From the NCBI GenBank assembly GCA_964016885.1, contig OZ024740.1, forward strand, positions 381,486,001 through 381,550,000: 64,000 bases of DNA, read 5' to 3'. Below are positions 1-64,000 of this stretch, piece by piece. Under the pieces are notes generated by a model. That model had not been told where the DNA came from. It made no database searches and saw only the letters and a program-made list of their open reading frames with translations. The first letter of the stretch is position 1. Every line of letters begins with the position of its first letter. Origin of the DNA: Eledone cirrhosa. Taxonomy: Eukaryota. The position numbers were made by a program, and so were the translations under genes.

Positions 1-3000
1 CAACGGTCCCTTCACCAGACGATCAAGTGAAAAGGGATGTAAAAACCATCCCTCCTCTACCAAAAGTACGGTAAGTGGTCTTTCCCATCTTTTCCACTCT
101 ATTTTAAACATGACCTCACTCAGAATAGGCAGCATAAATGCGCGTGGCTTGGGGTCGTCATGGAAGCAGGGTCACCTGCTCAACGACCTCAGGTCACTAA
201 ACATAGATGTAGTGGCCATCAGCGAGACCAGAATCTCCGAAGCACGGGCCTTCGCACCGATCTTCGGCGGCTACGATGTGTACGAATCTCCCAGCCGTCC
301 TGGATCGGGTGGAGGAGTTGCTGTGCTTTTTCGGAGAGGTTTGGATCTCGCCATACGGGCCATCTTCCTGGACCCAGAGGGTAAGCTGGTGGTGCTGGAC
401 GTGACCAGCGGAGACGGGCAAGCTTTCAGGCTAGTGGCCGTCTATGCCCCGACAGGAGCAGGGCGGCCTGATTTCTTCCGGCGTCTGGAGACCTTTCTTG
501 GAACGTCCCGCTCTTTAGTGTTAGTGGGCGACTGGAACGGGATCTTAGATGCACGCTGGGACTGTGTGGGATTAGCGGATAGGAGTGGAGGGTGCAAGAG
601 CCTCACCAACCTGCTCAGGCGTTTTGAACTGTCTGACAGGTACCGATTGGATTTCCCGAATGTGCCCATGTGGACTTGGACAAACCGCATAGGGTCATCC
701 AGATCATATCTAGATAGAGTATTTTGTAGGGAAATAGATAGGTCTAGCATAGGCTGTCCACAATTCAAGATAGTCAGCTACACGGACCACAAATTCGTGA
801 CCTGTGTGCTTGACTTAGATAGGCTTCATAGACGAGGACCCGGCTACTGGAAGCTAAACGCGTCCTTACCAGCGCGCAAGGCCTACAGAGACCGGATTAG
901 CGAACTAGTTAAGCGGGCGTTGACGGGGGCCATCGTCAACAACAAGTGGTGGTTTGCTCTGAAAAGAGCGATTAGAATAGAATCGATTAGGTTTAGTAAG
1001 GCTTTAGCAATAGAGAAAAATAGAGCAGAGGGAGAACTAGTTAGAAAATTAGACGAGGTGCTTAGCAAAGGCATTGCGACCGACGTGCTTGCGGCGAAAT
1101 TGGCCCTTGACCAATTCTTCAATGCAAAGCACGAAGGCTGCGTTGTCAGAGCTAGGGTGCGTGCTCTCAGACACGAGGGGACGAAAGCCGTTCAATGGGC
1201 CCGAGTGGCGGAGGCGCGTCGTGGCAACAAAGCCACGATCCGGTCTTTGGTGGACCACGACGGGCGCATGCTACTCGATCCCGGGCAAATGTGTGAAGCT
1301 TTTCAGCGACACTTCGCTCAGCTGTTCGGGGGCAGCGGGGGGCCGGGTAGAGGGATGGACTTTAGTGTCTACCTCGACGGACTGCCGCGGCTCTCGGCCA
1401 CTGAGGCGAAGTGTTGCGAAAAGCCGATAACAGCCGCTGAAGTACGGGAGGCAATGACTGGCTGCACAAGGGGTAAATCGCCTGGTTTGGATGGTCTGCC
1501 CTATGAACTTTACGTACAGATGCCAGACATGTTCGGAGGCCTCTTGGCGGACGTCTACTGCAACTGGCAACAGAACGGGAGAATTCCCAGTTCTGTGAGC
1601 CGAGGAGCGGTGGCACTGCTGAGAAAGGATCCGAACAAGGGGGATAACATAGACAATTTCCGGCCCATAACTCTGCTAAACACAGAGTTTAAGATTTTGG
1701 CCAAGGTGCTAGCAAAGAGGTTGGCGCTTGTCGTTGGTGGTCTGGTGGGAGAGGCGCAGACATGCGCCATTCCCGACAGATCCATCCACGACAACCTCCA
1801 CCTCATGCGATACATCGTAGAGAGGGTAGCTAGGGAACCTGGCACGGGTGGGTCCTTGATCAATTTAGATCAGTCGAAAGCTTTCGATAGGGTCGACCAT
1901 CGTTACCTAGCGGCAGTCCTGAGGGCGGCTGGCTTTGGGCCCGTCTCCAGAGGCTGGATCGCTGCCATGCACAGCGACATCTGCTCTGTGGTGAGATTGA
2001 ACGGTCACCTGTCGGAACCGTTCAACATCATGCGCTCGGTCCGCCAAGGATGTCCCCTCTCGTCCCTCTTGTACGTATTGACTCTCGAGCCATTACTGCA
2101 CAAACTGGAGACGTTGAGGGGAGTCCCGCGCGAACTAGGATGCGGAAGATCCGTGTCAGCATATGCGGACGATGTCACCGTAGTGGTGTCGAACGCCAAA
2201 CACATCGAGGCGATCGGCACTACACTAAGAGAATACGAAGCGGTGACAGGAGCAATGATCAACCAGGAAAAGTCAGTGGGCCTGCAGCTCGGCACCTGGA
2301 GAGGCAGGTCCATGCCGTCCAACAGCGTCGTCGGGCGCTGGACGGACGGACCGGTTAAATTGCTAGGGGTCTGGTTCGGTCCGGACCTCCAGACGGACAA
2401 AAACTGGGACGAGGTGACGAGCAGGGTGGCTTCTCTCACCCAGAAATGGGCGGAGAGGAAGCTATCCCTGAAAGGTCGAGCGGAGGTGGCTAACGCGTAC
2501 ATCGCGTCTGTCATCTGCTACCGCCTAACCGTCGTACCTTGTCCTAAGCCTCGCCTGACTGCGCTGGAGCGTTTGCTCTTTCGCTTTTTGTGGAAGGGAC
2601 GTGCTCCGATGGTCAGGCGGTCCATCTGTTGTCAACACCCGCTACGTGGAGGGCTGGGCATGCCGTGGCTGATGATGCGCAGGCACGCGCTCAGGCTACG
2701 ACATCTCCACCTCTTCCTCGACGGTGATCAGGTGTGGTCGCCGTTTGCTAGACGCGTTTTTCCCCAGCTCGTTTCCTTGACGGAGCTGCAGTCCTGGGTC
2801 AAGCGAAGACCGAGAGGGAGCGCCTGGAGACTGGAATGTCTTCAGGCGCTCACAGCCCTCGACCAATCGGGCAATGTGATCGGTGGAAACTCCACCTCGG
2901 CGTTCTATAGAGGATTAGTGGAGGGGAAGAGCGACGACGTACTTGGGGAAACTCTAGGCGTCGACGAAAATCAACTAGCCAATCTCTTCGGAAGAACTTT

Positions 3001-3789
3001 CGGGCCAGGGCCTATGGACAACTTCCAGAAATCTCTGGCCTGGCAGTGCTACCGAGGAGCCTTGCCAGTTCGGGATAAACTCTACAGGCATGGAGGTGCC
3101 GTCAGCCGGGCATGTCCGAGATGCGCGCAGGGCGACGAAACCGTCCTGCACGCACTCGTCCAGTGTCCGAAAATTGCTGACTTGTGGGTTTATGTCGAAC
3201 ACCTGCTGTCGCGTTTAGGACGGATCCGGCTATCATCTGAGTCCATCGTGAGGATTGCCCCGCCCTCCTCCTTTAGCCGGGAAGGGCAGGCAGTTTTTAT
3301 CTGCCTGGTGGCCATGGCGAAAGAGATAGTATGGTGGACACGTTTGAAAGGGCTGAAGACGAGCACTTACCTCTTCGGTGATGCTCTGATTGACTTTTTC
3401 AAATTTCATTTGAAAAGGAAAATCAGAGTAGAGAAGGAAGTGCTCTCTTCCCAGCATTTTGTTGAAAGATGGGTGAGAGAAGCAAGAATGGCCCGAGTGA
3501 ATGGGCCGACTCTGAGTATATATCTGTAAACTAAAGGTGGAAAACTGGGAGAGGGCACTTGCCTTGGTGGTCAGGGTCATTGTGGCTTTTTACTGGGCTT
3601 TCTCCACAAATGTCCCTCCGAAGTCTCCCCCCTATTGGGGAATTTTTCATTGTTATTTTCATTGTTATTTTTGTTACATCCTCTGTTTTTGTTTTTTTAC
3701 ACGCAGAAATGCCCATTTGTACCGTCCTGCATTGTCCTGCACTGTCCTTAATGTCTACTTTATGTAAACCCTTGTGGTTAATAAAGAAA

Positions 3790-3790
<1 letters not shown>
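1..3790 (+). mobile_element. Tx1-like non-LTR retrotransposon; 5' part outside window, probable ORF1 tail ending at TAA 72-74, 3' UTR 3530-3790
   Basis: ORF2 above; 3' UTR ends in AATAAAGAAAT directly against (ATT)n; same terminus seen in the related copy at ~33850. Confidence 0.9.
110..3529 (+). CDS. L1/Tx1-clade LINE ORF2 (APE endonuclease, reverse transcriptase, zf-RVT), uninterrupted 1139 aa
   Basis: APE motifs (SINARG, SET, GGGVAVL, VYAP, GDWN, SYLDR, TDH); RT motifs (KSPGLDG, FRPITLLN, DQSKAFDRVDH, VRQGCPLS, AYADD); C-terminal CPRC...ETVLHALVQC. Confidence 0.97.
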   Translation: MTSLRIGSINARGLGSSWKQGHLLNDLRSLNIDVVAISETRISEARAFAPIFGGYDVYESPSRPGSGGGVAVLFRRGLDLAIRAIFLDPEGKLVVLDVTSGDGQAFRLVAVYAPTGAGRPDFFRRLETFLGTSRSLVLVGDWNGILDARWDCVGLADRSGGCKSLTNLLRRFELSDRYRLDFPNVPMWTWTNRIGSSRSYLDRVFCREIDRSSIGCPQFKIVSYTDHKFVTCVLDLDRLHRRGPGYWKLNASLPARKAYRDRISELVKRALTGAIVNNKWWFALKRAIRIESIRFSKALAIEKNRAEGELVRKLDEVLSKGIATDVLAAKLALDQFFNAKHEGCVVRARVRALRHEGTKAVQWARVAEARRGNKATIRSLVDHDGRMLLDPGQMCEAFQRHFAQLFGGSGGPGRGMDFSVYLDGLPRLSATEAKCCEKPITAAEVREAMTGCTRGKSPGLDGLPYELYVQMPDMFGGLLADVYCNWQQNGRIPSSVSRGAVALLRKDPNKGDNIDNFRPITLLNTEFKILAKVLAKRLALVVGGLVGEAQTCAIPDRSIHDNLHLMRYIVERVAREPGTGGSLINLDQSKAFDRVDHRYLAAVLRAAGFGPVSRGWIAAMHSDICSVVRLNGHLSEPFNIMRSVRQGCPLSSLLYVLTLEPLLHKLETLRGVPRELGCGRSVSAYADDVTVVVSNAKHIEAIGTTLREYEAVTGAMINQEKSVGLQLGTWRGRSMPSNSVVGRWTDGPVKLLGVWFGPDLQTDKNWDEVTSRVASLTQKWAERKLSLKGRAEVANAYIASVICYRLTVVPCPKPRLTALERLLFRFLWKGRAPMVRRSICCQHPLRGGLGMPWLMMRRHALRLRHLHLFLDGDQVWSPFARRVFPQLVSLTELQSWVKRRPRGSAWRLECLQALTALDQSGNVIGGNSTSAFYRGLVEGKSDDVLGETLGVDENQLANLFGRTFGPGPMDNFQKSLAWQCYRGALPVRDKLYRHGGAVSRACPRCAQGDETVLHALVQCPKIADLWVYVEHLLSRLGRIRLSSESIVRIAPPSSFSREGQAVFICLVAMAKEIVWWTRLKGLKTSTYLFGDALIDFFKFHLKRKIRVEKEVLSSQHFVERWVREARMARVNGPTLSIYL

Positions 3791-3791
<1 letters not shown>

Positions 3792-3845
<54 letters not shown>

Positions 3846-3852
3846 GTTATTA
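3792..3852. repeat. (ATT/TAA)n microsatellite between the 3' ends of two convergent LINEs
   Basis: Seen directly. Confidence 0.95.
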
Positions 3853-6800
3853 CTCTTTGAGTCTCAGTCATTGATGTTAGTTAACTGGAAAGTTTGTTGA
3901 AATGAATATCAAGCCACTACCTGCAGCCTCAGATATTCAGGACGCATCGGAGGGTTCTTGCTGTTCCCAGCAAGCATGCCTTTTGAAGCGTTCCAAAAAG
4001 CGTGAAGGGGCCAATTTTCTTTAACCATCCCTGGAAACTTTTTGAGATAGTTCCTAGTGCGCCTATGACAATCGGGATCACTTTGACCTCATGGCAGTTC
4101 CAAATCCTTTTTACCTCCCACTTTAAGTCCTGGTATCGGTTAATTTTCTCCCTCTCCTTCTCTTGCACACTCGTGTCGAATGGGCAGGCCACATCCACAA
4201 TCAAGCACGATCTTTTTTCTTTGTCCACAACCACCAGGTCAGGTCTATTGTGTTCCAGTTTCTTGTCCGTCTGTATCCTAAAATCCCAGAGCACCTTCAC
4301 CTGATCCTTTTCTATCACCGTTTCTGGCTTATGCTCATACCACTTCTCAGAATGTGGTAAATTGTTTACTTTGCATAGGTGCAAGTGGATCACCCTGCCC
4401 ATCACATCATGTCTCCAGCCCTTATAGTGAGTCTGGGCTAGGTGTTTACACTCGGATACAATGTGAGCCACAGTCTCCTCTCTCTCTCCACAGATCCTGC
4501 ACAGTGGGCTAGCCTCCTCCTTGTAAATATGGTGTTTCAACCACTTCGTTTTGAGGGCCTGCTCCTGCGCAGCCATTAACATTCCTTCTGTAGCCTTTTT
4601 AAGATCTCCTCTTTTCAACCAGTTCCATGTCTCTGGATCTCTAAATTCAGTTTTCTCAAAGAAGGTACTATGAAGGGATTTTTCCTGAAGGCTGCTCTTA
4701 CTCCTTGATGTTATTTCCTCCTTGGACATCCCCTGGCCTATTGTCCCCTCCTTCAGTACAGTTCTGAGCATTGGCTCCTTACTATCAGTCACGTATTTGT
4801 GTAGGTTGTTTTTCTCCATCTGAACACAGTCCTCTATGCTGATAAGACCTCTTCCACCTTCAGATCTCCTTAAGTAGAGTCTATTGACATCACTCCTCTT
4901 GTGGAACATGTTGTAGATAATCAATAGCTTCCTAGTCTTCCTATCCATTTCTTTTTGTTCAGCAACATTCCATCTCAGAATTCTCGCACTGTACCTAATA
5001 ATAGACACAGCTCGGGAATTTACTGCACTTATGGCATTCCTACTGTTCAGATGTGACTTTAATACTCTCCATACTCTCCGAATGTATTCAGTTCTTATCA
5101 ATTACTTCATTTTTTTGTTCTTGATGTCACCAGCCTCCAGAACGCCCAAATACTTGTATCCTTCTTCAGAGTCAATTTCCTCTATCATCTCACCCGTTGG
5201 TACCTGGATTCCGTTACTTCTGCTCAACTTACCCCTCTTCATCACAATGACTCCACACTTACTAATACCAAATTGCATACATATATCATTGCTGAAAATA
5301 CGGACAGTGTCAACAAGCACATCTAACTCCTTCTCACTCTTCCCGAAGAGCTTAAGATCGTCCATGAAGAGGAGGTGATTGATGGTAAGGCTTCCCTTTC
5401 CCAACCTGTATCCTGCTCTCACTTTTCGCAGTACACTGGTCAGGGGCATCAGGGCAAGGACAAACAACAGAGGGGGCAGTCTATCTCCCTGGAAGATACC
5501 TCTCTTGATCTTCACGCTTCCCAAGGATTCTCCAGTTGATGTTAATTCTGTTTCCCAGGACTTCATACTTTTGCCCAACAACTGTCTGATGTTATCTGCC
5601 ACCTTGAAGATCTCCAGGCTTTTGGTGATCCAAGAATGAGGCACCATGTCAAATATCTTTTTGTAGTCTATCCATCCCATGGCAAGACCAGTGTGACTCC
5701 TCTTGCAATTCCTCATTACCATCTTATCAATAAGTAACTGGTCCTTTGTACCACGTGACTTCTTTCGGCACCCTTTCTGTTCGTCCGGTAACAAGTTGTT
5801 TGTGTGGAGGTGATGGTAGATTTCCTCAGACATAATGCTTGTCAACAGTTTCCACATTACGGACAGACATGTAATCGGTTTATAGTTGGTAACATCATTA
5901 CCCTTGATTCGGTCTTTCATTATCAGAACTGTGGTACCTTTTGTCAACCACTCTGGTACCTCACCTGACATCAAGCAGTCATTGAACATGGTTGTCAGTT
6001 CCGGGTGGAGGGATGTTATATGTTTAATCCAACACCCCTGCACACCATCTAGGCCTGGTGATTTCCAGTTGGTTAGTTTTTTGGCCTGCCCCTTAAGAGT
6101 TTCAACTGTGATACTCAAATCAGTTTGTTGGTGTGCCTGTTCACTAATTTCCTTCTGTACTGTCTCAATCCACACTGCCTGGTCATTATGTTTAACATCC
6201 TGCTCCCATATTCCTCTCCAGAATGTTTTAGTTTGTTCCGCCTCAGGGATCAAGTCGTTGCCTCTTTCTTTCCCTTCAAGCTGTCCAAACAGCATCTTCT
6301 GGTTGTTGTCGAACATGCGGTTCTGTCTATACTGACTGACTCTGCTCTCGTATCGCCTGATTTTTGCACTCTTTGCTACAATGCGTTGCTTCAGTTCCTC
6401 TATGATAATATTTAGCTTCTTCCTCCTAGTTTTGTACTTTATTTCCAGTCTATTTTTAGTGTCTATTTTTTTTAGTGTCCCATTCAGTAGGGACTCAAGC
6501 TTTCCAATGTCATTTCTCATTTCCCTGATTTGACCACTCAGTCGTTTCTTCCACCAAGGCTCTGCTCTTTCTTGTCTGTTGTTTCCTCTCGCTTTTATAC
6601 CAAGTAAGTAGTTTCCTCACCGTATTTGCTGTTCCTTTGAGGATATTGTTGCACTGGTGAAGGCTCCTCGCCTCAAGGTATGGGATGACTTAGTTTACTT
6701 TAGCTGTTGTTTCTTTTAACTTTTTCCTGTCTACAAATCTTAGGTTCATAGGTCTCCCACTATCATTGTTCAATTCATCTACCACTAAGTTTAGGATATC

Positions 6801-7400
6801 AACCAAATCTTGTCCTAGCCCGTCAGCATTCATCTCCTCAGTGGCCGTATCTCTGTTCCAGGTATTATTTATCTCAGCATTCAGATCATTGTCTGCTTCG
6901 GGTGGTTCCTCCGTTCTCTCGACCTCTTCACCTTCATTTCCCACTGGCTCGTTTGCCTGGCATACTCCACTCTCCATCTCCAAGCTAATCTCTCTGCTCA
7001 GTTCCTCCAGTTCCAGCTCGCTTATCCACCCATTAGTTCTTATTACCCGAGCCTGCCCGGCCAATTTTTGTTCATCTAATTTAAATAGACCAATCTCGTT
7101 CCAGATGTTATGCATCCGTTTCCTATAGCCTTTCTCCTTGGGGTTACTCTTCAGGTAACATTGCATAACAGTTCTATTCAATTCTTTCGTCCAGTTGGTT
7201 CTGGTCCCTTTCCTTCTTCTTCTTCCTCTGACACCAGCAGTATTTGGTTGACAGCCAGGTCCCTGATGCTGAGCCAGGGAGCACCTGTTGGGTGAGAGTC
7301 TGTCACATGACATTCTAGTCTCCATTTCACCGTTATTCGAACTGTTTAGGTTCGACATTTAAACACTCTTATCGAGGATTGGCGGATGTATGGTTACATA
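3853..7400 (-). mobile_element. R4/Dong-clade non-LTR retrotransposon (RT, CCHC, restriction-like endonuclease), near full length, disrupted
   Basis: ORFs 6690-7358, 5102-6520 and 3929-5101; the last two are in frame and split by one TAA. Motifs KSPGLDG, YKPITCL, GIFQGD, HLLFMDDLKL, CRICG..ETVAHIVSEC, RHD, RPDLVVVD, DVACPFD, PIVIGALG. Confidence 0.92.
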
Positions 7401-8672
7401 ACCACCGGTGATTTCATCCCCTCCGATAGTTTCGTCACTCCACGTGATTTGTGTGTGGCATTATCACGCTGTAGACGAACATAAATAAACAAACAAAAAA
7501 CAGGCCAAAAAAGCCCCCCAAAATGAATAAGCATAAGTTTCATTGTAATGTAGTGTTTGAATGTCTGACTTAGTTTTTCCCTTCCCTTCTCTGTCCGTCT
7601 GTTTGTTTTTCTCTTCATTTTTCTTTTCTTTTCTTTACGTTTTTCGTTGTTGCTGTGCTGCTTTGATTTTTATTTTTGTTTTTTTTTATTTTGACCGGGT
7701 CATCAATTCAGTCTATTTATATATTTTGATGCCTTCCTCTTTTAGTGGGGATTCTACGATGCAGCAGGGGATAGCGGGAGAGAATAGCGGCGGTAGCGAT
7801 AATGAGGCAGTGGTGGTGGTGATGTGATCGTAGTACTGTAGTGATGGTGTTGAAGTTGGAGTAGAAATAGCGGTTGAGTCGACTTGACCAGAGTTTTCAT
7901 CGTGGTAGTGGTGGTGGTGTTGGTGGTGAAATTATCTTTAGTTATTTAGTCATTTTGTCATTTTGTCATTTTTCTCCTTTTCGACTCTAACATTCCTGAT
8001 CCAAAATTAAATATTAATCTTGTTTATTAATATTGTCTAGTGATACCGCCACCTTCCCCTTTCGTAAGTTAACAGAAGGTAATGGGGGGATAGCGGTGGT
8101 AGCAATGAAGGAGTGGTGGTGGCCGTGATGGGATAGTGGTAGTAATGATGGATGGGTGGCGGCGGCGGTGACTGTAGTGATGGCGTTGTCGTTACTGAGT
8201 TTTGTTGAATAGACTGTATTTTTGTTTGATCGGTGAATCTATGGGGTTAGTCGCGTATATGTGTTGACATATTTACTTAATATTGGAATTAAACATTTTT
8301 TTAAAACTTGAGACAATAATAATAGTAATTATTATTATTATGCTGAGATTGGTGGTGGTGGTGGTGAAATTGCCGTTATCTGGCTGAAGTATTTAGTGTA
8401 CACAGAGGGCTGATGGGATGATGGGGTAGGTGGTGTATCTAGTTTCTGTTCTTGGTGAAATTGCTGTTATTTGGCTGTTCTATATAGTGTAGACAGAGGG
8501 GGTTTTCTTCCATTTATAACCATTTTCTTTTTTGAATATAAAATGTATAATACAAAATTGAATATTTGAGCGATATAACAATATATTATGGATCCGAATT
8601 TTTCTGAGACTTAAGCCGGATGCTTTATGTATCATTTGTACTAAGAATTGTAACTAAGAATTGTAACTAAGA

Positions 8673-8717
8673 ATTCTTCTTCTTCTTCTTCTTCTTCTTC
8701 TTCTTCTTCTTCTTCTT

Positions 8718-8780
<63 letters not shown>
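8673..8780. repeat. Compound (TTC)n-(TTA)n microsatellite preceded by about 3 copies of CTAAGAATTGTAA
   Basis: Seen directly. Confidence 0.9.
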
Positions 8781-8781
<1 letters not shown>

Positions 8782-8995
8782 GGGTGGTGGATTGACAGCA
8801 TCGGTAGAGCGTCAGACAACATGCTTTGCCACATTGAGTTACGGCCCTTTACAATCTGAGGTCAAATCTTGCCAAGGTTAACTTTGCTTTTCATCCTTGC
8901 GGGGTCGATAAAATAAAGTACCAGTCACGCACTGGAGTCGATTTAATCGCCTTTCCCTTCCCACAAAATTGCTGGCCTTGTGCCTATATAAAAAC
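8781..8995 (+). mobile_element. tRNA-derived SINE (octopus OK-like)
   Basis: A-box-like TTGACAGCATCGGTAGAGCG, B-box-like GAGGTCAAATC, core GGGGTCGATAAAATAAAGTACCAGT and tail GCTGGCCTTGTGCC; several copies in window. Confidence 0.85.
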
Positions 8996-9000
8996 ACATT

Positions 9001-9212
9001 AGGTGAATTGGCAGTATCGATGGAGGGTCGGACGCCATGCTATCCAGCATAGTTCCGTCCCTTTACTGTCTGATTTCAAATCCCGTCGAGGTTAAATTTG
9101 CCTTTCCTCCTTACGGGGTCGATGAAATAAAGTACCAGTCACGCACTGGGGTCGATTTAATCGACTTTCCCCTCTCCCCAAAATTGCTGGCCTTGTGCCT
9201 ATAGTAGAAACA
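9001..9212 (+). mobile_element. tRNA-derived SINE (OK-like), tandem second copy with (TTG)n tail
   Basis: High similarity to 8781-8995. Confidence 0.85.
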
Positions 9213-9419
9213 ATTATTGTTGTTATTGTTGTTGTTGTTGTGGTTGTTGTTGATATTATTTTCAGATTGTTTATTAGAAAAAAAAAAAAAAAAAAGGTAC
9301 TCAAACTATTATTTTTGATGGGAAAGTATGCAGTTGGTACAAGAAATAGTTTTACATTTACTTAATAACACACATGTATTTCTGAGTGTATATAAATATA
9401 TATGTTTAAATACACTTCC

Positions 9420-10247
<828 letters not shown>

Positions 10248-10416
10248 GTTATAAATGGGAACAAATGAAGAATTAATAAGAGGGAGAGATAGAGATCTTT
10301 GTTGACATGTTTCCCTGTCTATAAAGGGTATCCTTGTGCTAAGCGATGCTGTACATTCAGCATTAGCTACTCTACATTCGGCATTGATTTCTATTCTTGG
10401 CAAGGTCATCATTCCA

Positions 10417-10650
10417 CTTCTTCCACCAGATAATCCTGAGAGGGTCATGTGGGACGAGTCCTCAAATTCTCCTTTCAGCAGGTTCTGGATCCCAAAGCGT
10501 GACCAGCCAAGTCATGGATATTATCCAACCATCTTGCTCGGTGTCTACCCCTGGGTCTTCAGCCGGTTGGTCTTGCCAGTAAAATCTGTCCAGCGATTCC
10601 TTCCTGGGACATTCTAACCACGTCGTAGCTACGACGAAGCGAGTAGAGGC
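10417..10650 (-). mobile_element. RTE-clade LINE 3' fragment
   Basis: Similar to 20440-20680 and to the reverse of 35700-35900; encodes a degenerate GRPRARWLD-type C-terminus. Confidence 0.7.
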
Positions 10651-10769
10651 CGTCACTAAATAAGACTAGTATTCATGGATTTGGCAAGGTTATCCGTTTC
10701 ACTAAATCTTTCATTGTATTAATTTATACTTTTAGAAGACCAGATATAAGGATGGGTTGTACGTAGCGA

Positions 10770-10890
10770 TATTTGTGTAGCTAAGAAGTTGGCTACTCAA
10801 TCATGATGTCCATTGCGTGAAATCTTTGGCATATCGTCTTTACCATACCCTCCAATCGACACAACCCTTGAGACAGAACTTGGAAGCTCA
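10770..10890 (+). mobile_element. Degenerate tRNA-SINE (OR-like)
   Basis: GTGTAGCTAAGAAGTTGGCT head and CTTTGGCATATCGTCTT CORE-like remnant. Confidence 0.4.
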
Positions 10891-11479
10891 TCAGATGGAT
10901 TATAATTATAATTCAAACGACCAGCCTTGCCAGATATTGTCACACAGATTCTGCATGAATATTTTAATAAGTATCAGTAGAATATTCAACCCTTTATATG
11001 TATAATACACGTATATACGTTCAGTTCATCGAATAATTAATTGCTCATTGTCGAAAGCTTGCATATAATTTCTATGTGTACGTCTTCTATATACGAGTTT
11101 AGCATTATAAAAGCCTATACAGGACAGAGGAATAAAGTAGAGCAAAATGGCTAACCCCGAAATGCATAAGGGCAAATATTGACAAAAAAGACAACAATAA
11201 AACACAAAAACAAAAAACGAGAAAAGAAGACGAAAAATTCATTCTCACATGGGACACAGAAACACAGACGCATATGCGGAGTAACACATGAATACATATA
11301 AAATAATGTATTGAGATATATAATATTTACAAAGTAGATTTAGAAGGAAACAAAACAATATGAAAGATGAGACAAAAGTTCAATGACCCTAGATTCAACC
11401 ACCATTTTAACAAATATACCTCAAAGGATTGGATTTGTTAGTTTGAAATTCAATTAGGCGGCAGCATAAAGCAAATGGA

Positions 11480-11602
11480 GTATGAGTGTATTATATATAT
11501 ATACCCATATACATACGTGTAAATATTTACACACGCACACACACACACATATATATATATGTATATATACATGTATATTGATATACATAAACGCAGACAT
11601 AC

Positions 11603-11639
<37 letters not shown>

Positions 11640-11866
11640 AATATCCACATATATAGACCCATATATGTATATACGTACACAGGCAGATACTTAGACACAC
11701 GCACACACATGCAAACGATCATATAAGCATACAGATATATACACACATACACACACGATGACACACATTCATTCATATATATAATAGATCTTTATTATAA
11801 GGTTTCTCAACAATAAAAGAATATATGAAACAAAGTACAAGATAATAGCGACAATATCAGAGTCGA

Positions 11867-11940
<74 letters not shown>

Positions 11941-12102
11941 ATAATAATAATAATAATAATAATAATATTTAACGAACAATGATTTTCATTATTGATATTT
12001 TATTGTATTCACTCTTGTTATTATAAAATAGCATCTCCGCATTGTTGAATATATATATATATATACACACACACATTGTTTTATATGAATTCATACATAC
12101 AA

Positions 12103-12161
<59 letters not shown>

Positions 12162-12170
12162 GTTATGTAC

Positions 12171-12215
<45 letters not shown>

Positions 12216-12284
12216 ACATATATATATATATACACACACATATATATATATACACATATTTTTTATATGAATTAATACATACAA

Positions 12285-12323
<39 letters not shown>

Positions 12324-12380
12324 TTGTTTTATATTGAATTTATACATACAAATGTATATGTATATATATATATATATATA
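11480..12380. repeat. Microsatellite cluster: (TA), (CA), (TAC)n-(TAA)n
   Basis: Seen directly. Confidence 0.9.
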
Positions 12381-12630
12381 AATGAAAAGTATAGAGATTA
12401 TTGTACGAAGAAGCCAACAGTATTCCATAATATATAAGTGACTATAGCGTCAAAATGGAAAAATAGTTAACGTAAGATGTGGGAAAATAATTCAAACTCA
12501 ATTAAAAAAGAATCAGGATATAGATTCTTCCACAGAATTTAGTGAAATCCAGGGAAAAATCAATAGAGCCTTAACTCAGAATAAAATAAAGTTTAAAATA
12601 CTCATCCTTCAATTTGGAAAAACTACAAAT

Positions 12631-12709
12631 GCTCTGTATAGTCTTAAAAGACTATTTCACGAAACTTTCAGTGGGGATGGTCACGGTTGGAGTCGATCAT
12701 CAGCAGAGC
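12631..12709 (-). ncRNA. Type I hammerhead ribozyme
   Basis: Minus strand: GCTCTG-CTGATGA-(imperfect stem II)-GAAA-TAGTCTT tt AAGACTA-TA-CAGAGC; perfect stems I and III, intact core. Confidence 0.8.
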
Positions 12710-12769
12710 TCAAAGACACGATAACCAAAGTACCACTGTTTATAATATGCCAAAAGGGAATGTGTGTGT

Positions 12770-12867
<98 letters not shown>

Positions 12868-12899
12868 GTCTGTCTCTGTGTATAAATGATTGATAATTA

Positions 12900-13690
12900 T
12901 ATCAGAAACCCGCTACAATGCGGTAGAAATATATGAATGGCAACGGATGGCAAATAAAATTAAACAAATTAGTGATTTCCTGACCTAGTATATTTCAACA
13001 TAATATTTCGTGGTTAAAACCCCCTTTTCAAATGCAAAACAAATATGAACGATGTGCTCTTCCTTAACCAGGCAGATTATCTTACGTCTGTCAGAGTAGG
13101 TGATAGTACGTATCCTTGGTCGTGTCTGACTCCACTCAATAAATGGCTTCAACTTAGCACCATTTATCCGAACACAAATTCTAGGGTATTCGTATAAAGA
13201 CATCAAGGTAACAAGAAACTTCACAACGATCCCATATTTTTGCAGAATCTTCCATAACATATTCAGTGGAACGCGGTTATATATCGTCAAAACAAGAATA
13301 CACCTCTCACTGTTCCCTATCTTTCCCCATCTCCCTCCCGCTGTTACCTTTTTCCTTCACCTCTCTCATTCGCCTTGCTCTATTTACAACGCCAATACTT
13401 TTCCTTTCTCGCGAATACTTGAGGTCGATAAGACGCACTCCATCTTTCTCTCTCTCTCTCTAACCTGTCCCAACGCAAACACTATATGAAGGAAGGTATT
13501 TATTTCTTCGTTACGAGCCTCCTATATCCCGCAGTAATCTCATTAATTCGTCGAAACTGCTAAAGGTTGAGATCGGATGGGTATTTTCTAATGTTTGTGA
13601 CCTTTTCGCGTTCATCAATTCTTTTCGCTTCCATTCTATCTTCTCTTCCTTCCTTCGAATCAACTCACATCTTGTCGCTGAGGTAATATT
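12900..13690 (-). mobile_element. Highly degenerate RTE LINE remnant
   Basis: ORF 12985-13290 (LWKILQKYGI..LMSLYE..CVRING..KPF) matches RTE RT; similar to 20900-21200. Confidence 0.65.
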
Positions 13691-13973
13691 TTACCCAACA
13701 CCGCTTCGATGGTATTTAGCTGTTCTAACAGCATCCATACATCGAATTTTCCCATTGTAGTGAGAATAAATCAATATGTTAGGAGAAACTGACAAGGCGT
13801 GGTTAGAAAAACATTTAATTATACATCCTAACACGTGTTTCATCATTGACTTCTGACAAGAGCTGTTTAGATATGTTAATCTTTCCAATTATTTCCTCGC
13901 AATACGCTGTAACTCACAGAATACTCAGATTATATATATATATAGTTGTGTAATAAACAACATAAGGCAATTA

Positions 13974-14034
13974 TTTCATTTACCAGTGGTTTCTTAAAAG
14001 CAAACAAATTTTGCTTTCAATCATCAGAATGAAA
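13974..14034 (-). ncRNA. Type I hammerhead ribozyme, intact
   Basis: Minus strand: TTTCATT-CTGATGA-TTGAAAGCAAA atttg TTTGCTTTTAA-GAAA-CCA c TGG-TA-AATGAAA; all three stems pair, GUA cleavage triplet. Confidence 0.88.
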
Positions 14035-14134
14035 AAATCCTGGTGTATTTATTGACATTGGATTTTAAAAAGAAAAATATAATCTATATGAAAGTGAGGC
14101 TGGAAAAGGAAGAAGGAAAGGAAAAATAAACACA

Positions 14135-14950
<816 letters not shown>

Positions 14951-14994
14951 GGAAGGAAATACAAAGAATAGATGATAAAGTCCATTATTGATAA

Positions 14995-15076
14995 GGTCGT
15001 TATACATATTTCGAGAACGACAATTGGTTTCACAATACAGCGTAAAAAGCTAGTGCCATGCTCTCTTCAGACAGCG
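14995..15076 (-). ncRNA. Degenerate hammerhead ribozyme
   Basis: Minus strand: GCTGT-CTGAAGA-GAGCATGGCA...TGTCGTTCTC-GAAA-TATGTA-TA-ACGAC; stem I imperfect. Confidence 0.55.
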
Positions 15077-15137
15077 TCTTATATAATAAAGTTTCAATCA
15101 AGGATGTAATCCAACATTAAAGTGACAAAGAGAACGT

Positions 15138-15316
15138 ACAAACAGCGATGTTCGTTATTCGATTAACGAACATCGCTGTTTGTCCATTCGACATGTCAAG
15201 AATAAGTTTTGTTCTTTTTTTTTTAGTGTCGTACTAATAACTTTTATTATCTGATAATATAAGTTATTAGTACGACATTCAAGAAAAAGAATAAAACTTA
15301 TTCTTGACATGTCGAA
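15138..15316. repeat. Two adjacent palindromes: 20-bp perfect arms (15138-15183) and ~65-bp imperfect arms (15187-15316)
   Basis: ACAAACAGCGATGTTCGTTA / TAACGAACATCGCTGTTTGT; TTCGACATGTCAAGAATAAGTTTT / AAAACTTATTCTTGACATGTCGAA. Confidence 0.9.
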
Positions 15317-16838
15317 CAGGGACTCTCTTGGGATTATAGATAGAGTTTGAACGATAAACACAAAGAGAATAAAAATAGGAAAAGGTTGGGCAGAGAGCCT
15401 AGGTTGCACGAGTTTGTTTATGATAGCCATCACCGGGCCGAATGCTGGAAATCCGTTAGCTTTGGTGTTCAAAATAAGTCGCCTGGACCAAAGTATAAGC
15501 TAACTTGGATTTCTGAAGACCAAACGTAGCTCCTTAATTCCTAAGCTACAAATGACCACGGTATCCGGAACATTCAAATTTTGTAAACAGCTTTTAGGAT
15601 TCAAAGGATGAACGCATACACAAAGAGACGACGTTAATTTCCTTTTCTTTATAACATTGCCTCCAGGAAAGTGACCGGTCAGAAATAAACTCAAAATTAA
15701 ATTCAAAATTAAGAGAGAGAACATACATACATGAAGACGATATGACGATATTTACGTGATATCAAGCGATATGCATATGTGTAATTTAAGTACACACAAA
15801 GAGGTTCTGATAATTTGCTACTCAAATCTTGGATTAACTATGAAGGAAATAACTAGACAATAGAAATCAAAATTCAAATACTCAGTACTAGATTATTTCC
15901 ATGCTTTATTCAAAATATTTAAAACTAAATTCAAACTTGATTTTGGAAAAAAATGTCAGGAAGGTCATAATCTGTTTCACTTAATCTGACAATCTGTGAA
16001 AAAAGATAACTATAAGACATGATTAAGCATGGAATAGCTTTTCATTTAATGTCATAGTAACGACACAGGAATTATATTAAATGATTAGCGAACATAAGAA
16101 TTTATTTTATGCGGACGTCCTCATTTATGTTTCGTCAATCCTATTATTTATTTTTTCTTGCACATTGTGCAATTTATACATTCCAATATTGCCTGTGTTG
16201 TATATAATCGATCTTTTTCAATTACTATAGAGAGAATGTCATGATAATGAGAAAATAAATTGCTTGGTAATACGTATTAATGCTTGATTTTCAACTGATA
16301 AGATAACCACCTCAAGAGAGCATTTCTCTAACGCACCATATTGATTTTTCTGTATTCGTCATACTTTGTTATGATTGTCGCTGATGTTTCTTATGTTATT
16401 ACTGTGTTTTTGTTATTGTTGCTTTGGTTGTAGATCGATGTTTTTGTTTTTGTTATTGCTTTTATAGTAGATTAATTCTGCCATTGTTTTTCGTTATAGC
16501 AACTGTTAAATTATTCAGTAGATTAAAAAATCAAGTTAAGAAAAGCAAGTCTATTGAAAGAAGTTTCAAATTTACACCTATCAATAATCTATCCATCAAA
16601 ATATAGACATCATTGTTGTGTAAAATTGTGCATGTATACTTGTATATGTATATATATATATATATATATATAGGAACATGTTTAACCCTGACAGCAGAGC
16701 TCAAGCCGTTTCGATGGCTATTTCTCTGTCTATGACAATTGTATATAGATCACAGACACCCATACATAGATATATGTACACCCCCAGAGACATACGCACA
16801 CCCACACGCACACCCACACGCACACACATATCTATCTA

Positions 16839-17608
16839 TCTATATACTACTAAAACTCTGATCTTGCGTACTTGCTTGCTTGTCTGTTATGTAATACAGC
16901 CAAAATGGTGCATAATGGGTAAATACTTTGAAAGCAAGTTGCTTCTGAAATGGGAATACAAATTGAATAATACAAGTTTTGCGAAAATCTGACCCCGTGT
17001 TCCCGAGATTCGCGGGTTTTGGGGGTACCTTCGTAAATAGCCACAACGGTGCATACTGGGAAAATACCTCGAAATTAACATAACCCGCAAAACTTCGTAA
17101 ATAGCCAAAACATTGCATAATGAGAAAATACTCTGAATAAAACAAGTTTGGCGTAAATCGCACATGGACAATATTTTCAATTTCCCAAAAATAGCAAGGA
17201 ATTCATTTAAATTCAATTTATCTTATTTTATAATGAATATCAAAAGAAATAATCCGTTTGTTTTTTGGTTGTCCATTCTGTGGGTAAGAGAGACAGAGAT
17301 GGGGTGAGAGAGAGAAAGAGAGAGAGAGGGGTGAGAGAGAGAAAGAGAGAGAGTGAGGGGATGAGAGAGAGAGAGGGGGATTATAGATAGGGAAAGAGAC
17401 CGCGTCCTTAACTTTTATTTATTTTAACTCTCCTCCTATCCATAACGTTATTTCTTTCTCTCTCTTTCACAGTTATACTGCCACCGTGTGTATCTATATG
17501 TGTATGTGTGCCAGTAGTGCAAGTGTTTACGTACTTAGAGTCATGTGTGTGTATGTGGGAAAAAATATTTTGAACTGAACGTGACTCAACGGCTCACGGG
17601 TGGTCTAG
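16839..17608 (+). mobile_element. Non-autonomous Helitron
   Basis: 5' TC start, 3' hairpin CGTGA...TCACG followed by CTAG, inserted between A and T with no TSD; three internal sub-repeats of AGCCAAAATGGTGCATAATGGG-like sequence. Confidence 0.75.
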
Positions 17609-18826
17609 TATATATATATAAAGAGAGAGAGAGACATAGTGATTGAGGGAAAGAACTAACGATGAAATATGATGATTGTAGTCCCGCTATCATAAATAGA
17701 TTATACAAGTCATTAAGGTAAACCCGTAAGCAATATGAATGTTATTTCTGGAATGTGGATGTATATAATAGTATCTGACAGAGAAATAATAATATCAGCA
17801 ATCACTTGAATTGTCTAATCATTTCAGAAAATTGAGATTTGGGAATTGTTTGATTATAATTTTTTAGATTTCATCTGAGAAGGGATAAGAGCAGAGATCT
17901 CATTGAGATTCTTCAAACTATGAAACGGCAAATATATGTAGATTGTTGAAAAGACTTCACGTTTCAGAGCTTAAAATAAAATGATCAGTTTATTGAAACT
18001 GAAAACAAGGAAATTGTCATAAATCAAGTAGCCTTATACTTCAAACGAAAGCAGAAATAATCCTGGTTGCAGAATCAATAGTTTAACTCTTATCGAGCAA
18101 CAGATCATTTAAGAACAAAACAGAAACAGGATGGATTTAAAAGGAACTATCTTTTGTACGTTCGACCTGATAGAAAAAAAGAAGCAAAATCAAATTCGTC
18201 CTTGTATATTAAAAAAATAAATAACATAAAAATAGTGTATTTTTCTTTAACAAAAACGTGAAATGTTTTCAATTTAGTCCTATTAAACGTGAAGGATGCT
18301 GAAACGCAGTTAAACGAGAATAACAGCATCAACCATAACATCACGATGGCCACATCAACCACTAGCAGAAAGAACCTGTTGCGCAAGCTGTCGGTTCTAT
18401 CTGGCTTGGTTTCTCTGAAAGAGGAACATAAAGAAACTATACAACAATTGATTATGAATTGATAAACTAATTTTCTGTAAGCCGCACCCGAATTCCGCTC
18501 TTAGAATATCCATAGGTAGCTTTTTTATGTCCAAATGGGAATTTGTAAGATATGAGAATAACTTTATATTGAAAAAGAAAAACATACCTAAAGTAATATT
18601 GTCTTAATACATATAAATTAATTGAGATAGATGTTGGCAGTCGGATTATACGAAGAATAAGAAATAATTTCGTTTTTCTTTTATGTTTCAATAAAATTGG
18701 TAAAACATACATTTTACTCGCGCAAACAGCAATCTTTGGATATCTTAATAACTCTTTTTGTACTTTAATTTTCCGCCTGAAATTGACAGAATTTCTTGTG
18801 TATATTCTAACACAGATCAAAGAGAA

Positions 18827-18995
18827 GCGGGTGACAAATTAGCAGAAATATTAACGCAATAGATCAAACAAAAGATTTTAATTCCAGCCTTCTACTTTCT
18901 TGTTTCAATTCTCATAGAGTTCTGTTTTGTTTTGTTTCATTCTCTTGATGTTGATGAATTAAGTGTCGATGATATATGTATGTATTGATTCAGTT
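18827..18995 (+). mobile_element. Very degenerate OK-like SINE
   Basis: Collinear remnants of the 8781 SINE (AGCAGAAAT.., TTTCATTCTCTT..GTTGATGAATTAAGT). Confidence 0.4.
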
Positions 18996-20394
18996 AACTA
19001 CACAATATCTACAGACATTCTCATTCTATATACTCAAAAAGAATGAAAAATCATATATATATTAAAGACAAAATACGAGCGACGCTGTAGAGAAATGACC
19101 TTTTGTAGATATATATTATATTCAAGTTTATCAAATCACTTCGTTTAGTACATCTATTGATGTTTCAAAGAGAAAAAACGATGACCACAGCTAGAAGGAA
19201 AACGAATCAATACAAATGAATTGAGGATGTACATGAGGTCAAATTTAGGTTATAATTAGTAAAATCTTATTATTAATATAAACTTAAGAAACAACACATT
19301 AATGATGAGTTACTGATGCAGGTTGCAAGGAAAAATGTTCACGAGTTATCGACTGACTAGCAAGAATTTGTGTACTACTTTCTAATTAATAAGCCATGTC
19401 CTCCATATGTGTATCTTATACACACTCGCAATGATACTCACGCTTTATGGAACTAATTTATATCTAGTTTAAAGCTAATTTCCCTGAATTCTTTCAACAT
19501 CTTTTGTTATTCATACTACTAATTTTTGTCTCACTAAGTACTTTGCAGCTACCGAATCATCCTCTTTACCGTTCGTATAAATTCATTTAACAAATCAAAT
19601 ACCTGAATCACAATTTCTTAAAGTGGCCGACAGACACATCTCAGACAGTCACCGGAAAGAAACTATTTTCCACTTTGATCTTCGAAGCCAAAAAGTGAGC
19701 CTGTACAATTCATGGTCTTTCAACTCGTTAGTAATAGCTGGCAAATCTCTATCAAATAACACTTTTCAAAGAAGAATGGCACAAATGTTGCCTAATGTAA
19801 TCCTGCATTCTATATATATAACAAACGACATGGTCACTGATAGAAAACATTTGCTGATAGATCTATTCAGTTAGATTTGGCATGGAATTTACAAACAGCA
19901 ACAACAACAACCCTTTAAATGTATTTCACTCATTTGAATTAAAATGTTCAATTTTGATATAAATCCTATAATATTTATCCAAGTGCTAATATGCTCCAGA
20001 CTAGTAGTGTGTTAAACTCTAGTGGGTGATTTGATACCACAAGAGAGAATTAAGTGAATAGTCACACAGCAAGCTGACAATAACTGACTGACAATCTCAT
20101 TTTAAATAGCTTTAAGAACAATTTCACCTATTGTCTATCAATCATAGTATTTAACCAGTTTTGACATGACAAATTGACACCATTGGAGAAAAAGTAATCA
20201 ATAATACCTTTCTTAATGAGAATATATTTTGTGGTTCTTTAGAAATGGAACTCTTGTTAAAAAGGAAACTCTGAGAACGCTGTTTGGTTTATTTTAAGCA
20301 CAAAACCTTTACAATTTTGTGGAAATATACTCTATACATTTAATGCCTTTCCGTGTGCATTTTACGCTGGTATAAGCGAACTAAAATTGCTTCT

Positions 20395-21735
20395 GTTCCT
20401 TCCCTCTTTATCCTTCTTCTTCGCCCACCTATTCCTAAGAGAGTCGTGAGGACAGAGTCCTCAAATACTCCTTCCAGCGGGTCTTGTCAGAAGCAAACGT
20501 CTCCAGATGATCCGGCTGGATCCCCAAAACAAGACCAGCCAAGCTCATAGATATTATCCAATCATCTTGCTCGGGGCCTACTTCTCGGGGCCTGCGGGTC
20601 GTTTTGCTCGTAAAATCTGTCCAGCAATACTTTCCGGAGACATTCTAACCACATGCCTGTAGTATCGGAACTGTGAAGTAGCGACTCTACCTGGAGTGAC
20701 TCTCTGATCTGTGAGCTACGCAATTTATCGAGTAACGTTACTCCAAAGAGAAGGAACCCCATTTCGAGGAAACCCATTTCGACCGCTTGTATTCGTGATC
20801 GTATTTTTTCGGTCATTACAAAAAATTCATGACCATGGGTAAGGGTTGACACATATACCGAAGTGAAGCTAGCGAATTTGGCTTTTACATACAGCTTCCT
20901 TCTTCTGATTACCTAATGCTGAAACTGGCGTATTACTATACCAGCTCCTGCAATATTTGCACTTAATTCAGCCTCCTGTCTTCCATCACTCATGAACATA
21001 ATGAAAAGGAGAGGCGACAGTACGCACCCGTGACGGAGTTCGACTGCCACATTGAATGGTTTCGAGTTATCTCCATTTATCCGAACACAAATACTCGGCC
21101 ATTGTATAGAGACATCAAGGCAACAAGAAGCTGACCATCGATCCCATACTCCTGCAGAACCTTTCACAGCAAGTCCTGATGAAAGTTGTCATATGCATTT
21201 CCGAGGTCTACAAAACAAGAATATACCTCTTGGCAATACTTGCATGATTTCTCGAAGACCTGCCGCAGTGTGAATACTAGGACGGCTGTACTGTGCCTGG
21301 GGCAAAAGCCAGACTTTTCATCAGCTAGCTTGGACTCGACACTATCCCTACATCTCGTTGCCAGACACTTAGCAAAGACTTTACCGAGGAGGTATAATAA
21401 GGAGATCACTCTATAATTAGAGCAATCTCTCTTGTCTCCCTTTTTGAACATTGGTATTATCTCTCCCGATTGCCAATGCTTAGGTACCTTTCCAGATATC
21501 CAGGCCACCCGACACACACCAATCAGTTAGGGCATATCTTCTCTATTTAGGGATTTTAACATCTCGGGCCGGATTTCATCTTCCCCATCGACCTTTCCAC
21601 ATTTGAGATCTTTAACAACTCTTAGTCACCGCTCCCAGATGCACTTTATGTACATAAGAAGCTGCTGTTGTGATAGGGTTTAGAAAATCAGAAAATAATT
21701 CTCTCCACCTCATGAGAGAACGGGTAACTGGTGGC
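20395..21735 (-). mobile_element. RTE-clade LINE, 5'-truncated and frameshifted
   Basis: GKVPKHWQ..IIPMFKKGD..CSNYRVISLL, CFVDL..AYD, LRHGCVLSPLLF, RIQAVEMGFL. Confidence 0.88.
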
Positions 21736-22673
21736 GGATACGGCAACAAGTTGCGATATATGCGGGCAGCTGCCTGTCGAATGAATTGCCTCGGACCAAC
21801 CACGGTTAACTACTAGGTATGATGGAGAAATAGGTGACAACTGTAGCTACCAAGAAAACTCTCACAAACCAGTGATGTAGCTATGACAAGGCCAGTAAAG
21901 GCCGCCTTATAAAACATACGGAAATAATAGTATATTTCCGTATTTTTAACACTGCTCAAGTTAACTAAATGTTAATGGATATGAAAGTATATGATATTCA
22001 TATCTTTCTTGAGGTGTAAGGTTTTGGAACTGCCTTGCTATCCTGGTTTAACGGTAATTTACCGCCTGCTATAGAACACTCACCACAAACATACACCTCA
22101 TATATGGTTACGTAAAGTAGATGTAGTAGTAGTAATTGAGGGAATACAACTTTATCAGATATTGTATTGCTTAATGGTTTCAAGATTTGTTTATAATTGA
22201 TTGATTCATGTCATAGAAATCAGAGTGTAAGGAGCTACATCCGGAGATCTATCTACTCCCAATTGACAACATCATCATATAATGCAAATTGAAATAATTT
22301 ATAACACAACTTACTATTAGAATTAAGAATAAAGGAACTGAACAACATTCACGTCTACGCTAACGTTTTAATTTGATAAAGAATTATGTCATTGAAACAT
22401 TGACACAAAGAGTATTGATTTCTTACGACAAAACAAAAATTGATTGCCGTCCATACCTTACCTAAAGGCATTGGATGTAGATAGGAAGAGAATTGACGTC
22501 GATCTAAATTCTACACAGGCTTGGAGTAGCAGTGAATGTCTTCATTTTGAATGCATGGATAATAGATTGTAGTGGAATTCAATCAAATTGGAGGCTAAAT
22601 ACCGTGCTGATTTCACATCTAAGGTTCTTATATCGTAAATGAGTTTATTAAAGCGGAAAGCAATGTTTTGTTC

Positions 22674-22710
<37 letters not shown>

Positions 22711-23597
22711 CAGCCAACCCCGAGTGATGGTAACCACGTGGTACATGTGGTGGGGCTTAAGAAGTCATGTAATTATAGAGATCCATCACCATGCTCCCTT
22801 AGTAATGAATGCATGGTCTACAGGTGCAAGGTCACAACCCCTAACTCGGAGCACCACTACATAGGATCCACAGCGAAGAGCTTCAAAGATCGCTGGTATA
22901 ACCATCGCCATTCCTTTAACAGAATAGATAAGAGGAAATGTACGGCCCTTTCTGAATTGATCTGGCAGCTCAAACTTGAAATGACACCGCCCTCTCTGAT
23001 CTGGTCCGTGGTTACAAAGGTTTCCCCAGACAGAGGCGGGTCTGGTATTTGCAACCTCTGTCTTAGTAAGACACTCGAGATTCTTCATGGCGGAACCAAG
23101 CTATTAAACAGAAGAGCCGACTTATTCGGTGCCTGCAGACACCTAAGGACGGGAACTTTCCTCAAGCTATATGGATAGACCCCATTTACGGCCTCCCACA
23201 AGCCCCCCCCCACCAGTAGGTCCCCTACACCTCGTACCAATGACCAATGGACAACAACAACCACCCATAGTTTGTGGTCCCTATAGTGGATGGTCCACCG
23301 GATCCTCTACTGGTTAGGAGTCATCTAAACCACGTTTTATTGAACCTGATTTTATATATATATGTATATATATATATCATGTGTATATATATGTATATTT
23401 TATGTGTGTATATATGTGTATTTTATATATATGTATGTATATGTATGTATATATTTTATATATATATGTATATGTATGTGTATTTTATATATATGTATGT
23501 ATGTTTTATGTGTGTATATATTTTGTGTATGTGTGTATTTTATGTATATATATATTTTTTATATTTTTGCATGTATATATTTTATATATATGTATGT

Positions 23598-23666
<69 letters not shown>

Positions 23667-24311
23667 ACTTGTGCGTACATGCATGCATGCATATATATAT
23701 ATACACACCTGTATGGATTTGTGTGTGTAGATGTGTGAGTGTTTGAGGGGGTAGGTGTGAGTGTATGTACAAGTCAACCAGCATAAACCTTTTATTTCTA
23801 AATTTTCCAAACTATCTAAGTATTGGACGCTAACCATTATATTAAGTATTACCACCCCACATTTTGTATGTGTGGATGTGTGTGAGTGTCTGTGGAGGTG
23901 GGTGTGAGTGTAGTGCAAGCCAACCTACATAAGTCTTTTTATTTGTAAATTTTCTACTCCAACCATAAATTTCAGTAGCACCACTCCACATAAATTCCTC
24001 AATTTAAGAATGACCTGTAGTATCTATTCCATACTATTAACCTTAATTGAATATATGTCTGACCAGGAATGCCTTTTGTGAAAATCAGTCATATGGAACT
24101 ATTGTCATCTTGTCTGACGGTTTGAACTTTACAAAACCACCTGCCTCTTTGAGGTCAAATACCAACCCTACTTCCATCTACAAACTGACCAATGAGAATC
24201 AAGACTATTCCTGCTGACAACATTAAATTATTCCTAACAAGCTCATATGTCCCAAGGCTCTGATACCATCAACACTATAAACACAGAGCTGGCATATCTA
24301 AGAACTGACTA

Positions 24312-24369
24312 ACTGCCTGATGAGGTCATAGCCATGCAATGGCTATCATCGAAATATATATATAGCAGT
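24312..24369 (+). ncRNA. Hammerhead ribozyme in the 5' pseudo-LTR
   Basis: ACTGC-CTGATGA-GGTCATAGCCA tgcaa TGGCTATCATC-GAAA-TATATATA-TA-GCAGT, then AATAAA. Confidence 0.88.
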
Positions 24370-24558
24370 AAATAAAGGATTATGAGTTCATGCAATTGAC
24401 TTATGTTTCGTCACTATTATAACTCCGGAACTTATATCTTCGTTGAGTGTTCCCTATCCGCATACTGAAGTACTGGAATTTACCAACACTTACTTTCTTG
24501 CTTACCCCATGCTCCACACCCTGTTGAGCGCTTCATACAGTAGCGGACCGCAGCCAAT

Positions 24559-27190
24559 ATGAATAAACTCACCACTCTGGCATCACTGAAGGACATCCCA
24601 TTACCGGGTAAAATAGAATACACCAGGAATCTCACTAAGAGTACTGACTCCCTAATACGCAGGATGAGGTGGAGGGCTTACCACTTTGATAGAGGAAACC
24701 CCAATATTAATAACCAAAACACCATGGAGTGCCTCTTCAGATCAAGAAGAAACCCTCCCCACAACAGACTATTGGAAGAGTTTGAGAACGAAATGATTGG
24801 CATCATTTCCAACATCAAATTTTCCGACCAACCATACCGGGGTCGAGAGTACCTTAGACGACTGGAAAATTGAATTACCGAGCTTAAGGAATCTACAGGA
24901 ATACCCATCCATGCCGACAAAACCAACAACCTTTACCATGAGCTAATCCTCAGGGAAATGAGAAAAAGCTACAAAAAAAAAAACGCCCGAGGCTACCCTG
25001 GAGGATATCAAAATCAAGGCTTATGAGATCGTATCTGGTCTTGGTAAAGATGATAGGACGGCCCCATACAAACCAAGGGAACCCAGGATTACCATTAAGG
25101 ACCACAAACCAGACTTCGAGTCTAACCTGCCGGTTAGACTGATAGCCCCTCCCGGTCAGACATGGGGTTATTAGCAAAAGCATTTTAGATAGAATCCTGC
25201 CCACACTTAAGAGTAAAATAAGGTTACAACTCTTGTCCTGCACCAGCCAGGTGCTGGACTGGTTTACACTTTTACTTGTAAAACATAGGACTAGCTTCAT
25301 ACAACTAGACATCAACAATTACTACTCCTCAATCTCGCCCATAGTCCTGAACAAGGTACTCATATTCGCGATGAATAGGACAGACCTAACACGCGACGAG
25401 GTCCGAACCATACACGCCGCCAGAAAGACTCTGATCCGATTCGGTGGGGACATATGGACCCGGAGCGACTGGCCAAATAATTTTGACATTACAATGGGCT
25501 CCAGTGACTCCGCGCAGCTAACGGACTTGGTTGGGATATACATACTCTACGAGATCAGGAGAGAAATATCCAACCTGGGTGGCGGGATGTACCGAGATGA
25601 CGCACTCTTCACCATAGTGGACCACAGCACCACAATGGTCGAAAATATGAAGAGGAGAATTAGGCACTTCTTTAGCAAGGTAGGACTTAAGATAGAGATA
25701 GAACCCAATAGAAAAGTAGTGAATTTCCTGGACACCACTCTCAACCTCAACACTAAGCTACACCACTCATATCATAAACCCAATGAGAAGCTGGTGTATA
25801 TCAACGCTGAGTCTAATCACCCTAGATCTATAGTTAAGGCCGTAGTTAAGAGTGTCTCTGACAGGATCTCTAACTTGTCGTCCAATAAAGAGATTTTCAA
25901 TAGTAACGCTGATTACTATAACTCAGCGCTAGCTAAGATTTCCCACAGCGATAGGATCAGCTATAACCCTAAAGGACATGATCGAGATAACCCAAGGGTA
26001 CCCTGGACCAATGCCCTCAGGGGCATAAGTCGCCCACCTAATACCTCAGTGACCAGTAGTAACACTCCCAGACCCCTATCCATCACCACCCCCGGTAGAA
26101 GGTCCCGCATACCCCACCGGTCTAATACCTACAACGCTGAAGACCACTGTGCTGCGGAACATAGGCACCCCTGCACCGGTCCAACCACCCGCCGAATCCT
26201 AATTGAACAGGGAGGCCGTACCTCGCAGGTTCATAGCCACAAGATGGGACCATATAACCCTCATGATAGTGACCGCTCCGCACACCCGAGTGACACTAAC
26301 CGAGCTCGACCTGGGCTGTGCACAACCACGCGATGGCCCACGGCGGACACCCAACAACACCGCAAGAATAGGATCAGGAAGGTCACATGGTATAACCCTC
26401 CGTACACGGTGGGTCTACGTACCAGCCTGGCTAGAACATTCTTTAGAGTACTGGATAAATGTTTCCCTAGGGCCCACAAGTACCATAAAATATTCAACAG
26501 GCACACGGTCAAACTTTCCTACTCAACCACACGCTCCGGAGCCCAGCAAATAGCTAGCATAAATAGGAATAGGCTCACTGCCTCTAATACCACCGTAAAC
26601 CACGGAGCCACCCAACAGAACCAGCACGCGGGACGCAACGGAACCCGGACAGGCCCAACTAGCACACCGTGACCCATCGACCCTGTGCTGATTGCGGAGG
26701 CTACCCAGCCAACCCCGAGTGATGGTAACCACGCGGTACATATGGTGGGGCTTAAGAAATCATGTAATTGTGGAGACCCATCACTATGCCCCCTTAGTAA
26801 TAAATGCATGACGAAAACCGTGGTCTACAGGTGCAAGGTCACAACCTCTAACTCGGAGTACCACTACATATGATCCACAGCGACGAGCCTCAAAGATCGC
26901 TGGTATAACCATCGCCATTTCTTTAACAGAATAGATAAGAGGAAATGTACGGCCCTTTCTGAATTGATCTGGCAGCTCAAACTTGAAATGACACCGCCCT
27001 CTCTGATCTGGTCCGTGGTTACAAAGGTTTCCCCAGACAGAGGCGGGTCTGGTATTTGCAACCTCTGTCTTAGTAAGACACTCGAGATTCTTCATGGCGG
27101 AACCAAGCTATTAAACAGAAGAGCCGACTTATTCGGTGCCTGCAGACACCTAAGGACGGGAAACCTTCCTCAAGCTATATGGATAAAGCC
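24559..27190 (+). pseudogene. Penelope RT / GIY-YIG ORF disrupted by stops (24871, 26670, 26871) and frameshifts
   Basis: RT motifs above; endonuclease CNC....CPL...C....VVYRC..YIGST..KDRWYNH..SF..CNLC. Confidence 0.9.
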
Positions 27191-27582
27191 CGGTTACGGC
27201 CTCCCACAAGCCCCTACATCCCGTACCAATGACCAATGGACAACAACCACCCATAGTTTGTGGTCCCTATAGTGGATGGTCAATCGGATCCTCTACTGGT
27301 TAGGAGTCATCTAAACCACGTTCTATTGAACTTGATTTTATATGTATATGTATATATATTTCATGTGTATATATATGTATATTTTAAGTGTGTATATATG
27401 TGTATTTTATATATATGTATGTATATGTATGTATATATTTTATATATATATATATGTATGTGTATTTTATATATATATATGTATGTATGTTTTATGTGTG
27501 TATATATTTTGTGTATGTGTGTATTTTATGCATATGTATATTTTTATATTTTTGTATGTATATATTTTATATATATGTATGT

Positions 27583-27631
<49 letters not shown>

Positions 27632-28278
27632 ACTTGCGCGTACATGCATGCACGCATATATATATATATATACACACCTGTATGGATTTGTGTGTGTAGA
27701 TGTGTGAGTGTTTGAGGGGGTAGGTGTGAGTGTATGTACAAGTCAACCAGCATAAACCTTTTATTTCTAAATTTTCCAAACTATCTAAGTATTGGACGCT
27801 AACCATTATATTAAGTATTACCACCCCACATTTTGTATGTGTGGATGTGTGTGTGTCTGTGGAGGTGGGTGTGAGTGTAGTGCAAGCCAACCTACATAAG
27901 TCTTTTTATTTGTGAATGTTCTACTCCAACCATAAATTTCAGTAGCACCCCTCAACATAAATTCCTCAATTTAAGAATGACCTGTAGTATCTATTCCATA
28001 CTATTAACCTTAATTGAATATATGTCTGACCAGGAATGCCTTTTGTGAAAATCAGTCATATGGAACTATTGTCATCTTGTCTGACGGTTTGAACTTTACA
28101 AAACCACCTGCCTCTTTGAGGTCAAATACCAACCCTACTACCATCTACAAACTGACCAATGAGAATCAAGACTATTCCTGCTGACAACATTAAATTATTC
28201 CTAACAAGCTCATATGTCCCAAGGCTCTGATACCATCAACACTATAAACACAGAGCTGGCATATCTAAGAACTGACTA

Positions 28279-28334
28279 ACTGCCTGATGAGGTCATAGCC
28301 ATTCAATGGCTATCATCGAAATATATATAGCAGT
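28279..28334 (+). ncRNA. Hammerhead ribozyme in the 3' pseudo-LTR
   Basis: Near-identical copy of 24312-24369. Confidence 0.88.
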
Positions 28335-28375
28335 AAATAAAAGATTATGAGTTCATGCAATTGACTTATGTTTCG

Positions 28376-28415
<40 letters not shown>

Positions 28416-28418
28416 TAT

Positions 28419-28504
<86 letters not shown>

Positions 28505-28505
<1 letters not shown>

Positions 28506-29160
28506 AACAAAAGCGTTTATTAGGATGGACACTAAAAGATGAAAGAATATCACTAATTTGGTTTTAGTCTACACCTTAAACAATTCCTCAAACGAACATA
28601 GGAATACAGCTAACTCTAACTTATCGAAGGTACCTTTGTAATTGCCCCAGCACTAACACTTCCCCACTAAACTCACAATGTCTAGCCAAGTACATCCTAT
28701 AAAATGCGATGTTAACGCCGATTCATAACGGAGACTCAAGTGAGGATAACATATAACCAATTCACGAAGCGGTGGTATACGCACAAATATACATTTTGTC
28801 ACAAAGACAATGCAAACTAAACGGCTTTAGCTGCTTATGTATGGGACTTCCAGCGGAATATAAAATCCTTCCAACTGAGCAATCCCTCCTCATTAAACTT
28901 TTTGAACATTTAACGCCCCTCATCTTCCCTGACCACAACATTGACTCTTCTCTGCTCTTCTCTGCTTTCTATTCTGCAAACTTTCTACTATTGCAAGGTT
29001 ACATAACATCTCATCTTGTATCTGGCATTCGCAACCTGCCACGTCTTTTGAGTTCCCTGCGGCATTCGTTATATCATTTTTCGCGAGCATGTGAACCTGC
29101 CATATACGGCCAAATGATTTCTGCATATGAATTGATCATATTTTATGTTGTTTGGTATAT
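28505..29160 (+). mobile_element. Degenerate Penelope GIY-YIG 3' fragment
   Basis: Manual translation across stops and shifts: CNCPSTNTSPLNSQCLAK..YKCDV and RWYTHKYTF.HK..TALAAYVW. Confidence 0.65.
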
Positions 29161-29166
29161 ATCTAT

Positions 29167-29292
29167 ATATATATTATAAGAACAGATTAAAGTTTAAGCA
29201 AAGAATCACTTCTTTCACCCTTCAGAAGATCCCGTTAAGAGTGAAAGCAGCGATTCTTTGCTTAAAATTTAATCTGTTCTTAAAATAAATAT
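29167..29292. repeat. Inverted repeat, ~42-50 bp arms, ~22-nt spacer
   Basis: TAAGAACAGATTAAAGTTTAAGCAAAGAATC / GATTCTTTGCTTAAAATTTAATCTGTTCTTA. Confidence 0.88.
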
Positions 29293-29363
29293 TTGCGGTT
29301 TTATATCTATATTATATAATCCTTAACGAGCCCTCTTCGAATTTTAGTCTTCACATTTATTAT

Positions 29364-29421
<58 letters not shown>

Positions 29422-29424
<3 letters not shown>

Positions 29425-29928
29425 AAGGGAGATAAGCTGACATATCTCTGTTTCGTACTGCTGATACTCCTTTGTTTGCTGAAAAAAGAAGTGACATAGT
29501 CACTACTTTAAAACAATAGCGCAAGGTCTTCAAAATGCTTTTAATTAAGCATATAATGTATTGCAAAATACACTATATATACATTCTATATCGCTATTTC
29601 AGAGCACCAATTCTAATTTTCAATTTTTGCTGGACTGGCAACCGTTCTGTATAATCAGTTCCTGATTATTACTGGAATTCTATAAGAATCCAACATTCAT
29701 AATTTTCACCAGGCGAAGGGAGTGCTAAGCTCTGAGGAGTACCAACAGTACGAAACAGAGATCTGTCAGTTTATCTCCCCTTGTTTGCTGAAAAAAGAAG
29801 TAAGTGACATAATCACTACTTTAAAACAATAGCGAAAGGTCTTCAAAATGCTTTTAATTAAGCATACAGTGTATTGCAAAATACACTATATATACATTCA
29901 CATATATATCGCTATTTCAGAGCACCAA

Positions 29929-29935
<7 letters not shown>
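29422..29935 (+). mobile_element. Non-coding mini Penelope-like / retrozyme-like element: 5' inversion, ~150-bp direct repeats, hammerhead, within (TA)n
   Basis: 29470-29617 repeats at 29779-29935; 29422-29471 is the reverse complement of 29735-29784. Confidence 0.8.
29726..29773 (+). ncRNA. Minimal type I hammerhead ribozyme
   Basis: TAAGCT-CTGAGGA-GTAC caaca GTAC-GAAA-CAG agat CTG-TC-AGTTTA; GUC triplet. Confidence 0.88.
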
Positions 29936-30020
<85 letters not shown>

Positions 30021-31234
30021 GCATATTATACATACATATATATGTATGTATTTGCGCGAGAAATGTATGCTGAAATCTTTAGAATATTTATTCGTTTGGT
30101 TTACTATTTTCTCCTACCTTCGTTAAAAGATAAAGAATTGACATTAATATGAAGTGGTTCTTATGAGTGTAACGGAATAAGAATGAACATGAAAATAAAA
30201 ACATTTTATATTACTTTCCTCGCCGCTACAAGATTCATTCAATTGAAAACTAACTCCACTTTGTCGTTTCCTTCGATTTCTGCAACAGGAAATGATCCTG
30301 ATAGCTAATTACAAATATATATGACTTATCTCTGATCTTTTGATCTAGACTTTTCATAATGCTGTCATTCCTAATTTCTAAAGAGGTTAGACAACTATAA
30401 TACATAATAGAAGAAAAAAAACTAGAAAACTTAATCACACTACTTATATTAATTACTTTTTCTTGGTTTCGCATATTTCAGCAAAGATATTTAGAAATAA
30501 TAGAAGTATTTCAAGAAGAAATATATATTATAGATGAATGTGGCTTTGAATATTAAGACAGCTTTGGGAGTGTGTTAATGTTGACTTAAAAGCTGTGGAT
30601 TGTCAGGATTATATTCATCTTTCAATGACACATTCACGTAGGTTATATGGAAATATAACTATCTAAGCGGAACAATCCATTCTTAGATGAATACAGGATT
30701 TTTATAGCTTTTCTTGTCGACGTCTCCGGTTTCACAAGCTAGCTTTTCATATTTAAACCCATTAACATATTCTCTCATTTTGCTATCATTTAATTGAATG
30801 GCATAGTCCACTATGGAATAAATTACATGGATGTTCTTAACTTTCAATCTGTCCTATATATATATCAACCGTGATACCAACTATCGATATTTAGTGAGAG
30901 ATTAGTTATAGATAAAGAAAAGAAGCAACCTTGTTTTGATTTCATGTTTAATTTATTTTATTTCATTTGCAACACTACGCAATCGTTCTTAAAATAAACA
31001 GACAGATTGTGTCAAACACAAAATGTGACTATTTGACTATTCTAAACAGGCTTTTCATGCTCCCACTGGGCCTTAGTGTGTTTCAGTTGAACAAATATTC
31101 CAAGTGGGATATTAAGCAAAGGCAACTTCGGAGTTACCAATCACCTAACACACCAGCCAACCAACACATATCTGTAGTAACAAACCATCTATCTATCTCT
31201 CTTTTTCAACCGACATGGCAAATTTACGAGTAGT

Positions 31235-33459
31235 ATGTCTGAAGTTGCGTCGTTGGGGATGCCCTGGAAACAGGGCCATCTTTTAAATTACCTCAGGTCA
31301 AACCATATGAATGTGATAGCCGTCAGCGAGTCAAGGATTCACGACAAATAGCAGCTAACCGCCATAACGACGCCGTCGAGACCTATGCATCTCCTTGTCA
31401 GCCGGAAGGTGGAGGGGGAGTTGCTGTAATGTTTCGGAAAAACCTGGACCTCGAAATACAGACAATCTTCTTCGACCCGGAGGTCAAGTTGATGGTACTA
31501 GACGCGAATGGCACTGAAAGTGGAGCTATCAGACTGGTGGTCGTCTATGCCCCGACTGGGACATCAAAGCCGGAGTTCTTTTAGCGCCTAGAGTCTTTCC
31601 TGGGAACGTCTCGCTCGTTATTGTTAGCAAGGGACTGGAATGGTATCTTGGGCGCACGTTGGGACTATGTAGGGGCATGTGATAGTAGAGCGGGTATAAT
31701 AGCCTCAAAAATCTTATCAGCCAATTCCAACTGGCTGATAGATATCGACTAGATTTCCCAAGTGCACCACTGTGGACGTGGAGCAACCGCACTGGGTCTT
31801 CTAGAACGTATTTAGATAGATTCTAATTAGACAAAACGATAGGGAAACCTTAAACTGTCCACAAATGCACATGTTTGCCTATTTAGACCACAAATTAGTA
31901 ACCTACATAGTCAACCTTGATAGAACACATAAACAGGGACCCGGATACTGAAAGTTAAACATGTCGCTCCCGACGCGTAAAGACTCCAGTAAACGGAGTA
32001 GCACTTTAGTTAAATGCCAGTTGACGGGCGCCATCGTCAACAACAGGTGGTGGTGTTCTCTCAAGAGGGCAATTATTGTAGAATCAATAGCCTTTAGCAA
32101 GGAAGTAGCTTTAGAAAAGAAAACGACAGAAAAGGAATTGGTAGCCAAAGTAGAAGAGGCAATTAGGAGTGGCAATACAGCTGATGTGCTAGCGGCGAGA
32201 ACGACACTAGACCAGTTCTTCAACGTTAAACATCTCTGTATTGTCAGAAGTAAAACACGTGCTCTGAGAAACGAATGAGCGAAAGCTGTTAGCTGGGCCC
32301 GAGTGGCTGCGACAAAAAGTGGCAAGAAATCCACAATTCAGCCTTTGAAAGACCAACACAGACGCATACTACTTGAATCCAGGAAGATGTGCACGACCTT
32401 CCATCAGCATTTTGCACAACTGTTCGGGCATAGCGGTGTGTCGAGCGGGTGACGGACTTCTGTTCCTAACTCGACGGCCTACCGCGACTTTTGAACACGT
32501 ATGCAGAGAGCTGCGAAATAGATGACGACCTAGGCCACTGTGGGAAACACAAATAACCCGGTTTAGATGGTCGACTCTACGTGTCTTACATAGGCATGCC
32601 AAACTTGTTCTCTGACGTCCTTGCAACAGAACGGGAGAATTCCCAATTCTGTAAGCAGAGGCATAGTAATGCTGATCAGGAAAGATGAGAACAAAAGGGA
32701 TAACATAACCAATTTCTGGCCCATACATCTGCTCAACACAGAGCTGAAGATTTTGGCCAATGTGTTAGCAGCGAGGCTGAAGCTCGTCGTCGAGAACCTG
32801 GTAGTGGAAGCACAAACGAGTGCAATCCCGACGAGGCCCATACACGACAACTTCCACCTCATGCGATACATAGTAGAGAGGGTAGGGTGTAACCTTGGCT
32901 TCGGTGGGGCTCTGATCAATTTAGAACAATCTAAGGTATTTGATAGGGTCGACCATCGGTACCTGGAGGTTGTCTTCTGACTGGTGGCTATGGCGAAAAA
33001 GGTAGTATGGTGGGCGAGGTTGAAAGGACAGAGGGCAAACACCTTCCTCTCCGGATAACAACTCAATCCCTTCTTTAAATACCACTTCAGAAGAAAGGTG
33101 AGAGTGGAGAGAGAGGTGCTGCACTCCAGTAAATTGGCTGAAAGGTGGGTGAATGTGGCGAAAATGGCCCGAGTGAATGGGCCTTCTCTGTATATAAACC
33201 TGTAGGTTGAGGAAGACAAAAGACGGAAGACGGGAACCTACAAAACGTGCTCTGGGTGTTGAGGGTTGTTTATCTCCGGGGTGTAAAACAACATCGCAGT
33301 AACGTTCCCACCCTATAGGGGATTTCGATTATTATTTTATTCTAATATAAAGTTTATTATAATTTATTAATGTAAAAGTTTACACAATTTGTATGTAAAA
33401 TCCCCGTCGTCACCTCTTGTAATGACCCATTTCTTGAGTGCCCTTATGGCAAAAAAAGA

Positions 33460-33460
<1 letters not shown>
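31235..33460 (+). mobile_element. Degenerate Tx1 LINE ORF2 copy with a large internal deletion (~32978) and 3' UTR ending in (ATCT)n
   Basis: Collinear with 110-1920 and then 3300-3790 (LTGAIVNNRWW, QQNGRIP, HLMRYIVERV, DRVDHRYL, ARVNGPSLY). Confidence 0.9.
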
Positions 33461-33522
<62 letters not shown>

Positions 33523-33860
33523 GGAGAGAGAGGTGCTGTACCCCAGCAAGTTTTATGAAAGGTGGGTGAAAGTGGCGAGAATGGCCCGAGTGAATGGGCC
33601 TTCTCTCTATATCAGCCTGTAGGTTGAGGAAAGGCGGAGGAGAGGAAGGGAGTACAAACTCTTCGTACTCCTGGAGATGAGGGTTGCACATTTTTTCGGG
33701 GGTATGTGTTAGCCATATGAACTGTCTCCCCCTATTGGGGAAAATCGACTAATTTTTTAAATTGCATTTCGGATAACATTTTACACGTTTTTATTGAGTA
33801 TAAACTTCCCCCTTTGTATTTGTCCCCTTCTTTTGTGCCCCTGTGGCTAATAAAGAAACA
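33523..33860 (+). mobile_element. 5'-truncated Tx1 copy flanked on both sides by (ATCT)n
   Basis: EREVLYPSKFYERWVKVARMARVNGPSLYISL plus 3' UTR ending AATAAAGAAAC. Confidence 0.88.
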
Positions 33861-35085
33861 TATCTATCTATCTATCTCTCTATATATCTAGTTATCTGTC
33901 TGTCTGCCTATCTATCTGTCTAACTGTCTCCCCCTCTACATGACTATTTGACGTCATGCCTATATAATTATATACAGTATATTCTTTTCTGCAATCTCTA
34001 TTCTCTAATAATATTCTTTACTTCATTCTTTTATTTATTTATTTATTTATTTCCTCTTTGTGGTCTGTCATTTATCCTTTCTCGCCTTCGTTTTCTAAAT
34101 CTGTTCATTTTCCCCAATTATTTCTCTCCTTTTTCTATTCTTTTCCCAAGTGGAAACATTTGAGGAACATTCCTACATAAGGTAGCATGACAGGAACAAA
34201 TCAATTTCTTTTATATTAACCCAATGCTTTGGAATTCTATTTCATCATCACCCCTAACTTCAAAATTTCTAATAAATGGACATCTTAATTTGAAATTATA
34301 AAACTATGAAGTAATTTTTAATTAAATGCAGCATTAATATTCGTGAATTAAATTAGTTAAACGTCAAGAGTGTTTTGTTTTATGAAAAGTTTATAAATAA
34401 CGAGAAGTAAAAGCGTGCATAAATTTCACGAATTTAAATATTAAAAAAATTGTGAAATTTTATTAATGTTTTTTTGTCAAGTGTACAATATTTCAGAATT
34501 TCAAAGAACAGAGATGTTATGCACAATAACAAAAGTAATAAGAAAAAGAGAATTAAGTAGAAATCAGTTATTCTTCGCCCATACCCTCGATTCAAATCAA
34601 GACTTGTGAGGGAAATTAGGTAGTGAGAAACCGTGCGGAACTGTGTCGGATGGAATTCACTCGTTCATGGAAAGTAGACTCAAGCCACTGCACGGTTTCA
34701 CAAAGCAACATGATCTCTAGATTATGTTAGTGAACTCCACTTTATTGCAAGCCATTGTAGCAGGTTTTCAGCATGAATATAATTCAAAAGTCATAGTTTT
34801 ATTTTTAATCCATCCTACCGATTCATGAGGCCTTAAAACAAATTAACAGACATGAGCTTGCTTCGTCTAAGACATGCGATTAAATATCAATGGGTAATTC
34901 TTTATCTAGCCATGTTAGTGAGAGACGTTGGATTGGGATAAATTCTACGATAACGGTAATGTCACAAACCCGTACATGTTCAAAGACAATGGAAACGACA
35001 AAAGCGTCTAATACTATCGGTATAGCATTTGCTATCGCGTACAGGACGGAACGATTGACATTTTATCTGACAATCTCAATTTCTT

Positions 35086-35300
35086 GGGTGACGGATTGGC
35101 CCAATCGTTAGATCATCGAACAAAATGCTTTGCGCATTTAATTACGGCTTTTTACATTCTATTTTCAATTTCCACTAAGGTCAACTTTTCTTTTCATCCT
35201 TTTTGGATCAATAAAGCAAATTACCCGTAAAATACCAAGGCCGAGTTAATCAACTTTCCCGTCCCTCCAAAATTGATGGCTTTATGGGAAAATTAGAGAC
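35086..35300 (+). mobile_element. Degenerate OK-like SINE
   Basis: Collinear with 8781-8995. Confidence 0.7.
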
Positions 35301-35695
35301 CAAGATCTGGAAATTGTAAGTATAGTCTTAGTTGATTAAAGTTTAAATTTTCCAACTTGAGAACATTTGTATGTGTACACTTCATGCAGAATACTCCTTT
35401 CAGGAACTTCTGCTTCTAAATGTTGTCCGCTTCCACATACATGCACACACACACGCGCTCGCACACACTCATACACACAATGTCATTATAGTTTTGCTCC
35501 AGGTCACACTGATCGGGAAAACCTTTGAGCAAAGAAGTTTTAGTCATGGCTATCCGGTTTTTTAAAATGAATTTGACTTTTATTTATGTAAAACGATCCA
35601 ATCTTATTTAAGGAAAATTAGCATTCTTGTGACATTTCATTAGGTAGTAGTGGTGCAGAATATCTGCTGTATGGGTTCCGTTATAACATTACATG

Positions 35696-35900
35696 TTAAA
35701 CGGGTAGAAAGAATCGCAGGACTAATTTTAAAGGCAAACTCAACTGGCAGGATGTCCAGGGGTAGACCCCCAAAAAGATGGCTGGATAACATCCATGATC
35801 TCGACTTGTCTCACTAGAGGATCTAGCTTTGGAGAGGTTTGCTTCTGACACAGCCGCTGAAATGCGTGCTTGAGGATTCTGTCCCAATGGCCGGCCCAAT
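35696..35900 (+). mobile_element. RTE 3' fragment
   Basis: CCAGGGGTAGACCC..AGATGGCTGGATAACATCCATGA matches the reverse of 10500-10600. Confidence 0.7.
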
Positions 35901-35924
35901 AACAGCAACAGCAGCAACAACAAT

Positions 35925-36106
35925 AATTGTTTCTACTTTTGGCACAAGGCCAGCAGTATTACTGGTACTTTATTTTATCGACCCCCGTAAGAATGAAAGG
36001 CAAAGTTACCCTCGGCGGGATTTGAACTCAGAATGGCAAGGGCCGTAACTCTATGCGTCAAAGCATTGCGTCCGGCCCTCTACCGATACTGCCAATCCAC
36101 CGCCTA
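35925..36106 (-). mobile_element. OK-like SINE (a partial 3' copy follows at ~36130-36192)
   Basis: Reverse complement of the 9001 copy, with B box GAGTTCAAATCC. Confidence 0.85.
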
Positions 36107-36194
36107 ATGCAGCAACAACAATAATAAAATAGTTTCTACTTTTGGCACAAGGCCAACAATTATACCAGTGCATTACTGGTGCTTTATTTTATTG

Positions 36195-36935
36195 ATTGTG
36201 GTGGTGATGGTTTTATTGGTGTTGTGAGTGCGATGTCTGCGGTTTTAGTTGTTTGTGTGTTTACTTGTTCTTGTGTCTGTTCAGGTTGTTTGCGTTTGGG
36301 GGATTCTGGTGATGATGATTGTATTTATGGTGTTGTTGTTAGGGAGATGTTTGCATGGGTGTTGTCTGCATTCTTTATTGTGGGTAATGTTGTGCTTTGT
36401 GGAGTATTTTTCTTTGTGTGTTTTCTTTTTTACTTTTTGGGAGATTTTGGTTTTCCCTCATCTTCACTACTGGAAGATGAGGGGGTCTGTGTCTGCGTAT
36501 GTGTTAATGTTTTTGTTCATGTGTGTATTTGAGGGAGGAGGAATGGAGAGCTTTCCTCGTTTTACCTCTGGGTGGCCAATGTTGGTGAAGGCGTTTCCAT
36601 TTGTGTTTTCGTTTGTAGTTTTGCCGGTGCTGGTATTCGTGGTGGTCCTCGCTCCCGACGTCGGCAGCGGTGGAGGCCTTCGTCCCCTTGCACCTATCTG
36701 CAGTTGGGGGCAGAAGGCTCACAAATGGGTTGTTTCTCCGCAAACGAACCTAATGCGGCCTTTTGCCCTCAGACATTATATGTACCACCATCCCGTTCTG
36801 GAGACGGATTGTTTTTACATTCTCGGGTCTGATCTGCAGAATTATCTCCTGGTCAATCCCGGATCAGTCCTCCCTGGCAGTCCTTGTCATCTCTTTACGG
36901 AACTCCAAAAAATACTTCTACACTGTCTGACAGCC
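36195..36935 (-). mobile_element. L1/Tx1 ORF1-like fragment (zinc knuckle followed by low-complexity tail)
   Basis: Manual minus-strand translation VHIMSEGKRPH*/FVCGETTHL*AFCP resembles a decayed CX2CX4HX4C knuckle. Confidence 0.55.
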
Positions 36936-36949
36936 AATAATAATAATAA

Positions 36950-37128
36950 TGATTGTTTCTACTTTTATGCACAAGGCCAGCAATTAACCAGTGCATTACT
37001 GGTACTTTATTTTATCGACCCCGTAAGGAAGAAAGGCAAAGTCAACCTCGGCGGGATTTGAACTCAGATCGTAAAGGGACGTAACTATGCTGGAAAGCAT
37101 GGCGTCCGACCCTCCACCGATACTGCCA
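36950..37128 (-). mobile_element. OK-like SINE
   Basis: Reverse complement of the 9001 copy. Confidence 0.85.
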
Positions 37129-38614
37129 GAATAAGAAGATCGTGTAGAATATGTGCTGTGCATTATATTGAAAGTGTACTGCTAATGAACTGAAAGATTC
37201 ATGAGCAAGTTGTGGGCTGTATATAGACTGTTTAAATATTTAAATCCTTGCGTTGTTAATTTCTTTATTCTACCTATTGCTTCGTACTCCATAATGCTTT
37301 TTCCACAACATCTGTCGAGTCTTGAAGAATATTGGACATAGTTTTTCTCTCTAGATTGTATGGTTTTGACTTTGGTTCTTAATTCGTTTTTTTTTTAATT
37401 TAACGTCTCCGTTGTTTTGTCCTTATATACAACATTTTTTTCAGATTAGTTTCTAGATGCCACTTTATTATCTTCTATATACTGGGAAAAGCGTTTTGTT
37501 TTCTTTTTCCTTTATTAAATTAAGCAATTTCCGTTCCCTTCCTTCTAACTAGTTTTCTAAACCTACTTTATTTATATAATATGGTTTCTCAAAAATAAAT
37601 TAGATTTGCTATGTTTTATTTATATATCTATATATCAGTTTGAGAGGAGATCATAATTTGTATTTATCTTTTCTATTTAGGAGAAAGAACGTTGTTAATT
37701 CTTTATGGCTCGAAGACACCATATATATATTTACATTGCAACAGCTGTCATGATGGGATATGAGTTACAAACTAGTGGCAGTCAACTTCCTTCTGGGGAG
37801 GAAAACAAAGAGAAATCATTTTTGATTTGGGAAATATTGCCTAGATAACTAATATTTATGTTACTAACAGCAACACAAATAATAAAATTAACAAAATAAA
37901 TGATAATACTGAGCAAATCTCCGTTGAACGTATGTGAATAACAATAACCTCAACAATTTGAGTAGCAACTGTCGTAAGACTTTTCGCAAGTACAACATAT
38001 AGAACTGCAATATTGAAAAGAATATACCGGAAAGGAAAAAAAATAGTTGTAGACCCATTCACGAACAAATTTTGCTCTCTGGGTGAAGTCGGAACAAATG
38101 AAGGAAATACGTATATGTGTCAGCACCGAACAAGGAATACTATTTGTAAGAGAATTATGTCAGAAAAAGAGTAAAAGATAATATAAATTTGTTGGTCTTG
38201 CCATTAACCTAAGTTGACTGGAAAATCCATTTCAAGCATTTGAGGATAAAATTAAATACTTCATGTCACACATAAACAATGTGACAAGGGTGATCTCATT
38301 TAAATTAAGAGACATTACATTTCGTTCCTAGGAACTGCCGAAAAATAAAATAAACAACGAAAATACGACATTGCAATAAGCGTGTCAGAAAAGGTCACAC
38401 GAGTGCTTATTTATAGATACAAAGGGCTTCTGAAGGTCATGACAATGACAATATAATCAGCGATCAATCTTTGGATTTTCGTAGCCTTTATAGATGTTTC
38501 AGTGGAGCTAGATGACATCATAGGTGCCTTTCGACAGATACTATAATTGTTAGAAATACCGGCTGAATATAACAAAAACCATATAAAGATTGAGTTGGAT
38601 CGCGAGTGTATTAT

Positions 38615-39069
38615 AATTCATAGAATAATGAAAAGAACTCAACGTAAGAAAGTTGTAAACAGCAAAATGACGTCAATGTCAGCGTCAGGTAAAATGTACC
38701 TCAAAGGACAGAAATCAGCGGATATAAGTATGTTGGCCCGTCGAGGTGATAAGAAGAAAGGAGCAAACGAAGAAAATGAACGAGAGAAGATCATACGAAC
38801 ATCTTTTAACCTCTTCAGCTCTCAGATCGACTGGTTTCGCACAATTTAACATTCGGTCCAAGAGTTGAAGAGTTTAAAAGATGTTTGTGAGATCTTGTCT
38901 CGTCTACTTTCTTCTGTTGCTCCTTTCTTCCTATCACTTATACGGGCTAACAGACTTCTAGCGGCTGATGTCTGTCCTTTGAGGTAAATCTTACCGACGC
39001 TGTCATTTACGGCATTTTGCTGTTTTAACAGGTTTCTTGCGTTGAGTTGTTCTCATCATTCTATGAATT
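38615..39069. repeat. Long imperfect fold-back, ~220-bp arms with ~16-nt loop
   Basis: Arms pair throughout, e.g. TACCTCAAAGGACAGA/TCTGTCCTTTGAGGTA, AAGAAAGGAGCAA/TTGCTCCTTTCTT, AATTCATAGAAT/ATTCTATGAATT. Confidence 0.9.
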
Positions 39070-39071
39070 TA

Positions 39072-39183
<112 letters not shown>

Positions 39184-39924
39184 GAGTGGATTCTCATCAC
39201 TTGAGGGCTTTGAATCAAGCAACCGGTCATTCAGAACTAAATACCAATAAAATACTCATTAAACATATATTTTCCACCTATATCTTGAGATGTGTCAACG
39301 AATAAATATAAACCACAATTAAATATTCAAATACATCAGTACGTCTTGCTGAATGGCTGCAAGCCACTTGATTTAGATATGGTAGTCAGAAATACAATTT
39401 CTTCCATCACACAACGACTCTCATTCCGTTCTTGTTGACTGCGTATTAATACCTCATCCTGTCAGCAATAGACGTGTGTGTCTGTAGTGTTATTTAGGAA
39501 GGCAAAGATGATCCTTTTAGTTTCCAATAGTACGTTGGGGACCTTGGACATCATTAACACAAATCAGCAAATTAGTTTATCCAGAGAACTATCATTTATA
39601 TTGTATGTATTAATCAACCAAAGGAGTGGTAGAAGCTATAGCGTATTAAGATAAAATTATTCTTATTACTTAATAGGAGAACACTAGAAATGTGCGCTAA
39701 GTGCAGCGGTCAAGAAGAGTTAATATATTAACTTTTCAGGCAACTGCCTTTCCTCTCAGACTGTTTAAAAGTGAGAGAATGTGACATTATTGTTTTAACT
39801 GCAACTAATTAACTTCGTACACTGAACCTATCCATCCCCATAGAATTGATAAATATAATTATGAACACTACTAAGGTGTGCAGCCTCCCAATAATTTTGA
39901 GGCCGTGTGGCAACGGAAGATATT

Positions 39925-41750
<1,826 letters not shown>

Positions 41751-42569
41751 TATCAGCTACCATAGATACTTGAACGCAGAAGGTAAGATACTTAATTAGG
41801 CATAGTCCCTAATTAGGTTTGAAATCTTGATATATAACGGGAAAAGGAAGGTGCCCTGATAATGCCGCCAGGAATCCGAAATTGTTTATTCACTCCATAT
41901 TTGATTGTTTGTATGTGACAAAAATAATAGAAAACTAATTCAGGTGTGTTTATGAAATTAAGGTTTACTATGATTTGATAATGAAAACTTAGTGATTAGT
42001 TACAAAGATTTTTCTTTTCTCCTCCTTAATAATCTTAAATAGTACGATTCTTGAGTTATCTAATATCTATACTCTGTATATCAAGACAAAACAGTATTCT
42101 GAACCTTTATGAGGTGTTTGTTGAAGCAAACAAAACATTAAATTGTATTTCTAGATATTGCCTTTGACTGCTTTTTGTGCTGATAATTTGGATAAAAGCC
42201 TTGGTGTTACTCAAATTTATAATAGTGAATTAAACGGCATCTTCCTTGTTTCAAAAGCATGAAACTGTGTCTGTTATTTTCCAGCTAGGAAAAATGTGTA
42301 AACATTTAATCTAATTTCAAATGAGATCTATTTCAACGACAAAAAGATCGAGAATCTAGATATATATATTTTCTCCAAATATTGGTCAAACAAATCAACA
42401 ACAATAACCAGCACATATTCAACAAGAATAGAAATTAGAACAGCAATAAAAACAATAACAACAACCACAGCAACAACAACAACAACAAAGACAACATCTA
42501 CAGGAAGAGCCACTCCTAAATGTTAGAACTATAACGGATTTATTAAATGGTACTGTCAGCTCATCGCCA

Positions 42570-43030
42570 CTTTCTGGTATTTGGCTATCATATACTCCTC
42601 TGTAATATGGGCGGCAGTGTCCGAGTTTGTGGCCTAACTAAGAAAGTTGGAAGCAGAGAGCGGATCAAAACACATAACTATCCAGATTAGAAGTTTACGC
42701 TCCTGGAACAGGAAAAGGGTTATTCCGTCTGGGAGCTGCCATCACGATGACGTCAATCAAGGCGGCCTGTTGAGGGATCTGGCTTTCACTGTGGTGCATG
42801 AGAGTGTGTGTGTCCCAAAATATTTGACCATGGCTCTACAATGGCATTTGTGCGGCTCACATACATGGGGGCTGAGGTCCTAGGCCACTCCAATGCAGAT
42901 GCACTCATCTTTTTCACATTTTCTTGTTCCAGGGCATATATCAAAGTTTGACGGTCCAGATAGAACTTGCGATATATGATGCAGTTGTTATTGTTGCGTA
43001 GCTCAGAACAGCCTGTATCGTCCAGACATA
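42570..43030 (-). mobile_element. CRE-clade LINE C-terminal remnant (zinc finger, RLE)
   Basis: Manual translation: VCEPHKCHCRAMVKYFGTHTLSC and RDGS/PDGITLFLFQERKLLIW..CFD. Confidence 0.65.
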
Positions 43031-43627
43031 TAAACATAACTTTTCAGCCCAATCATAACCATCTGGATATAATCGAATGTATAAACTGACAGTACATGCT
43101 TCCTGTTATCTGTGCCCCGGGATGGATAAAAGGTTAAATTTTACTTAGACAGATTTGGACTCTGAACAAAATAGAAGTTAATTAAATGCCGCAAGTCAAT
43201 TTCACAACCTCTCTCTCCCCCTCTCTCTCTTCCTATCTCATCCCCTCTAATTCTCACACACACACTGTCAGTCTCTCTTAATTCTGTCGTTTCTCACTCT
43301 TGAATGTTATTAACATAAAATATTCAAAACCATAAACATATTTCCGACCTTCAAGCAAAAAAGCGTAACATGGAGTCAAGCATCTAAATTCACTAAGTGG
43401 TGATAAACTACTTAACCCGATAGTATATTGTGATATGATAATTAGATAAATTGTTCCTACTGACCTTTAACAGAGTAGAGGAGGAGGACAACGTTAGAAA
43501 ACAGTCTTGTAATTACTGATAACATTTTAGTTTGTAATCAGATAAGCAGTAGTTATACGTCAATGTTATTTATAATTCATACTTTGTTCAAAGTAAACTA
43601 TGCATCACTGCCCCTTTCTATCTCTCA

Positions 43628-43701
<74 letters not shown>

Positions 43702-43839
43702 GAGAGAATTCCTATATGCACATAGAAATGTATCTTCTATAATGCTGGAAAATGTGTCTTTATATCTCAGGCTGCTTACATTTTTGATTCAATACATATA
43801 TATCTTTGTGCATGTATCTACGTTTATATATATATCCTC

Positions 43840-43897
<58 letters not shown>

Positions 43898-44380
43898 TCA
43901 TGTACATAGATGTATATATGCATATATTGATACATACACACTCGTATATGCTTACCTAACAACGTACATGCCTACCAACCCACTTCTATATATCTACTTA
44001 ACTACCTAGCTGATAGATTTATCCATTAGCAGAATGGTGAAAATATCTTAATATTGTTATCTAAATGCAGCAATGAAGTTTATGTTTCAGTTCGAAACCA
44101 TTCCATTCTTGAAAGGTACAATTATATATCTAGAACCATCTATTTGAAGATTTTCCTCTAAATTCTGTCAACCTATCTCAGACAAGATCTGTAAATAGCT
44201 TTTTTGTCTGGTATACGTATATGTGTCTATTTAATATACATAAGCACACACACATACACACATAAAGACCTATATGTAAGTTTTTATGCATGTATGTTTG
44301 TATGTACATACGTATTTATGAATGTAGGTATTTTTCTACGTGTATCTATGAATGTTTATGTATGTATGTATGTATGTATG

Positions 44381-44411
<31 letters not shown>

Positions 44412-44424
44412 GTATGTATGTATG

Positions 44425-45016
44425 TTCTTCTGGTTTTATAATTTCACAAATTTTTTCCCAATAGAGAGAGAGTCGGTTTCTAACATAGACACAAGTCTCT
44501 CTCATTGGAATTTACACAACATCAACTAGGTAGATTATGTATGCACGCATGCATGTGTAGATATGGATGTTATTGTATGTGTGGATTTGGATGTTTTGAG
44601 TTGTATGTGTGCATGTGTATATGCTTTGTATCTGTACATGTGTATATGCAGTTATTAGATGCAAAATATTTGGAATGTTTTACATATTTTTACTGTACTT
44701 GTAATTTCCTAACTAGTTGTGTTCTTTCTGTTCCTGTGAAGCCTAGCTTCTCAATATTTGTATTGAGGCAGTTTCTAACATACCCCAGTGCCCCAATAAT
44801 CAAAGGCATAAATCTGAAGGTGTAATCAGGGTGGAGTATCTGCAGATTTCTCATCAGTTCTGCATAAATATTCTCCTTTTCGCTAATCTTTGATATTAAA
44901 TTGGCATCTGCTGGGCAGCTAACTTCCACTACTGTGCATGCCTTCTCCCTGTCCCATATCATTATATCTGGTCTGTTATGCCTGCATTTTATTGGGGTTT
45001 TTACTGGAACATTCCA
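44425..45016 (-). mobile_element. 5'-truncated R4-like LINE (RLE domain and 3' UTR) flanked by (TATG)n
   Basis: HNRPDIMIWD..EVSCPAD..EKENIY..PLIIGALG; (TATG)n at 44355-44424 and 45017-45087. Confidence 0.88.
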
Positions 45017-45087
45017 TGTATGTATGTATGTATGTATGTATGTATGTATGTATGTATGTATGTATGTATGTATGTATGTATTTATGT

Positions 45088-45683
45088 ACTGGTTGTATTG
45101 GTAACATGTATCCCAGTACAACCTGTCTCATGATCGGGTCGTTGGCGACTAAACTGGCAGCCCCATCAAGGTTTCTTGGTGAGGAGGGTGACTTTGGACA
45201 TCCTGCAGGATTAAAAACAAAACCTGTCAAAGGGCAAAGGGGCTCTTAAGAGTCAATGGCCATCCAAAATGACCGGGAGAGATGACCCCTTAGCCTTTGT
45301 CAAGGCAGAATTCTAGGAGAAGGATAACTCTGATATAACACCTGCAACCCTGATGGAATCCAATGATGTTGACTTGTTCTTCTTTTTGGTAAATATCATC
45401 TTGGTTAAGAGAGTGGGACTGGCTTTGTGCAGTACCTTTGCTCACTATAAAAGCTTCACGGCACAGGCATTGCTTTATATCTGGATATCTCTCTGCACTT
45501 GTCGTGACATGGTACCATGAGCCCAGCACTATGTGTCAATAATTGTGACAAGTGTAGCGTTTGTACCAGAGTTTTCAAGTACTGGCTGGACTAAAAAGTC
45601 ACACTCGTTCAGCGCATCGGTAGGGGTTCTCCTACATGGGTATAAAGTAGTGGCCGTACTCGAAAGCGAGTTGGCAGCCACCA
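45088..45683 (-). mobile_element. Dispersed non-coding repeat (LINE 5'-UTR-like or SINE-like) with an internal inversion
   Basis: 45341-45683 matches 52546-52890 directly; 45090-45277 matches 52439-52556 in reverse complement. Confidence 0.7.
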
Positions 45684-45745
45684 TTTATGTATGTATATAT
45701 GTATTTATGTATGTATGCTCTGGTCTCATTATTTTATACATTTTC

Positions 45746-45883
45746 CAGCATAGTTACGTCCCTTTACGATCTGAGTTCAAATCCCGCCGAGGTTGACTTT
45801 GCCTTTCATCCTTACGGGGTCGATAAAATAAAGTACCAGTAATGCACTGGGTAATTGCTGCCCTTGTGCCTAAAGTAGAAACA
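45746..45883 (+). mobile_element. 5'-truncated OK-like SINE with 18-bp TSD
   Basis: TSD ATTATTTTATACATTTTC at 45728-45745 and 45884-45901. Confidence 0.88.
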
Positions 45884-45990
45884 ATTATTTTATACATTTT
45901 CACCAATAGAGAGGCGGTTCCTAATATAGACACAAAACTCTTTCATTGGAATTTAGACATCAACTAGGAAAATACTTATGTATGTGTGTG

Positions 45991-46068
<78 letters not shown>

Positions 46069-46405
46069 GTGTGTGTGTGTGTGTGTAAGTACAATTATGA
46101 ATATTATTGTATGTGTAAATCTGCATATTTTGAGATATATGCATGTGTTTTTTGTATCTATACATGTGTATATGCAGTTATATGCAGAAATCCTGAAAAG
46201 TTTTACATATTTTTACTCTTCCATTAAAGGACTGTACTTGCAACGTCCTAACTAGCCGTGATATTTCTGGATCTGTGAAGCGCAGTTTCTCAATATTTGT
46301 ACTGAGACAGTGAGCAACGCACAGAAGAGCCCGAATAATCACAGGTACAAATCTGAAGGTACAGTCATGGTAGATTATCTCCAGAATCTTCAATAGTTTA
46401 GCATT

Positions 46406-46707
46406 TTAGAAATTTCGTATTTCTAAAGAAATACGGTTTTAGGAAGCCATAGCTATGTAAACACCGGGGGGGCTAACGCCCTCTGGTGGTGTCCAACAGA
46501 AGCAAGGGGGGCAACCGTCTATGCATTTTAGGCTTGACTGGCCATCGTCAGGACGGTCCCTCCTCCCGCGTGCGACTGCTGGACTTGAAAACAGCCGAGA
46601 ATATATAGTTTTCTCGTTTGTGCACCACCATAGGGCGTTAGCCCCCCGGTGTTTACATAGCGAAATTTCTATAGATATTGTATAAAGCTATGCTTGAAGC
46701 GAAATCT
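46406..46707 (-). mobile_element. 302-bp non-coding insertion with 12-bp TSD, internal inverted repeats and a hammerhead-like motif
   Basis: TSD TAGTTTAGCATT at 46394-46405 and 46708-46719; inverted repeat 46452-46491 / 46623-46661. Confidence 0.8.
46514..46557 (-). ncRNA. Hammerhead motif with AAAA in place of GAAA (probably inactive)
   Basis: Minus strand: ACCGTC-CTGACGA-TGGC cagtcaa GCCT-AAAA-TGCA-TA-GACGGT. Confidence 0.7.
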
Positions 46708-47365
46708 TAGTTTAGCATTAATGTGTTCCTTTTCACTTGACATCTGCTGGGCAGCTGACATCCATTAGTGTGCATGACTTCTTTTCTCTGTCACTTATCA
46801 GCATGTCTGGTTTGTTGTGCTTGTATTGTATAGAGGTTTGAACTGGAACATTCCGCCAGTACCATTTCATATTATGTATATGTCCCCCACACTGCTGAAA
46901 ATATTTAATGTTTATTTTCGGGGCGATCCTTTCTACGGTTTGAATTATATAGTGTTTTGGCCATTATGTCTCATACGTAGATAGTTCCATGACGACATCT
47001 TTCGACAGCTGCTTATGATATAGGAAACATCTTCGATGTTAATTCCGCATTGTCAATCTGTTGTCACATCTAGGTGTTTTGCCTGCATTCCTATCTCTTA
47101 TGCATTTCTATCTCATATGTTTTGTATTGATTTCCTTTTCTTGATTTGTAAAAGCATATCTTACAATGTGAGAGCCAATAAAGCGCTTGATGGCCCAAGA
47201 TAGACTAATTTGCTTATCTATATCACTCTTATTTTGGAGCTTCCTGGCAACGTAGCAATGCATGAGCTTTTCTGATAAGCTTGCAGTTTTTCGTCCATGG
47301 ATTCATTGCGATATTGCTGTGCAATTTCCCTGGTTGTGATTAAGTATGTATGTATGTATGTATGT

Positions 47366-50300
47366 TTTCTCTTTCTCTTAATTTCGAGTATATTTTTTTG
47401 ACCGGCCACCTTCCTGGTGGCAAGGTTGTAAAAGAAAAGAAATTGTCATCCCTTGAATCGCAAGAATGTTTTGCATATTTTGAAGGTGCCAGCTATCGCA
47501 GCCATTTGTAGACTATGAATTAGGGAGCTGCGCTTTTTGTCCGCAAATCCAAGTTCGGTCATACTTTGGTCCAAGCGGGTTGGTATATAACCCGTAGCAC
47601 CAATAATGATGGGTATGAAGCTAAAGGTGTATCTTGGATAGTGGATTTGTAAGCTCCTCATCAATGGTCCGTAGATGTCCTCCTTCTCCTGTATTTTTCT
47701 GACAACGTTTACATCAAGTGGGCAGCTGATCTCCACAACAGAACACGTTTTCAATGTGTGGTCCCAAACTACAATATCAGGCCGGTTGTGCTTTAATTTG
47801 GTAGCAGTTTTTATTTTCAGGTTCCACCAGTATTCCTTAGTGCCATCTGTCTCAATATATTCTTCCTCGTTTGTTGTTAATTTTGTTTTCCGAAGTGCGT
47901 TCCAGATAGTTCTAGCTATCCCATCGTGTCTCATGGGGAGGTAGTAGCGAGATGACATTCTTTCGCAGCCGGCAACAATGTGGCTTACATCCTCGATCTT
48001 TGTTTTACATAGCCTACATTTATTGTCAGCTGCTGGCCCTCCTCTTTTGTGCAGCAGATATTTGGTAGGGAGTTCTTGTTCCTGTATTGCATAGAGATAT
48101 CCCTCAAGGTGTGATGTCATAAACTTGTCGGAACTCCATGCCAGGCTTTTTGAGTGGTTTATCCCCTCTATGGTCTATGTTTTACGCCTGAAGTATCCAT
48201 GCACAACTTTCTCTGTAAATTGGTCAATTTTTTTTTCTTGTTTGAACATTGAATAGGATCTTCCGATTTCTCTGGGTGAGAGATTTATATCAGGCTTTAT
48301 TCCATATCTCTCCTCCAGATCAGTCGCTATTCTAATGATATTTCTTTTTTCATGCTCATAAACCTGAGCAAGATGGTCGCCAACCTTTTTCCTCTGTTGA
48401 AGGTGTTGCTTCAGTGTTACTATCCGGGTCTCATATGTTGTTAATATTGATTTTAGACCCCGGCCACCTTCCTTGCGTGAGAAGTATAGCCTATCCACAT
48501 CACCATTGATGTTAAAGTTCCCAGTAACACTGAGAAGTTTTCGAGTTCTAACATCCATCTCACCTAGTTCTTGCAATGACCAGTTCAGTAGGCCAAATGT
48601 TGGCGTTAGAATTGGCACAGCATAGGTATTGTGGGCAATGTATTTGTTGTATGCTGACAGTTCTGATGACCATATTTTTTTTACTCTTCTGAGGTATTCA
48701 GTTCTGGTTCTCTCCTTATTTATGGGTCCATCATATCTGACATTCTCATCCTGTCCAAGATATCTGTAGTTGTCACCTGACTGCAGAGGTTGTATTGTCA
48801 GGCCGTTCATATCTAGATTTCTAGAGGAGGGCACAGCTCTTCCACGTTTTACTGCCAAATATGCACACTTGGACTCACCAAATTTCATTTTGATGTCGGT
48901 TGAAAATTGTGTAATGAGGTCCAATTGTTTCTTGATGTCATTGATATTTGGCCCATACAACTTCAGGTCATCAACAAAGAAAAGATGGGAGATACTTCTG
49001 GGCCCACTTCTTTGTCCACCTTGTTTCCTGAGTAGGTAAGATAGTGGATTCAGTGAGAGAACGAAGAGTAGTACCGACAAGCTATCACCCTGAAAGATGC
49101 CCTTCTGGTAATGTATCCTATCAGTCTTAACCTGCTCCTTCTCACCTCTAAGGATCAAATTGGTGTACCAGTTCTTGGTCAGGCGTTCAACAGCAGCTAC
49201 TAATGGTTGTGGGACTTTAGCTAACTGTAAAGCCTTAATAATCCACCCATGAGGTACACTATCAAATGCTTTTTGATAGTCCAGCCACACGACAGTCATG
49301 TTTCTGCGATTCTTTGTTGTTTTTTCCTGAATCATTTTGTTAGTTAGTAGGTGATCTATGCAACCCCACACCTCCCTCTTTCCACCAGCTTGCTCAGGTG
49401 TTATGATGTTGTTGGTAGCACAGTGATCCTGTAAGAACAGGTTAAGGCACCCAGTATATAATTTATACATGATGTTTTGGCAGGCAATTGGGCGGTAATT
49501 TTTAGCAAGGGTGGTTTGGCTATTTTTGGGAATGAGGAGAGTAGTGGCAGTTGATAACCATCTGGGCAGTTCTTGTGTGCCCTTAATGGTTTCTGTAAAC
49601 AGCCGTATGAGATCTTGCCGATAGAAAGTGAAATTCTTCAACCAGTATCCTGTAATGAGGTCTGGGCCTGGCGATTTCCTATTCGACATTTTCTGTAGAG
49701 CTGTTTCCAGTATTGACCCATCTATGTCATATTGTTTTGTCTGGACATGTTGGCAGTAGTCCTGTTCCAGTTGTTTTAGCCAATTAGCTTGTCTGTTGAA
49801 TCCGTCATCCGTTTCCCATACAGATCTCCAGTAGTTCTCAACCTGTTCTTTTGAAGGGGTGTCGTTTACAGGGATTGAGCTTTTGCCACCGAAGCTGCGA
49901 TAAACTGATTTAGGATCTCTGGCAAACAATCTATTTAGCACTTGTCGTTTATGGGCTGTTGACTTATATTTTAGTCTTTCTGTTGTAGCTGTGAGTTGTT
50001 GTTTCAACTGGTGTAATTTGGTGTTCAAAGTTTTAAATTTGGTATCTCCAAATCGTCTCTCTAACTTTTTCTTTAGGTCTTCCTGGTGTCGTGTGAAGTT
50101 TCTCTCTATGTTGCATTTCATAACGACTGCGATGTGTGAGATACTTCGTCTCAGGGACAAAATTTTGGTTTTTAAATTTCGCATCCACGCTGGTTCAGGC
50201 TTTCTGTTTGTATCTTGATTGCGTGGTTTTAGATGTGTGTTGTATGATAGCAATGTGACAGCTGAAACATATAACAAAACATTGAGCGTTTCAAATGTCG

Positions 50301-50867
50301 TTTCTACACTTTAGATCGTATAGCCTTCAGATAATTGCCAGCTATTTCGTTCACCGCTTCCAATTCCAATTTAGTGGGTTCTTTACTGACTCTAGTGTTG
50401 TATGGTCTGTCACTCACATTAAGGCTGTGTATCTCTTGAAACATATCGTTCCATATCACTTGTAGGGTGTCCACAAGTTTTTGGTGCTCTGTTTGTTCAG
50501 TAGAGTCATGAATTGCAGCCTCGTTGTTGATGTGGTGACAATTACTACTAGAGTCAGCTGACCTTTCTCGCTGTTCTTCAGTGGAAGTGGGATGGATTTC
50601 AGCAAAATTGTTGGTGAGCTGTTCACTGTTAGATTTAGCTGGACATTCTCTTTGTCTGTCAGTGGAGGTGGGGTGGTTGTCTACAAGGGTTGTATTTGTA
50701 GTATCACTCGATTCCGTTAGATGTATCAATTTACATCTAATGATACGTTTTGCCTGTTCATTTAGGTGCTTTGGAGAAAAGTCTAATTCTGGGTGTTTGG
50801 AGTGCCATAAAATTTTTAGCCTTTGCATAAAACCGAACTTTTGGGGTTCAGATTGTTTGTATGCTTC

Positions 50868-50868
<1 letters not shown>
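47366..50868 (-). mobile_element. R4/Dong-clade LINE, long copy (one in-frame stop, one frameshift), flanked by (TATG)n
   Basis: ORFs 50304-50828, 48175-50277 and 47446-48120; YRPIAC, DYQKAFDSVPH, GIFQGDSLS, HLFFVDDLK, CRLC..HIVAGC, RHD, RPDIVVWD. Confidence 0.93.
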
Positions 50869-50898
<30 letters not shown>

Positions 50899-51874
50899 TG
50901 TATGTATGTATGTATGTATGTATGTATGTATGTGTGTGTATGTATGTATGTATATATGTATGGATGGGTGGTTAATGTAGAAAAGTTAATGTAGATATTT
51001 TAGAATAAGTACGTATTTCACATGCAGAATTTAGGCGAAATGCACGAGAAGGCACACTTTCTGAGATTGGTCCAATAAATATGGTTTGTGATATTTGCGG
51101 TTGTATACGCTTTCCAGAGTCCGGCCAGATTAATCACACACGAATTCATATGCCTTGACAAAGATTTGACCACTAAGTGCAGGACAATATATTGCGTAAC
51201 ACGCTGTTTGTGTGGAAAGCTCTGCAAATTTGTTAGTGAATTAAAGACAATAATATACTTAAAACACACACTTCTGAATGCAGATATGAACATGTACATC
51301 TTTGTTTTCAAGATAAGGGTTTGGCCGATTTAATGTTATACAGATATATATATATTTCCAAGATAAAGGGATTATCTGTAATGCATGAATTTTGGGCTAC
51401 ACACTTACTCCATTTATGTCAGATCAGCTAATTTTTATACATGCATTCTCATACATATCTTATTGCCTCGATGATAGCGTTTATAAAAGTAAACATTTAT
51501 TGCCAGTACTCTATTTTTAAACTCCTAATCAGTTTCACATGAAGGTATTTTCTCTAATATATCAGAGTCAAGTGTGTTTCGATTACGTGGTGCTAATTAT
51601 CAATATGAACTCAGTTGGGTTTTAATTTCTTCCAGTATTTTAATCCTTAAGTTTCATCAACATTCTTTTGATCCAGCGGTCTCCGTGTGTTTCGCCTTTA
51701 ATAGATAATACATTATTATTTCATTAATTATTCCAGTTCGTTGTGGCATGTGCATTTGAGTATGTGTGTCCGTACACAGAGACACATACACACACATATA
51801 TATACACATATACACATATATATATACACACACACATATATATATATATGTGTGTATATATATGTGTATATGTG

Positions 51875-51921
<47 letters not shown>

Positions 51922-51972
51922 CAAAAAAGAAGAATGACATGGTTTGCTATACAATAAAGGCTTTATTCACAT

Positions 51973-52080
51973 TGCTGACAATATTTACTCCGAACTGGTA
52001 GGTTTAGAGATCGCTACCCGCCTGTTTTTGCGTCAATCCATCACCAATACTTTGTTATAACCAGTCTATTCATCAGAGCA
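51973..52080 (-). ncRNA. Degenerate hammerhead with long stem II, followed by AATAAA
   Basis: Minus strand: TGCT-CTGATGA-..ACTGGT...ACCAGT..-(G)TAAA-TATTG-TC-AGCA. Confidence 0.5.
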
Positions 52081-52223
52081 TGCGAGACTGAACGAAATAC
52101 ACAGGCATAGCTTCTATATATAGTAGTGACATTAAATCAGAACAATAATAACGATACTCAAATAAATTAGCTAGATAGTAAATAGTTAAAATAATCACAA
52201 CATCAATCTAAGTAAGAAATAGA

Positions 52224-52278
52224 GTATACTGATGACTTTAGCATGTACAGCGAGCTGATACGAAACAGATGTATGAAA
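52224..52278 (+). ncRNA. Degenerate hammerhead (core intact, stem I weak)
   Basis: CTGATGA-CTTTAGC..GCTGATAC-GAAA-CAGATG-TA. Confidence 0.45.
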
Positions 52279-52438
52279 TTGACATGTAAAAGCTGTCATG
52301 GGGTATATCCTATATAGTGTAGAGATAACCCGGGGCTTGAAATAATGGACCATTTACTTTACTGTAGGTTTGCTGACCGTAAGATTTATTTATTATCTGA
52401 CAGATAAAATATTTTCATTGTAGTGAAGATGGTAATAT

Positions 52439-53010
<572 letters not shown>

Positions 53011-53266
53011 GGAGACCCCAACCGTGAATGTTGCATTTTTCAGGGTATGTCAATATTTATTTATAAAACTAATCTATATTATATTTTATTTGATGAAAGC
53101 GCACAATAATCTGCATTGGTGGCCCTTGAAATATGTATAATGAAATAAATATGGTTTTATAAATATAGTTTCCATTTGTTAATATATTGTATATTTACCC
53201 CAATTAATTTGATGAGTGGCTTTATATCAGTTATAAAAATATTTTGCTTGTTGTATCCCAACAAAT

Positions 53267-53834
<568 letters not shown>

Positions 53835-54050
53835 TTGTAATGGAATTAAACGAAATTTCATTTCTCACTCTTAGTACGGCACTTACTTAAGAGTGAGAAA
53901 TGAAATTTCGTTTCATTCCATTACAACTTATCGTTTTCGGTACGCCTGGCCGACTGAACTCACTCGATATGCAAATTAGGCTGCCCAGCCGTTAATTTTC
54001 ATAAGGAAAGTATATACTTTCGAAAGTTCAACCATCTGGCAGAAGGGTAT

Positions 54051-54093
54051 ACGGTGCTGATGATAGCCAAGAAGCTTGAAACTAGTACATCGT
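54051..54093 (+). ncRNA. Minimal hammerhead ribozyme with palindromic stem III (ACTAGT)
   Basis: ACGGTG-CTGATGA-TAGC caagaa GCTT-GAAA-CTAG-TA-CATCGT. Confidence 0.85.
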
Positions 54094-54491
54094 TCCTGTG
54101 TCAGTGTTAAACAAAAAGGTGACGTGGTTGCCTTAACACCGTACGGCATAAATCAGGCTGTCCGTTTGTTTACAAACGGACAAAGCGAGCGTTATAATAA
54201 ACGTCCGCTAAACTGATACGTACATATATACATGTGTACCTGTATGTATATATATATATATGCATGCTACTGTACGTCTGTATACATATATGCATGTACG
54301 TATACTTACATTTAAGTAAGTGCCGTACTAAGAGTGAGAAATGAAATTTCGTTTCATTCCATTACAACTTATCGTTTTCTGTACGCCTGGCCGACTGAAC
54401 TCACTCGATATGCAAATTAGGCTGCTCAGCCGTTAATTTTCATAAGGAAAGTATATACTTTCGAACGTTCAACCATCTGGCAGAAGGGTAT

Positions 54492-54534
54492 ACGGTGCTG
54501 ATGATAGCTAAGAAGCTTGAAACTAGTACATCGT
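54492..54534 (+). ncRNA. Second copy of the minimal hammerhead
   Basis: Identical except one loop-II base; offset 441. Confidence 0.85.
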
Positions 54535-54685
54535 TCCTGTGTCAGTGTTGAACAAAAAGGTGACGTGGTTGCCTTAACACCGTACGGCATAAATCAGTCT
54601 GTCCGTTTGTTTACAAACGGACAAAGCGAGCGTTATAATAAACGTCCGCTAAACTGATACGTACATATATATATATATGTACCTG

Positions 54686-54723
<38 letters not shown>

Positions 54724-54798
54724 TGCTACTGTACGTCTGTATACATATATGTATGTACGTATACATACATACTTACATTTATATTTATATATATATAC

Positions 54799-54863
<65 letters not shown>

Positions 54864-54869
54864 CATACA

Positions 54870-55143
54870 GGCGCATGGCTTAGTGGCTAGAGCATTGGGT
54901 TTGCAATCGAATGGTTGTGAGTTCTCTTTTCGGACCGTGTGATGTGTTGTTTCCTTGAGCAAGACACTTTATTTAACGTTGCTACTGTTTACTCAGTTGA
55001 AAATGAGTACCAGCAATAGCTGGAGGTTTAACTCTGCGATGGACTGGGTCCTGTTCAGGGGGGAGTCTTGTGCCCTCAGTTGTTTCACGCCATGAAGCCG
55101 GGATAATCACCGGCCAAATGAGCCTCTGGCTTAAGACAGACTT
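54870..55143 (+). mobile_element. tRNA-derived CORE-type SINE (OR-like)
   Basis: A box TGGCTTAGTGG, degenerate B box, CCTTGAGCAAGACACTTTA CORE-like motif. Confidence 0.75.
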
Positions 55144-55264
55144 TAGAATTACGCCAGTTGGATGGCGTCATCGTATGGCTAAAACAGCAACGTGCTGTGA
55201 CCAACGGCGCCAAATAGCGCCCGACAGACTGGTCGGTCAAGGTGACTGCGAGGTGATATATATG

Positions 55265-55338
<74 letters not shown>

Positions 55339-55834
55339 ATATATATTATATGTGTGTGTGTGTGTGTATATATATACCTTAATTTATCAATTTATATACA
55401 ATATTTATTTCATCTTATACTATTCACTCACACAAACCTAATTACACACACGCACAATGAAATACATATTTAAATCTAAATATATAAATGTTTATTAACT
55501 CATGTAATATGCATAAGAATATGCGTATATATGTATGCATATATATTCATATACATATATATATGTGTGTGTGTGTGCGCGTATGTGTGTGCTATTACAT
55601 TATTATTTCCTATCTTATTCCAAATCGCTTTGATTAAGCCTGCAAAATCTCTCTATCTATCTATATATATATATCTGTGTGTGTGTGTGTATGCGTGTGT
55701 GTGTGTGTGTGAGTGTCTATGTGTGTGCGTGTGGTGCGTGTGTGTATATGTGGTGCATGTACATGTATAAATGTATATATGTATGTATGTGTGTATGTAC
55801 ACACACACGCACACACACCCACACACATATATTT

Positions 55835-57178
55835 AATGTCAAATCACACTATCCAAGAGTTCTGACTAAAGCTACAAAACCGATACTCAAAATCCTAGAT
55901 GAAGAAAAAAGAAATGCTAGGAACAACAACATCACTATCACCGATTTGAACAACAATATTATTAAGCCCAAACTGTCAAAGAGTGTAAGTCCAGAAACAA
56001 AAAAAAAAGACAGCGAGTTATCAGAGGAAACAAAAAATCTCATAGAAAAACGGAGAAGCCTCAGAACTCCGACAATAACCAGTGAAAAGATCGAAGCAGC
56101 AGGACTTAACAAAACCATCCAAAAGAAACGACCAGAACATCTTCGCAACCTCAGAACAACAACCATCCAAAATATCATGAAACACGGGAAAGGCTTCACA
56201 ATGGCAAAGAAGAAATTACGCGAAGATAAACTGCAATTCACAGGAGTGCTAGAAGATATAGATTCCTTAACAGTGGATCGAAATCGAATCATCAAAAGGA
56301 CATACGAATTTTACGAAAAACTGCATTCAAACGTCCGAGCCGAGCAAGAACCTAAAACCGAGTGATTGAAATTCACCAACCGTTCGAAGGCTATCTAAAA
56401 GTCGACGCCTGTGAAGTCGACACTTACAATCGAAGGAAAAGCGCCCGGAGGCGGTAATATCACCATGGACCTCACTGAGGCCGCATGCGAACTCATCTAC
56501 TAGAAACTCACCAGCCTTAATAATGAATGTCTCAGGCAAAGCAAAGTTTCGGACGAATGGAATGAAGCAATCATCATACTTTTGTACACAAAAGGCGACG
56601 CAACGAACATCTCCAATTTCAGCGCCATAAGACTTCTAAACAAGTTCTAAAAACTGTTAACAAAAATCAGCATGAACAAAGTCCTATAAACATCAGCGCA
56701 GAGCACAAGCCGGCTTTAGGAAAGGCTTCACCAATCAAGATCACCTGCAAGTTGTACACCTAATTATCGAAACTTGTGCAGAGTACAATATTTGTCATTG
56801 ACCCGGGTGATTACAATGCCTTCGATACTGTAGAGATCCGGAAGCTGATCAGGACGCGTCAAGAACAGGGTGGCAAGCCTACTTACGTTACCGTTCTCCG
56901 AAATATCTACAAAAATGCAAGATCATATATCTGAATATACAAAAATTCAAAACCTTTTCGACTTCGAAGTGGAATGCGACAGGGAAAGTTCTCTAAAACT
57001 CTTCACAGCGGCCTTCAAAGGTGTCTTTCGAAAACTCAGATGGGAAGAGCGGGGCATCACGATCGACGGCGAATATGTAAATCACTTTACGTTCACTGAG
57101 TATATCATCATCTTCACAAATATGGCGCAGCTGTGGGGAAGTCCTATGTCTAAACAACGGGCTTTCCAGGCCTTAGAT

Positions 57179-57180
<2 letters not shown>
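55835..57180 (+). mobile_element. Degenerate RTE-clade LINE with a GAT/GAC tail
   Basis: LSEETKNLIEKRR, EFYEKL, EWNEAIIILLYTKGD, QAGFRKGF, SLKLFTAAF..W..GITIDGEYVNH. Confidence 0.8.
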
Positions 57181-57210
<30 letters not shown>

Positions 57211-57436
57211 CGAAGACGATGATGGTGACGACGAGGACAACGACGACGACGACGACGACGACGACGACATCGACGACGACGACAACGACGATAACGACGA
57301 CGACGACGATGATGATGATGACGAGGACGACGACGACGACATCAACGACAGCGACGACGACGACGACAACGATAACGACGACGACGACAACGACGACGAC
57401 CATGACGACGATGACGACGACAATGATGATGATGAT
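57178..57436 (+). repeat. (GAC/GAT)n trinucleotide repeat
   Basis: Seen directly; expanded RTE 3' tail. Confidence 0.9.
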
Positions 57437-57455
57437 TATATATATATAAACATGC

Positions 57456-58342
57456 ATAACAAACTCGGTCGAAAAATTTCCGGCTTATTTTCCCGTAGTA
57501 ATGGCGTGAGTTCAATGTGGGCAGTTTAGAACTACTTATATTCATGCCCTTGCTTGGATTTTGGGGGTTCATTGAATGCGCCAGTCACTGTAAGGCAGCC
57601 AGAGAATGGGGTGCTGAACTAATTATCTTTAATAATCTTTACATTTTCATTTCGCCGGATACTGCCGACAATAATACTGAATTCCAGAATACTGTGATAA
57701 CTGGAGCTGAGGTGTGGGTGCATGTGTACGATGTGGTAACCAGCACCCATCCACCGAAGTAGAACCATCATCAAGATCCCGAAAAGCATGACAAATGTTG
57801 GTCAAAATCAAGATGATACTGACTCCCGCTGCGTCGTGCATCATATATACGCAAGAGAAGGGCAAACAGTTACAAAGCTGTACTTTTTGAAATTCCTCCG
57901 ATAAGTTTGTGATGCAATTCGGAGCAAGAAATTGAAATATGTTCCTTGCAAAACTGGTAGCTGCAACATCACCTCGCCTTGGTTCATTCCTCATAGATCT
58001 TCCAAGGTTATTTGGCAAAGAAAGGCATTTCACCCATTTGCCAGACTCCCTGTTCTTCAGACATGGCTCCTGAATTTTGGCTAATCCCCAAAATGAAGAT
58101 GCCAGTGAAAAGCTCCCGCTTTGAAAGCTGAGAAGACATCATTCGGACGGCGACGTCGGAGCTAGGAGCCATTTTGAAAGAAGCATTACTGATGTGCTCT
58201 GAAAAGTGGAAGACTTACTGGACTATATGTATGGAAACACAAATAACCTACTTCAAAGGGTTACTAGCAATTGAATGCCACAAAATACGTAATGTTTTTC
58301 CCCATGTTAAAGTCGGATGCATTTGCAACAGACCTCAAATAT
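57456..58342 (+). mobile_element. Decayed mariner (Tc1/mariner) DNA transposon
   Basis: VITGAEVWVHVYDVVT (TGDETW-like) and PCSSDMAP/FWLIPKMK (YSPDLAP-like); degenerate TIR-like ends. Confidence 0.75.
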
Positions 58343-58974
58343 ATTTGTACAGACATGGAGTATATATTTACCTTCACACATATTATTCATCAATACCAAT
58401 ATATGCACACACGTAGTGACGCAATATGTAAATCTAATGTTTATTAACATAAGAGTTCTTATTTGTTTATCTCTACATCTTACATTAGCGCTATGTACCA
58501 GAGAAATGTAACTTTAAGATATTAGATCAACATGAAACGTTTTTTAGTATTCCATGATTATTCATATATCATGTAATATTTAGTGGACAGAAAAAACGAA
58601 TCAGTCCAACAAGTTTAATCTTGTGATGTGATTTCATTAGAAAACATGCATTCTCCTTAAACGTGTACAGACAAAGATTGTAAATTAAATAGAGTTAATG
58701 GTGTAATCAGATAAGATAAACTGAATTGTGCAACAGAAGCTTGGTAGTCAGTTCAAATAATAAATTGCGTATATATGTAATTTACCCTCAGAATTAGTGG
58801 GTTTGTAACGAGTTTCGCCGTGGACAGGGAAGGAGCGTACATTATATATTGAAGCTAGTCAACTCATATTCACTTTCCTCTCAATCAACATATTGTATAA
58901 AAAACAAGTTACATACGGAGTTGGCTAAGATCTCTTCCCTCTCTCCTCGCAGAAACAGACACATACATATGTAT

Positions 58975-60045
58975 ATATAACCTTGTTAGGTTTCGGCCAG
59001 TATTGGCCCAGGACATGTCTAGCTTAATAGTACCATCTGGCGACATCATTCAAATCAGGATTCTGACATCAAGGCCTACTCAAGAAGGTAGTTATTGTCT
59101 ACCGAGACATATCCGGATGTAGGAAGTTTATCCGGGACTTCTTGAAGGAATTTGTTCAAATACTTCTTAAACTTTATGGGGTCTGTTTCTGTTTTAATGT
59201 GTTTTGGTGTAATGTTAAAGAGAGCGGGGCCAATTGAGGTGAAATAATTGTGCCGTATTGTTGTTATGAGATACTAATTTGATTTTGATCTGGGCGGATA
59301 CCATGGGGTACAAACCTTGGGTGTACTTCAAAGGTGATGCCAACATCATTTGGGCAATGCTGATAGAATATTGTCCAGATCATACAGATAATATAGCGCT
59401 CACGGCGACGTTGGAGAAAATAAAGTTTGAGCTTTTCTAGTCGACCCAATAATCAAAGCCTTACATGCCATCCACATTTTTGTGATTGACCTTTGAGGTG
59501 CTCCAATTTTCATGATTATTTCTTTCGTGTGGGGTGACCACAGTGGACAACAGTATTCGAGGTGGGGTCGGGTAAAGGTGCATAAGAGTAGGATAATGGT
59601 GCTGATATCTCTCGACAGGAAAGTTGTGAGAATCCAGGAACACCTTCTGCGGGCCATGTCAACTTTGCTGTTCATGTTAGTGACCCAGCTTATGTTGTTG
59701 TCCACCATTAGTCCCAAGTCTCTGATGCCACGAGAGTTTCACATGAAGGAAGGGAGTATGAAAGTTTCAGTGCATCCTCTTTTCCAATGTGGATTAATTC
59801 AAATTTATCCTCGTTCAATTGTTCTTTTCCGCCCATTAGATAAGAGCCAGTAGATCTGATTGAAGGCATGTGCAGTCACCCTCTCTATTGATGACCTGGG
59901 GCAATCTGCAAAGATTGCTATGTTGCTGTGCTTGCCGATGTCAGTAATGACGTTATTATAGATAATGAAAAGAAGTGGCCCAACACAGTGCTTTGTGGAA
60001 CGCCATTACTGACTTTAGGTGGGATGGATTGTACTCCTTCGACTA
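58975..60045 (-). mobile_element. CR1/L2-group LINE 3' remnant
   Basis: GVPQSTVLG, FTRPHLEYCCPLWSP, RLEKLKLYFLQRRRERY. Confidence 0.85.
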
Positions 60046-60500
60046 CAACATATGTATATATATATGCATATTCATATAGAATGAATGTATGCATATATCT
60101 GTGAATGTATATATATATATATATATATATGTGTATGTGTGTGTAATATACCATAATATTATATAAATTATTATATACTCTCTATCTATTATAACCTTAA
60201 AACAAATCATTTTAAAGCGTAATTAGTATATTAATTGAACTAGCTGCCGGGAATGCGTTATATATGCGAATCGGTCAAATCGATTTATTTGGGTTTATAA
60301 TCAATGCTTTTGTGGACATTTAACGCTGGTACTCCGTTGCTAAAGTAATCTAAACACATGTTTGAAGCTATTCTCACGAATACACTCTATATAGAATTTG
60401 GCGCATACAACTGTATTATATAATGTTATGGAAAATCTATAAATACGTTCGGTAGCTCCGAATAGCATTGAAACAAAATACAGTTAACACATAGCAACAA

Positions 60501-60584
<84 letters not shown>

Positions 60585-60644
60585 CTCTCTCTCTCACTCT
60601 CTATCTATCTATCTACTATCTATTTATCGATCTACCTATTTCTC

Positions 60645-60722
<78 letters not shown>

Positions 60723-60880
60723 TATTTACGTATCGAGAGAGAGAAAAAAAGGGAGGATAGGTGATACATATAGTTATTTGCCAAGTAGCGTATGCCAAAG
60801 GTGCTCGATACTAGTGCCGGCAGTATTAAATATTTGAAGTGTTAATATTTAGTGGGCGAGAGAGTTAGCAGAGCATAAGC

Positions 60881-61006
60881 ACGTGGAAAAGTAAGAAATC
60901 GGAGAATAGACCGTTAAAACATGTTTATTTAAAATCACGTACGTAGGTGCTGTTTTAAATAAACATGTTTTAACGGTCTATTCTCCGATTTCTTACTTTT
61001 CCACGT
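60881..61006. repeat. Perfect inverted repeat, 54-bp arms, 18-nt spacer
   Basis: 60881-60934 is the exact reverse complement of 60953-61006. Confidence 0.92.
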
Positions 61007-61024
61007 ATATATATATATATATAT

Positions 61025-64000
61025 AGGATTATCCTAGATGCAGTAATGGTTAATTACTACACTGGATAGAGTTGACGTACGGTGAGAGGTTACTCAACGA
61101 GTTATGGAAGAATTGTTGAAGAAACTTAGTTCCTGATCCTTCTGTATTCCGGAGTGCAGATAAAGAATGAATAATAACAGGTAGAGATCATAAAAAGGTA
61201 ATTTATTCTGTGTGCTTACAAATGTTTCCACGGTGGTTATACAGCCTTGTTATGCTATCTGCAAATTTATAACTATTTGCAAAACTCAATTATCAAATGC
61301 TGTGACCACTGTATCATCAGAGCAGAGGGTTAAAATGTACAATGTAAATACCCTTAAGTGAGGTTATTGGGGAAGATAGAGTAGAAAAGGAAGAGAGAAA
61401 AAAGAAGGGGAGAGGAAGAGAGAGAGAAAGATATGCAGGGGTTGGAGAAATGGGAGAGAGTGGTTTGTAGATATCTTAATCAAAATGTTGTGGTAGGGGT
61501 TTTATTATACTGGTTACTCTTAAAGCGACCACCTTAAGCGATGCGTTGATAGTCAAGGTTGGAATTATTTATTGCCCCAGAGGGCAGGTTCATAGATGTG
61601 GAGAGGGAGGGAGGTAGGCCTAGGGCGAGAGAGAGAGAGAGTGGAATGGATAGAGAGGGAGAGATAGAGAGGGGACAGACGAAAGCTATGGGGTGGGTGA
61701 ACATTGGGTTCATAGTAGTAATCTACGAATTGCACTAAGTTCCCATTTATAGTGATAAGCAGAGTATTGTCTTGTAGTGTGGGGGAAGAGAAAGTGGTTA
61801 GCTAGAAATCAATGTTATAGTTACGGGTTCGAATGTTAAGTTATTTTATAGTGAGAGAATTTAGCTTTCAGTTTGTGGTTGCAGTATAATGATCGTTCGA
61901 TTCTATCATTTAGTAATTTATTTTTGGATTTTAAGATGTAAAAGAGTTCAAGGTTACATAACCTACAGTACTTCAATCCACTCCGATATGCACTTGTGCT
62001 GGAAAGTATATCCCATTTCAAGGTGAACTGTTGGTTGCGTTCACGGAGTTGCCAGGTCTTGATGGCGAGCGTGGTCACAAAACCGTGATGAGGATGTTTA
62101 ATTGAGAATTGATGACGGTACCAGCGAGATTTAAACGAGGTAGTGGTAGACCCGATGTAATACCATTTCTAGTCGTTCGATTCAACCGTGCATTGGTAAA
62201 CAATGTTGGACTTTAGGCATTTATTCTTTAATGGACATCTTTCAGGTCGGTGGCAGTTACAGTTTTTGTTGTGGGTAGCGGGTATACCATGGATAGGTTG
62301 GTTTAGCAGTACTGGTGGGTTGTGTAATACCCGTCTCCCATTTAGTGGTTGGGAGGCCGATATTACGTTATGCTCTCCTGTTATTAAAATATTTTGTTTT
62401 GTAGTGTTGTTTAATTGCTTTAAGTTAAGTTTTTTTATGTATGCTTCAAGGTTTGGTGCAATGGAGTATGATAGTCTAATAGTTTTAGAGTTCAGAATTT
62501 TACTGTATTTATGGGAACTAGGGAAATCCTTGTTGATTAACTTAAAGAATGAAAGAGATAGTTTTGTACTAATCGAAGCATTAAAAATAGGATTATACCA
62601 GATATACTTTCTACAACGTGATTTATTTGGTGATGATTTTCTATTATTAGTATGTCTGGTGGTACTGCGTGTGTGCGCTTGTATTTCAGTAACCCGGTTA
62701 CGTATTCCTTGATTTCGTGTAGAGCTATGTGTGTTATGGAGATTCTTATCAATGTATTCTATTGTATCACGGTGGTCGGCATTCCTTAATGCATTATTAT
62801 AGTATTCAGCGTGTTCACTAAAAATCTCAGAGTCAGACGATAGGCGAGAGATTCTAAGAGAAATACTACGGGGAACCGATTTGATCATGGAAAGTGGGTG
62901 GTTTGAGTTAAAATTGATATAGGTAAGGTTCTCATTTATCTTGTGGAAGGGTCGTATCAGTCCGGTATTTAAATTAAGAGTTACGTCTAGAAAATTTACT
63001 ACTTTAAGATTGTATTCGTACGTTATTTTTAAACCCAGTTCACTAAAAGATTTTCTAATATTTTTCCGTAGCCTTTCAAGATTTTGGTTATTTAAGTTAT
63101 TAACTAATAAGAGCCCGTCATCTCTATATATTCCCCCCTGTACATTACTAAATTTACTATGTAGTATGTGGGCTATGTAATTCCCACAAGATCCGTGACC
63201 TCCGCTGAGTCGTTGGAACCCATGGTAATGTCGAATTTTGTGGGTCTGTCCTTACGTTCCCAGTAGCAGTTATCAAACTTGATAATAATTTTTCTAGCCT
63301 CGAGAATAATATTAATTTCGTCCTCCGTTAGGTCGGAATTGACTTTAGAGAACGATAGGGCCTTACGTAAAGTGCCGGGTGAGATTGAAGAGTAGTATTC
63401 GTCTATGTCAAATTGTATAAACTTAGATTTATTCTTGTTCTTAACGTTATTAAACCAGCGAATTGCTTCGCTAGTGTTGCCCCATAATTTAATTTCTATT
63501 TTCTTTTTCACTTGTCAAGTATATGTTTGCTAATTTTTCCTATGTCTGATTTAGAAGGGCATATAAGTCTAATCTTAGGGTTAGAGTCAAAATTTACCTT
63601 ATGGTCCTTCAGGTTAAAGGTGGGGTTGTGGGTATAATCGGCTCGGTTCTATCGTCTATCTTGAGATTCTTCACCACTTTGTATGCCTCGTTGTTAATAT
63701 TTGCTAGCGTAGTTTCACTTGTTTTTCTATATTTTTTGTGTAGTTCATTGCGTATGAAGCTGTTGTATGTATCGATATCCATGGTATACACGTTAGAGGT
63801 CTTGTCAGCTTTCACAACAATTCCATTGGTATTTTGCAGTCTTCGGAGTAGTGCTTTCATGTTGCTCTGCAGCTCATTATTTCTATGTTTGGTAAACTTA
63901 ATATTCATGGTCGTATTCATTAAATCTTGTTCGAAAGCATCGAGATGGGGGTTTGTGGGTGGGTTTTTACATGATTTAAAACCATATGATCCAGACGAGT
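61025..64000 (-). mobile_element. Second Naiad-type Penelope-like element (frameshifted RT, GIY-YIG, 3' UTR), running off the window
   Basis: KADKTSNVY, FIQFDIDEYY, FDITMGSNDSAEVTDLVG, CNCHRPERCPLKNKC..IVYQC, YCRLCNLE; ends at (TA)n. Confidence 0.92.
61213..61324 (-). ncRNA. Hammerhead ribozyme with ~85-nt stem II
   Basis: Minus strand: TGCT-CTGATGA-TACAGTGGTCACAGC...GCTGTATAACCACCGTG-GAAA-CATTTG-TA-AGCA, then AATAAA. Confidence 0.8.

Follow-up and report, generated by a model that had tools for sequence, protein, structure and literature searches.

The class of animal non-LTR retrozymes and its proposed Penelope link are already known. Movement of these retrozymes by Penelope enzymes was proposed from co-occurrence and from similarity to Penelope pseudo-LTRs (pLTRs) (PMC7229834; bioRxiv 10.64898/2026.07.22.740005). 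In Xenopus, 24 of 57 retrozyme families match known elements (21/22 Penelope-like elements, PLEs), and only 1 of 9 predicted retrozymes was cleaved in vitro (bioRxiv 10.64898/2026.07.22.740005). In vitro work with PAc found that hammerhead mutants do not affect insertion, that uncut RNA is the main substrate and that the start site is alike on both strands (PMC11167929). A hammerhead core with a U3-A8 pair is a known natural variant, present in the Schistosoma PLE Cercyon (PMC4209133). No published description of retrozyme insertion ends, or of the 318-bp family reported here, was found in a search chiefly within the open literature.

The window analysed here (the whole stretch of 64,000 nucleotides from Eledone cirrhosa) contains at 29422-29935 an element that is likely a copy of a non-LTR retrozyme family, whose high-copy 318-bp unit was probably inserted in trans by a Penelope-like enzyme. 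The original prediction described a miniature element of Penelope-type architecture without an ORF, and this was borne out: the element has no ATG ORF longer than 39 aa, and the circular monomer none longer than 28 aa. The (TA)n tracts on both sides and the inverted ribozyme fragment at the 5′ end were also as described. The proposed element size of ~510 bp is not that of the unit, which is a 318-bp monomer with a 5′ extent that varies among copies; the window copy consists of 1.5 head-to-tail turns of this monomer and a 50-bp inverted arm. Its features are as follows.

29369-29422, no strand: left (TA)27 tract, the likely target site; the 3′ end of another repeat, on its left, shares this tract
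29422-29471, minus strand: inverted arm, monomer 118-167, beginning midway in the hammerhead core and including the cut site and the stem I 3′ strand
29469-29617, plus strand: partial upstream turn, monomer 161-318; the first direct repeat, 149 bp
29618-29935, plus strand: one full 318-bp monomer, GC 35%
29703-29722 with 29775-29794, plus strand: predicted 20-bp helix with the hammerhead at its tip; two-sided changes in 7 of 20 pairs
29727-29772, plus strand: type I hammerhead, C3-G8 form, with a predicted cut after GTC at 29767 (monomer 150/151)
29900-29909, plus strand: site A, an AT tract within the unit (monomer 283-292) and one of the two 3′ ends favoured by the family
29910-29935, plus strand: 26-nt tail ending at site B (monomer 318, or a few bases more); the 3′ end of the window copy
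29934-29995, no strand: right (AT)31 tract, likely target site

The direct repeats at 29469-29617 (149 bp) and 29778-29935 (158 bp), whose starts lie 309-318 bp apart, are distinguished by 5 substitutions and 2 indels. They are the overlap produced by a partial tandem of the 318-bp monomer; the predicted ~150-bp direct repeats are thus present, but not as fixed pLTRs around a core. The inverted piece is identical to 29735-29784 at 45 of 50 positions. It had been thought to keep a perfect stem I and so to support the fold. Only the 3′ strand of stem I (AGCTT) is present, and the piece, which lacks the 5′ strand and the core CTG, is therefore not a second ribozyme; support for the fold comes instead from covariation across copies. 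The inverted piece preserves the family state AGCTT; in the direct copy, a C-to-T substitution results in a G-U pair. The two arms are joined through a 3-nt overlap (CCT). The direct arm begins at site B and is 476 nt long, and the inverted arm ends at monomer position 167, within 7 nt of the stop of the direct arm (161). This inverted arm is atypical in that it does not obey the pairing rule for outer ends established below; internal twin priming could account for it, as could a deletion that later extended into the TA tract. No target-site duplication is readable within the (TA)n tract. The window monomer is 97.2% identical to the majority sequence of the 30 closest copies (9 changes in 318 bases). 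Just left of the element, at 29150-29368, lies a different non-coding repeat with TA flanks and a 56-bp inverted repeat (29167-29222 and 29237-29292); related pieces with two recurring end points were seen in ~30 of 250 fetched loci.

As had been expected, other copies exist: a 28-mer from the 3′ end of the monomer has 1,937 exact matches in the genome (control, 0), and none of the copies mapped extends into an RT ORF between the repeats. The repeat also turned up as contigs in three runs from one sample, which are uninformative about RNA. A genome search with 29618-29935 returned 3,116 candidates, 40 of which were scored. The loci mapped were the best 30 and a further 80, the latter sampled consecutively over the initial 119 Mb of contig C1. 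In these loci the 318-bp monomer is repeated head to tail, with common 3′ ends and with 5′ ends that are scattered around the unit and differ in nearly every copy. Arm lengths range from 31 to 996 nt and junctions are variable; 70 of 181 arms are longer than one unit and 6 of 181 longer than two turns. Near-full units also form two arrays, one with 16 of them and one with 14 (14-17 units). Exact pattern matches number 1,308 for the U3-A8 form of the hammerhead and 400 for the C3-G8 subfamily, the minority to which the window copy belongs. A copy at L252 2211-2504 is 74.5% identical to the young form and keeps the U3-A8 core, with a palindromic stem III of different sequence; the family is thus older than the bursts sampled. 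At L059 1390-2017 a deleted unit of 163 bp (204-318 joined to 1-51), which has no hammerhead, forms a four-copy tandem ending at site B.

The hammerhead is composed of AAGCT, CTGAGGA, stem II GTAC/GTAC, GAAA, stem III CAG/CTG, TC and AGTTT. The original prediction of a canonical minimal hammerhead with a GUC site holds for the hammerhead and its GTC; with a 3-bp helix III, however, it is not the min-HHR of PMC4209133. A descriptor search found the motif in the window and gave 0 matches in 20 of 20 block-shuffled windows. An Rfam search gave no hammerhead match, either at the gathering score or at E up to 10, and the isolated 76-nt hammerhead stretch folds no more stably than shuffles (z 0.22). 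In 53 copies from different loci aligned to a 34-pair structure, 95.1% of cells are paired and 11 of 34 pairs show two-sided change; this level was reached by 0 of 500 shuffles, and slid controls gave 45-49%. The 53 copies are related, so each swap represents one or few events. The catalytic 3-8 pair was U3-A8 in 92 of 124 passes, C3-G8 in 27 and mixed in 5; the family thus contains a natural swap of this pair. The first two pairs of stem II also switch, between G-C and A-U (90/24) and between U-A and C-G (89/24). Judged from these alignments, the hammerhead fold is under selection at the RNA level, as indicated by compensatory changes in the catalytic pair and the stems.

Of 127 motifs, 40 have a perfectly palindromic stem III, with two different sequences (34 and 6); in the subfamily of the window copy (44 motifs) the palindrome has one mismatch. 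The palindromic stem III agrees with cleavage, here predicted, of the RNA as dimers. The majority monomer folded as a circle has a predicted energy of -90.8 kcal/mol, compared to -53.5 ± 4.3 kcal/mol for 100 shuffles. For the window copy as a circle the value is -73.7 kcal/mol, and its active fold lies 2.8 kcal/mol above the minimum.

Insertion ends were scored in a positional sample selected on site B. After removal of 4 duplicates and 3 tandem arrays, its 80 loci gave 73 inserts: 48 simple head-to-head, 20 single-arm, 5 complex and no simple tail-to-tail. The 68 simple inserts have 116 arms, 56 of which end at site B (316-326), 43 at site A (289-292) and 17 elsewhere. Thus 99 of 116 arms end at one or other of two sites that are 26 nt apart. 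Ends at A or B abut (AT)n in 87 of 99 cases, compared to 1 of 17 for the other ends. Genome-wide, exact matches at site A run on in AT in 952 cases, some of which may be tract expansions, and read on in 983.

The two sites are used in pairs. Among B-selected head-to-head inserts with both ends at A or B, there are 29 A+B, 2 B+B and 1 A+A; a further 16 have one end elsewhere. As the first sample was selected on B, a second sample of 40 loci was selected on A. It yielded 22 A+B pairs (two of which resemble one duplicated insert), 1 A+A pair (the complex locus L197 could count as another) and 7 pairs with one end elsewhere. The excess of A+B over free choice is significant in both samples (p 0.0005 for B-selected; p 0.001 for A-selected, or 0.005 with L197). 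The 26-nt tail is therefore confined to one end in 29 of 32 B-selected and 22 of 23 A-selected pairs. This one-of-each rule is a genomic pattern; for PAc in vitro, the two strands did not differ in start site (PMC11167929). Head-to-head inserts are rarely symmetric about one point (5 of 71), and in L034 and many other inserts one arm carries sequence missing from the other. In the B-selected loci A arms seemed, by eye, to extend beyond B arms; this difference disappeared in the A-selected sample (10 versus 12) and is attributed to ascertainment.

In 103 pooled inserts the cut site is crossed by 125 of 179 arms, with at least two crossings in 15. Because most arms read through the cut site, a single cut monomer is not the usual template, which must be uncut or circular. 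Arms and successive turns within one insert differ by 6-7%, compared to 11.5% between loci, and 84 minority variants are common to both arms of an insert, compared to 4.8 expected. This similarity indicates that both arms derive from one subfamily. Variants shared by paired arms or turns include none private to a locus, and they carry no RNA-editing signature that would mark a single circle (14 shared A>G versus 19 T>C), so both a circle and an uncut multimer are compatible with these data. When segments were compared with their partner and with the best match at any other locus, the partner was the closer of the two in only 0 of 40 and 6 of 92 pairs. Neighbouring units in the two sampled arrays diverge by 11-12%; as they now stand, these arrays are too diverse to be the present source. 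In the first sample 5′ ends fell at the cut site in 3 of 95 passes, compared to a 4.2% background. Pooled 5′ ends at 151-170 number 27 with 13.4 expected (scan-corrected p 0.03), several of them being alignment stops from diverged subfamilies. In four inserts (L033, L085, L183 and L218) an arm starts at the cut site, which hints weakly at occasional use of cut RNA as template.

Penelope-type elements, the potential source of the enzyme, are present in the window:

22707-28387: broken 5.7-kb Penelope-type element with 1.7-kb direct repeats (22707-24421 and 26702-28387, 93%) and (TA)n on both sides
24317 and 28284: hammerheads of the 5.7-kb element
25146-26672: interrupted RT frame of the 5.7-kb element
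61022-64000, minus strand: copy of a young Penelope-type family, continuing in L111; many intact 784-aa ORFs across the family

The retrozyme had been seen as a miniature mirror of the 5.7-kb element with unrelated sequence. Direct repeats and (TA)n are indeed common to both, but the larger neighbour has no inverted arm. Sequence comparisons covered the 5.7-kb family, a family 71% related to it with intact ORFs of ~894 aa, the 784-aa family and a fourth family (L251-L275). The monomer showed no similarity to the pLTRs of these four families beyond that of shuffles (46, 21, 102 and 187 of 300 scored as high, respectively), in accord with the predicted lack of relatedness to the 5.7-kb element; an autonomous partner sharing the repeat, also envisaged, is absent from these four. 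For the Penelope-type ORFs neither Pfam nor solved structures yielded an RT or GIY-YIG match; their ESM Atlas neighbours fall in GIY-YIG and RVT_1 clusters at 0.96-0.97. The ORFs are named Penelope-type from these predicted neighbours, from layout and, in part, from sequence motifs that we take to be characteristic.

The 784-aa family has a tail of ~140 nt and head-to-head inserts with one tailed and one untailed end. Of 40 loci of this family, ten of them hand-picked, 19 were scored as head-to-head, and A+B pairing was seen in every one (19 of 19). The descriptor found no standard hammerhead in its pLTR, though a CTGAGGA core is present. The fourth family has a U3-A8 hammerhead with palindromic stem III and two 3′ ends, with the long tail in 14 of 24 copies. 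Three Penelope families (L153, L173, L150) share ACTCCGGA just past the untailed end, and the retrozyme does not have it.

No recurrent fusion of the unit to PLE coding sequence was seen in the loci mapped. There are two single chimeras: in L180 (8261-8333) the unit is joined head to head with the 5.7-kb family via a 4-nt overlap, and in L210 (306-1475) the PLE 3′ region of the fourth family is joined in sense to the unit. Of 25 loci with this PLE 3′ region, only L210 continues into the unit; the other 24 enter their own hammerhead. The chimeras may reflect co-integration, a template switch or deletion. The two implicate different families. L147, L022 and L081 proved to be cases of neighbours within one TA tract.

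Other repeats were noted in the window. At 53888-54704 a 441-bp unit is repeated 1.8 times (97%), each repeat having its own type I hammerhead (54057 and 54498); this is probably another retrozyme family. A type I hammerhead with a long stem II lies beside a TA tract at 14027 (minus strand), and a similar motif occurs in L142. Two broken RT-bearing non-LTR elements of another type lie at 3929-7358 and 47446-50999 (minus strand).

In the mechanism that we propose for the 318-bp family, the hammerhead would cut tandem transcripts, which would then be ligated to circles; the frequent palindromes in stem III make cutting as dimers probable. Both strands of a (TA)n tract would be cleaved by a Penelope RT/GIY-YIG protein, and each DNA end would serve as a cDNA primer, one end at A and the other at B, with a common RNA or source as template. 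The RT would pass the cut site, running up to three turns, and the two cDNA ends would be joined, often via short overlaps. More tentatively, and with somewhat less than even confidence, we suggest that one complex loads both cut (TA)n ends on a single circular ribozyme RNA, always as A + B, and that both polymerases circle it. If true, this would explain the one-sided tail and the inverted pLTR of Penelope elements and would be genomic evidence for retrozyme circles as a transposition template.

The same class and enzyme could operate on a different template, a long uncut tandem transcript from genomic arrays, with the ribozyme acting elsewhere in the cycle. Arrays of 14-17 units do exist, the independence of PAc insertion from the hammerhead and its use of uncut RNA point the same way, and so does the lack of locus-private shared variants and editing marks. 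Yet array neighbours are 11-12% apart, compared to ~6% within arms (more uniform arrays may be missed), and arms seldom exceed two turns; on balance we regard an uncut template as possible but doubtful. The unit might also be the solo pLTR of an unsampled autonomous Penelope family, its copies being mostly 5′-truncated ends of that family. Xenopus retrozymes are often homologous to PLE pLTRs (bioRxiv 10.64898/2026.07.22.740005), and L210 would provide such a junction, but in the loci mapped the sequence upstream of a full unit is another turn, an inverted arm or unrelated flank. The 24 loci that enter their own hammerhead and the lack of homology in four Penelope families also make this origin improbable.

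Most improbable is the reading that the unit belongs to satellites or SINE/MITE-like repeats and was dispersed by DNA recombination or by a LINE; the hammerhead would then be incidental and the inversions fold-backs. The long arrays, the AT-rich 3′ ends that could anneal to (TA)n and the five symmetric head-to-head inserts would suit it. Against it stand the compensatory changes in the ribozyme, an A+B rule common to an intact Penelope family, and inserts such as L034, in which one arm holds sequence absent from the other, an outcome impossible by fold-back. Nor do the copies have poly(A), or the fixed terminal inverted repeats and fixed length of MITEs; two Pol III B-box patterns expected of a tRNA-derived SINE are absent on both strands, with one loose A-box match. 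The covariation and the end-pairing counts largely refute this explanation.

The family combines features of non-LTR retrozymes and of non-autonomous PLEs. Each unit carries a type I hammerhead, is short and non-coding, has a GC content of 35% (below 45%) and occurs head to tail up to multimers. The partial tandem, 5′ truncation, inverted 5′ copy, one-end tail and AT-rich target are those of non-autonomous PLEs, and the unit has no ORF, hence none of the RT plus GIY-YIG type that marks an autonomous PLE. The family is thus, by its sequence, likely a new member of the animal non-LTR retrozymes. It adds evidence drawn from the insertions (two fixed start points, each used once per insertion, and arms that read across the cut site) for a unit in which no homology to pLTRs was detected. 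With its start sites mapped, a template of 318 nt is directly suited to the published in vitro Penelope assay.

The 318-bp family resembles described metazoan non-LTR retrozymes (PMC7229834) in its non-coding monomer of ~300 bp, GC below 45%, single type I hammerhead in each unit, arrangement in anything from partial tandems to multimers, strongly folded predicted circle and proposed Penelope helper. In the parts consulted, the papers on these retrozymes give no account of insertion ends, of inversions or of a pair of 3′ start sites. Unlike the retrozymes described there, most 318-bp copies carry a U3-A8 core, and whereas many Xenopus families have pLTR homology, the 318-bp unit has none in four PLE families. 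Cleavage and circles have been shown for some published families; for the present one both are predicted. With EN+ PLEs (PMC8557442, PMC3846280; for PAc, PMC11167929) the family shares partial tandems, an inverted 5′-truncated copy, an optional one-end tail, (TA)n targets, a hammerhead upstream of the 3′ end and two internal start sites; it differs in having no ORF and a tail of 26 nt, compared to the published 30-40. Non-autonomous Chlamys elements generally resemble an autonomous family at the 3′ end, whereas the 318-bp unit resembles none of the four tested. Like Cercyon (PMC4209133), the family has a compensatory 3-8 swap and a palindromic helix III suited to dimer cleavage. Unlike in Cercyon as there described, C3-G8 and U3-A8 both occur as subfamilies of one non-coding unit.

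In L1 twin priming, head-to-head arms are joined via short overlaps. The window copy is similar, its inverted arm ending within 7 nt of the start of the direct arm. Most copies, in contrast, have outer ends at fixed sites and arms that overlap in sequence, an arrangement that does not arise from a single pass over one linear monomer.
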